DNA from: Octopus bimaculoides
Taxonomy: Eukaryota
Direction: 5' to 3'
NCBI RefSeq assembly: GCF_001194135.2
Contig: NC_068988.1
Location: 17,083,758-17,147,757 of the forward strand
Length of the DNA: 64,000 nucleotides
The notes below the pieces were generated by a model. It did no database searches and had not been told where the DNA came from. It saw only the letters and a list, made by a program, of their open reading frames with translations. Positions 1-64,000 of this stretch are shown here, one piece after another. The translations under genes and the position numbers were made by a program. Each line of letters opens with the position of its first letter. Position 1 is the stretch's first letter.

Positions 1-52
<52 letters not shown>

Positions 53-80
53 ACATAAATATATATATATCACACTACAT

Positions 81-352
81 AATCACACACATAAAAATTA
101 ACATTCTCTTAATTTTTACAGGTTCATTTTTCTAAGCCTTCTCTGTATCTTCTCATGCTTCGTTCTCCCTCTTTCAGGCTTCGAACAACCTTTGTGCACT
201 CTTTTTCCTCCATCCATTTCGGTCTTGCACCTCCCACTCCCAATCAACACCTGAAACTCCTGTATGTGTCAGTGCCTTTCTAACACAATCTTTAACCCTC
301 ATCTTGGGTTTATGTGCTGGTCTTCTACCATCTTCAAACTCATCATGCTTTC
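81..352 (-). mobile_element. RTE-clade LINE ORF2 C-terminal (post-RT) fragment, inverted 5' part of the insertion
   Basis: Minus strand encodes GRRPAHKPKMRVKDCVRKAL...WEWEVQDRNGWRK. After a frameshift it reads KRVHKGCSKPERGRTKHEKIQRRLRK. This matches the RTE pattern G-R-x-x-G-x-P-K-x-R-x-K-D...W-E-x-x-A-x-D-R-x-x-W-R. Confidence 0.85.
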
Positions 353-653
353 TATGTGTGTGATTTGTTGGCGGAAATGCTTTAGTTGTGCAGGACTGGT
401 GAGCCATGAGAGAACTATCATGAATAAACACATTTTAAATTGTGGTTTGGTTATCCTTCGCAATAGAACATGTGCAGCCTGTGGAAAGGTGTGCCTTTCA
501 GCTGGAGAACGGGAAAAGCATGTCAAAATATTCATACTGTTCCTTCTTTTCTTTCTACCAGCGAGCACAGCAATCCACTATGCAACATAGTGGGCAGATA
601 TTTCAGTGATTCTTTCTAGCAATTGCTTTACTCGAATACGGGAAAGCAGCTAC
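353..653 (+). mobile_element. RTE-clade LINE 3' end with two degenerate C2H2-like zinc-finger motifs and 3' UTR
   Basis: Plus strand encodes CVICWRKCFSCAGLVSHERT and CAACGKVCLSAGEREKHVK, the CxxC-x3-C-x-S-x2-G-L-x-S-H-x-R type motif that ends RTE ORF2. It is followed by TA-rich repeats. Confidence 0.75.
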
Positions 654-812
654 TATATGTACGCACGTATATATATATATATATATATNNNNNNNNNNNN
701 NNNNNNNNNNNNNNNNNNNNNNNNNNNNNNNNNNNNNNNNNNNNNNNNNNNNNNNNNNNNNNNNNNNNNNNNNNNNNNNNNNNNNNNNNNNNNNNNNNNN
801 NNNNNTATATAT

Positions 813-1192
813 GTGGAGGCGCAATGGCCCAGTGGTTAGGGCAGTGGACTCGCGGTCATAGGATCGCGGTTTCGATTCCCAGACTGGGCTTTGTGAGTGT
901 TTATTGAGCGAAGACACCAAACGTTCCACGATGCTCTGGGATGGGTATGGTGGTGAACCCTGCTGTACTCTTTCACCACAACTTTCTCTCACTCTTCCTT
1001 CCTGTTTCTGTTGTGCCTGTATTTCAAAGGGCCAGCCTTGTCACACTGTGTCACGCTGAATATCCCCGAGAACTACGTTAAGGGTACACGTGTCTGTGGA
1101 GTGCTCAGCCACTTGCACGTTAATTTCACGAGCAGGCTGTTCCGTTGATCGGATCAACTGGAACCCTCGACGTGGTAAGTGACGGAGTTCCA
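813..1192 (+). mobile_element. tRNA-derived SINE, family A (~380 bp), full length
   Basis: A-box-like TGGCCCAGTGG and B-box-like GTTTCGATTCC. Body nearly identical to the copies at 22040 and 59994. Confidence 0.92.
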
Positions 1193-1739
1193 GTACAGAG
1201 TACGTATATATAAATATATGTATGTATATATATGTGTATGTATTTATGTCTGGGAAGCAAACACTTTTTGCGGTGATCATTAAACCAATAACCTCTTATT
1301 TTTTTTGTCTTTGTAATATCAATGTCATGAAATTAACCTTTTAAGGTATAACACTCGCACGCTTAAAACTAAGGAAACTTTCACAGGGACAGCTAGGCGA
1401 AACGCTAGATTTCACAATATTTTAAATGTCAATTTAGGGTCAGTGCTAAATTTTTTTGACTCTTTTAATTATTTACTATCACAAATAAAATAACATTACC
1501 TCTCCTATTAATCGAAATTGGTGACTTACTAACTCAGTATTCAGAAATATAAAAAGTCTTTATCAAGTACAAAACAAAAGAAAAGCAAAAAAATCACTCT
1601 TTTTTGTAAACGAGAAACAACTGTTCGCATTTTAATTTGTGTTCAATGCCTTTACAGTACGAGTTGATAATCTGAAACCGAACTGTACAGTAGCTTGCAT
1701 GGACGACATTGCTGTTAAGTTTTTATACTATTACAGACA

Positions 1740-2100
1740 CACGCGCGCACACATACACACACACACAAACATACACGCACGCAATCACATCTATACACAT
1801 ATATGCATATAAGCACATGTATATATATATACATGCATGTTTATATGCATATACACACATACATACATGCAAACATGCATGCATGCATACATACGTACAT
1901 ACATAGGTGCATATAAATATGAACACACACATGTATACGTACACACATACATACATATATGCACACGCACACATATATACATATATGCATACATGCATAC
2001 ATGCATACATATATACATGCATACATGTATGCATGCACACGAATATATTATATATACATATATATGCGTGTATGTGCGACTGTGCACGCGTGTGTTTTGT
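1740..2100. repeat. Degenerate (CA)/(TA)/(TACA) compound microsatellite
   Basis: Low-complexity ACAT/ATAT/ACAC runs. Source of the spurious MHTY/CVY ORFs. Confidence 0.9.
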
Positions 2101-2918
2101 TTATATATGCGTATCTTGCCATCTCTACACGACAATTATTTTTCAATACGTATATTTTCGTATTTGGACTATATTTTTACCCTTTTATTTTCTTATTTAC
2201 ACCACAGTTATTTGTTTATCAGGATTCGTTTTAAAACTTCTCGTAAACACTGCTATTTACAAATATAAAGATATTTATATGTAGTCCCTCCTATATTAGA
2301 TAAAAAAATAAAATGTTATCAGTCTTTCTTTCTGTGTATAAACACCATGATGTTTTTGCAATAAAATCTATATCATCAGCCAGCAGTGTCAAACTTTCGA
2401 ATGACCTACACCACTATCTGCCCACCCTCGTTTTAGTTTTCTGAGTGAATTATTCCATTATAATAAACAATGTTCTATAGAATTCATGGAGGTTTTTTCG
2501 AGAATAATTTTGGTATCCCTTTCATATTTCTAGCTATGAAGATTTATTTTCTCCGATATATAAACATTAACGTTTCTACACTATTGTATTCGATTCTATT
2601 AATCCTTTCTTGTTTGTTTCCCTTGCCCAAGAAGAGAGAACATTGAATGCATATACAGACGGAAAACAGCGATATAAACGCACACACGCAGACACTCACA
2701 CACAAACACACACAGAAACACACACAGTAACAAACCCACAAGTGCTTTTAAATTCTATATATGTGCGTGTAAGTGTTTCTGTATATTACGTACATGTATG
2801 CACCTGTATCTATCTATCTGAATGTATGTATACATGTATGCATATATATATGTATTTGTGAATGTATGTATATATGTATGTATATATATATATGTGTGTA
2901 TATATATATATTTATGTG

Positions 2919-2967
<49 letters not shown>

Positions 2968-3684
2968 NNNNNNNNNNNNNNNNNNNNNNNNNNNNNNNNN
3001 NNNNNNNNNNNNNNNNNNNNNNNNNNNNNNNNNNNNNNNNNNNNNNNNNNNNNNNNNNNNNNNNNNNNNNNNNNNNNNNNNNNNNNNNNNNNNNNNNNNN
3101 NNNNNNNNNNNNNNNNNNNNNNNNNNNNNNNNNNNNNNNNNNNNNNNNNNNNNNNNNNNNNNNNNNNNNNNNNNNNNNNNNNNNNNNNNNNNNNNNNNNN
3201 NNNNNNNNNNNNNNNNNNNNNNNNNNNNNNNNNNNNNNNNNNNNNNNNNNNNNNNNNNNNNNNNNNNNNNNNNNNNNNNNNNNNNNNNNNNNNNNNNNNN
3301 NNNNNNNNNNNNNNNNNNNNNNNNNNNNNNNNNNNNNNNNNNNNNNNNNNNNNNNNNNNNNNNNNNNNNNNNNNNNNNNNNNNNNNNNNNNNNNNNNNNN
3401 NNNNNNNNNNNNNNNNNNNNNNNNNNNNNNNNNNNNNNNNNNNNNNNNNNNNNNNNNNNNNNNNNNNNNNNNNNNNNNNNNNNNNNNNNNNNNNNNNNNN
3501 NNNNNNNNNNNNNNNNNNNNNNNNNNNNNNNNNNNNNNNNNNNNNNNNNNNNNNNNNNNNNNNNNNNNNNNNNNNNNNNNNNNNNNNNNNNNNNNNNNNN
3601 NNNNNNNNNNNNNNNNNNNNNNNNNNNNNNNNNNNNNNNNNNNNNNNNNNNNNNNNNNNNNNNNNNNNNNNNNNNNNNNNNNNN

Positions 3685-3715
<31 letters not shown>

Positions 3716-4342
3716 TGTCTATGTGTGTGTGTGTCTTTGTGTGCGCGTGCGTGTGTGTATATATGCGTATTTGTATCTGTGTTTGTCCCGATAGAGTAAG
3801 AAGTAGTCTTTCAAAGAAAAGTCTTGGGATCGATCGTTTCCTAAATTATACAGAGATATTTGTAATTTTCCTGCTCACTGACCATTCACTTTTAATGTGT
3901 CTTCTCCATTTTAATAATGTGTCACTGCCTATGCAACAGTGATTTTGAAGACATTTTAATGGTTTCTACTTATAATTTGTAATGTTTGCCTTCTTACGAC
4001 ACACCGGAATACTTGAGTTTTTTTATCATTTTAGACGAGATATGGATACTTCTAAGAGCATAATACTGCACAACGGAGAGTTAAACTCACTTTGTGCTTT
4101 CTACAAGCGATGCTAGTATATAATACGTGTTCTGGAAAAAAAATTCTGTTGACATACTTTCTACAAAGATCATGAGCTTCATTTATATGGTCTGTTCTGT
4201 CAGATTTGGCAACTTGTGTAAATTCAAAATATCAGACGTGCATTTCAGTTTATAGGCAGTTTCATTCTGATAATTTATTACTGTTGGATTAATTACTTCA
4301 GTTCTTCCCTCGCTCTTTATCTTATTGGTGCTTTATTTCACC

Positions 4343-5023
4343 TGTTATTGTTGTTGTTGTTGCCATTGTTGTTACTCGGATTGTTGATATTGTTGCCGCC
4401 GTCTGTGGAGTAACCGTATGTGTGTTTGAGCGTTTATATGGATTCGCTTCCTATGTTGTTTGTATCCGTGCCCGTTATACAAATCTTTTGTTTTTTCTGT
4501 CTCATTTTTTTTATAGTTATCATTGATATGTGGATCTATGTACATTATATGTGCATTATGTTGTTTGTATCTGGGTTTATTTTAGGCTCGTTCTATCTAT
4601 TACTGTATCTGTAGCTTCTGTGATCTGTCTGGGGGTTTTGTCAGTTCTTTGACGTGTTAGACGCTTAGATAAATCACAGAGGCTACAGACATAGCTATAG
4701 ACAGCTCGAGCCTCAATAGAAAACACGAATGGAACAAAAACACCCAACACCACACGACACAACATGACAACTAATGTCTGAAGGGAGAAAAAAAAACACA
4801 GATACAAACATTATAATACACGTACAATAAACATATATGCACGTACTTATTATGAATATAAAAACAAAATTAGAGACATTAAAAAACAAATGATATCGGC
4901 ACGGATATAAACAACATAAGAAGCGAACATATAAACACACACAAAGACACCTACGGTAAATCCACAGAAGGCCGCAACAATAACAACAATACGGCTCACA
5001 TGAATGGTAACAACAGTAACAAC
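4343..5023. repeat. Long imperfect inverted repeat (fold-back), arms ~4343-4643 and ~4650-5023
   Basis: The reverse complement of 4673-5023 aligns to 4343-4624, e.g. TCTGTAGCTTCTGTGAT (4608-4624) with ATCACAGAGGCTACAGA (4673-4689). The right arm carries a ~74-nt insertion at 4714-4787. Confidence 0.9.
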
Positions 5024-5342
5024 TACTACTACCCCCATGATGGCAGCAGCGTGGACGAACACACAAACACGGTGAGTTACTAGAACGGTACAAAAAGTCG
5101 GGTTCAAGGGCAGCAGCAGCGGGGTTGGGGACGGCGCTGAGGGGAGGGTCATAGTGCTACTAAGAACAATGACACACACATAATCACACACAGACAATCA
5201 CAGTCGCATGTGCGTATTAGGATACACATCGTTGAAGAACAGAATACATTAAGTAGAACAAGAGCACACGCGAAGACGCAAAGTGTCACTAGCAAAAAAA
5301 AAAAAAAAATCATCACGAAATACAACATTGTGTGTGTGTGTG

Positions 5343-5502
5343 CGTGGAGACGATTGACTTAGTAGTTAGGGTTTTGGACTCATGATCGTTATATCGTGAA
5401 TTCGATTCTTGGGCGGGGCCACGCGTTGTTTTCTTGAGTGAAACACTTCATTTCTCGTTGCTTCAGTCCGCTCAAGTGGCAAAATTGAGTAATCCTGCAA
5501 CA
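5343..5502 (+). mobile_element. tRNA-derived SINE, family D (CORE-like), 5' part truncated by gap
   Basis: tRNA-like head (TTAGTAGTTAGGG...TTCGATTC) followed by TTTTCTTGAGTGAAACACTT, resembling the CORE motif TGTCCTTGAGCAAGACACTT. Confidence 0.7.
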
Positions 5503-6811
5503 NNNNNNNNNNNNNNNNNNNNNNNNNNNNNNNNNNNNNNNNNNNNNNNNNNNNNNNNNNNNNNNNNNNNNNNNNNNNNNNNNNNNNNNNNNNNNNNNNN
5601 NNNNNNNNNNNNNNNNNNNNNNNNNNNNNNNNNNNNNNNNNNNNNNNNNNNNNNNNNNNNNNNNNNNNNNNNNNNTATATATATATATATATATATTTAT
5701 CTGTATATGTGTGTGTATGTGCTTGTGTGAGTGTGCGTGTGTGTGTGTGTCGTTTGCATATGTACGGTTTGGACTGTCACCCTATGACTGTCACTATTAG
5801 AAATATGGCCCCATCATTTCTTATATTCAATAGAAATTAAGCGTATGATTTTCAATTTTAACTAATTATGTTCCGACATTGGTTTCATATTGAAGTCAGC
5901 ACAGATTTTCGACAATACAACTTTATTTCGTTTTCTGTCTGTCTCTCTATCTTATTCGCATAGCCCTAACATATTTTACGCCTCTGTCCTTTGATTTGAT
6001 CGGTTATTTCTTTCAACGTTATGGCCTGTGTCTTTCATTGTTTTCCCCCTTTTTAATAGTTTCCCCCTTTTTGGTTTCCTGATTTGGATCAGATCATAAA
6101 ATCTTGACATGAAATTTTCGAGGAAGAATGACTTCTTCGCGGCTTTTCCATTTTTTTCTAAACAGCTGCTAAATTTTTGATCCCAACTGCTTTTCAGTAA
6201 CCTTGATTTCTTTGATTCAATAGTCTGTTTCATAAGAATTGGAAAAAAAAAATCTTTAATTTACTGCATCTCATGCAATGAGAAACATATCGCTCAAAAA
6301 GATCATAATAATTAGATCGGGTTAGCCTAATAAATCATAGAAATATTCCATGTGATGAACATCCTGTCATTTGTGAAAATGGAAATACTCCTTTTCTTTA
6401 AAATATAGGAAGAAAGAGATCAAGCACAGAACTAAAAGGAGAATTTTTTGAAAAAAAATTCCAAATCTGAAAATAAACCGGAAATATTCAACACTGCTAC
6501 TACAAACAACTACCTTTTTACAAATCGCCGCAGTGTCTCAAACTGAAACAGCGATTGCGAATATTATATTACCGATATTTATTTGGGAAGACAATATACG
6601 AATTTCTATGGTAGTACGACTGCTGTAAAGTTTAAGTGGAGTTAAATATTACGTCCCAGTTCTGCCATCATGCTTTTATGTCAGATTTCGTCTGTAATAC
6701 ATTTAAATATGTATATATACATTACATGCACACACACATACACACACACATATACTCACACACGCACGCACGCACGTACACACACACACACACATATGTA
6801 TATATATACAG

Positions 6812-6925
6812 CGGGCTTCTTTCAGTTTCCGTCTACCAAATCCACTCAGAAGTCTTTGGTTGACTCGAGGCTATAGTAGAAGACACTTGCCGAAGGTGCC
6901 ATCCTAAACCATGTGATTGGTAAGC
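6812..6925 (-). mobile_element. SINE family B fragment
   Basis: Reverse complement of the segment GGCACCTTGGGCAAGTGTCTTCTACTATAGC...GGATTTGGTAGACGGAAACTGAAAGAAGCC seen at 20660-20750. Confidence 0.88.
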
Positions 6926-7170
6926 NNNNNNNNNNNNNNNNNNNNNNNNNNNNNNNNNNNNNNNNNNNNNNNNNNNNNNNNNNNNNNNNNNNNNNNNNNN
7001 NNNNNNNNNNNNNNNNNNNNNNNNNNNNNNNNNNNNNNNNNNNNNNNNNNNNNNNNNNNNNNNNNNNNNNNNNNNNNNNNNNNNNNNNNNNNNNNNNNNN
7101 NNNNNNNNNNNNNNATATACATACATACAGCTAGATAGATAAGCAGATAGATAGATAGACAGACATGATA

Positions 7171-7300
7171 GTTTGCCTCTTCTGCATCTTCTCAAAAGGC
7201 TTTGGTTGATCCGTGGCTAGAGTCTGTGGCTATAGTATACTGAATTTGGAACCATGTAATTGGAAAGCACACATCTTCTCGCGCAGCAACTCCTTCGCCT
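7171..7300 (-). mobile_element. SINE family B, degenerate 5' fragment
   Basis: AAAGGCTTTGGTTGATCCG...GGCTATAGTA...GGAACCATGTAATTGGAAAGC...CTCCTTCGCCT matches the reverse complement of the head at 13689. Confidence 0.65.
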
Positions 7301-9204
7301 GTGTCTAAATATATATATATATTGTTTGGTGTTGTTGATCGTTTGCTCAGCAGCATAACGTTTTACAATGGAGTATAATATTTTATAGTTGCACAGATAC
7401 CCACATGACTTTTACAGAAATCCTGCAATGCAAGACAGGCTGGTCGTACGACGTTAGAGTGAGCGTGTCTGAAGCTGATTTTACTGTAAATTCCATATAT
7501 TATTAATCTCTAAGTAAAGAGAATGAAGATGAACCAGAAGCTGAGTAATGACGGTTATTTACAGCATCACTGAGATGTTATGCGTGAAATACATACTCAA
7601 TTAGGGGTCTCAGATATTGCATCTTTGGATATATTAAAAGAGATATAGAAAAAGCTTTGTAAACAGAGCATTAGACGGTAGATCTTATTTAGCTCTCCAT
7701 GAAAGCAACGTTATGTTCCTAGTACTAAGAGCTTGGAGAGGGTTTTCAGTGTGGGGCACGTAATAATTATGCAATACTACAATTAAATAAAGTACTATAA
7801 GATACTGACATGAACTAAGATATAATTAGAGCATGCGTACATAGTATATGCTACAAATTCATTCTGAACTTACTCAAAATAAATTTAGATAGAAAACATT
7901 AAAATCTAAGCAATCAAAATATCCAGTTGAATTTTGATTGATATATAAACATTATCAGAAGGAAAGCAGCTGTGGCTTCATTTATTTCAAATCATTTTTT
8001 GTACAGTACGTCATTAGATTAAAATCATCCTGGAGCTAAGCTAAATTAGTTTGTTATATAACAAAAGACAGCTATGTACACACGAACATACTCAAAATAG
8101 CGTTTGTGTGCATAATGTAAGTACAATATTGATTATCCTTTTAATGTGAAAAGTAAAATATAATGCTTCGTGAATTTTTATGTGTGAATATATGTTATTT
8201 GACGCATCCAAATTCTATTCGTATATTTCGAGATGCAATGAATATTATGCGTGAATAAAGGCATATACTACCCTATATTTCAAATATTTCATACGCTAAT
8301 AAAACTACAACCCGAATTATTCACCATATTCTAATTCTTCCATTTTCAATTCCTCTTCATTCCTTGTGACAATTCATAGGATATTGGTACATACAAGCTT
8401 TAGTTCCTGGATTATTATTAAGAATGTCAAAAAGCGGTTAATTTTAGTCGTGATCATCGATGCTTGTAAACTCTAACAATTTCAGTATGAAGAAATTGCA
8501 GTCATGTGTATTTACCAATGTGGGTATTGTTGCGAAAACTGCACATTACATAAACATCTTACTTGATGCATGGCTGGTTTTACGGAATCTTTACTGCCAC
8601 CTGTTTTAGATTCTGTTTTCAAATCTACACGATGTTTGTTAGGCCGAAAATATTGCCGAAATTATAAATAGCATTCATTGTAAATTGAACATAAACTCAG
8701 TCGAACATACATATATACGCACATGTGCAGGTTAGTGCGTATGTACGTAACGATGGAGATACATACATACGTAGTACGTACATACGTACATAATACATAC
8801 ACTCATACATACATATATATATATACGTACATATGTACATCCATCGATATGTGTATAGTCAACTCCACCGTTATAAGTAGAATCAACAAACAACTACTCC
8901 ATCTATTGAGAGATGAACATTATTTCATGTAGACAGTGTTAAAATAGGAGTTACTAATAATTTCATTCCACGAAAGAGTAAATCCGCAGATTTATATAAC
9001 GTGATTTGTGTCCTTAAAGGTATGTTGTATATATTTGCCGAATTACAGTGTCTTTGTGGCATTAAAATGTTAGTAGCTCTTGTTTGAACATTGTGTGTTT
9101 TATATAGTGTGTATGTATGTACGCATGTACGTGTATGTATGTGTGTGCATTTACGATCATACTTCTTTATACATAAAAATTTAGACGCATATGTGCGTGC
9201 GTAA

Positions 9205-9302
9205 GTAGTAGTAGTAGTGGTGGTGGTGGTAGTGGAGCTGGTGGTGGTGTAGTAGTAGTAGTATTAGGAGTAGTGGTGGTAGTAATAGTAGTAGTAGTAG
9301 TG
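9205..9302. repeat. (GTA)n/(GTG)n trinucleotide repeat
   Basis: Directly visible. Confidence 0.9.
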
Positions 9303-11743
9303 AAACGTTAGATGCATTGACTACTCATTTTCTTCGTTTCATACTGCCTGTTAATTTTGTTCTGCAATATATGAAATTTAGATATAACGTAACAACAATG
9401 AAGTTTGATTAGATACTGTCGACAACAACCTTCACCGGCAACTATGTATTCTCCAAACTCATATCCAGTACCATTATTATCATTTTAGATTCTCTGACAA
9501 TGAAGAGCATTTATTAAAATCTTACAAATTCTTCCTGTCGGAAGGCATCAGTAATAGACATGAGCTGTTGTACCGTATAACCTTAAAGTTGCATTCAAAT
9601 TCGATCTTTTTGACAATTTCAATAATGTTTCAACACATTTTAACAATATATTACAGCACTCAACATATGTTATGCATCTAAATATACTATGTAAATGTAC
9701 TTGTCAAACATTTCAATTTTCAAATGTGAAATAGTTTATATAAGTTATTTGAATATTATTTGAATAATGTTATAACCTAATTTATTTCTCATAGACAAGA
9801 AAGCTAAGTACAATGTAAGCTAATGACTAAATACTGATTAACATCTGCTTTTGTCTGTAACGTACATTGAAACAAACGCTAACAATGTAACATTGTCTTA
9901 TAGCGTTCGCCTCTCCTTTTTTCCTGGTTTACATGAATCGTATTTTTTATATTTATCAGATTTATGTAATACTTTAAAAGTTAAATATTAAAATTGTAGT
10001 GTTGACGTTATTTAGGGTATTTAATGTTTTTCATTCGACCTTGGGTGGTGGAGGTTTGCATCAGGAATCCACGCTGAAGTTTTTTGATGTTTATGTACAT
10101 GTGAAATTATCTCTCCGCAAACAGTAATCAGAGATGAATTTCACTCTGCATAGCTAATTTACAATTTTTCAAACTAGCAAATGTTTATCTTTATTTATTT
10201 GGGTTTATTTAAGTATGACTTATTTGACTTAAACACAACCAACGGTCACTCACGATTGAATATGGTAATATGTTCGGTGCTTCCCAAAATTGCTTTTGGC
10301 GCCTATAATACGAGAAAATACAGATATACTCACAGTTCCCTGACCCAGCGATACCTTGAAGCTGACAAACATAGCTGAGAAGAAAAATAACTGTCATTAC
10401 CTAACAAGAGCTCGCTGTAGCTGAATACAGTGAGTAGAGGGAAGCATCTTCGAATAAAAAATTAAAAACGCTGTCTGGTCGAAGAGTTGAAATTACAAAC
10501 ATGATCGTAAGCTGAAAACTCTAACCATAATGTTTGGTATCTGACTATGATTCCAAAGCATTGTGTCATGATACGATTGAACATTCTCCACGACTAGTTG
10601 TGGAACATATATTAAACTTTAATGTGTTTACTAATCTTCAAAGTAGTACCAATAAAAAAATGTAATGCAATAGAAAATTGTTGTTTCTTATATATATATC
10701 TAGAAAGTTCTTTGGTCTCTTTTTAACTAATTATTTTTATTCATACGCTAAGAAGTCCATTCTGGAAGCAGATATACTTCAACCAAATCGATTTTTTTTT
10801 TCGAACATAAATACATCCAAAATCTATCAAAGAAGACAGATGTGAGCACCTGCTTCTTTGAGAAACAACGGAGTTGGAGAACATTAAAGAATCGTATGTC
10901 AACATTAGAAACAGAAACATGCTCAATCAAAGCATTAACTTATTAGCATCTTGTGTATTTTCATACCTAAGTTATTTCTCAGTTTGCTACATTATTCCAG
11001 TCGACTCAGATGTAGAAATAAGTTGTAGCGTCACTGGTGCCAGGTTGTATAGGAGAGGGGAGGAGAGGGGACGCTGGCACGCTGCTGTTTCACAAACAAA
11101 CTTGCACGAACATGTTTATCGGTGGGTAACTTTGTAGGTGCAATCCCATGACCCTTTATGACCGAAGGCGGTATTTAGCACTTTTACCTTTTACTACTAC
11201 ATCAGGAATATAAACACATGCACAGTTATACACACACGTACACACATCATGCATCCCTTGCGAATGAAGAAAGTTTTCAAGCTATTTGAGTGAAATTATA
11301 TATCCTACGAAATAACTCTTAATCACTGTATATTATAAAAAACACATGCGTATACATCTGTATAGATGCGTGTGTGCAAGGTTTTTATATAACAGATTTC
11401 ATTTCATAGTGCTTATAGTTATCAGTTTCCAAAGTACTTATTCTAAATTAAACTCTTTTAAATATTGTATTTAATAGGTCAAAAAGAGACTTATATATTC
11501 TATGAAGATACAATGTTAGCTTTTAAAATAAGAAAACTACGAAAGGTATTCATATCAGGATAAAAATATATCATCATGTTACTTAAAGGAATAATCGCTG
11601 GAAATAGGCCGAACAGAAAGGTGCCATGAGTGACAAAAATACCGTAGTAGGGAAAAGAAGAAATAGGGAAAAAAATAAATTGTTGTAAGAAGGAAAACGC
11701 GATAGGATTCAGGGAAGGAAATTTGACAGCACTAACAAGGAAT

Positions 11744-11774
<31 letters not shown>

Positions 11775-13478
11775 TAGAGCGTTCGACACGAAATCACGCA
11801 AGTAGTGAAATATCGAAAGCGTGTACCTGTGACTTGAGAGTGTCAAAGTAAATATGTAAGTGACATGACGTTCGGAAAACGGAGGGAGTGCAGAGGTAAA
11901 GGATATGATTTGCATGTGTTAAAGTTAATAAGAAGTTTGTAGAGAGAAAAATAACAACAAAGCTACAGATGTGTATATAATAGGAATAAGTAAAGCTGAC
12001 ACTCACATGCGCGCACTAACAAACTCACATATTGACAACAGAAGGGCAACAGTTGATGTGCATATATAAATAAAGCAAAATGTTTAACTGTGCAGAAGAT
12101 TCGATTCTCAAGGAACATATTGGATTCGTTTTAGAATCATAAAGAAAAGAAATTTTCTGAATTTTCTTGCGAATCATTATTCAACAACATTAATTTTTTA
12201 TCACATAAATTAGAGTTAAGAAGACATATACAATTTCACAGGAAATTTACAATACATGAAATTTTCTGCAAGGTGTCTCCATAGTTGTGCGAAACGTTTC
12301 AGATAGAATCTGTCTATTAAATTATTTAACATTTCAGAATGCATAAAAGCCACCTGTTATTCTCCTTATACGATGTTTCTAAAAAAAATCAATTCCTAGA
12401 AAATAAGAAATTCACAGGATATATTACTCTTTCAAGTTCTTTTTACTAGTAGAGGTGCAGATCTTCTCCTCAACCGAGAAAAATATCTTAGTTTGATATA
12501 CCTATAACTATCGTTATTGGACATGGACAGACCGAGGAAATGAGGTAGCGTTCATTGTTTTATTTGTTTAAGAGATTAATTCTGCTGAGAGTACTGGTTC
12601 CGAAATGCCAATTCTGTTAAACTTAACTAAACAAAACTCCACTTAAGCACGATACAGCAAATAATTATTGATGCACTCACCACCACGTTGTCACAAAAAT
12701 TAATTCCCTGTTGAGCTTCATTGAACTTGATAACACGGGGGCAACTTTGTTTTTTTAATGATTGTAGCAGAAATTCAATTGTTGAGTATACAATTGTGTC
12801 GGCATCAAATTTTCCGGTAATTATTTGTGATGGTTTTATTGTACATAGCATCAACTGGACACACACCTACTGTAGGCTAAAGAGAAATTTGAGATATTAT
12901 TTTACTAAGGAAGTTTGGATGAGTAGAACGTATGTATTGATTATTAGGTGTGTATTACAGTTTTACTGTCCTTCTTGAAAAGTATATTGCTCTACTTCAT
13001 GGAAAATATGCTCTATTAAACTGCTCTTAGAGTAACAGTATGCAGGCTGAAACCTTATCTATTAGACATATTACGAGAAAAGAAAGAACGAACAGTATAC
13101 ATAAGATCAATCAAGAATATGAACGGTCAGGCGGACAAGTGGATATTAAATATACCAATCTATTGTTTAGCTCCCTATTAAAGCACGGATTATGCGATGG
13201 TTTGTTATGGACCATGACTGCCGAAGTTAAATTCAAGCCTCGCTGAGTACTACGCTTCACAATCGAAAAAATGGGAACCGATCGATAAAATTAGTCCTGA
13301 AGTATATAAAATGAATGAAAGTTCAAAAATATATATTTCAGCATAGGCAGCGATCAATGAATAAAACCGGTAAATACAAATTATATACACACGCACACAT
13401 ATATGTATGTATGTATATATACATATATTTATATATATACACGCATATATATATGTGTGAGTATGTATACATATGTAA

Positions 13479-13512
<34 letters not shown>

Positions 13513-13688
13513 NNNNNNNNNNNNNNNNNNNNNNNNNNNNNNNNNNNNNNNNNNNNNNNNNNNNNNNNNNNNNNNNNNNNNNNNNNNNNNNNNNNNNNNN
13601 NNNNNNNNNNNNNNNNNNNNNNNNNNNNNNNNNNNNNNNNNNNNNNNNNNNNNNATATATAAGAGTGTATAAAATATTTTTATACATA

Positions 13689-14059
13689 GGCGTAGGAGGG
13701 GCTGTGTGGTAAGTAGCTTGCTTACCAACCACATGGTTCCGGGTTCAGTCCCACTGCGTGGCACCTTGGGCAGGTGTCTTCTACCATAGCCTCGGGCCGA
13801 CCAAAGCCTTGTGAGTGAAAGAAACCCGTCGTATATATGTATATGTATATATTTATGTGTTTGTGTGTCTTTGTTTGTCCCGCCAACATCGCTTGACAAC
13901 CGATGCTGGTGTGTTTACTTCCCCGTAACTAAGCGGTTCGGCAAAAGAGACCAATAGAATAAATACTAGGCTTAGAAAGAATAAATCATGGGGTCGATTT
14001 TCTCGACTAAAAGCGATGCTCCAGCATGGTCGCAGTCAAATGACTGAAACAAGTAAAAG
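13689..14059 (+). mobile_element. tRNA-derived CORE-like SINE, family B, near full length with internal (TA)/(TG) tract
   Basis: Head GGCGTAGGAGGGGCTGTGTGGTAAG...GGGTTCAGTCCC, CORE-like GGCACCTTGGGCAGGTGTCTT, and tail GACTGAAACAAGTAAAAG. Lacks the 20 nt GATTTGGTAGACGGAAACTG present in the 20655 copy. Confidence 0.92.
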
Positions 14060-17000
14060 TGTATAGAAGAGACACTTAACGCTAGAAAGGACAATTAAAC
14101 CCAAACGACGGTGGTTCGGATTTCAGTTGCCCTTTCAAGCATGTACGGTGTCCTATCAAAGGTTTCCTCTCTATGTATAAACCATTTTATACACTTTTGT
14201 ATTATCAAAAGATATGGTACATCTTATGACTTTTAATTATGCATGCTAAGCAATAGTAATAAATTATTTTAATTTATTATCCTCATATTTACGATATATA
14301 TATAATCATGAAATATGGAGGTGAGGCTTTAGACATGCATAATTACAATATTGCTTACTATGTAAAAATTATCCAGTTAGACTGCAAGATGTACACCTAC
14401 ACAAAAACAGGAACAGACATACATACATAAAACTAGCAGGCGAAAGTGGGGAAAAGATAAATAGAAACACGGGTGTATGCCTGTTGATTTCTACATATAT
14501 ATGGAACACATACTCACACACATTCACACATATACATATATGTACCTATGTATAAATACATATACGTGTGTGTGTGTGTGTGTGTGTGTGTGTCTGTGTA
14601 TGTGTGCCTGTGTTTGTGTGTGTATGCACAATGTTTATGTTCGGCAGTTTTATGGAGTTCTTTTGAAATGTTCCTTTTTACTCAACTCCATGTATACTTC
14701 ACACACATACACGCACGCACGCACACGTACACAGACACACACAAACATATATATGTATGTATGTATGTATGTATTATTTAAAAGACATNNNNNNNNNNNN
14801 NNNNNNNNNNNNNNNNNNNNNNNNNNNNNNNNNNNNNNNNNNNNNNNNNNNNNNNNNNNNNNNNNNNNNNNNNNNNNNNNNNNNNNNNNNNNNNNNNNNA
14901 TATATATATATATATAATTCTCCTTTCACTTATTTTATGCAGATTCATTCATTTAAAACTCCACAATATATTGATTCCATGATCGATAACATGGCATATA
15001 GCCAAATAAAAATTTTACTTGAAAAGCCTGATCCTTTCCCTGTGACATAAAAGTGGTTACAACTGTTCCATATTATTACCCACATATTCAGCATTATAGT
15101 CTTACTTATCACGAAAACCAGCGTCGTCGTAATCATCTCCTTCGCATTCACCACTATTTCTGTATGTGATGAAGTAAAATCGAACAAAAAGGAAATGGAT
15201 AAATAAATTTAGAAAATAAACAATAGTAAAGACGAGTTAATCAAAGTGAAATACCACTAAAACCATTGATATATACTCTATTATTCCACTATCCCATTGT
15301 TCGTTTTAACCCATCTGAACTGAAGAAAAATATATCCGAATACGCCACAATGAAATCTGTGGTGAAATAGTATCTATAATTCTATACAATATTACATATA
15401 CATATATTTTTGTCTGTGTATATTTGTGTATGTGTGTGTATTTGTACGTATATCTTTATGTGCGTGTGTATGTATGTGCGTGAATGTATGAGTGTAAATA
15501 TATATGGATAAATATATTATCATATATTTGTGTGTGTATGTGTATGTTTGCGCGTGTGTGTATGTCTGTTAAAATGCTAGACAAAAAGCGTGCTACATTG
15601 TTGAACAGAAATATCACAAGCATTTTGTTTTCTAGTAGTATGAATGCTGTTGAAAACTGCTACCAGGAAACTAAATTTTCGACAGCAGTTGATGTCTTTA
15701 TGATCACTGGTTGATTTTTCACCGAAGGGAATTCCGAGTGTTTATGTCTGTTTATCTGACTCTAACTTGAATGTAATCTGCTTTAATTAAGAAATTTCTT
15801 CCCTATTTTTAACCATGATTCTAAATCTTTCTCTGTCACTCCTTCATTTGTCTCCTTCTCCTCGCCCAGACATGCACGCATATGTATTAAAGTCTGGAGT
15901 CCAGAATGGCCAATCCACGGATTTTTAGCAATGGATATTGTAAAGATAAATATAGCAGTATATAGACATTTAGAATTTTGTGTTCAATATATGGGCAAAG
16001 AAAATAATTGTGAACCATAACTGAGAAAGAGACGGGCACCATCAAATTACTTGCCTATGGCAATATGGCATAACTTACTGAACGGAGCGCGGCGCGTGTT
16101 ATCTTTGACTCTCCTATTATCTCTTTCTCTGGCTATTTTGATAAATGTGATAAAGACCCCAAACGAAAATGAAAACTATGTACTAGTTGCTATGTACTTT
16201 GAAGACGGTATCCCGAAACAGTTTTATCACTCTGGGAAGTACAACTAAGTTACAACAAGGTGATTTATTTTCGGAACTATATAAGTATTTTTCAAAGAAA
16301 GTGGACGCAATACTAAAATTAACAACTGCCTACATTTTTCCCTACTCACATGAAATTAACAAGTGAACCGTCAATGTGAAAAACCGCATTGCAGTTAGCT
16401 GATGATGTAAAATCGTGAGGTGCAACGAACCTATAAACCAACTGCTGTGAATTGCTTAAAAGGGACTACAATAGCAATAAATTTACCAGCGGTTATTCCT
16501 TGAATTAATAGCTCAAGGAGCGGGAACAGTAAACAGAAAACATGTTAACACCAAATGGGATGACAACACTGAATAAGTAGAGAGAAATTCTTCAGCTTCT
16601 AGAAACAAAGAACTGACTGACTCAGATTTTTCTGAGAGTGTTATATGCTAGTTGTGTGTATGTTTGTAAGCCATATTTGTCTTTTGATATTTAATCGTCA
16701 AATTAATGAAAAACGAAATGCTGTTAATGAGAAAGGAAATGTTTCTGTTTACCTCGCCATCATTCCGGTTATCTTCGTTTTCAGACCCTTATATTTAAGT
16801 GTTTGTTTATTTGTAGGATAACTTATCTCTTTGGATAACTCCGAGGAACATTGACACCTGAGGTGTCCCTGAAAATATAAATAATTATTTAAGAAATAAA
16901 TTCAAGATCTTAGCTGGGATATTATTATTTTACAGAGTGAGGATTCCTTCTAAAAAATGTCCAGCTTTGCGCACTCCGTGTTTTCAGTACTCCAGTGTGT

Positions 17001-17304
17001 TTCATTTCGAATTGTTCCGAGACACATACTTGTGTACCCTCTTTTTAGTGGTGTCTTCAAATTATTATAGTTTTTCCGATATAATACTTAAGGGGGAAAT
17101 GTTATATTATTGAGTATAAATCAAACCAACCGTATTGTTCATCTTCACAAATTGCCTAACATGATTTCAAACGGCTCTAATTTCAGAGTGAAATAAATAT
17201 GAACGGATATTCTTTTGTATATAGCTAAGAATTCATAACTAACACTATAATGTGACGAAGTGGTATATTATTTTTTGTTTCTGATGAAATGTCATGAAGT
17301 ATTG

Positions 17305-17420
17305 GTCACAGCTCTCTGCACCCGTAGTTCAAATCCCAACGAGGTCAACTTTGCTTTGCAGCCTTTCACGATCGATATATGTAATGCAGTGAAGTAGTCA
17401 GATCAAATACTTTTTCCTAT
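17305..17420 (+). mobile_element. SINE family C, old degenerate fragment
   Basis: GTTCAAATCCCAACGAGGTCAACTTTGCTTTGCAGCCTTTC matches the family C B-box and central domain. Confidence 0.6.
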
Positions 17421-18369
17421 CGCTCACTTCTCTCTATCTCTCTTTATCTCCCCCCGCGCTCTCTCTTTCTCCTTCAGTCATCTATGTTATGCTTTAGCAA
17501 GGTTATTCACAGAATGATACTTAAATCAAGAATGGAGAAAAGTTGACCGAAATGTTATCAATATCTTCCAATAGAAAAAAAAAATGTTATGCCACTGTAA
17601 ACTCACACGTCTGCACGATACCGTTCGATAGCACAAAGGAAATAATAAAAAAAAAACATATACACTATGTAGGTTGGCGATTAGTTTATTAAATATTCAA
17701 AATGTTGATAAGAAATAAAAAGAAAAAGTTGTTGAATAGTTTTCACGGAGAAATGAAACCTAGTGATGTAAATATTATTTAATTTTAGATAAAACATCAT
17801 ACTTTGCCGATGCCATGTTGATACGTCTTGAAATATATTTATTTATAATGTATGTGATAGACAATGTTACTGTTAAGCATGTGGAGATTGTTTTTACTTT
17901 ATCCAGGAAAGTTCTTGTATTATGAATCTACAAAACTGTTCCGCACCTATAAAATACTCTGAAACTAACTCATGTGACTATTCTAAGAATGTTATTCTAA
18001 ATTGTCAAAAGTGCTCTAGCAAATTGTAGCAATTATACGTTCAAAATATTGATAATGTTGGTACAATATATATAAATAATATATTGCAATGAAAAGATTT
18101 ATTTGAATATCGTGTAAAATTGTTAAACGGCTTATATAAGGGAATATAACGTTCGATGTTTTCCTGTCAGAAATTACATATCTCTGCCCAGATTGGATTT
18201 CTTAACATACAGTATGCATCACATACTACACAGATCATGCGCAAAAGCAGAAACATATATATGTACATACTGACACTCGGGTGTCAAAGAACATGTAACT
18301 ATATATTACGGATATTTTATACATATCCATATCTACATACACATATTTATACATGAATAAGAACGTATA

Positions 18370-18520
<151 letters not shown>

Positions 18521-18577
18521 ATATAAAATTAGTATGAACAGCAGTTTGCAATATTTCCCCAAATGGGAGAATTGCAA

Positions 18578-19081
18578 ATGTCACTAAATGCGACTAGGCT
18601 GTTAAATAATGCCTACATTACTAGAAACAAGAGCTAAAATGCTCTAATGCTGTAGCTAACACACTAGAGCATTTGTGTATTTTAGTCCTTATTTCTAGCA
18701 ATGTAGGCATTGCTTAATACCCTAGTAGCACTTAGTGACATTTTAATTTTTTCTTTTTGGTGAAATCTTGCAAAATGCTGTTCATATCGTTTTATATATA
18801 CACATTAGCAAAAAGGATCCAATTATTTGGATGACAAAAACATGAATATAGATGGCAGAGCGAGTCCAGAAAAAGCCGAGAGCGAGGCGGCTTAACTGAC
18901 GAGGTGACCGAAATTGCCGAAATTGACGCCTCAGTATTAAGTATTTTCGATCGGGACTTTTGGATAATTATCGTCCTGTTAGTGTATGCTTTCATCTATG
19001 TGCGTTAACTACAGCATTAAAGCGTTTTAGCTCTTATTTCTAGCAATATAGTTGTTTTCAAACACCCTAGTCGCATTTAGT
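18578..19081. mobile_element. Non-autonomous DNA transposon (MITE-like) with three related arms
   Basis: ACTAAATGCGACTAGG...TAATGCTGTAGCTAACACACTAGA (18583-18667) is an inverted match to 18995-19081, and also to 18665-18742. Confidence 0.75.
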
Positions 19082-19376
19082 ATATATATATATATATATA
19101 TATATATATNNNNNNNNNNNNNNNNNNNNNNNNNNNNNNNNNNNNNNNNNNNNNNNNNNNNNNNNNNNNNNNNNNNNNNNNNNNNNNNNNNNNNNNNNNN
19201 NNNNNNNNNNNNNNNNNNNNNNNNNNNNNNNNNNNNNNNNNNNNNNNNNNNNNNNNNNNNNNNNNNNNNNNNNNNNNNNNNNNNNNNNNNNNNNNNNNNN
19301 NNNNNNNNNNNNNNNNNNNNNNNNNNNNNNNNNNNNNNNNNNNNNNNNNNNNNNNNNNNNNNNNNNNNNNNNNNNN

Positions 19377-19416
<40 letters not shown>

Positions 19417-19621
19417 CATACAAACAAACATATCCTTGTAGGTGTATTAACATGTGTCTACGTATATATTTGCATGTATACACACACAGATTGATAAATA
19501 GAGAGAGAAAGAAGTAGATAGATAGATAGATAATAGATAGATGGATATAGATACATACTTAGTTACACAATTGTTTGTCTTATCAATGTGTCAGCACGTG
19601 TCGCAAGTACGAGGAATAGAA

Positions 19622-19870
19622 TACAGGGGTGGCTAAAATGTTATCTAGACTAGATGAAAAAGGACAGAATACATCTAACATTAACTGCCCATTTTTTACT
19701 TGCTTCCAAATACATATTGCCATTCTATGGTGTTGTTAGTTGCTATAGCTATTCATTGATAGGAACAGATTTATTGCCAACATCGATTTCGGAACTTCTA
19801 TCTCTTGGGTGAAATATTACCAAGTTTCACATAAAATATCACACCTGATCTGAAATAGCTCAAGAAATAT
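19622..19870 (+). mobile_element. Possible Tc1/mariner-type MITE left end
   Basis: Starts TA-CAGGGGTGGCTAAAA, resembling Tc1/mariner TIR starts. No matching right TIR found, so the end coordinate is a guess. Confidence 0.3.
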
Positions 19871-20341
19871 ACGTCATATCATCATAAAATGTATTTGTTG
19901 TTGTGCTTCATGATATATTTCTTGATAATAGGATAAAATTAGCTGTTTTGTTTTCGTCTTTATTTATTCCACAAACGGTATGAAATCTATCAATCTTCGC
20001 TCTTGTTTCTATATTTCATAAATTTTGCTTCGTGTGTAAAACCTTTGAATTATGACTCGTATATTGTTTATGTAACCACGTAACAGAAATTTGATTTATA
20101 TTCAGAAGGGAAACTTCGATTGACTGGCACAAAGTGTATGACAGGTATTTAGCTATTGACTTTTAATTTGAAAGGAACATATTGATCTTACTTAATTCTA
20201 CCTAAGTTTGATCACTATATTTGGAAATATAGTCTTGTTAAATTTGTTGTGAAGAAATACAGCGTAAGTAACAAGGAGAAAGTGAGACATTCCTATATTT
20301 CTCATGAATATTCTTGACTTAATATTACCATTGTATTATAA

Positions 20342-20520
20342 GGTAGAGAGCTGGCGGAATAGTTGACACGCCGGGCCAAATGCGTAACGGCATTTCGTCG
20401 CTCTTGATGCTCTGAGTTCAAATCCCACCGGGGTTGACTTTGGCTTTCATCAATTCAGCGTCGTTAAATTAAGAAACAATTGCGCACTGGGGAAAATTAA
20501 GTAACAGTTGCGCACTGGCC
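20342..20520 (+). mobile_element. SINE family C with internal ~28-bp tandem duplication
   Basis: GAGCTGGCGGAATAGTTGAC...GAGTTCAAATCCCACCGGGGTTGACTTTGGCTTTCATC. AAATTAAG(A/T)AACA(A/G)TTGCGCACTGG occurs twice (20466, 20494). Confidence 0.82.
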
Positions 20521-20654
20521 ATGTACCAAAATTTTAAACAAATATTACGAATGTACGAAACATATACCCTCACAGATTAATGCGCATTAAGAGTGTTATG
20601 TTCTGCTTTTCCTTGTATTTAACAACAATAACGATCTTAACCGAAAACAAATTA

Positions 20655-20973
20655 CTGCGTGGCACCTTGGGCAAGTGTCTTCTACTATAGCTTCGGGCCG
20701 ACCAAAGCCTTGTGAGTGGATTTGGTAGACGGAAACTGAAAGAAGCCTGTCGTATATATGTATATGTATATGCATGTGTGTTTGTGTCTGTGTTTGTCCC
20801 CCCACCATCGCTGGTGTGTTTACGTCCCCGCAGCTTAGCGGTTCGGCAAAAAGAGACCGATAGAATAAGTACTAGGCTCATAAGGAATAAGTCTTGGGGT
20901 CAATTTTCTCGACTAAAGGCGGTGCTCCAGCATGGCTTCAGTCAAATGACTGAAACAAGTAAAAGAGTAAAAG
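20655..20973 (+). mobile_element. SINE family B, 5'-truncated
   Basis: High similarity to 13754-14059. Ends in (GTAAAAGA)2. Confidence 0.92.
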
Positions 20974-21337
20974 AGTATCTACAAGATGAACTTGAAAAAA
21001 AAAATGAGTTTTAGGTAGAAGTGAACGATATTGAAAAGGGCCATTGCTATCTTCGTTGCTACATATATAAGAAATATATCACGGTAGTTTCTGTTTACAG
21101 ACATGAAATACGTCTTAATATGAAGCGAACGGTGATTTATTTACTAATATATTTGCAGATTGCAATCCACATAAGAAATTTAGAGAAATTCCATCGTTTT
21201 AATCCTCATAGTATTTATTGTCTTATATCTTATTTTTATGTGTTCTATTTGTAATACTAGCCTCACCTTTCTGTTACATCCTGCAATGTTGCTTAGTACT
21301 TTTTCTGACAATGTTTTATTACCATATTCACACATAT

Positions 21338-21370
<33 letters not shown>

Positions 21371-22039
21371 NNNNNNNNNNNNNNNNNNNNNNNNNNNNNN
21401 NNNNNNNNNNNNNNNNNNNNNNNNNNNNNNNNNNNNNNNNNNNNNNNNNNNNNNNNNNNNNNNNNNNNNNNNNNNNNNNNNNNNNNNNNNNNNNNNNNNN
21501 NNNNNNNNNNNNNNNNNNNNNNNNNNNNNNNNNNNNNNNNNNNNNNNNNNNNNNNNNNNNNNNNNNNNNNNNNNNNNNNNNNNNNNNNNNNNNNNNNNNN
21601 NNNNNNNNNNNNNNNNNNNNNNNNNNNNNNNNNNNNNNNNNNNNNNNNNNNNNNNNNNNNNNNNNNNNNNNNNNNNNNNNNNNNNNNNNNNNNNNNNNNN
21701 NNNNNNNNNNNNNNNNNNNNNNNNNNNNNNNNNNNNNNNNNNNNNNNNNNNNNNNNNNNNNNNNNNNNNNNNNNNNNNNNNNNNNNNNNNNNNNNNNNNN
21801 NNNNNNNNNNNNNNNNNNNNNNNNNNNNNNNNNNNNNNNNNNNNNNNNNNNNNNNNNNNNNNNNNNNNNNNNNNNNNNNNNNNNNNNNNNNNNNNNNNNN
21901 NNNNNNNNNNNNNNNNNNNNNNNNNNNNNNNNNNNNNNNNNNNNNNNNNNNNNNNNNNNNNNNNNNNNNNNNNNNNNNNNNNNNNNNNNNNNNNNNNNNN
22001 NNNNNNNNNNNNNNNNNNNNNNNNNNNNNNNNNNNNNNN

Positions 22040-22358
22040 CCCAGACCGGGCGTTGTGAGTGTTTATTGAGCGAAAACACCTAAAGCTCCACGAGACTCCG
22101 GCAGGGGATAGTGGCGAATCCTGCTGTACTCTTTCACCACAACTTTCTCTCACTCTTACTTCCTGTTTCTGTTGTGCCTGTAATTCAAAGGGTCAGCCTT
22201 GTCACACTGTCTCACGCTGAATATCCCCGAGAACTACGTTAAGGGTACACGTGTCTGTGGAGTGCTCAGCTACTTGCACGTTAATTTCACGAGCAGGCTG
22301 TTCCGTTGATCGGATCAACTGGAACCCTCGACGTCGTAAGTGACGGAGTGCCAACAAC
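22040..22358 (+). mobile_element. SINE family A, 5' end lost in gap
   Basis: Near-identical to 880-1192 and 60060-60373. Ends CCAACAAC. Confidence 0.92.
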
Positions 22359-22662
22359 ATATGTATATATGTTTCTGTATCTATATAATTGCTCATATGT
22401 GGCTGACTTTGCCCCTATCAATTTCTCTAACTCTCTCTTTCTTCTAAATTTTCAAAGTAATTGTGAAGAAATGAAATATACCGTACTTCATCAACCAGTG
22501 CCTTCCCTTACGATGGATGATTTTTCAGTGAAAATTCTGCATTGTTTTCTGTTAACTATCATTGGTACTACTAATGTCGAGACTATTGGAAACGCTTCTA
22601 ATTTCAATAATTATGGCGAAAGAGGAAGAATGGTGTTGTTTAGAGAATATACGAGGAAGAAA

Positions 22663-22876
22663 GGCGGGGAGCTGGCAGAAACGTTAGCATGCCGGGTCAA
22701 ATGTTTAGCGGTATTTCGTCTGTCTTTACTTTCTGAGTTCAAATTCCGCCGAGGTATTCTTTGCTTTTCATCCTTTCGGGGTTGATAAATTAAGTACCAG
22801 TTGCATACTGGAGTCGATCTAATCGATGGGCCTCCTCCTCCAAAATTTCTGGTCTTGTGCCTATAGTGGAAAAAAG
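22663..22876 (+). mobile_element. SINE family C, full length (~210 bp)
   Basis: tRNA-like head GGCGGGGAGCTGGCAGAAACGTTAGC...GAGTTCAAATTCC, then the central domain CTTTTCATCCTTTCGGGGTTGATAAATTAAGTACCAG shared by all C copies. Confidence 0.9.
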
Positions 22877-23089
22877 TATACTGGAAAGTATTAGTAAAGG
22901 AAAAGACATACGAACGTGAACGAAGTGTAAGACTGTCTAACTACGTGGTCTTAGATGAATTCGAAATGTCTGCACTTACTGAATTTTCCAAGCAGTGGTT
23001 GAGTGTCTGTTTATAAACATAAACTTACTCTCTATTAGTTTTCATTCTATGTAGTGCAGAGATCAAAGCTTTCGTATTTAAAGGTCTAC

Positions 23090-23133
<44 letters not shown>

Positions 23134-24659
23134 ATGTGTGAGTATGTGTATATCTCTGGTGGACTAACAAACACACACACATACACATACATATTCGTGT
23201 TTGAGTGTGATTTTGTAATATCCGTGCAAACGAAGTAAACTGTTTCATATGTAAACTGAATGTTTTCAATGGAAGTTTAAATAAATAACATATTTCATCT
23301 AGTGTACAGCAAGTTTTATTCCAGTAGATTTATTACTCAAGGAAGATTAACTTACGTTTCAGCAGGTATGTTTACAATATCGGAACATATTATGCTACCA
23401 TCTTCAATTTATTTGCACCCAACAATCGACAAACTTTCTTAAAAACAAAATAAAATGAAAAGCAACATCAATAGCAGTGATGCAAATAATAATAATATCA
23501 TCAACAAAATAACATTGTTTAAAATATCTTTTTTTTTGTGTGTGTGTGTGTATTCGATCTTGTATATATTTATGCATTTATTGTATCTAACACAGTAAGT
23601 TAATGTTTGTTCTTGGGTGGATTCTTTCTTTTTTTTTTTGTCTTACAAATGATTTTCCTTCTCACGCATTTATCGGCCTTAAGCAAATGTTTATCATTGA
23701 GTATTGGCAATGATACATAAGACGCTGGAATATGGTGCAATATTCTCCGTTTCTTCAGCAAATTTAGAATAGTAGATACAAGAAACGTAATAATGAAAAG
23801 ACTACACGCACTTAAAGTAAACGAATAGCATCAGCATAATAAGGAATATTTGTATCAAAGATGACATCAAAGAATATCAAATAATATATCCTTTCTTCCA
23901 TAAATACAGTATAGCAGTTTTTCTCTTTGTTGCTTCGTTGCCATACCAAGAGATTTTCGCTTTCGGCAGCGTTGTTTTCATCCCTGTTCCGTTCACATTT
24001 ACCAAACTTCAAATATAGGAAGGAAAATATAAGAAAAGCAACAGCATTTATTCTTCAAACAAGTATAACTCATAATATTTCAACATTTATTCTAAAGTTG
24101 CGCCTGATAAATTCGTGCTATTATCATTTGGAGTAATTGCTAAATATCTGACTGTGAAATAATTCTGATAGTTTGCTCTGATATTCCTACATAGATCATG
24201 ATTTTATGAAGCAATGTTTGCACTAAATTGATATTTTCGTGCATTTCTTTTACGGGGAGATATGTTTTGCCAAATGTAATAGTCCCAATGGGGGGAAAAT
24301 GACAAGTGTTTCTCAGGTCTTACTGGCTGTGTTTAACTTTATTGTGACCTGGCACTATTGTAGCAGTAAGGTGATCAAAACAAATGTCCGTTGGCATTTT
24401 TCATAATGAAATCCTACTTCCATACATGATGCTGTACTAGATATTTCATGCAAAGTCAGCTTATGATATTGCAGATAACAGATAGATTAAAACAAATTAA
24501 ATTAATTCGAGGATTAGATTACTATCCGTGAGGTGTGTTTCCATGAAATTGCTATCACAAATTTTAATTACTATCCCAAAGGTTAAATATATTTAGAGTA
24601 CCACAGTTCATCTTTGAGATGTCCCGGACATGCTAGCAAGAACCCAAAACTCTGGTACT

Positions 24660-24670
24660 TTCTATCTCTC

Positions 24671-24703
<33 letters not shown>

Positions 24704-24704
24704 C

Positions 24705-24745
<41 letters not shown>
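24660..24745. repeat. (CT)n/(CTGT)n microsatellite
   Basis: Directly visible. Confidence 0.95.
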
Positions 24746-24746
<1 letters not shown>

Positions 24747-24798
24747 TATATTTCTGTAGACAAACACATACGTATATATATATACATGTGTGTGTGAG

Positions 24799-24837
<39 letters not shown>

Positions 24838-25170
24838 GGAAAGATAAATGAACAATGATAAATAGATTGCATGCTTAGCTATAACATCTTATAAGTTTTT
24901 AAAAGTTTTTATCAACAGGTTAATGTATAAAATATAACACACACGTGAAATCATGCATACACACGCGTACACACATACATATATATATTGCCCAAACACA
25001 CACACGCCAATATACACATACGCCCCCCCCCCCACACACACACGCCCACATATATATAAACATAAATCTTGTATAAACATATATTAAATTCTTTTAATCT
25101 ATCCTCGTCATAAATATATGTAAACGTCGGGAGCACATGAAAGCATATCGAAGCTTCATAAACCTATAAA

Positions 25171-25386
25171 TAACGGTTTCAAATTTCGGTACAAGGCCAG
25201 CAATTTCGGGACAGGGGTTAAGTTGATTACATCGACCCCAGTGCTCAAATGTTACTTAATCTATAGACCCTGAAATGATGAACGGCAAAGTCGACCTCAG
25301 CGGAGTTTGACTTCAGAACCTGAAGACAGACAAAATGCCCGTAACCATTTTGCCGGGCGTGCTAACGATTTTGCAGGCTCTCCGGC
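25171..25386 (-). mobile_element. SINE family C, full length
   Basis: Reverse complement of the family C body: CATCGACCCCAGT...GGCAAAGTCGACCTCAGCGGAGTTTGAC...GCTAACGATTTTGCAGGCTC. Confidence 0.88.
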
Positions 25387-26094
25387 TTATAATGATATAA
25401 ATGATAAGCTGTAAATATCGGGTTAAAGGCCATTGAGAGCTGCTTATTAGATTGTTAGTAGGAGATTTGTGTTCGAGTCCCACGGACAGCCCTCGGATTT
25501 TCTACCCAAGGTTTTTTTTTTTACTCAATATTTACACGGTATCATTTATTTATAGCTTTACCATATATCGAGATTTACCATTCTGAAACTAATGATTTTA
25601 AAATTGAATTCAGATTGTTTGTATCGCAAAAGGCTTATAATAATCCGCAAGAAAAGAACCACAGAGTGCAACTCAACATAGAGAATAATGCAACAATGTT
25701 TTCGAAACAATTACATTGGGAATACATTTCTTATCGACAATTATGATCAATACCTTTGATCAATATTCCTTTTCAACACAATTTTGCGCAAAGAAATGAC
25801 GTAAACACAGGCGCTTAATTAGGAAATGGTTAGTATTTTATTATTTAATTGCTTATTTTCTAACAGAATCGTTAATTTCAATTGCGTATGTAATCGAATT
25901 CTAAAATTTTCAATAAAATCGTACTAAAATGATCTATCCATCATGAGATATTACTCTGTTCATTAATAGCGATTTCTATTAAATATATCTTAGTTGTCGG
26001 TTTACCAATCCTATGAGTAACATTCCTGATGATAATGATGATGACGATGATGATGATATATCTTCATCATCATGATCAACATCATCATGATCAT

Positions 26095-26570
26095 TATCAA
26101 CATAATCATGTGTATATCTGACTTCGTGTATTTGTACCCAAGTGGTACAGCCAAGCTTCATTTTGATGGCATGCAGATTCAACAGCAGCAGCAATATGAA
26201 TGCCCTCACGCAATACCTTGCACTGACTCACATGGCTTCTGATCTTAAATGGTTCAAAGTGTTAACATGTACATGTTTTGTCTAAGTCTAAAAGATGTGC
26301 TACAACAAATTTCTGCTCGATACTACAGATCTGCTTGTCAGTTGGGCATGTCGCTTAGTGGCTGACGATATGTGTGTCTCTGATCATGAGCAGAAGTAGT
26401 GAGGGAACATCATAGCTATGTGTTGAGAGGAATTCTTTGGGATTTGAATAATTTCTATCTGAAAACATGGGTGTATCGTTCAATACCGTTGAACAACTAT
26501 TATTGAGGAACCTTTTGAGAGGAATGGGCCACTCGACCAGGAGAAAATTCTAACTGTCGCTTGTTTGTAA
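26095..26570 (+). repeat. Interspersed repeat of unassigned class
   Basis: CATGGCTTCTGATCTTAA...GTGGCTGACGATATGTG...GAGCAGAAGTAGTG...GGGCCACTCGACC resembles an abundant octopus repeat as recalled from memory. Single copy in this window; unverified. Confidence 0.45.
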
Positions 26571-26789
26571 CTCGTGCTTCATTGAGTAGTATCTATAAAC
26601 ATATGTATTGCTTACGTGAATGTTCTTTCCTCTAGTATAGTGTATCTAAAACTATATTATCCAACGGAGACTAATTTCCCTACTGTGTCTAGGATGTCGA
26701 ATGACGAATTAAAGAATTCCGCGTCAGAAATTCTCATATTCAAAATTGCCAAAAAGTACTGAAATATTTTCTTAAAATGCCTTATGCAC

Positions 26790-26810
26790 ACGCACACACA
26801 CGCACACACG

Positions 26811-26841
<31 letters not shown>

Positions 26842-26863
26842 TTTCTCTCTCTATTTCTCTCTC

Positions 26864-26950
<87 letters not shown>
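26790..26950. repeat. (CA)n-(CT)n compound microsatellite
   Basis: Directly visible. Confidence 0.95.
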
Positions 26951-26955
<5 letters not shown>

Positions 26956-27723
26956 CTTATACATAGATACTTACATCCATGCATACATACAATATGGTGG
27001 TTGTCTACTCCTTATGCAGGGTCTAACCATCTCCTGTCCTTACATCTTAGATGTATCATGGCGTCTGATGTGGATTTTTAATCCAAACAATGTTTTGAAA
27101 AAATAGCCACATACATTGCATATCTGATTTGGACCATTATGAATAGCAGTTCATTTCTGATCTTTGTGGATCTTGAAATGTATTTTGAGGGGTCCGTTAG
27201 ATTTGCAGACCTTATGATATACACAGCATTGAAAGGTCTGCACAGATATATAGGCAGAGTAATTGGCGGAGGTTCGTTTTTCAGGAACTATTAGTTCTAG
27301 TTAGCAAGGTGTTGCTTTTCCCTGAAAAAATATCCTCGTTACTGAGCGGTGAAAAAACCACGACTTTATAACCACACTGTGCAATCTAATTTGGATGTAG
27401 TCTAGATTAGTTTACATTTTGTACTATTTGTTTAGACAGCAATGTAGTGCGATGTGTGGGGTAAAATATGCTCTGGCCTTTAAAACTATATCAGATGAAA
27501 AACTATATCAGTACAGTTGATAGGGAGGGCTGTGAATTAGAACGAAATTGAACTTTGAATTAACGGAAACCCAACCAAATAATCTTCAGCGGTAAATATG
27601 TTATTTTAGTGCATCTGACACATTAACGATTATGTTGACTAAAGTTCCTGATTTCCAATATAATCAATACATCAATTAGTTAGCTCAAGTAAACGGTGTA
27701 TTAGCTTAAGCAGCTGGAAATAT

Positions 27724-27995
27724 CAGAAGCGAAGCGTAATCGTGCGTATAGGGAATTTACAACATAAATGCAGCTGGCTTCATATTATTGCAAACAATTT
27801 AATCCATTCCGCCATGAATGCTACGACGGATCAGTTAATGTCGTCATATAGCTTTATATGAAAATATAAGTAATAGTTATAGATATGCATTATATAAATG
27901 TATTATACATGAATATATATATATATATGTATATATACATGTATGCATATACGTATATGTGTGTGTATTTATATATATGTGAACATGTATGTATA

Positions 27996-28040
<45 letters not shown>

Positions 28041-28591
28041 NNNNNNNNNNNNNNNNNNNNNNNNNNNNNNNNNNNNNNNNNNNNNNNNNNNNNNNNNNNN
28101 NNNNNNNNNNNNNNNNNNNNNNNNNNNNNNNNNNNNNNNNNNNNNNNNNNNNNNNNNNNNNNNNNNNNNNNNNNNNNNNNNNNNNNNNNNNNNNNNNNNN
28201 NNNNNNNNNNNNNNNNNNNNNNNNNNNNNNNNNNNNNNNNNNNNNNNNNNNNNNNNNNNNNNNNNNNNNNNNNNNNNNNNNNNNNNNNNNNNNNNNNNNN
28301 NNNNNNNNNNNNNNNNNNNNNNNNNNNNNNNNNNNNNNNNNNNNNNNNNNNNNNNNNNNNNNNNNNNNNNNNNNNNNNNNNNNNNCAGAAGCGAAGCGTA
28401 ATCGTGCGTATAGGGAATTTACAACATAAATGCAGCTGGCTTCATATTATTGCAAACAATTTAATCCATTCCGCCATGAATGCTACGACGGATCAGTTAA
28501 TGTCGTCATATAGCTTTATATGAAAATATAAGTAATAGTTATAGATATGCATTATATAAATGTATTATACATGAATATATATATATATATG
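27724..28591. other. Identical 206-bp direct duplication on both sides of an N-gap (27724-27929 = 28386-28591)
   Basis: CAGAAGCGAAGCGTAATCG...CATGAATATATATATATATATG is repeated base for base. Probably an unmerged contig overlap. Confidence 0.85.
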
Positions 28592-29464
28592 AATGTCTAT
28601 ATTTATATATATTTATATGCATATATAAGTATATATATTATTGAATTATAATTTTGTGTTTGCGTATGTAAATATGGTGTATATACGTATATATATATGC
28701 CTGTATGCATGTACGTATAGATGTATAGAGAGGAGGGTAATATGAACAGTGTGACGACATGGGTTTGTTGTGATCGATATAGGCGGTGCAACACGTCCAG
28801 TTTCATTTTAAGTGGAAAGTGTAGAAAAGTCGATGAAACGTCCAAGCATGATCAATAATAAACCAAGTTCTGATTGAAGTAAAATGCAAAATCTACGTGT
28901 ATCATTGTGTTAGACCGAATATACGAACCAGAGAGCCCAAATCAAAGAAACATGTTTCTGAGAAACAGAAAGCCATTAGCACAGTTAAATATATTGCTCC
29001 TTCATCATGTGAGTCCTCATTCACATAGTCAGATATGCCAAGGAAACTAAATTGTGTACGCCATTAAAAACAACTTTCCTGTCACTAATCTTCCAATACG
29101 TAACCCAGGTTGCAATTACTAATATATTAAAATCCACACTCAATAGTTTACTCATTAACCGCATCCAGTTGTCATGACTCCAGCTGTCATGTCTATATAA
29201 ATTATTTCCCCGTTATCTTGTTATTATTATCTATCACAAAGCAACCGCATCGCAAAAAAAAAAAAAATACACAATCAACTACACTGAAAGCATTTCCATC
29301 ATGGTGATTCGTACTTTTAGTACAATTATATTTGAGCGAACGATTCTGTGTCATGAATCCTGTTTCATTATTCACGACAGACAACAGAATTATTTCCATG
29401 ATAAATGTGCGTTGGTCACGTCTACTCATCACATTGGTCTAAATAAATCCTAATTGTGTCGAGA

Positions 29465-29490
29465 TTATTATTGTTGTTGTTATTATTATG

Positions 29491-29552
<62 letters not shown>

Positions 29553-29570
29553 TAGTAGTAGTAGTAGTAT
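29465..29570. repeat. (ATT)n-(AGT)n microsatellite
   Basis: Directly visible. Confidence 0.95.
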
Positions 29571-29987
29571 TACTATTTATTAATATTATTTGCATATTTT
29601 CTTTAAAACACTAGAAACTATAGCGTGATGTGTATAACCTGAATGACCAAAGATTCTCATTTATAGGGGAAGCAGGTGATATGAAAATGTTTCAAACTAT
29701 TCATACTTAAGTATTCCTACTATCTAAAACTGCAAATAAGTAATTTATTTGATGTAGTATTAACTGCTATTACTGTAGTAACTATCTCGCAACTTGTTTT
29801 TTTTTTCGTTTCTTTTAAACTTATTTCCCAAGAAGAAAATATACACCCGAATGACTAAATTTCGTTATGGTATATCGCAACTTTCCTTTGTAAACACACG
29901 TCCCTCACCGTGCGTTAAGTTTCATGAAAATGATTCAATCAAAGACTTGTGAGAGGATTCAGCAGACGATGAATGAAAGTGCGCGCG

Positions 29988-30208
29988 TGTATCTGTATGT
30001 GTGATTGTGCTGGTGTCTCTACCTCACTGCTTCACAATCGGTGTTATTTATTTACATCTTCATAATTTGGCTGTTCGGCAAAAGGAGCGATAGAATAGGT
30101 ACCAGTTTTTAAAATATTATGTATTGGGTCTGATTTTCCCCCACTAGAATCCTTCAAGACGGCGCCCTATCATGACCGTTGTCTAATGAATGATGTAAGT
30201 AAAAGAAG
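29988..30208 (+). mobile_element. SINE family B, old 3' half
   Basis: GTTCGGCAAAAGGAGCGATAGAATAGGTACCAG...GTAAGTAAAAG aligns to 13937-14059. Confidence 0.7.
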
Positions 30209-31212
30209 CCAAAAATGAGAGAATATGCTAAACATTATTGTTTTTGATTGAAATACTTGAATATCATTCACGTTTTACCTCTTCTGTTTTCTGTCTTTTT
30301 CGAACTTTTACGGCTGGTTTGTACGATAGGTGATGACTTCAGTTTTTTGCTTGCACGATCCCCAAAATAACAAGTAAGGATAACAATGTTAACAACACAG
30401 AAACGTCTGGTTATTGTAATTATTCAATTTTTAATGTTTCAAACGACCCATGATAGATTTTTGTCACGGCAAAGATCAAGAGTAGAAAGATAATTTATTT
30501 ATAACATAAAATATTGATAAAGCTCCAGACTGTGTCACTACCACTAAATCGATTTTATATATTCATTGTTATATAGAATTTATCTCTCAAAACAATTTCA
30601 TGTATTTACGCAAAACAGCCATTCAATAAGAACAAAACTTAATGTTATCTTTTCCATTATTTCTAGATACAATTATACCTGTCATTTTTAGAAATGCATT
30701 AAATAATTAGTAATCAAGTATAATTAATTAATGTCTACATATCCATACATCAGTCATATTGCTTGGTTATTATTCATTAATAAAAGCATGATGGCATAGA
30801 TTACAATCATTACGGATAGTTAGTATAATTTTTCTAAACACCACTCTGCTGCTGCTTTTATTATTGGACGTGCAAGTCTATGTAGAGACCAAATATTCTT
30901 TAATGTCTTTCTATATCTAAATGATCAAGATCAGCTCTTATGTTTTATTCGAGGAATAAAGTTAGCTGCAGTGTTGACTGTACTAGATATACCATCTCGC
31001 CAACCGACCTAAGAACTTACATGGCAGATTCTGACATGAAATAGAAATATCATACGTGGACGAGTTGACTATGAATGAGTGAGACTAGAGCTGTGAAATT
31101 TTTCATGCAATAATTAACCATCTTATTAACTGCATTGTCATTTTCCAGGTATACCGAGATCTGACTGTTCAAGGAAGACTTCAAAAGTAATTACTAGTGA
31201 CTTCTCTTTAAT

Positions 31213-31959
31213 ATGGTTATAATTTGACATCGTGATGTTATCAAGTACCTTCAGAGAGAGGAGTTTAGCCTTCAAAAACATTCATGCTGAAATCCTTGTA
31301 ACATTAAGGGATGATGTTCAAGATTTATCAATAATGTAAAGAGGACAGCTGAATTTAAGGGGAAGGGGAAATCTTAAAGATGACCCAAGAACTGGACGTC
31401 CGGCAACTGCTACCACTGAAGGAAACATTAATAATGTTTAATACATGGTGAGTGATGATAGGCAATTTACTATAATATAACCGATGTTATTCGCATATCC
31501 CATGAGAGAGTTGATATTCTGCAGAAGGAAATTGGCACGACAAAGGCCTCTGCTCGGTGGGCGCCAAGTTTCTGCCACCTGATTAAAAGCGCACCACGCT
31601 GATCACATCGCTGGAAAAAATTGATATTATTTTAAGTAGATCCATCTGGTTCTTTACTTTCAATCAGAGATAAAGAAACAATACACCATTTGAAACATCC
31701 CTCCTCACCTTCTCCGAAGAAGGCCAAATTCATTCATTACCTAAAATGCAATTGTGTTTATTGGCTGTCTTCAAAAGCGCCACGCTATCAATGGAAAGTG
31801 ATTTACGAAGTTACTGAAGCAGTAATAAAAGGCTTTCTAAGCACTACAACACGGGCAGAAAAATGTAAAGAACCTCATGGTGTTGAAAAGTAACGCTTAT
31901 TTGCCACATTCCACAAGAATATGTTGGTCAGGTACTGAACTTTACAGCCGACTTTCGTA
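31213..31959 (+). pseudogene. Mariner-family transposase remnant with internal deletion
   Basis: Frame-disrupted motifs HRDVIKYL, DDPRTGRPATAT, SARWAP (WVPxxL motif), KHPSSPSPKKAK and RAEKCKEPHG-VEK* (cf. RWEKCIxxxGDYVEK). Right-TIR-like sequence ends TTTCGTA at 31959. The catalytic core appears deleted. Confidence 0.88.
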
Positions 31960-32797
31960 TGCAGCACATATCAAGTATTAGAAATATTGCACTCTTTTTA
32001 TTTTACGGAATATTAATATCAGAGCGTTGTTTAACAGTCAGGGTTGTTTGAGAAATATCTGTAAAATGTAGTTTGAAAATTTGAGAACGTGACATACTTT
32101 TATTAAGACGAGTGTGGTGTGAGGAGAATTAATTTGTATTTATAGAAAATAGAATGAAATTTAGTTTGCAGCTGTAACCAGAATGAAAGGAAATAAATTA
32201 GGATTCATGTGGGTATAATTGTAATCTCTCTGCATCTGTGATTTATCGTATGCTGTCGATGGTAATGGTTCTAATGAGATTATAAATGACACAGCCATTT
32301 TAAATGCAGATGTGTTTGTATGCTTTCTGGCTGCGAGAGATGTTTTTAAATATTATTATGGTAGTATACACACTGAAGTAGATGTCTGTAATTATTACGT
32401 CGTAGTTACACATTGAAAGAGCTATGGAAGTTTGAATTTGGTATAGCAACAAATTCTGTTCTTCACGTATCTAAATGCTCTTTCAGGTTTCCAGGCTTTT
32501 TCGATGAGTAGATGATCTATGTATGAAGTTTGTATTCAACATTTGAGGACGCAATGCGCTTTGTGTTTTTCCTCCAGTCTAGTGAAGCTTGATTTCTTAG
32601 TAACATAGCCAGCGCCGGTACAATGTATGGTGGATCTAGTGGGTTTCCTGTACCGCTGGTATTATTTCATTTTCTAGTCAGAATATGATCCACGAAAGTG
32701 TGTATTTGTGCGCACGATTTTCGTTTTTTTAATTTATGCCCCTTTTTGTTTGTGTGGTATAAAATATTCGATGTTAGCTCATATTTTACTTTTCTTC

Positions 32798-32849
<52 letters not shown>

Positions 32850-33939
32850 TTTCTCTTTCCTACCATCCCTATATTTTTTTCACTCACAACTACGTTTTGT
32901 CTCTCGAATGAGAGTGTGTTTTATTTAAATATGACCTTCAGAGCTGATTAGAATGTTGTTACAAAATTTAGTATGTGGCTTACATTGCCCGTTTAATTTT
33001 CCCGGAAAAAAATATACCTGAACACTATATCAGTATTATTTGTCTGAATGTTTGTCAATTTCTGATTCAGAATAGATATATAAAATATCTGATTTCTATT
33101 TACCTACCTTCACCTGCTCCAAGTACTATGCAATTCAATGCGCGTTTAGGCATGGCATGTACAAAGAAAGATTATAATTTAGAAGAATTTATTCTTGTAA
33201 AATATTGTATCTTGCACATTTCACAGCATTAGCCTCATTGTTTTAAAATAGTTAATTTCGTTTTATGATGCAAAGTAGGCCGTTGACAATGAAAATAAAC
33301 ATTGCGTTGTATAAAGTCTACATCTGAATGGTTTCAGTTAGCACAATAAAAGTGCAATTTTTAGATCACTTTGAGGCGAATTAATCCGTTTGTTTAAATA
33401 GGACATTGCCAATAACTAAACTAATAATTGCTTTAACACGCCAATTTATGAGACGGGAAGAAAAGGTTTTAAGCAATTAAGTACAAATATGTGGCAGTAG
33501 ATTAAATATTATAATTGTGAAGATGCATTGCGATTATATATAGACTTCCTTTGAAAATACTGGGCGTCGTTCCAAAATTGATGTTTACCTGAGATTCTTC
33601 AGGAATCTCAGGTGAACATAATTTTCTAACGAAGCAAATAGATGTTATTGATTTGTAAGAACTATAGAATGAATTAGAAAAAAAAAGAATGCGTTTTTCG
33701 TAAACACAACACACTAATACAAAACCATCAAAATGTGAGTTATCAGCTCTGAAGTACATACAAAGACTTTTAAAATCCGTACATACAAAATAAATGACGA
33801 AACAACCTAGATGGAAGATTCAGATCATCATCATCATCATCATGTATCTCTCTTTCTCTCTCTCTGTATATGTGTGTGTACGTGTGTGTGTGTGTGAATA
33901 TATGTATGTATAAGAATACATTAAGATTGCTCTACTAGC

Positions 33940-35137
33940 AATATTAAAAATATGCAATTAGAATGGGCGGAATATAAAATCAGTGTAGAATGTTATAAAT
34001 CCATATGGAAGGTTATGAAACCTTATGGTCCGACTACCGTTTCTGGGGGCATATTGGCCCAAAGATATAAAAGTGGCCAGACAGTTGAACATATAAATCC
34101 CTATATAGCACCCGAATCGGATCTGGACAATAATCCTACCACAGCTATTAGGAACTCTTCTAGGTTAAGTAATTCTAAAATGATGACAGTCTCCCGCAAT
34201 CCTGATTACCAGATAATGTGTACTAGTTCCAGCATAACCATTTATTCCAATTCTGTTATAAACTCCGACGTAGACCAACCCTTACGACGACATGTCAACA
34301 CCAAGTAACCTCAAGAGGACCATACTCTAACTACCTAACAAACAAACAAAAAACAGTAAATATCGAACATTCTATTTATGGGTTCTTGAAGGTTTTTGCT
34401 TACACAAAAATGTGATATATAAATACATTGTGAGGACACCCAGCTACCACCAGGCAATTATATATATTGGGACTACAGTAAACTTTAAGCCTAGATATCG
34501 TGCACGTATTAATTCGTTTGTTAATCCAAACACCAAATATTCTACTTCACAAGCTACACATATCCATAATCGTAAAGCACAAGCTAACTATACAGTACAA
34601 ACTATCCTGGTCACTAGTAACAGAAGATTCCCCTTACAATTCATTTACACGTAAATGTAAACCCTGTATTAAAGGAGCATTAACTATTCTGCGTATGTAT
34701 AATTCTTGAATGTTAAATAAGTTTTCACATGTTATCTTCTATTTATTATGAATTGCAATAGCTTGTATGATATCTTCTCCTCTAATCCTCCACCTCTAAT
34801 ATTATTAATAGCTAAGTCTTAACATTAATATGTCCTCCATTCCTACTACTCTCTAGAAAACATCCCCAGCACCTACACCAAGCCTAATAATAAGTGTAGC
34901 GCTTTATAAGGTCTGTCAACTTTGAATTCCACCACATCAGCATAACAAATGTAAACTTATCAGTGGAAAACTTCCCTGAAGAAGGAGGTGGTAGTATGAA
35001 TTAATGGACCTTAAAATCTATTATATCTTCGGACCACAATGCCCCCAGAAACGACCGTCGAACCTTCCATATGGATTTATAACATTCTACACTAATTTTA
35101 TACTTCACCAATTCTATTTCTATATTCTTAATATCGT
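33940..35137 (+). mobile_element. Penelope-like element remnant: GIY-YIG endonuclease region plus pLTR-like 3' end, bounded by inverted repeats
   Basis: 34412-34700 encodes VIYKYIV...IYIGTTVNFKPRYRARINSF-NP...YSTSQA and then KLSW...PYNSFTRKCKPC, the PLE GIY-YIG and C-terminal Cys pattern. 33940-34072 is an inverted copy of 35022-35137. Confidence 0.85.
34965..35068 (+). ncRNA. Degenerate minimal type I hammerhead ribozyme-like motif in the PLE pLTR
   Basis: CTGAAGA (34976-34982), then stem II, GAAAC (35048-35052), a 4-nt loop and GTC (35057-35059). Partial stem I GGAA..TTC / GAACCTTCC. Confidence 0.5.
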
Positions 35138-35401
35138 TTTCATTGTATGCAGGACTATATATTTTAACAATCTTAGTATATTCTTAGTGCATTTGTATTT
35201 ACATATTGTAATGTATTCATCTATATATTTGTATTGCATGATTTTGTGCACATAATTTTTGTAACGCAATATATTTTATGATATACTTATTGGTAACCAG
35301 TTTTTTGTTTCACATCTTTATTTTCCTATTTTTCCTATGGCTCAAATATCTTGCACGCTTCGATCTATATAGCGAAAATTTATCTCTAAAAAATAAATTG
35401 T

Positions 35402-35527
35402 CGGTTCCGCAAAAGAGACCGGTGGAATAAGTACTAGGCCTACAAAGAATGAGATCTCGGTTCGATTTGTTCGACTAAAGCCAGTGCTCCTACATGGCCG
35501 CAATTAAATGAATGAAACAAATAAAAG
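35402..35527 (+). mobile_element. SINE family B, 3' end fragment
   Basis: CGGTTCCGCAAAAGAGACCGGTGGAATAAGTACTAGGC...GAATGAAACAAATAAAAG. Confidence 0.8.
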
Positions 35528-35537
35528 TGTAATATAC

Positions 35538-35585
<48 letters not shown>

Positions 35586-36514
35586 NNNNNNNNNNNNNNN
35601 NNNNNNNNNNNNNNNNNNNNNNNNNNNNNNNNNNNNNNNNNNNNNNNNNNNNNNNNNNNNNNNNNNNNNNNNNNNNNNNNNNNNNNNNNNNNNNNNNNNN
35701 NNNNNNNNNNNNNNNNNNNNNNNNNNNNNNNNNNNNNNNNNNNNNNNNNNNNNNNNNNNNNNNNNNNNNNNNNNNNNNNNNNNNNNNNNNNNNNNNNNNN
35801 NNNNNNNNNNNNNNNNNNNNNNNNNNNNNNNNNNNNNNNNATATATATATATATATAACACGTTCATATGATTCAAAAAGGAAACACATAGGCAACTTAA
35901 GGCACACTAAATACACATATTCAGTTATTTTCGAGTACACAAATAGATACATACGAGAGAGTGATGAAAAGGCACTAGCTTAGGACAAAAGAAACTACAC
36001 AGCTACCAATTAATTGTGATTTTATTCAGCATATTCCTCTCGCAGATTCAAACTCTTATTCGGCAGCCCTTCATGTTTTCTACACCCAGTAAAAGAACAC
36101 GGAAGGTTGGGCCTCCAACTAGGCCTTTCGCGACACCCTTAAATCCAAAAGCGTTTTAGCACCCCCTCGTATATAGATAGAATTACTAATTTAAGGACTA
36201 CGTCGTTTGCGTGTCGATTCCAAACAATTCAGTATGCAGGTTATTGCACCTACCCCGTTGTCATATGCTAAATTTGGGCAAATATCCGGGAAAGTTATCT
36301 GAAATATAATTTCTCTTACATGAAATAAGAGGTATTTCTTGACATCAGTGACATAGGTGTTTAGTCACTGGGCAGAACTAAATTAACCTCTCAATTTCTG
36401 ACACATATACTCACATGCACAAACACACATATATACAGAAGCATACACACACACACGCACACAAACATATATGTATAGGGCGTGCCCAATGTCAGGCACC
36501 AAAGAATTTGACAT

Positions 36515-36551
36515 ATCAATAATAATAATAATAATAATATTAATAATTTAT

Positions 36552-36621
<70 letters not shown>

Positions 36622-37085
36622 TCATCATCATCATCATATTCATCATTCATTTAGAACTTGTCATTTGGTGCATGAGCGAGTTTGACGCTGCTACCCCCAT
36701 TTGCACTTCCTGCTGTGAAGGTGGTTCATAGAGGACACTTGACAATAAAAGATCTAGTTTTGGTTTGAAGACCTCTACATCCTCCCCATGTAGGTTTCTC
36801 AGGTCCTTCAGGAGTATAATGAAGAGCTGTGGGCCTTTAAAGCCCAGGCTGTTGCAATATGTTGTCCTATATTTTAATGGCAAAGTTTGTGTCTTTGCCA
36901 CTATGCAGTGTCTTTGCCACCTTGTGTAACTCTCAATGATAAAGTTTCGAAGGAGTCACTCCAGGATCTTCCAGAAGTATATTACGGCATATCCTTCCCG
37001 CCTACCTCCAGGCAATAGCCTCAATCTCTTGAGACTTTCCCAGTAGCTTATATGCTGCATAGTGGCTATCTTCTTTGTGTAGGTT
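36515..37085 (-). mobile_element. CR1-like LINE 3' end of ORF2 with (TTA)n tail
   Basis: Minus strand reads ISYWESLKRLRL...RREGYAVIYFWKILE...SLGFKGPQLFIILLKDLRNL...FKPKLDLLL...AASNSLMHQ, the typical CR1-group C-terminus. The (AAT)n tract at 36515-36620 is the tail. Confidence 0.85.
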
Positions 37086-37189
37086 CACTGGATTAATTAA
37101 TTTTACCCTGTTTGGTGAAAATAAATGGAAGCAATAGTCAAAACGGATTAGGAAAACTGTTCTCCAGTGAACCAGCATGTTTTCAGTTC

Positions 37190-37370
37190 TATATTTGAGA
37201 GATGAGGAATTAAGTACATTATTTACATTGTTTACATTTGACGGATATTTGTCCTCATCTTGTTTGTTGTCAAAACAACGTTTCTGCTAATATACTCTCC
37301 CGCCTTCACCGGGTGTCTTGGAGAAATTTCGAACCTCGGTTCTCTATCTTAAGGTATTTTTCGATGTTGT
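37190..37370 (-). mobile_element. PLE pLTR-like repeat with decayed hammerhead core
   Basis: Minus strand reads CCGGTGA-A-GGCGG-N10-TAGCA-GAAAC-GTT (37312-37277), a decayed CTGATGA-stem II-GAAAC layout. Followed by (ATT)n. Confidence 0.55.
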
Positions 37371-37453
37371 TGTTGTTATTATTATTACTACTATTGTTAT
37401 TAGTATTATTATAATTATTATTTCTATTATTGTTGTTGTTGTTCTTGTTATTA

Positions 37454-37493
<40 letters not shown>

Positions 37494-37503
37494 GATTATT
37501 ATG

Positions 37504-37564
<61 letters not shown>

Positions 37565-37565
37565 N
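37370..37565. repeat. (ATT)n/(GTT)n microsatellite running into a gap
   Basis: Directly visible. Confidence 0.95.
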
Positions 37566-38309
37566 NNNNNNNNNNNNNNNNNNNNNNNNNNNNNNNNNNN
37601 NNNNNNNNNNNNNNNNNNNNNNNNNNNNNNNNNNNNNNNNNNNNNNNNNNNNNNNNNNNNNNNNNNNNNNNNNNNNNNNNNNNNNNNNNNNNNNNNNNNN
37701 NNNNNNNNNNNNNNNNNNNNNNNNNNNNNNNNNNNNNNNNNNNNNNNNNNNNNNNNNNNNNNNNNNNNNNNNNNNNNNNNNNNNNNNNNNNNNNNNNNNN
37801 NNNNNNNNNNNNNNNNNNNNNNNNNNNNNNNNNNNNNNNNNNNNNNNNNNNNNNNNNNNNNNNNNNNNNNNNNNNNNNNNNNNNNNNNNNNNNNNNNNNN
37901 NNNNNNNNNNNNNNNNNNNNNNNNNNNNNNNNNNNNNNNNNNNNNNNNNNNNNNNNNNNNNNNNNNNNNNNNNNNNNNNNNNNNNNNNNNNNNNNNNNNN
38001 NNNNNNNNNNNNNNNNNNNNNNNNNNNNNNNNNNNNNNNNNNNNNNNNNNNNNNNNNNNNNNNNNNNNNNNNNNNNNNNNNNNNNNNNNNNNNNNNNNNN
38101 NNNNNNNNNNNNNNNNNNNNNNNNNNNNNNNNNNNNNNNNNNNNNNNNNNNNNNNNNNNNNNNNNNNNNNNNNNNNNNNNNNNNNNNNNNNNNNNNNNNN
38201 NNNNNNNNNNNNNNNNNNNNNNNNNNNNNNNNNNNNNNNNNNNNNNNNNNNNNNNNNNNNNNGTGACATCGAAATATATATAAATATATATATATATATA
38301 TTGTTGTAC

Positions 38310-38590
38310 TTGGGGATGGTCATATTGCCAGTTTAGCCAATAAAAACACGCATTGTATATTTGGTGTTAATTTGCTTCAGCTTTATATTACATTAATCTT
38401 AATCCTATTTCGGCCACAGTTCTTTCGTCACACTTCCGTGACCTCATCAGTGGTCCTTTGTTTCCTCCTTTCTTATATTTGTCTCACCTTGCAAACTATA
38501 TACCGGAGTCAGCACAACATGTGCAACAAGGTGGAAAAGAGTACTCAAATATCAGAGGTAGAGTAATATGCTTTATTTAAAAGCAGCAGT
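38310..38590 (-). mobile_element. PLE pLTR-like repeat with an intact CTGATGA-stem II-GAAA core
   Basis: Minus strand reads CTGATGA-GGTCAC-N20-GTGGCC-GAAA (38450-38408). Confidence 0.5.
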
Positions 38591-39202
38591 CTTTTGTTAT
38601 ATCTCTGCTGCTTTTCCATAAAGTGTATATNNNNNNNNNNNNNNNNNNNNNNNNNNNNNNNNNNNNNNNNNNNNNNNNNNNNNNNNNNNNNNNNNNNNNN
38701 NNNNNNNNNNNNNNNNNNNNNNNNNNNNNNNNNNNNNNNNNNNNNNNNNNNNNNNNNNNNNNNNNNNNNNNNNNNNNNNNNNNNNNNNNNNNNNNNNNNN
38801 NNNNNNNNNNNNNNNNNNNNNNNNNNNNNNNNNNNNNNNNNNNNNNNNNNNNNNNNNNNNNNNNNNNNNNNNNNNNNNNNNNNNNNNNNNNNNNNNNNNT
38901 ATATATATATATATATATATATATGGACATGCGTTTTTATATTTTTATATATGTGTATTTACGTATGCGTGTGTGTATGCATATATAGATATATGTATAG
39001 ATATATTAGTATGAATTATGTATACATACATTATATATTTCTGCATGTAAGAGTGTGTGATGTTTGAGAAATTAAACGATGATCGTAGTTGTTCTGTCCT
39101 TGTGCTACATATTCTGTGCTACCTATTACACCATGGCTCAAGCATAAGAAATTTAGGAGACAATAGTATATTTTGATGAATTGTTAAATATTTCCCATAT
39201 TG

Positions 39203-39249
39203 TGTACACACACACACACACACGCACACACACACACACACACACGCAC

Positions 39250-39331
<82 letters not shown>

Positions 39332-39335
39332 ACAC
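39203..39335. repeat. (CA)n-(TA)n-(TG)n self-complementary microsatellite
   Basis: TGTACACACA...TATATA...TGTGTGTACA, directly visible. Confidence 0.9.
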
Positions 39336-39832
39336 ATACACACGCACTCAAACGTTTGTGAGAATGTATTTTGAGAAAGATGTGGTGATTTGCATAGATG
39401 CTCTAGCCAGATTTTTATTCTCTTTGAGCATGTGTTTATGCATGTGCGTAAAGCTACGCAGTATTCGTTTCTTTTAACTTAGACCTATTACCGTTTGAAA
39501 CTGTGTTAGTATGTAGGCAATGTGGAGACGTGCCAAAAATCAATATACAGACCGGAATCACATTGTGTAGGCAAGTAAAAAATGGCGCATGGTACTTTGT
39601 GTCAGGACCAACAGAAGTTAGGTCATTATAAGAGAAAAGAGAGAGTGTATGAGTGAGTGTATATGTGTGTGAAAGAGATGGATGGAGAGAGAAGAAAAAG
39701 AAGAAGAGAGAGAGAGAGAGAGAGAGAGATTGAGTATGACAAACACTTAGACAAACAGATCGTGTGTGAGAGATATACTGGCTTGCGTGCTTTTGAGTGT
39801 GGATGCGTGAAAGATTCTTTTCACTGGTGTGA

Positions 39833-39888
<56 letters not shown>

Positions 39889-42507
39889 AAGAAGAAGAGA
39901 GTAAGAGTATTTGTGGGGATGTGTGTGAGAGACCAAGAAAATGAATTCGTGCATGAATGTGTGCGCTTGTGTTTCTGTCCAACGGAAAATGGCAGCAAAC
40001 AATAGGGTGTGTAGACGATATCTTGAGAGACAGATGTCAGAAGCTCGCAAATCTGGGTTATGGAAAGACTGAACGAATGAAAAAAAAAGATAAAGTAGAT
40101 TTATTTAAGTGAATGGTAATAAGGGAGTGATAAATTATCAGAGAGAGAGAGAGGTATTAACAGAGATGATGTGTAAGTGCTTGTGTGTTTACGCCAACCA
40201 GAAGGAGAGTAAGTATAGAAGAGAAAGTAAACTTCTTAAATTCGGAGACCCTGTTGCTCTGAGTTAGTATGTAGAAAGAAAACAATGTTGACACAGGAGG
40301 GAAAAATAAACGAAGATTAATAGACTGAGATGAACGCGATGTTTTTACGCAAATGAAGATAGATGGTAATGGAAAGAAACCATAATTAAACGAAACAATT
40401 TGAAAATTGGAGGCGATATCTAAATGAAAATGATATGAAACTAAACAGTCGAAGACATGAGCTGTTCACGAGGGTAAAAGAAAGAAAATAGAAAATTATG
40501 ACATTATACTAATGACGTATGGCACTGAATATTGTCATTTTCCAAACATTTGAAACAATGTCAACCTTTGATATCAAAAATCTTTAGTCAATCATACTCT
40601 GCTCGGTGAAACTAAGGCTCCCTCTCTGTCTAAAATGCTGGGTATGTTGAGATACTGATTCTAGAGGAAAGGATTTAGCATATGTAATATAATGAATTCA
40701 AGCTCTTCAATAGATATTATCCATTTAGGGATCAGATACACACTTGACTTAAATTAATACAATGTGAATAATATAGTCGCTGGAAAATATCATGAAATAT
40801 GTGACGTTTACCAATCACGTATGTACTTCATCAAATGTACTTCATGAAGACTGTCTGTCTGTAATTGTAACCCTTTCACTTAAATTCTCTAAGTTAATAA
40901 AATGTCTTCTCAAAGTTTTTTTTCATTTGAACTGAAATACGATAAGACATTACATATTTCATGTTTGCAAAATATTCCAAAACAGTTATTTTTTTATATT
41001 ATTTATGTTATTATAATTTACCTTCACTCTTAAATCTTGGAATAATTGTAATGGCATTCGATTTTTGTCAAAACATTGTGTTAAATATAAGATCTTAAAT
41101 TAGATATATTTTGTAAGGTGAGGAGTCAGTTGTATTTCCCCTCAGCTATATTGTTGCCTTATATAATTATCATCAGTACTAATATTTCTCATTCCAAATA
41201 ACCTGTGCGCTATATATCGTATGGTAGAGATAGGTGATATAATACGTCATATAAATGCCATTCTTGAACCATATTTTCCATTTGTACAAACGTTCAGTTA
41301 ATTGAATTAGTTGGAATTATTTTCTTTCAGTTGATTTTTATTTTTATTTTTGTGTGTACCACCACTAAACGGTAATTTGTCTAATTATTGCACAGATATT
41401 TTTAGCTAGTCGATATCTTTCAAAGCAATATATTACATATTAACTTACCATGTTGTTATATAACAAGCAACAAAAATCTATAGTCATATTTTCTCCCAGT
41501 CATGTCTTTGAAATTGAAAAACATAGTCACCGCAGTCTCCATCTACTTTTCGAACCTCCTTCATATATATATNNNNNNNNNNNNNNNNNNNNNNNNNNNN
41601 NNNNNNNNNNNNNNNNNNNNNNNNNNNNNNNNNNNNNNNNNNNNNNNNNNNNNNNNNNNNNNNNNNNNNNNNNNNNNNNNNNNNNNNNNNNNNNNNNNNN
41701 NNNNNNNNNNNNNNNNNNNNNNNNNNNNNNNNNNNNNNNNNNNNNNNNNNNNNNNNNNNNNNNNNNNNNNNNNNNNNNNNNNNNNNNNNNNNNNNNNNNN
41801 NNNNNNNNNNNNNNNNNNNNNNNNNNNNNNNNNNNNNNNNNNNNNNNNNNNNNNNNNNNNNNNNNNNNNNNNNNNNNNNNNNNNNNNNNNNNNNNNNNNN
41901 NNNNNNNNNNNNNNNNNNNNNNNNNNNNNNNNNNNNNNNNNNNNNNNNNNNNNNNNNNNNNNNNNNNNNNNNNNNNNNNNNNNNNNNNNNNNNNNNNNNN
42001 NNNNNNNNNNNNNNNNNNNNNNNNNNNNNNNNNNNNNNNNNNNNNNNNNNNNNNNNNNNNNNNNNNNNNNNNNNNNNNNNNNNNNNNNNNNNNNNNNNNN
42101 NNNNNNNNNNNNNNNNNNNNNNNNNNNNNNNNNNNNNNNNNNNNNNNNNNNNNNNNNNNNNNNNNNNNNNNNNNNNNNNNNNNNNNNNNNNNNNNNNNNN
42201 NNNNNNNNNNNNNNNNNNNNNNNNNNNNNNNNNNNNNNNNNNNNNNNNNNNNNNNNNNNNNNNNNNNNNNNNNNNNNNNNNNNNNNNNNNNNNNNNNNNN
42301 NNNNNNNNNNNNNNNNNNNNNNNNNNNNNNNNNNNNNNNNNNNNNNNNNNNNNNNNNNNNNNNNNNNNNNNNNNNNNNNNNNNNNNNNNNNNNNNNNNNN
42401 NNNNNNNNNNNNNNNNNNNNNNNNNNNNNNNNNNNNNNNNNNNNNATGTATGTATGTATACACACACGCACGCACGCACACGCACACACATACACACACA
42501 CACACCC

Positions 42508-42559
<52 letters not shown>

Positions 42560-42599
42560 GTATATATATACATCCACAGAGAGGGGATGAGCTTTCTTT

Positions 42600-42670
42600 C
42601 AATTTTTGTCTACCAATTCACTCGAAAGGCTTTCGTTGATCCGAAGATTTAGCAGCGCACTGCCACACCT
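42600..42670 (-). mobile_element. SINE family B degenerate fragment
   Basis: TTTGTCTACCAATTCACTCGAAAGGCTTTCGTTGATCCG resembles 6828-6870. Confidence 0.65.
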
Positions 42671-43384
42671 ACGTCTGCATATATTATATTATATGTGAGT
42701 CTGAGTTTTAAGTTATGCCAACAGAGGGACATATGCTTCTATGTAAAATGGTAATACTACATAAGAGTGATGCTCGCTTACCGTACTACGCTTCAGACTA
42801 GATTTATATTCCGAAATGTTTTGCTATATTTCCCGAAGTTTCAGTTATTTAAATACGAGATTTTCAATTTTAATCAACATTTAAGAGTGATTTTTATTTT
42901 CCAGTAGTACGTAGAATTTCGGTTTATCCACAATTTTCAAATAATGAATGTATATATGTGATACTACAACACATTTATGTAATGGCACATTGCTTTATCA
43001 ATATACAACGTTGTGAAATTAGAAAAAAACTCGTAAAGATAAAACGGAGAAGAAAGGCTATGTGGAAAGTGAAAGAGAAAGAGAAAACAGGAGAATTGAG
43101 GTTCAAATATTAACACATTGACAATCAACAATGTAGAACTAGCATAAAACTAGATCAAGTGGGGGAAATCAAATAGAACTGCTTTGATAATTGAACGAGG
43201 AATTATACTGATGAGGATGGGGGAGTGAAAAATAGAACCTTCGACAAGAAGAGAATGAATGGCGGAAGAAATCTTGACAAGATGACATTGATATACACAA
43301 ATAAACAAATTGGTTGCTGACGTTTGAAGCGATAACAATATAAATATATATTATTAGCATCAGCAACAACCTGAATGCCAAAGG

Positions 43385-43391
43385 AATGATG

Positions 43392-43469
<78 letters not shown>

Positions 43470-43470
43470 G
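43385..43470. repeat. (AAT)n microsatellite
   Basis: Directly visible. Confidence 0.95.
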
Positions 43471-43838
43471 ACGACTCCAAACATATAAATATTCAATCAA
43501 GCATTTTGAGATTTACAAACAGAAGATCAACAGTGACCTGAACAGAGTATATAAACATTATTTGCTATTTGTATCGATCTGCTGGTAAGTAAATGTGTAT
43601 CGCTGTGCATATGAATGTATATATATATCTGTGTGTGTGTGTGTGCGTGTGTGTGTTTGTGTGTGCGCGTGCGCATGTGTGTGTGTTTGTGTGTGTGTAT
43701 GGGGGTAAGTATAATGTAGGCCGAATCATATGTACACATGGCATAAAGAAAATAAACATTCCAAAATAAATACGCAATACGCAGAACCCACATACACAGA
43801 CATTTTATGCGTGTATGTCTGTGTGTGTGTGTGTGTTT

Positions 43839-43874
<36 letters not shown>

Positions 43875-44003
43875 CTAAAAAGCAGTAAACATGTATGAAT
43901 GGGTATTCGTCAATATACGCCTTTGTATATGCATATATTTTTTCTGTATATATACCTCACAATCTATGAATGTCGATGCATGTAAAAAATTATAAGAATA
44001 TGA

Positions 44004-44086
<83 letters not shown>

Positions 44087-44461
44087 GATGTGTGTATACG
44101 TCAATGTTTTTGTGAGTGTACGTGCGTGAATAACAACGCATTCATGTATGCAGGGAGAAATATGGCAAGAAAACGAGTGGCAAAAATTCAATGCATAATG
44201 AAAACAAGAGCGCTACAGATGAAACACACGCACACTCACACACATATACACACACTCACACACACACAGACACAGATAAACGAACAAATATGCCAATCTC
44301 CCTTTAAAATGAATATTACTAATCTTCTATCTATGTCTGCGATATATTTCAGATGGAATTGTGGAATAGTATAGATTCAGTATAGATGGAATAATGTAGA
44401 GTGAAAACATTTCGACGGCTATGATAATAGCTGTGGGTTAATGCCTTTAATATATGTTACT

Positions 44462-44678
44462 TACTATAATCCCTCGACTATCGCGGGTTTAAAATTCCTA
44501 CCCCATCCCTCCGGCGATAGGTGAAAATCATTGAAGTAGAAACCCTACTGTACTGTATATCATTTTAAAATTATTTTTAGCATTTGTATATATATATTTT
44601 ATTATAAATGAAAAAAAGACGTTAGATTAAATAATAAACTGCGATAGGTAAACCACGATATGGCGAGACAGTGCAGTA
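44462..44678. mobile_element. Tigger/pogo-like MITE
   Basis: Left end TA-CTATAATCCCTCGACTATCGCGG and right end CCACGATATGGCGAGACAGTGCAG-TA are degenerate inverted termini. Internal GCGATAGGT occurs twice. Confidence 0.6.
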
Positions 44679-44789
44679 TATATCAGAAAAATAAATTATC
44701 CAGATATCTGGATGGTTGTACATATACAAATAATTATATATGTTTTTACAAATCACATATTTTCATCTACTCTAATAGATTCTTCAGAG

Positions 44790-44978
44790 CCCCAATCACC
44801 AAAACAACAACTAAGCCACTTCATAGATGTTCTCCTCAAAACTTTATGCCCACTGATACCAAGTTACATAAGGAGTGACATAGACTTTTCCATACACATT
44901 CCAAATACGGTTCCGGAATATGCCATACATGCAAGCTTTGATATCACAAACTTATACACGAACATACCACCCCTCTGA
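44790..44978 (+). mobile_element. Penelope-like reverse transcriptase fragment
   Basis: Encodes QQLSHFIDVLLKTLCPLIPSYIRSDIDF...ASFDITNLYTNIP, the PLE RT signature SYIxDxxDF...SFDxxxLYTNIP. Confidence 0.85.
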
Positions 44979-45004
44979 TATAGTGGCATTTTCAAACTTC
45001 TAAT

Positions 45005-45039
<35 letters not shown>

Positions 45040-47080
45040 GGCGTAGAAATAGCATATTCACGCTCGAATGTGCAGTAACGTATGATAAATGAATATGCAA
45101 GTAATGCTTTTGAACTACGTTGTTTACCTTGCTTAGGACGAATTATTATTATATCGCTCCTGGAAGAAAATGCAAACCAGCTGCCCTATTACTACGGCAT
45201 TTAGCTGCTTCTGTTTACAATTATGCAGTAGTATATACAAATGAATATTATGAAAATTCAACCTTAATTATTGACCTTTGCATATTTTTAAAATTATTTT
45301 CCCCACTATGATTTTATGGCAAATTATTGAATCACTGATTACTCTCGATAATTTAAATGCCGTACATTATATAGAAAATAGCACCTCATCCAAGTATATT
45401 CCTGTCCAGCAATAGATCATGGTTTGTGATAACTTGTTTGAAAACCAGGTATTTAAGATTACCATCATATTCAATGTTGTGTTTTGAAATAGTTATTAAA
45501 TACACACTAAAAGCGAATTAATCTAGATTAAATGCACAATGAAGGAAATTAAAATTGATTTTCATGTAGAATCCAAACATATTCACTTGCACACATATTT
45601 ACACATGCCCAGACATACAGAAAAACAAACGCATACACAGAGGCACATTTGCTTGTTTGTGGGTGCGTGTGTGTGTCTCTGTGTATGTATGTGTGTGTGT
45701 ATATGTGCCAGAGATGTAGCATTAACATTAATTTTAGACAACATAAGCCTGACAGAATATGTAATGTGATTGTATGCATGTACTGCAAGTATTGACTAGT
45801 GAATGTGGGTCTCTATTGTTTCAATCTACAGCTTCACTCACAAGTTATGTGTTGATTTGCAAATATAGAAATGGCATATATCCATGAATCTATGCTATGA
45901 CATGAAACTTATAACCTCATGTTTGCAAAGTGAACATGAAGCTTCTGAAATATTAGGATACACTCACGCACACACAAACATTCACACACACACAAATGGT
46001 TGGAATGAACAGAAAATAAAGGACAGTGGCTGGCGAGGGAACAACAAGCATGGTGTATTTGACGTTCCCAGTCTAAGTTCTTCCACAAGGACGAGTAAAG
46101 AAAACGGACAAAGGAAAAAATCTTGTTTAGATTAACGGTTATACACGGCGGAAACAAATATATGTTTTCATGTAAATATAAATTCACTTCATTTTCATCA
46201 GGCTAACCACAATTTGGGCTAAAAACACTTTCACAGCTCGACAATCTGAAAGAAATATCATGTTGCCTGAAAACGCTGTAGAAATGTTAGATTATAACAC
46301 GATTTCATGCGTTTATTCATACATGTAGTAAAAGATGATAGTTTAATTATAGAGAACACGAAATTATTCATCATGTGATTGGATACCACCCAGAAACGAG
46401 ATTTTAGTTAACTCATTGAAAACATTATTATGACAAGCCAACAATGAAACTAATAATACGAAAAGCAGCCAAGCATACTTTACACCCAGTGCGATCATCT
46501 TAAAATTAATACACACAGTAACGTTCTTCGATAGTCCATGTGTGCAATACTAAAAAATAAATTTCCAGTGTCATATATTCAATTGTAGTTCATCATAGGG
46601 GTACAGGATTATGACTCACCGCTAAACAATTTCAACGCTAACAATACACATAGAATATCCACGTAGTCAATGTGGTCGTACATGTTATATAGTCGGGAGT
46701 GCTTAGTAGACTCAATAATAGTATCGATTGAATTAACACATGCACAAAGAGGGATCAATAATAGAATTTCCATCATTAAACAGAGGAAATTGAAAGGCGT
46801 CAGAGTCATTTTTCATTTTCCGAAAGTGAAAATTAAAAAGATTTTTATAAAATATATGGTCAAAGATTACCATCTTTATATTAGATCAACGGGAAGCATG
46901 GAGCCTGTTTGCGATTAATATGCTTCATAAAAGAATTATCAGTAACGTAGTGCTGCAAGAAGTATGGATTTCCCTAAAAGACAAAGACGACCGTTCACTT
47001 AAACATTTATTTACTTAAATATCTTCTAATTTTAGTTTTCACCAAACGATATGTTCATTCTTGTTCACGCGTCACTATTG

Positions 47081-47116
<36 letters not shown>

Positions 47117-47133
47117 CCCTCTGTCTTTCTCTC

Positions 47134-47164
<31 letters not shown>

Positions 47165-47812
47165 CCTCATAGTTATATACATCCTCAGAGTTATTTTAAA
47201 TTTAGATGAAAATCTCAAAATAGTGGCGCAGATAATAATGGTTGAATGGAGTAGGAGGAGAAAGATATCTGAAAATTAATCGTGACAAGATGACCGCATT
47301 AACCGAGATGTGTATCTTTTTCACCATTTATTCACAACATATTTGGTACAATTTTCATCGTAGTATACATTTTTCTTTCTATTGTGATAATTTAATTTCT
47401 CCAAATAGTTTCTTTTTACATAGGGTTGCTTGTATTTTCCCAACAGATTAGAATCGTTTATATACAAAATAGTTGAAGCATCAGCGGGTTGTAGTATAGT
47501 CAGTCTCGTCTCGGTTTATAACCAAAATATATTTCTGTCTCAGCTCCCTTAGCGCCATACATATTTATTGATGAATTCAAGAGTTTCAATGTTCCTGAGA
47601 ATATGCCTTCAGTTATGTCATATTTAAGCAATACCATTCAGTTGTTAACATGGGACCATTTTCTTCTTGGCTCACTTGGCCCCAGCCAACACGGATACCA
47701 TGCAGATTCGATCAAGTCGGTTGTTGATGTATGTTTGCACGTGTGGGCATAAACACACATCTACACACACACGCACATACACAGAGATGCACACAGAGAT
47801 GCACACACAGAT

Positions 47813-47850
<38 letters not shown>

Positions 47851-47923
47851 TGTGCCATTCCATAAATAATGCAGTTTTACTATACATTTATGTTTGAAAA
47901 TTACGATAAGAAAATACGTTTTT

Positions 47924-48256
47924 ATCTAAAATATACTCTCCTTCATTTTCTACAATGTTCTTACATTTATCTGGTACAATATCAAGGACATTCTTCCAAA
48001 ATGCACTTGTGCGTGACGAAAAATACTCCCCCAGAAAAGTTCTGATCTCATCTAGAGAATTCAGATTTGTTCCGTCCGAATGATTCTGAAGACTGTGGAA
48101 TAAATGATAATCAGATGGGGCGATGTTTGGCGAATATTTTAGGTGGGGCATAGTTTTCCATTCAAACTGCTCCAGCCTTTGGAATGTCATCCTCACTGTA
48201 TGGGACTGAGTATGGGGTTTCGTACTGAAACTAAAGACGATCATTTTCCTACTAGC
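47924..48256 (-). pseudogene. Mariner transposase C-terminal remnant
   Basis: Encodes HLKYSPNIAPSDYHLFHSLQNH...EGEYILD, matching the mariner YSPDLAPxDYHLF motif and C-terminus. 5' end interrupted by (TA)n. Confidence 0.92.
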
Positions 48257-48274
48257 GCTGACTTGAATGATTGG

Positions 48275-48318
<44 letters not shown>

Positions 48319-49019
48319 TGTATATATTGTATATAAAGCTACGTGAAACTGTGTTAATTGTATTTGAAAACAAAAATGCAGCGAGAACTTAGTACTGCGA
48401 GCATTAAAATCATCTCTTCAGTTTTCCTGAGAGAACACCGAGAAGGAATTCTATAGAAATTCAGTTTGTATTTGAAATACATATAGACGAGTCTATAAAC
48501 GAGACATAGTTTAACCTTCACGTTTTGGTACCTTTCTTCATCTATAAAATGAAGTAACAGGGTATTACTCAAATTGTTTTGAAAGAGGTATTTCCGGGAT
48601 TAAATGTAGTTTTTTCTGAATCGGTATACATGACAATAGGCACGGATAGGGTTCTAAGAATGCAATGAAAGGGCAGATATGATATTATTCTCTAAGAATA
48701 CTATTGTTTTGTGAATTATGATCTGTGTAGGATAAAGATAATGCTTTTGTCTTCGATTGATGACATAGCTTCAGATAGGTCTTATCTTTTTCATAGGGAA
48801 ACTTTGTTTAAAGGATCTATTTTGAACCGCAATAGGGTATATATTTGAGCCTTAGATTGTTATTTCTACTGTGGTATTGCCAGAAGAAATCGTTGTCGCC
48901 AAATAAACATAGTAAATATTCTATGACATTAGTGAAGTTTTTCTTCTGGTTGTTGTCGTAACTGGTTGAGGTTTCTTCTGTGCGGGTTATAGTGGATGAC
49001 GACTCTATCATCTTGGCGA

Positions 49020-49145
49020 ATAACCAACGCGCTGTGGGTTAGCATTAGTCTGAAACCTACCCGGGAGACTCACCCTACTAGAGTTGTCCTACCAGAAGCA
49101 AAGCTCCAGACGATAACATTCTCTCGGTCTATCAAAATCACAAGT
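49020..49145 (+). mobile_element. Possible 5' fragment of an RTE-type element
   Basis: CCTACCAGAAGCAAAGCTCCAGACGATAAC resembles RTE 5' region motifs as recalled; weak. Confidence 0.3.
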
Positions 49146-49375
49146 TTAATACCGTGACATTTGCACCAACTGACATAGCGATTTCACCATTTTCCTGTCT
49201 GTACAAAATATATCATAGTTTTCTTTGTGCACCTCTGCATCATTTATATCTGTACTTAGATACATTTCTGCAAATATTATGTATATTGTTTGATTACATG
49301 CAACAATGTCCCTCCGATACGAAATTTTACTTTTGCTGCTCAGCTCTGAGAACCCTCTACAATTCAACAATATAA
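49146..49375 (-). mobile_element. CR1-like LINE apurinic endonuclease N-terminal fragment
   Basis: Encodes ILLNCRG...SKSKISY...IIFAEMYLSTDINDAEV...NYDIFCTDR, matching the APE motifs xNxRG, xxETxL and YxxFRxDR. Confidence 0.78.
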
Positions 49376-52300
49376 CTGGTATGATGTTTTTTGATGGCAT
49401 GCATTGATGTCGCAATTCCATTTATGACGAAGTCAGATGCTATATTTTGTTGTCTAACTATTCTTCAATAGTTCTTTATATCCATTAATCTATTCATATA
49501 TATATATATATATATATATATACATGTGTGTGTGTCCGTGTGTGTGTATTTGTATGCATTTGATTATCTATATAATTAGTTATGAGTATATTCATATGTA
49601 CGTCTGTGTATACACACACATGCACACATATATATATCTGCATGTGTATATATTAATACCTACGCTGGTGGTTGTACAGATAGACGGGTGGGGGATAACT
49701 ATAATTCTATGCTCGATTAAGATTACTTTAAAAATTTAAGTATCAGAGCATCTAATGCAGTTACACAACGAAATATCCAGTATATTGTTGGTTAATAGGA
49801 ATGCAAAATGTACGTCCGTAGAGCTCAATACAGAGCTGCAGCATGGCCAGATAATTGCTACTATAATCTAAATTTTATGTGCCATTGATTCTTTGAAGAT
49901 TGTGCATTTTAAATTAATGGTTTCTACATTCAACATTGTCTTTGTATATCTTGCTTTTAACATCTTTAGTTTCGGACACCATTTTTAAAAACATTACTTG
50001 AAAGTGTTTAGGTTAATTGGATTCTTTGCCAATAATTTCTTTTTAATGTCGATTCCGTCTCGCTAGCTATCTTGGAAATTGTATCAGAGATTCTTGGTTA
50101 GCTAATGAAATTAATGTGGCGATGAAAAGGAGACGGAGAAAAATAGCAATTTTCCGGAAACTTGTCTCAATATCTCTAGTTTTAATATTCGTCAGCGTAT
50201 TTTTCTTTTCACATAATTATAGACGTTATCCATTGTTGCTGTTTCAAAATAAATCAAAAATAGTTTTGCACAATCTACAGAGGGGCTCTTATCTGGAATT
50301 ATTATTATGATTATATATATTTTTTATTGTCATATTCTGTTCGATGTATTTCTGCACTATATGCCACCAATTACTACCATGTATTACTTGCAATTAATGT
50401 TATCAGCATAGCCATCGCGTAGTTTACTACAGAATCTCACTTCAGATATTATTGCTGGTGGAAGATGAATTTTTATTCCACACTGAATTGCAGTCCTCAG
50501 TTTATGTGATTTTCATAAACTCGAACTTCACTTACGTTTCGCTGCATTAAAATGCTTTAAATAACATATCTCCTTATTAGACAATCTGTTTCACGTCAAA
50601 AATCATACTAAATATCATGATTATATTTTTGTCCCTTTATTTTCTCTCCATAACCTACAAGTTTTAACTCGAATAAAATGCACGACGTTATATAACACAT
50701 AAAACGTTATATTTTATACCGTCATAAAGCACGGAATATATTTTCATCAAACACTCTTAGACGAATTCACTGAAGTTATACATTTTATGGCTGTGCGAGA
50801 TTTATTAAATTCAGTTGGAGCTATGAATGATCTAAACTATAATGGAGCATTATAACTTTTGATAATTGATTTTGTCTTTCCAGGCTAATATATCTAATAC
50901 GGAAGTGATTTCATTTACTCCTTTCTAATTATTTTCCACTTACGTGAAGTAACATATGTGTTGTGGCTATTGTCTAGCCTTTAGATCAGCTTCCATCGCA
51001 CAAAGCGATGTCGAAAGGGTTTCACAGAATAAGTAACGTTTATGTATCTTTATTTCATACAACATATATATTGGACTACATTGTCGAATCTTTCCTTTAT
51101 TATATCAGATACAAATTATATAACTTGAGTTGGATATGATTGCAAATTGTAGGAGGTCCAACGACCATGTAGGGAATGTGTATGTTATTGATTTGTGGTT
51201 GGATCTTTTAAAAGTGTTTGGAGACCTACCATCAGAATGAATACACCCTGTGAATGCACAATAGAAATCTATACACAACGTAAAATATACGTTCATTTCA
51301 CCCCGTAAATATACTCACCTATAGAGGAAGCGATTTTTCCCCTTCCGATAAAAACACTACTTCATTATTACTGTCTTTCAGTAAATACGCCGCCTCACCA
51401 CTCTGTTATATATCTTTATGAATTTATTAATCATATTCAATTTCAATGTTCCTTTTCTTGTCTGTATTTGAATTAATTAATCTTTTAAAATGTTTTCATT
51501 AAATATTTTAACTTGCATTTGGCTACATGGTATGCAAGAAAAATGAACCATTGGTAAAGTTTTCCAACGTCTAATTCGGAACATTATGAATTAGTTTCAA
51601 ATAAGGTTGAATGCAATTCCAATTCGAATCATTTTTCTAGATATCTTTTAACCTGATAGTTTACAATATACATTTCCCTGTTTATTGAAGTATGAAATTA
51701 TTCTTATTTATCTATTTTCGTGTGTTTATCAGTTTATAGGACATTCGGTGATATATTATATGTTAATAAATGTCTAATGTTGTTCCAGCTTATGATGAGT
51801 CTGAATGCATTTCTACGTGTAACCAAAAGAAATGTACCCTATCAGTTTTTCTCCCCTATATACATATCAATGTAGCAACGATCTTCTAATCACTGTTTAT
51901 GTGTGGTTTCTTTCCAATGAAATGTGTGCCATTGTCTCTGCAACTAATGCATCTCAGTTTATTTTGTTAGGCGTGTGTCTTCAGAGCATCCTGTAATATT
52001 ACAATCAAAACATACCAGACGGTGAATGCAACCTGAAATGCCAATAACAAGCGTGCGCGAGTGTGCGAACATGTATCAGTGTACATGCATATATGTGCGT
52101 CTGTATATGTACATGATAGAAGGATTCATTTGTTTTGAAAACAGCGACATTTGTAGTCACTTGGCCTCTTGCCAATCTTTGCTGTTGTTCCATATTAAAA
52201 ACATCAAACATTTTGTAGCCCTAGTTTCGCACCAGCGTTTTATATTATAATATTTAGATGAACTTGCTCAGCATTTAATCTCTCATTTCCAAAAAGAAAA

Positions 52301-52517
52301 AAATCAAACAAGTCTAGAAGATATTGGAAATAGAAATAAGAAGAGGATATTTTGCTCCCTCGATCGTTTTATTATGAGTGACTTTGACAGGTCGTTAGCG
52401 CTACTCCCTTAGTTTCATTACATATGGAGACAGATGAAGTTTGTTATATGAGTTTGCGATAATCTGGTCACCGTGCGTCTTCCTTGAAGTACCTTTAGTT
52501 TCTGAGACGAGGTAGAA

Positions 52518-53269
52518 GAAAGTCACTGTCAACACAGTGGTCCATCTCATAGTAGTACAATATTTTAATAAGAAGACGCAAATACAGTGATTGTACACGT
52601 TAGCAAGTCTTCAGGAGTTTCATATCTAAAAAAATATATATGACGCAAGAAAATATATTTATGTGAGTGAATATGCGCAGAACATGAAATTATTATGTTT
52701 ATGGATGTTTTCTTATCGTATATGCTTATACCAAAATAATTCAATATAATATTATATTTGAAATTGTTTCTTCTACGACTAAATTGTTTCTTCTACGGCT
52801 AAATTGTTTATCGCCGTTTTCTTGTAAGTGTTCATTCTGTGATGCAATTTGGTTTTACACGCTATTTTTGCTTTTTTAATTTTTCTGTACTCTGTTATGA
52901 GTTATCGTTCCTCGATGAGCAGATTTGTAGATAATGGTAAACAAACCTTCTTCTTCTATTTCTTCTAATTATGATTATTAATATCATTATTGTTATTATT
53001 ATTATTTTTCTTCTTATTGTTATTTATCCTTTCTTATTTGAATCAAGGCCAGTGCATTTTAGGGGTGGGGAAGTCGATTACATCGACCCCACTGTTCAAC
53101 ATGTACTTAATTTATCGGTCAGCGAAGGTTCTAATGCAAAGTTCACGTGGATGAAATTTCAACTAAGAACTGAGAAAGTCATCGGTATCACAAGGGTCCA
53201 TCTCATAGAGGTACAATATTTTAATAAGAAGACACATATATAGTGCTTGTACACATTAGCATGTCTTCA
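52518..53269. repeat. 96-bp diverged direct repeat pair (52518-52613 and 53174-53269)
   Basis: GAAAGTCA...GGTCCATCTCATAG...GTACAATATTTTAATAAGAAGAC...TTGTACAC.TTAGCA.GTCTTCA occurs at both sites. Confidence 0.85.
53035..53171 (-). mobile_element. SINE family C, 5'-truncated, degenerate
   Basis: AAGGCCAG...GTCGATTACATCGACCCC...GTACTTAATTTATCG is the reverse complement of the C central domain. ATT-rich tail at 52970-53035. Confidence 0.78.
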
Positions 53270-55130
53270 AAATTATTCCGACGCGGTTTTGATTCAACGC
53301 GCTCGCCGCCTTATTTTTAATCGTAGCAATAAGAAATAGAAAGAAGAGGTAGAAGAATAATTATTGATTTTAGTATGATTATTTCTTTAGTAGTAGTGTT
53401 AGCATAAGACATTATAATTATTATTGTTCTTTCTATTGCTATTATTAGAACAATGTATTTATTAATGTTAATCTTGGCATTAAATCATGGTAAAAAAAAA
53501 ATATTTGCACAAACAATGCCACTCGCTGTTCAGAAGCAATTAACATATCTCATTACTAAATACTATTAAAATTTACCTTTTTTCTGTATAAAACATAAAT
53601 CAATAATATTTAAAAGGTAGCCAAAATACAGTGTGACTTCTTATTGTGTAATAATTATCTATTTTATATAAATAGTTGTAGTCAAAGAGAATTGTGACTT
53701 ACGCCTACTTGTTTTTCTTTTCTTCAGTGGTCGTATATAATCTGGAATAGTAGAAATAAACGTAAATTAGGGACTCGACAAATATGACTCCACAAAATAT
53801 GTAAGACGCTGAAATAAGTACCTTCGTTTTAGTTACTGTGCTGCATTCCCATAATACATTTACTTGTTTCTTTCTTTTACAACTATAAAAAATGTTTTGT
53901 GTGAAATATATATATATATATTTAATTGTAATCAGAGTGTATATGAGGTACCCAATCAAACCTTACAGGCAGCGGAATATAAAACAGTGGCGAAGCACGG
54001 TAGGCCTTCCAGAAACTGGCAACATTTTACTTGTAGGTGTTAATACCATCGATTTTATACTCTGAAATATTTCTCTCCTTTGCTCTCGTCTAATCTTCTC
54101 ACGACTTTTCTATCTCCTACAGCCACGAGAAAAATCCTTACCATTACCAACTTTTACACTAATATGAACCAGAATACTTCAAGACACCGTGAATCAGTAA
54201 TAATTACTTTGAACAGCATCAAAATCAACCACAAATTATCACAACACTACTATATTTTACTTACACTTATTATTTTCATTCTTCTGATTCCACTTCCAAT
54301 ATCAATATTTTCAGCACTATTACAAATATATCTGCCACAGCTTGAAATGAAATGTCGCATGCCACCAAAAACACCACCACCACCACCACCACTATCACCA
54401 CTACAAACCTATCTGCACGGCATATACTTCTAATATAGCAAATTCTTTTTCATCAAAGATCTGATTGATGCCCTCTCCATTTACTGTAACACTGTGATGA
54501 CAACATTGATTTGATATACTTCATACTATTTACCACTATGACAACTGAGTGCACATTCTTTTTCTCCGTTAAAGTTTGGAAATGTAATGCACTTTAAATC
54601 AGCTCTAATTTAATTAAAAGCTTTTTCTTGTAGCTTTATTTGTTTTGTTAATTGAATTAATTATGATTAAAGGTTTTTCGACCTCCGCTAATTGCGTACA
54701 AGACGGTTCTGTTCTTTTGCATTTGGGATTTTAGCTTGTCATACGCGTAATTGGTCAAGTGTCAAAAAAAGATTTATTTTTTGTAAATTTGCATAACACT
54801 ATTTAAATGTATCTTAATGGAATGTAAATTACTTTTAAAGCATAAAAAGTTAGCATTTAAATCAACTGTATGGGGGCTGTTCGAAAGTACACTTCCACTA
54901 TTATAAAAGCACTTTTGATATTTCAAACTGGCGAAGTTTTATCAAATCTTTTCACTCTTTTACATATAATAAAATTTTCTGCTCTGTGTTCCATTATGAT
55001 GTCGACATAAAATCGCTAACATTTATTAAAATTTCGCATACAATATCCAAGTTATCTTAAAATCGATTCATATATGTGTGCGTGAGTTCGTGCATGTGTG
55101 TGTATTTGTATATGTATGCATGTGTGTATA

Positions 55131-55167
<37 letters not shown>

Positions 55168-56601
55168 NNNNNNNNNNNNNNNNNNNNNNNNNNNNNNNNN
55201 NNNNNNNNNNNNNNNNNNNNNNNNNNNNNNNNNNNNNNNNNNNNNNNNNNNNNNNNNNNNNNNNNNNNNNNNNNNNNNNNNNNNNNNNNNNNNNNNNNNN
55301 NNNNNNNNNNNNNNNNNNNNNNNNNNNNNNNNNNNNNNNNNNNNNNNNNNNNNNNNNNNNNNNNNNNNNNNNNNNNNNNNNNNNNNNNNNNNNNNNNNNN
55401 NNNNNNNNNNNNNNNNNNNNNNNNNNNNNNNNNNNNNNNNNNNNNNNNNNNNNNNNNNNNNNNNNNNNNNNNNNNNNNNNNNNNNNNNNNNNNNNNNNNN
55501 NNNNNNNNNNNNNNNNNNNNNNNNNNNNNNNNNNNNNNNNNNNNNNNNNNNNNNNNNNNNNNNNNNNNNNNNNNNNNNNNNNNNNNNNNNNNNNNNNNNN
55601 NNNNNNNNNNNNNNNNNNNNNNNNNNNNNNNNNNNNNNNNNNNNNNNNNNNNNNNNNNNNNNNNNNNNNNNNNNNNNNNNNNNNNNNNNNNNNNNNNNNN
55701 NNNNNNNNNNNNNNNNNNNNNNNNNNNNNNNNNNNNNNNNNNNNNNNNNNNNNNNNNNNNNNNNNNNNNNNNNNNNNNNNNNNNNNNNNNNNNNNNNNNN
55801 NNNNNNNNNNNNNNNNNNNNNNNNNNNNNNNNNNNNNNNNNGAGAGAGAGAGAGAGAGAGAGAGGTATTGGTATAGAGAGACGGAGAAAGAGAGAAAGCA
55901 AGAGAAATACCACAAGCTTAATTGCATTAAGCTCTATAGAACATTTCAGTACGAATTGAATTCTTATTACGACCGTATACTGAAGAATAACTACGCTATA
56001 TTTTCTGTATAACATGGATATTAAAGAATCAAATTAATCACAAGATTCCTGATTGGGTGACTTCATCTGATAGACAGATATTACTTGGAAAATCCAGTTA
56101 TAGAAACGGAGAATGCAAACTGTCTAAGTAGTAACTTAATTAATGAGTATCCCAGAATTTACTATCTTTTTAAATGAAATCTAGCAAATAAGAAAAAACT
56201 GACAGCATTTTATGTGTATTACTTAAGTATCAAACCAAAACTGATAGATTCATAAATCGTAGGTTAAACCTTATAGAAAATTTTGAATATGTGTTCTATC
56301 TGCATCATTGCAATTTTCAAATCTATCCTTGGCATGTGAAATACCTACTGGAGAATTTCAGGAGTAGATGCGTTCTTTATTTTCAGCTAAATTATTGCTC
56401 CATCCTTGGGATGAAGGTAGAGAAAATGACTGCAGCCAAACTGAAGAAATACTGTCGTGGACAGAAAAGAAAAGAAAATTTGAAACAATTATAGCAATTA
56501 TAAAATTATCAAAGTGACACGTATTAATCATGATAAACATAGATGAATTGTCCGATTTCATTAAAATAGACAGTTACATATGGGACACTTTGAAATACTC
56601 G

Positions 56602-56809
56602 TTTCTAATTTAGGAACAAGTCCCTACATTTGGGGGAGGGAAAAAGTAGACTACATCGACCCCAGTACGCCATTGTTACTTCATTTATCGACCCTAAAAG
56701 GATGAAAGGAAAAGTCGACCTTGGCGAAATTTGAACTCATAACGTAAAGATAGACGAAATAAGCTAAGCATTTTGGCCGGCTTGCTAACGATTCTGCCAG
56801 CTCACAGCC
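56602..56809 (-). mobile_element. SINE family C, full length, with probable target-site duplication
   Basis: Reverse complement of family C. Flanked by TGGGACACTTTGAAATA (56581-56597) and TGGGACACTGAAATA (56810-56824). Confidence 0.9.
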
Positions 56810-58028
56810 TGGGACACTGAAATAGAATTTTAAATATGAAAATGTATGAATCTATGAAATCATACGTACTTAAGAACATAATTCAGCATGTTTATGACGT
56901 TATCAGTATGTTGAAAAGGGAAAATATTTCTTGTAATTTGAATAATGAAGACGTGTTCATGTATAAAGTTTAAATTTCGTAACTGATTCCTGAGATTGGT
57001 TTCTCTTGAATTTCCATCTATGTTCCATACGTCTTTTTCTCTCCATGATGAGAGTAGTATTGTGCTAATGGATTCTGAAATTAGTTATTTTCCTTATAAT
57101 AATTTGCTGCTATTTATTACCTACACACATATATTTGAGTTCAGGCACTTGGTACGGTCAAAATAATTTAATCCACTGCGTATATGTTTCTTAGATCTTA
57201 GCGAAAGTTAAATACTATCGAAGCTTCCGCGATTTGTATTGGGTCAGTGAATTTAATTCCATCTTCGTCAGCACAGGCAAACCCCACTTACGCCTGTGTA
57301 TGATTCCGTATATGTTCAAAATATATTCTCCTACGCAGTGGATATGAAATTTACGCGACTCTCCAAACGAATAGTCATGTTAGAGTTTATATTGTAGATC
57401 AGATGTATAATGCAATATATCAATCTGTGCAAGTGAGTGTTTACTTCAGACTCGAACGAGTAATCTGTGAAACAAATTGTTACCTAAAAATTCCATGCAC
57501 TATATTAAGTATAATTATCTAAATATAATTAAGTTACAAGATGAAGTGGCAATGTAAATGAGATTAATAGTGTGAATATCCAATAGTACAAGTAGTGAAT
57601 GTTTGAAGTAAATAAGATACTTCTTGTGTTAACATTATTCCATTTGTTTTAATGGGCGAATGCTTTAAAGAAAATTTGCAAAAGCATAACAAAATCAAGG
57701 GAGAAATAGAAGAAAAAGAAATAATATATCAATTTCTGGGTTAAAAGTACAAGTGACATGCTGTTGAAATAGAAACATATTATTTACCTCCAAGAAGTAG
57801 GTTACACTTAAATGAGATTCTAGTTGACTTAATGTCAACCTTAATATCACAATTAATTGTTTCAGAGTTTAGAAATTAATTCAAAACAGTGTAATATAAT
57901 AACATCGAGAAACGTTCAATATTGATGATTCGTTTTATTATTAAATTAAGGAATATATTTCTTTTGCTATTTCCTCGTAACCACTCAAATGTTATAATCT
58001 CTCATCCTAACTAATCAATTTCCACTAC

Positions 58029-58029
<1 letters not shown>

Positions 58030-58105
<76 letters not shown>
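58030..58105. repeat. (TG)n microsatellite
   Basis: Directly visible. Confidence 0.95.
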
Positions 58106-58334
58106 TTGTGTTAGAAGGCGCAACGCTGTCATTGTACCAGGTAAATTTGTGAATCTATCATTATAGTGGTACACTAGAATTTCCGGAGTGAAGTTACTAA
58201 TCATATGGTCATATAACACAAGGTATTGCACCGAGCCAGTCAGTTCGAGAGAGCGAAAATTTATTCCCACGCAACATAGAGCGTCTTTAATTAGGTGAAC
58301 TGCAATAGCCGCGTAATCCTTATAAGTATAGGAA

Positions 58335-58400
58335 CACAGCCTGGAATTATGGGGGAAAATGTTAGTCGATTACATCGTCCTCAGTACTTAAGTGGCACAT
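58335..58400 (-). mobile_element. SINE family C 3' fragment
   Basis: TTAGTCGATTACATCGTCCTCAGTACTTAAGTGG. Confidence 0.65.
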
Positions 58401-58941
58401 TTCGGATATTTGCAAAGTATATTCTCTTATTGCTCTCGATATGGGATTTACGCGACTCTCCAGGCCAGGAGGTAAAGATGATCGAAGCATCGCTAAACAT
58501 TCGTTTGGAGTGATAACAATCCTGTAACATTGTCACAAAGGAAAGACCTGAGGTACACACGCTTTATATCTTGTCGACTGAATAACGGTTCACTCAACGT
58601 ATCTTTATGCCTTCTGTACGCCTTCTTCAGTTATTTCCAATGAAACATTAAGAAAGCAATGAATGAATGCTACACATTATACATATAACGTATCAACGTA
58701 TTTTAGATTTGACACGGGCTTTTAAATACAACTTTCTAAATAACCATTCCATGTTTTTGCATATTATAGTGTTGAATACCTTCCTTGATAATGAATGAAA
58801 TCCGAAATATAAATAGTTGATCTTACACCCATCATTTCCTATATATAAATGCTTTAATGCCTTTATATTTCTGTGAGTGTGTTTATATATATATATGTAT
58901 ATATATATGCATGAACGTATGTACGATTAAGGACATATGTG

Positions 58942-59116
58942 AAGTACGTATGCTTTCATCTGGAAAGCACACGAATATATACATATATATATATATATTC
59001 GTATGCTTTCCAGATGAAAGCGTATGTGTGAATATGTATATATATATATATATATATATNNNNNNNNNNAAGTACGTATGCTTTCATCTGGAAAGCACAC
59101 GAATATATACATATAT
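58942..59116. repeat. Three copies (+,-,+) of a ~35-bp unit containing the dyad GCTTTC-N5-GAAAGC
   Basis: Copies at 58942, 58995 (inverted) and 59070, separated by TA runs and a 10-N gap. Confidence 0.85.
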
Positions 59117-59993
59117 GTGTGTGCATGTATATATATTCTAAATGTTTTTTGTGATTTATGAAACTCAAAATAATTTTTATGAAAATTGAATCATTAGATA
59201 TAAATATTAATATTTTAACGAAAATTATTCATGAAATCGATAAAAATATAAATCAATAAATTTCAGTGCATAAAATTATAGGAGAATACGATAAAAGAAG
59301 ACTAATCGAGAACATTGAGTGCACAAACCAATGGAACGAACTGGGTTTGAAATAATGGAGATTAAACTAATCCATAAAAGACTTAATGTTCCCATTAGAT
59401 AAAGGTTATAACTTGTGACTACCACCTAATGAGGAGAAGTAAAAGAGGAAACGATTACATAGAAGTATTAGACCGGTTTTGTCAAAACTGCGTTTAACCA
59501 CAAACAATTCTTCGAATATGTGAAAATATGCTAATCGTCAAGCTACATTATATAAAATAACTTAAGCTGTTCCAAAGAATACATGTGAGCAAACGAAAAT
59601 GTTTAGAATAAATTCCGGCAGTAAATATAAATTAAATCCGGAACAATTCTAGATATTTAGATTATTATTCTCTTATATAAAATATACAACACAATCAACG
59701 TTGCACAACTGAAATAAAATACATAAATACATGTGTGAATATATATTAGCTGTAGAAATAATTGGAATTTATGCCCTTCAAGTCTATGAACGCCATATAT
59801 AGCTATGTAAAATAACATAGGGATCACATTGAGGTAAAAATATCCTAAAGCCGTCATGTCGTGGTAGGATACGCTTGATATATATTTACAAGATCCAATT
59901 TAAACGTTGAGGACTTTATCTAAGTGTGGCGTAGGCATTAAATGGAACAGAAATGGTATTTATGACAGTTCTCTTGATAGTATTCATTCATGA

Positions 59994-60373
59994 GTGGAGG
60001 CGCAATGGCCCAGTGCTTAGAGCAGCGGACTCGCCGTCATAGGATCGCGATTTCGATTCCCTGACCGGGCGTTGTGAGTGTTTATTGAGTGAAAACACCT
60101 AAATCTCCACGAAGCTCCGGCAGGGGATGGTGGCGAACCCTGCTGCACTCTTTCACCACAACTTTCTCTCACTCTCACTTCCTGTTTATGTTGTGCCTGT
60201 AATTCAAAGGGCTAGCCTTGTCAAACAATGTGTCACGCTGAATATTTCCGAGAACTACGTTAAGGGTACACGTGTCTGTGGAGTGCTCAGCCACTTGCAC
60301 GTTAATTTCACGAGCAAGCTGCTCTGTTGATCGGATCAACTGGAACCCTCGACGTCGTAAGCGACGGAGTGCC
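59994..60373 (+). mobile_element. SINE family A, full length
   Basis: Same head and body as 813-1192. Ends in (CA)n. Confidence 0.92.
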
Positions 60374-61555
60374 TATACACACACACACACACACACACAN
60401 NNNNNNNNNNNNNNNNNNNNNNNNNNNNNNNNNNNNNNNNNNNNNNNNNNNNNNNNNNNNNNNNNNNNNNNNNNNNNNNNNNNNNNNNNNNNNNNNNNNN
60501 NNNNNNNNNNNNNNNNNNNNNNNNNNNNNNNNNNNNNNNNNNNNNNNNNNNNNNNNNNNNNNNNNNNNNNNNNNNNNNNNNNNNNNNNNNNNNNNNNNNN
60601 NNNNACATCATAGCATAAATCCACCATTTTCAGGTAAAACTTTAAACTGGTATAGATAGATTAGGTGAAACTATAAATCTGACAAACCCAAAAGCATATT
60701 AAGAAAGTGATATTCTAAAAACTAATATTCGAATTTATTAAGTATAACGGGCATACGAAAAGCAACGATCGAGATCAAATAGATACTGACTTTTGAAAAA
60801 AATAAACTTCGTTAGATAAGGAATCTTAACTTTGATATGTTTGATTAACATAAACGCTTACGTGAAAATTTATGCTTGTGCGTGTGTGTGTGTGTGTTTG
60901 CATGTTTGTGTGTGTGCGTGTGTGTGTATGTATGTGTGTGTGTGAGTGTGAAATATTATGTGAATGTAAGTTCATAACAGTGACTAGCTGCGCAAGTAGA
61001 CTAATCCTTATCCAGGTCTATTTATCTTTATCTAAATACTTAAGTAAGGATGCAGGTATGTGAGCACATAGATATATATATGAGAGGGTCTATGTAAACT
61101 GTACTACTTTGTCAGTATGTGATAATGTTTATGTAGTTATCGCTAATTATTGTTTAATTATATATATTGATATAACCTGAAAGTTATAGGCAAGCGAGAC
61201 AACTAACCTCGGATCCCATTCAAGAATAAAGGATTCCGATATTTCAGCATGTTTATGACCTATCAGCATCACGTCTCCGAATCGAACGAGAGACGGATCG
61301 AATCACCATTCTACTAGTAGATATAAAAATTGTAAAGCTCTTTTACTGCTACGTCACAATAATGCATACGAAACGTTAAATTCCTAGACTGGCAATTCCG
61401 TTCGTTCCCGTTTCGATTCATTTACATGATGTTAAGAAGCCACAAATACCGGAAAATGTCGGTATCCATCACTCGTGAGGGGGGAACGGAGGAGAGGTTT
61501 TTTCGGCTGTTTATGACTTTCAGGTGTTTCAATACCCAGGGTAATAAATCCAACC

Positions 61556-61590
<35 letters not shown>

Positions 61591-61669
61591 TGTATTTAAA
61601 CATAATTAAAGGATAAAAACCATTGATACACATACACACATATATGTATATATATATATGATTCTCCAT

Positions 61670-61852
61670 GCTGGATGGCTGAAATCTACAAGTGTCTCTC
61701 TGTCTATTTTCTCTTATTCGTTTTTGTTGAAGAGCGTAGGCTCGAAACGTAAAGAGATTTCTAATTTTCACGAACGTCAAACTAATTAACACACTTGCCT
61801 GTTGTCTATACACCTATCTTCTTGTTTTGTGTTTCTGTAATTTTCAACTATA
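61670..61852 (+). mobile_element. PLE pLTR-like repeat with hammerhead-like core
   Basis: TTGAAGAGCGTAGGCTCGAAACGT (61727-61750), embedded between TA-rich tracts. Resembles an abundant octopus repeat as recalled. Confidence 0.5.
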
Positions 61853-61894
61853 TATCTCTGTACATGTATGTGTATCTTCCTCTCTGTCTCTCTG

Positions 61895-61958
<64 letters not shown>

Positions 61959-63574
61959 TAGATACAGACATGCGTGCATCTACATATCAATGTCTTCTAT
62001 ATGCCTGATGTGAATATTTTAGTTTTAGTTCCTATAATAAAAGGATATGGCTGGGCAAATGTCATAAGTAAAATATTATCTTTCTCAACCTCACAGACAT
62101 GTAATGCGTGTTTTCAAGGAAGGAAGTTTTACTTCACCGATATCATCAAAGGGTGCCAAGGAATATTTCGAAGCTGTGGAACCTCTAATGCTAATATTGT
62201 ATAGTCTTAAATTAATTCATAATATTTTGAAGCTGTAATACCAATTGAACACGAAGCTTCAAATAATGTCGTAAAGCAAAGATCTGTTGCTCAATTGAAG
62301 ATTTATGGGTGACAATGGCTAGATTAATATTTTTTATAATAAACTGAAAAAGAAAAATGAAATTAAATATTTATACTTGTATTTTAATGAAGCGTGATAG
62401 ATTCAAAAAGACAAAGTTTAAATTCGCTCAGAAAATATAAGATTAAAATGCTAATGATAAGAATAAACAAATAAGCGAAAATAGTAACACTCTTCTGGGA
62501 ACATACATATACGCACATAGTTACTCTCATCAGCAAATATTGTCTCTTACGGATGTTTTTATAAGTCAATATGCGATACTGAACGTAGACAACATGTTAG
62601 TAGTACTATTAAAATCTCCCGCACAAATCCCGATAATTTTAGTACGGAACAACATATTAGATCATGTATCTTAGAGTATCTCCGTAAACAAAAGAACGAA
62701 TCATATAGCGTTGATGATTGGTTTGTTTAAAGAAGGCTTGTCACAATCAAAATACCACGCATTGCACACAGATAAGAATGCAAACTTCAACATCCATAAA
62801 AGAACGAGAATGAAGTTTATGTCATATAGAAATGGCAGTGACATATGTAACGTCTGTATTTCTAAGAAATGACTGGCGCTGAGAAAATCATAGGGTAAAC
62901 ACTTTATGAATAAGAAACTATCCAGGACGTGAGTATCAGTCATCGGTAAGGAATTATCGTATTTCTTGTACAACACTAATTCATCAGTAATTTAGTTATG
63001 ATATCATTATTAATATATCGTACATGATCACTAAAGATAAGCTACAAGCGTAACATAAATTGTAATCTCTTTTTCTGCAGTAGATTGTAAATGCACAGAT
63101 GCAAAACGATGGTAAATACGAGAAAGGACAAAGAATATGTGATACAGAAAGCAGAACTGCTACATAGTATGACAAAACATCAAGCTGTTTCTAATGTTAA
63201 CCTTTATCTTCACCGTTATGTAGCATTTTTGTAGTAATATTCCGATTCGTGTGTAGAGAATAATTTCAACGATTACTCAAATAATTAAATGAATTCATAT
63301 CTCAAGATTGTATTCAAATTAGCATCGCCCAACTGATATTAGTAGTCACAAAAATTATTTCAGGCATCATAAACATGATCAGCTTTGGTCATCAGCTTAA
63401 GAAACACTTAGAAATACTTCGTCTTCCGTTCGCCAATGCAACATCTTTTATTAATCCACATAAATTTTTTTAAATATTTTATCCACCTTATTTAGTGGCC
63501 TGTTATTTTTCAAATTTAATTTTATGCTTGAACTGAAATCTATTGTTAGTTTTGTTGTTGTTGCTCTTGAAATT

Positions 63575-63581
63575 ATTATTA

Positions 63582-63662
<81 letters not shown>

Positions 63663-63663
63663 T
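63575..63663. repeat. (ATT)n microsatellite
   Basis: Directly visible. Confidence 0.95.
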
Positions 63664-63676
63664 GTGAAATACTGTG

Positions 63677-63740
63677 GTGGTGAGCTGGCAATATTGTTAA
63701 AGCCTCTTAAAAATGCTTACCGAAATTTTTTACAGATTTT
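63677..63740 (+). mobile_element. SINE family C head fragment, degenerate
   Basis: GGTGGTGAGCTGGCAATATTGTTAAAGCC...AAATGCTTACCG resembles the head at 22663. Confidence 0.5.
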
Positions 63741-64000
63741 TCACGTACAGAATCTACAATTTATACTCTTGATGCCGAAAAATGAAACGGCAGTTAAGTA
63801 CTATATAACCATGGTATCTTCAAGATTTACGGGTTTTTATTTAAATCAGAAAGAATTAAAGTATAGTTATAGTATTGATTTCTTCGGGGTTTTTTTTTGG
63901 GTGGGGGGGTCCAGTTTTGAAGATGGAAGTGCCATCTATTTTCTCAACGAAAAAAAAAGAATCCATGGCAACTGCTCGAGGGACTAAAGCTCTACGATTT

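What the first reader, a model, noticed from the sequence alone, without database searches (positions are those of the whole stretch)
4343..5023. ~680-nt fold-back of non-repeat-looking sequence: candidate long hairpin RNA (endo-siRNA, miRNA or ADAR substrate)
Seen: a G/T-rich left arm (4343-4643) pairs with an A/C-rich right arm (4650-5023), with a 6-nt apex loop (GTCA-GTTCTT-TGAC) and a ~74-nt right-arm bulge. The apical stem is best preserved: 4608-4624/4673-4689 gives 16 Watson-Crick pairs plus 1 U-G, and most mismatches in the next stretch are G-U wobbles on the + strand. Outer arms are diverged with many A-C mismatches. The ends fade into (GTT)/(AAC) repeats with no TIR or TSD, so it does not look like a MITE. 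The 3' arm contains AATCACAG (4672-4679), whose nt 2-8 equal the miR-2-family seed AUCACAG; this may be chance. Known: coleoids have extensive ADAR editing, which favours A-C mismatches, and many lineage-specific miRNAs. Inference: an old inverted duplication possibly maintained as structured RNA.
Basis: partly seen in the sequence, partly recalled or inferred. Interest (0 to 1): 0.72.

Follow-up and report, generated by a model that had tools for sequence, protein, structure and literature searches.

The report
Old decaying inverted duplication, not RNA gene
The ~680-base fold-back is real, but it looks like an old, neutrally decaying inverted duplication of GT-rich junk DNA in a repeat-rich region where such fold-backs are common, with no sign that it is kept as a microRNA, siRNA hairpin or other structured RNA.

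Summary
The fold-back at 4348-5022 is real. Three collinear inverted-repeat blocks pair a GT-rich left arm with an AC-rich right arm around a 6-nt loop, and the right arm has 75 extra bases. RNA folding gives z = -17 on both strands. Nothing suggests the pairing is maintained:
- The arms are 72.5% identical, with 41 transitions and 41 transversions (K2P 0.35).
- G·U-compatible mismatches do not significantly favour either strand (25 vs 16, p=0.21).
- The "well-preserved" 17-bp apical stem is no longer than the longest run expected by chance.
- The apical + strand stability advantage arises in 8% of neutral simulations.
- The miR-2 seed heptamer is at chance frequency in the window (6 seen, 8.9 expected) and lies on both strands.
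- Rfam finds no family.

There is no TSD, no second copy in the window, no detectable exon nearby, and at least three other complex inverted repeats in the same 64 kb. Published work reports octopus genomes as exceptionally rich in dsRNA-forming loci and lophotrochozoans as apparently lacking an endo-siRNA pathway. Best reading: an ordinary old palindromic duplication, at most a promiscuous ADAR substrate if transcribed. Copy number, transcription and orthology could not be tested.

The parts
4348..4643 (.). Left arm of the fold-back: GT-rich (48.5% T, 22% G), starting in a (GTT)n tract at about 4345-4364
   Evidence: collinear inverted-repeat blocks pairing with 4650-5022
4644..4649 (.). Apex loop GTTCTT, closed by the 4-bp inverted microhomology GTCA (4640-4643) / TGAC (4650-4653); symmetry axis at 4646/4647
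4650..4716 (.). Apical part of the right arm (AC-rich), pairing with 4581-4643
   Evidence: (I3: 50-nt arms, 78%)
4717..4791 (.). 75 nt present only in the right arm (the 'bulge'). It has the same strand-biased composition as the arms and GTGTTTT at both junctions (GT orientation), so it was probably part of the original ~375-nt unit and was deleted from the left arm
   Evidence: T 51%, G 24% in GT orientation; no significant similarity to any arm segment, p 0.2-0.9
4792..5022 (.). Outer part of the right arm (AC-rich), ending in an (AAC)n/(TAC)n-like tract at about 5005-5031; pairs with 4348-4583
4608..4624 (+). 5' half of the best-paired 17-bp stem (16 WC + 1 U-G with 4673-4689); its length is as expected by chance at this divergence
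4673..4689 (+). 3' half of the 17-bp stem; contains ATCACAG (4673-4679), the miR-2-type seed heptamer, whose reverse-strand twin lies at 4618-4624
   Evidence: (6 occurrences in the window against 8.9 expected)

Best explanation
This is an old, single-event inverted duplication: a palindromic fold-back of a ~375-bp stretch of GT-rich, microsatellite-bordered non-coding DNA.

Most likely origin (inferred): a DNA 3' end folded back on a very short inverted microhomology (GTCA/TGAC), or a replication template switch occurred there, and the adjacent sequence was copied in reverse. This left a nearly spacerless palindrome whose outer limit lies in a (GTT)n tract.

Since then (shown): the two arms have diverged like neutral DNA to K2P ~0.35. 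One arm lost ~75 bp and a few small indels accumulated.

The locus can still fold into a long, heavily interrupted duplex on either strand. If it lies in a transcribed region it would be a promiscuous, non-specific ADAR target like very many other inverted repeats in this kind of genome. Nothing indicates it is a dedicated RNA gene (miRNA or hpRNA) or that selection maintains its pairing.
For: Arrangement:
- Collinear inverted arms with a 6-nt loop and a 4-bp central inverted microhomology.
- Fold-back priming and template switching at short inverted repeats is an established route to palindromic duplications (PMC7999016; PMC10766183 listed).
- Single copy in the window by blastn (word 7) and by an nhmmer profile of both arms.
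- No TSD: the flanks share no k-mer of 4 nt or more, while the null mode is 4.

Neutral decay:
- 72.5% identity, 41 transitions and 41 transversions, K2P 0.35.
- G-U-compatible mismatches 25 (+ strand) vs 16 (- strand), p=0.21.
- Full-length folding is equal on both strands (z -16.9 and -17.7).
- Longest paired runs (12 WC; 21/20/17 with G-U) are as expected by chance.
- The apical strand asymmetry of 15.9 kcal/mol appears in 7.7% of neutral simulations.

No RNA-gene or coding signal:
- No Rfam family at gathering score; only generic-hairpin miRNA hits far below threshold (28 bits against gathering scores of 95-144).
- The seed heptamer is at chance frequency.
- No Pfam domain in the arm ORFs or in 18 other ORFs across the window.

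High base rate:
- The same 64 kb holds other complex inverted repeats: 18533-18786 with an 8-nt spacer, 18583-18668/18995-19081, and 33941-34073/35018-35134, plus palindromic compound microsatellites.
- The octopus genome is reported as exceptionally rich in dsRNA-forming loci (PMC5625713).
Against: - Genome-wide copy number could not be measured, so a dispersed family cannot be excluded.
- Transcription, small RNAs and editing could not be examined.
- No orthologous sequence was available, so neutrality is inferred from the arm-to-arm spectrum alone.
- The apical hairpin is more stable on the + strand (-50.8 vs -34.9 kcal/mol), with one-sided p about 0.05 in simulation. This is a weak hint of + strand preference.
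- Both outer ends are (AAC)n-type tracts in the AC-rich orientation, which would also fit a tailed retroposon.
Confidence: 0.72

Rival explanations
1. It is an old, degraded copy of a Foldback-type or MITE-like DNA transposon. Such an element is essentially two long terminal inverted repeats with little or no middle, and the genome would hold many other copies.
For: - The whole element is an inverted repeat with almost no spacer.
- The outer ends are simple (GTT)n repeats that become more complex inward, loosely like the subrepeat-built arms of Drosophila FB elements (own knowledge).
- A 15-nt exact direct repeat sits 105 nt apart in the left arm, echoed at a 103-nt offset in the right arm.
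- Another fold-back in the window (18533-18786) does have a third arm copy nearby, so TE-derived fold-backs exist here.
Against: - No TSD.
- No second copy in 58 kb of non-gap sequence by sensitive searches.
- No tandem subrepeat array beyond the microsatellite ends.
- No hits for the arm ORF in the protein collection, though this is weak because that collection evidently does not index this genome's non-genic ORFs.
Confidence: 0.15
2. It consists of two retroposon copies (SINE-like, with (AAC)n 3' tails) lying head to head. They arose either by two independent insertions or by one insertion whose cDNA snapped back and copied itself.
For: - Read in the AC-rich orientation from the centre outward, both arms end in (AAC)n-like tracts, as tailed retroposons do.
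- The region is rich in SINE-like repeats; for example 5341-5446 matches 813-917 and 59991-60094.
Against: - No tRNA-like head (ARAGORN finds none) and no Rfam hit.
- No similarity to the SINE-like families present in the window.
- No TSDs around either arm, and only 6 nt between the two 'heads', which leaves no room for the target-site duplications of two independent insertions.
- The snap-back variant is untested speculation.
Confidence: 0.06
3. It is a functional hairpin RNA locus. Either the apical ~100 nt is a lineage-specific miRNA precursor (possibly with a miR-2-like seed), or the whole fold-back is an hpRNA processed into endo-siRNAs.
For: - The apical + strand hairpin is very stable (-50.8 kcal/mol for 102 nt, z -10) with a 17-bp near-perfect stem.
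- It is favoured over the - strand by 15.9 kcal/mol.
- AAUCACAG lies on the 3' arm near the loop.
- Coleoids have many lineage-specific miRNAs (PMC9699675).
Against: - The seed is at chance frequency and on both strands.
- No mir-2 hit even at E<=10.
- The hairpin is merely the tip of a 680-nt palindrome whose best stem is no longer than chance predicts.
- The strand asymmetry is not significant.
- Arm identity of 72.5% (best 40-nt window 85%) is far below the 'highly complementary' repeats of Drosophila hpRNAs (PMC10292708).
- No target-like homologue in the window.
- Endo-siRNAs and siRNA-class Argonaute are reported absent in annelids, with the same factor configuration in cephalopods (PMC8915122).
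Confidence: 0.04
4. It is an assembly artefact: a chimeric or palindromic misjoin within a short contig of a gapped draft assembly.
For: The fold-back lies in an 1818-bp contig (3685-5502) between two N runs in a very fragmented region.
Against: - Artefactual palindromes have near-identical arms, whereas these are 72.5% identical with indels.
- More than 480 bp of non-repetitive flank lies on each side within the same contig.
- A 4-bp overlap could not seed a misjoin in a k-mer assembler (inference).
Confidence: 0.02

Closest known systems
Palindromic (fold-back) inverted duplications formed by fold-back priming or replication template switching at short inverted repeats
   Same: Two collinear arms in inverted orientation, a near-zero spacer with a short inverted microhomology at the centre, no TSD, and a local single-copy event. 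The mechanism is described in PMC7999016.
   Different: The described cases are mostly large, recent, near-perfect palindromes in yeast or tumour genomes. This one is small (~0.7 kb), germline-fixed and old (K2P 0.35). The central microhomology is only 4 bp, and in arms this diverged that is weak evidence on its own.
Inverted-repeat dsRNA substrates of promiscuous ADAR hyper-editing (such as inverted Alu pairs, or the palindromic Harbinger repeat of Xenopus)
   Same: A reverse-oriented similar sequence lies within 2 kb at >=65% identity, which meets the loose structural criterion of Porath et al. (PMC5625713). It is predicted to form a long duplex on either strand.
   Different: It fails the strict criterion (>95% over >=40 bp; the best window here is 85%). 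It is not a recognisable dispersed repeat. Transcription and editing are unknown.
Drosophila hpRNA loci (endo-siRNA hairpins such as Nmy/Tmy or hp-CG4068)
   Same: A long inverted repeat of several hundred nt with a short loop.
   Different: hpRNAs have highly complementary arms that match a target gene and need Dcr-2/AGO2 (PMC10292708). Here the arms are 72.5% identical, no target homologue was seen, and the lineage is reported to lack the siRNA branch (PMC8915122).
Foldback (FB) transposons and MITEs
   Same: The element consists almost entirely of inverted repeats, is small, and has simple-repeat outer ends.
   Different: No TSD, no defined termini, no second copy in the window, and no tandem subrepeat architecture.
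mir-2 family microRNA precursors
   Same: The heptamer AUCACAG lies on the 3' arm of a stable hairpin.
   Different: No covariance-model match. The heptamer is at chance frequency and also present on the opposite strand. The stem continues for ~300 bp instead of ending in single-stranded flanks. No mir-71/mir-2 cluster context was detected by Rfam in the window.

Membership tests
Fold-back / palindromic inverted duplication | Two collinear copies of one sequence in inverted orientation, adjacent or nearly so | tested here: met
   three collinear blocks, 298 aligned nt, 6-nt spacer
Fold-back / palindromic inverted duplication | Short inverted microhomology at the symmetry centre (the priming or template-switch site) | tested here: inconclusive
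   GTCA/TGAC closes the loop, but 4 consecutive matches are not unlikely in arms that are 72% identical
Fold-back / palindromic inverted duplication | Local event: no TSD and no dispersed copies | tested here: inconclusive
   No TSD and no other copy in the window; genome-wide copy number is not testable with these tools
Animal miRNA precursor (mir-2 family) | Match to the family covariance model / sequence beyond the seed | tested here: not met
   No mir-2 hit at E<=10. Only unrelated miRNA models matched, at 19-29 bits against gathering scores of 85-144
Animal miRNA precursor (mir-2 family) | Seed occurrence above chance and strand-specific | tested here: not met
   ATCACAG occurs 6 times in the window against 8.9 expected, and on both strands of the hairpin
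Animal miRNA precursor (mir-2 family) | Hairpin of ~60-80 nt (about 35 bp) flanked by single-stranded segments | tested here: not met
   Pairing continues for ~300 bp below the apical stem on the 5' side; only the 3' side has a 75-nt unpaired segment
Animal miRNA precursor (mir-2 family) | Discrete ~22-nt 5p/3p reads with 2-nt 3' overhangs; conservation in related species | not testable with these tools
   No small-RNA data or cephalopod genomes are reachable. The held supplements of PMC9699675 contain no miRNA sequences (the positive control failed)
hpRNA / endo-siRNA locus | Long, highly complementary inverted repeat | tested here: not met
   72.5% arm identity; best 40-nt window 85%; longest WC run 12 bp
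hpRNA / endo-siRNA locus | Arms homologous to a target gene | tested here: inconclusive
   No homologue in the window and no protein-level relatives of the arm ORF; the rest of the genome was not searchable
hpRNA / endo-siRNA locus | A Dicer-2/AGO2-type siRNA pathway present in the lineage; 21-22-nt phased reads | not testable with these tools
   Literature only: PMC8915122 reports an apparent loss in annelids and a similar factor configuration in cephalopods
ADAR hyper-editing substrate | Reverse-oriented similar sequence within +/-2 kb (>=65% identity) | tested here: met
   (76% over 243 nt; 68.6% over 700 nt); criterion taken from PMC5625713
ADAR hyper-editing substrate | Long, nearly perfect duplex (>95% over >=40 bp) | tested here: not met
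   The best 40-column window is 85% identical
ADAR hyper-editing substrate | Transcribed, with clustered A-to-G RNA-DNA differences | not testable with these tools
   No RNA-seq access; no exon or domain detected in the window
MITE / Foldback transposon | Target-site duplication flanking defined termini | tested here: not met
   no shared k-mer of 4 nt or more in the 20-nt flanks at three candidate boundaries
MITE / Foldback transposon | Multiple dispersed copies | tested here: inconclusive
   None in the window. Exact-pattern scans of the metagenome, prokaryote-genome and viral collections found nothing, but those collections are not expected to hold this genome
MITE / Foldback transposon | Arms built of tandem subrepeats (FB type) | tested here: not met
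   Only the terminal (GTT)n, one 21-nt x2 repeat and one 15-nt repeat at a 105-nt offset

The most novel reading that the evidence does not exclude
The apical + strand hairpin (about 4598-4699) is a young, lineage-specific small-RNA precursor born from an ageing palindrome. That would show a miRNA or siRNA-like locus emerging from a decaying inverted duplication in a clade reported to lack a dedicated endo-siRNA pathway. The only support is the marginal + strand stability bias (one-sided p about 0.05) and the stable 17-bp stem.
Probability: 0.04. Interest if true: 0.55.

Novelty: new member of a known kind. Interest (0 to 1): 0.12.

Why it matters
It matters little as it stands. It is one more diverged inverted duplication in a genome type already known to be unusually rich in dsRNA-forming inverted repeats. 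Its main use is as a negative example. A very strong folding z-score, a near-perfect 17-bp stem and a known miRNA seed all follow from an old palindrome plus chance. A strand-symmetry test, the substitution spectrum, a longest-run expectation and a seed-frequency control are enough to show this without expression data. If small-RNA or editing data later showed specific processing, the locus would illustrate how regulatory hairpins arise from decaying palindromes.

Tried and rejected
- **Rfam** at gathering score (whole window) and at E<=10 (4200-5200): only generic-hairpin hits to unrelated miRNA models.
- **Exact-ORF look-ups** of four arm or apex ORFs and one transposase-like ORF in the public assembly index: none on record. 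The index evidently does not cover this genome's non-genic ORFs, so these negatives say nothing about copy number or transcription.
- **Protein-database search** with the 126-aa arm ORF as a proxy for related copies: 0 hits.
- **Exact-pattern scans** with the block best conserved between the arms, against the metagenome, prokaryotic-genome and viral collections: 0 hits. This was expected, because those collections should not contain the organism.
- **Taxon check** with the transposase-like ORF: two weak unnamed hits, so the octopod assignment stays unverified.
- **Candidate mature sequences in the supplements of the octopus miRNA paper**: no hits. The positive control with canonical miR-2 also failed, so this negative is void.
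- **Pfam** on 20 ORFs, including the arm ORFs: nothing. The arm ORFs are by-products of A-poor composition.
- **The 75-nt bulge as a tandem duplicate** of a neighbouring arm segment: rejected (p 0.2-0.9).
- **An ADAR signature in the DNA**: rejected as a concept, because editing does not change the genome, and the mismatch spectrum shows no A/G excess.
- **The one allowed representative-protein HMMER job**: not run, because the low-complexity ORF and the evident absence of this genome from the collection made a useful answer very unlikely.

Full report
**1.

The window is a gapped, AT-rich (about 33% GC) draft eukaryotic sequence with 16 N runs. Between two gaps lies an 1818-bp contig (3685-5502), and the fold-back sits inside it.

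- The repeat finder reports three collinear inverted-repeat blocks: 4348-4472/4898-5022 (125 nt, 80%), 4486-4583/4789-4886 (98 nt, 71%) and 4581-4630/4667-4716 (50 nt, 78%).
- The apex is GTCA-GTTCTT-TGAC (4640-4653).
- The stem 4608-4624/4673-4689 has 16 Watson-Crick pairs plus one U-G. The stretch above it pairs largely through G-U on the + strand.
- The right arm has 75 extra bases (4717-4791).
- The left arm is 48.5% T and 22% G. The right arm is 48% A and 21% C.
- As RNA, 4300-5100 folds at -306 kcal/mol against -180 +/- 7.5 for dinucleotide shuffles (z -16.9). The reverse strand folds at -301 against -184 (z -17.7).

The structure is real and far beyond chance, but it is equally strong on both strands.

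**2. The pairing does not look maintained**

A global alignment of the left arm with the reverse complement of the right arm gives 298 aligned positions at 72.5% identity, with 41 transitions and 41 transversions (K2P 0.35).

- *Strand bias.* If the + strand RNA structure were selected, mismatches should be biased to the two transition types that give G-U on that strand. The counts are 25 (+ strand) against 16 (- strand), p = 0.21. For the apical part they are 9 vs 4 (p = 0.27), and for the outer part 16 vs 12 (p = 0.57). Half of all mismatches are transversions that break pairing on either strand.
- *Stem length.* The apical region is not better conserved than the outer arms (68% against 74%). 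The longest Watson-Crick run is 12 bp, and the longest runs with G-U allowed are 21, 20 and 17. About 14 and 19 are expected by chance for 298 positions at 72.5% and 81% pairing. That expectation is my own calculation from the standard longest-run formula, not a tool result.
- *Apical stability.* The apical 102 nt are more stable on the + strand (-50.8 vs -34.9 kcal/mol). I simulated perfect palindromes mutated neutrally to the observed divergence. A strand difference that large arose in 7.7% of runs, or 4.8% one-sided. This is a weak hint, not evidence.

**3. miRNA reading**

- ATCACAG occurs 6 times in the window against 8.9 +/- 3 expected. It lies on both strands of the hairpin (4673-4679 on +, 4618-4624 on -).
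- Rfam has no hit at gathering score anywhere in the window.
- At E<=10 only three unrelated miRNA models match, at 19-29 bits against thresholds of 85-144. Their alignments show shared hairpin shape and no shared sequence. mir-2 is not among them.
- The hairpin is simply the tip of a 680-nt palindrome.
- I could not check octopus miRNA catalogues. The held supplements of PMC9699675 contain no miRNA sequences, because the positive control with canonical miR-2 also returned nothing.

**4. hpRNA / endo-siRNA reading**

- Drosophila hpRNAs are highly complementary inverted repeats that match target genes and are processed by Dcr-2/AGO2 (PMC10292708).
- Here the best 40-nt window is only 85% identical.
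- No target-like homologue exists in the window, and the arm ORF has no protein relatives.
- PMC8915122 found no endo-siRNAs or siRNA-class Argonaute in an annelid. It states that the same configuration of RNAi factors occurs in gastropods and cephalopods.
- This prior depends on the sequence being from a cephalopod. That is consistent with its composition and repeat content, but I could not verify it.

**5. ADAR reading**

- Editing leaves no mark in genomic DNA, so the mismatch spectrum cannot speak to it.
- By the criteria of Porath et al. (PMC5625713) the locus passes the loose test (reverse-oriented similarity of >=65% within 2 kb). It fails the strict one (>95% over >=40 bp).
- That paper reports octopus as exceptionally rich in dsRNA-forming loci, with over a million hyper-editing sites in one CNS data set. 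Being an ADAR substrate would therefore be the default fate of any transcribed inverted repeat, not a distinction.
- No exon or protein domain was found in 20 ORFs across the window, so there is no evidence that the locus is transcribed.

**6. What it most likely is**

- The two arms abut around a 6-nt loop closed by a 4-bp inverted microhomology.
- There is no TSD. The flanks share no k-mer of 4 nt or more, while the null mode is 4.
- There is no other copy of the arm in the window, by blastn with word size 7 or by an nhmmer profile of both arms.
- Homology ends on both sides in a (GTT)n/(AAC)n tract.
- The 75 extra bases share the arms' strand-biased composition, resemble no other arm segment, and are bounded by GTGTTTT on both sides. 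They were probably part of the original ~375-nt unit and were lost from the left arm by a microhomology-mediated deletion (inference).

This anatomy fits a single fold-back priming or template-switch event that produced a near-spacerless palindrome (mechanism reviewed in PMC7999016), followed by long neutral decay.

The main rivals are an old Foldback/MITE-type transposon copy and a head-to-head retroposon pair, since both outer ends are (AAC)n-like in the AC-rich orientation. I cannot exclude them without the whole genome. Both would make the locus equally ordinary. An assembly artefact is very unlikely, because the arms differ at 27% of positions and by indels.

**7. Base rate**

The same 64 kb contains several other fold-back structures:

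- a second complex fold-back with an 8-nt spacer (18533-18655/18664-18786, 80%), with a third arm copy at 18995-19081;
- another inverted pair at 33941-34073/35018-35134;
- palindromic compound microsatellites, (AC)n(AT)n(GT)n, at 18373-18484 and 39206-39325.

Long fold-backs are thus frequent here, which lowers the prior that any one of them is a gene.

**8. Limits**

None of the reachable collections appears to hold this genome's non-genic DNA. Genome-wide copy number, orthologues, transcription, small RNAs and editing all remain untested. The verdict rests on internal evidence (strand symmetry, substitution spectrum, run lengths, seed frequency, boundaries, local base rate) and on published priors.

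**Verdict**

Of the interpretation, only 'old inverted duplication' is supported. This is an ordinary feature of low interest.

Noticed in passing
window 18533-18786 and 18995-19081: A second complex-sequence fold-back (123-nt arms, 80% complementary, 8-nt spacer), unrelated in sequence to the finding. A third arm-like copy (74-83% identical) lies ~330 bp downstream, just before a gap. It looks like a small multi-copy, TE-derived hairpin element.
   Followed up: partly
window 18373-18484 and 39206-39325: Palindromic compound microsatellites of the form (AC)n(AT)n(GT)n with a zero-length spacer (53-60-nt arms, up to 94% complementary). The AT core may be flanked by mirror-image transition-derived CA and TG tracts, or these may be small palindromic duplications.
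   Followed up: no
N runs, e.g. 2968-3684, 13513-13654, 19110-19376, 28041-28385, 35586-35840, 55168-55841: Many of the assembly gaps are flanked on one or both sides by (TA)n tracts (visible as IYIYIY...XXXX...IYIYIY in ORF translations and in the raw sequence at 3685 and 19080-19109). These gaps are probably unresolved AT microsatellites.
   Followed up: partly
window 813-917, 5341-5446, 59991-60094; also 603-992(-), 21293-22153(-), 60020-60211(-); 1044-1295(-), 22205-22414(-), 60178-60372(-): A dispersed SINE-like repeat family with at least three or four copies in the window. It is recognisable by recurring pseudo-ORF strings such as MRESCGERVQQ... and RRGFQLIRSTEQPAREINVQVAEHSTDTC. One fragment lies ~320 bp downstream of the fold-back. 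ARAGORN and Rfam do not recognise a tRNA-like head.
   Followed up: partly
window 33941-34073 / 35018-35134: An inverted pair of another repeat (133 nt, 75% identical, 944-nt spacer). Similar pseudo-ORFs (…YKISVECYKSIWKV…) appear on opposite strands. This is another potential dsRNA-forming pair.
   Followed up: no
window 47891-48388 (-): A 166-aa open frame that looks by eye like the C-terminal part of a mariner/Tc1-type transposase (…YSPNIAPSDYHLFHSLQNH…). Pfam gave no hit, and the big protein search gave only two weak unnamed ENA hits (31-36% identity). The identification is unconfirmed.
   Followed up: partly
window 58981-59027 / 59074-59120: A 47-nt inverted repeat (89% complementary) straddling the 10-N gap at 59060-59069. 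It may be a small palindrome that broke the assembly.
   Followed up: no
window 4452-4466 and 4557-4571: An exact 15-nt direct repeat, TATGTTGTTTGTATC, 105 nt apart within the left arm, echoed at a 103-nt offset in the right arm (12/15). This predates the inverted duplication. A 15/15 match was reached in none of 100 composition shuffles.
   Followed up: partly
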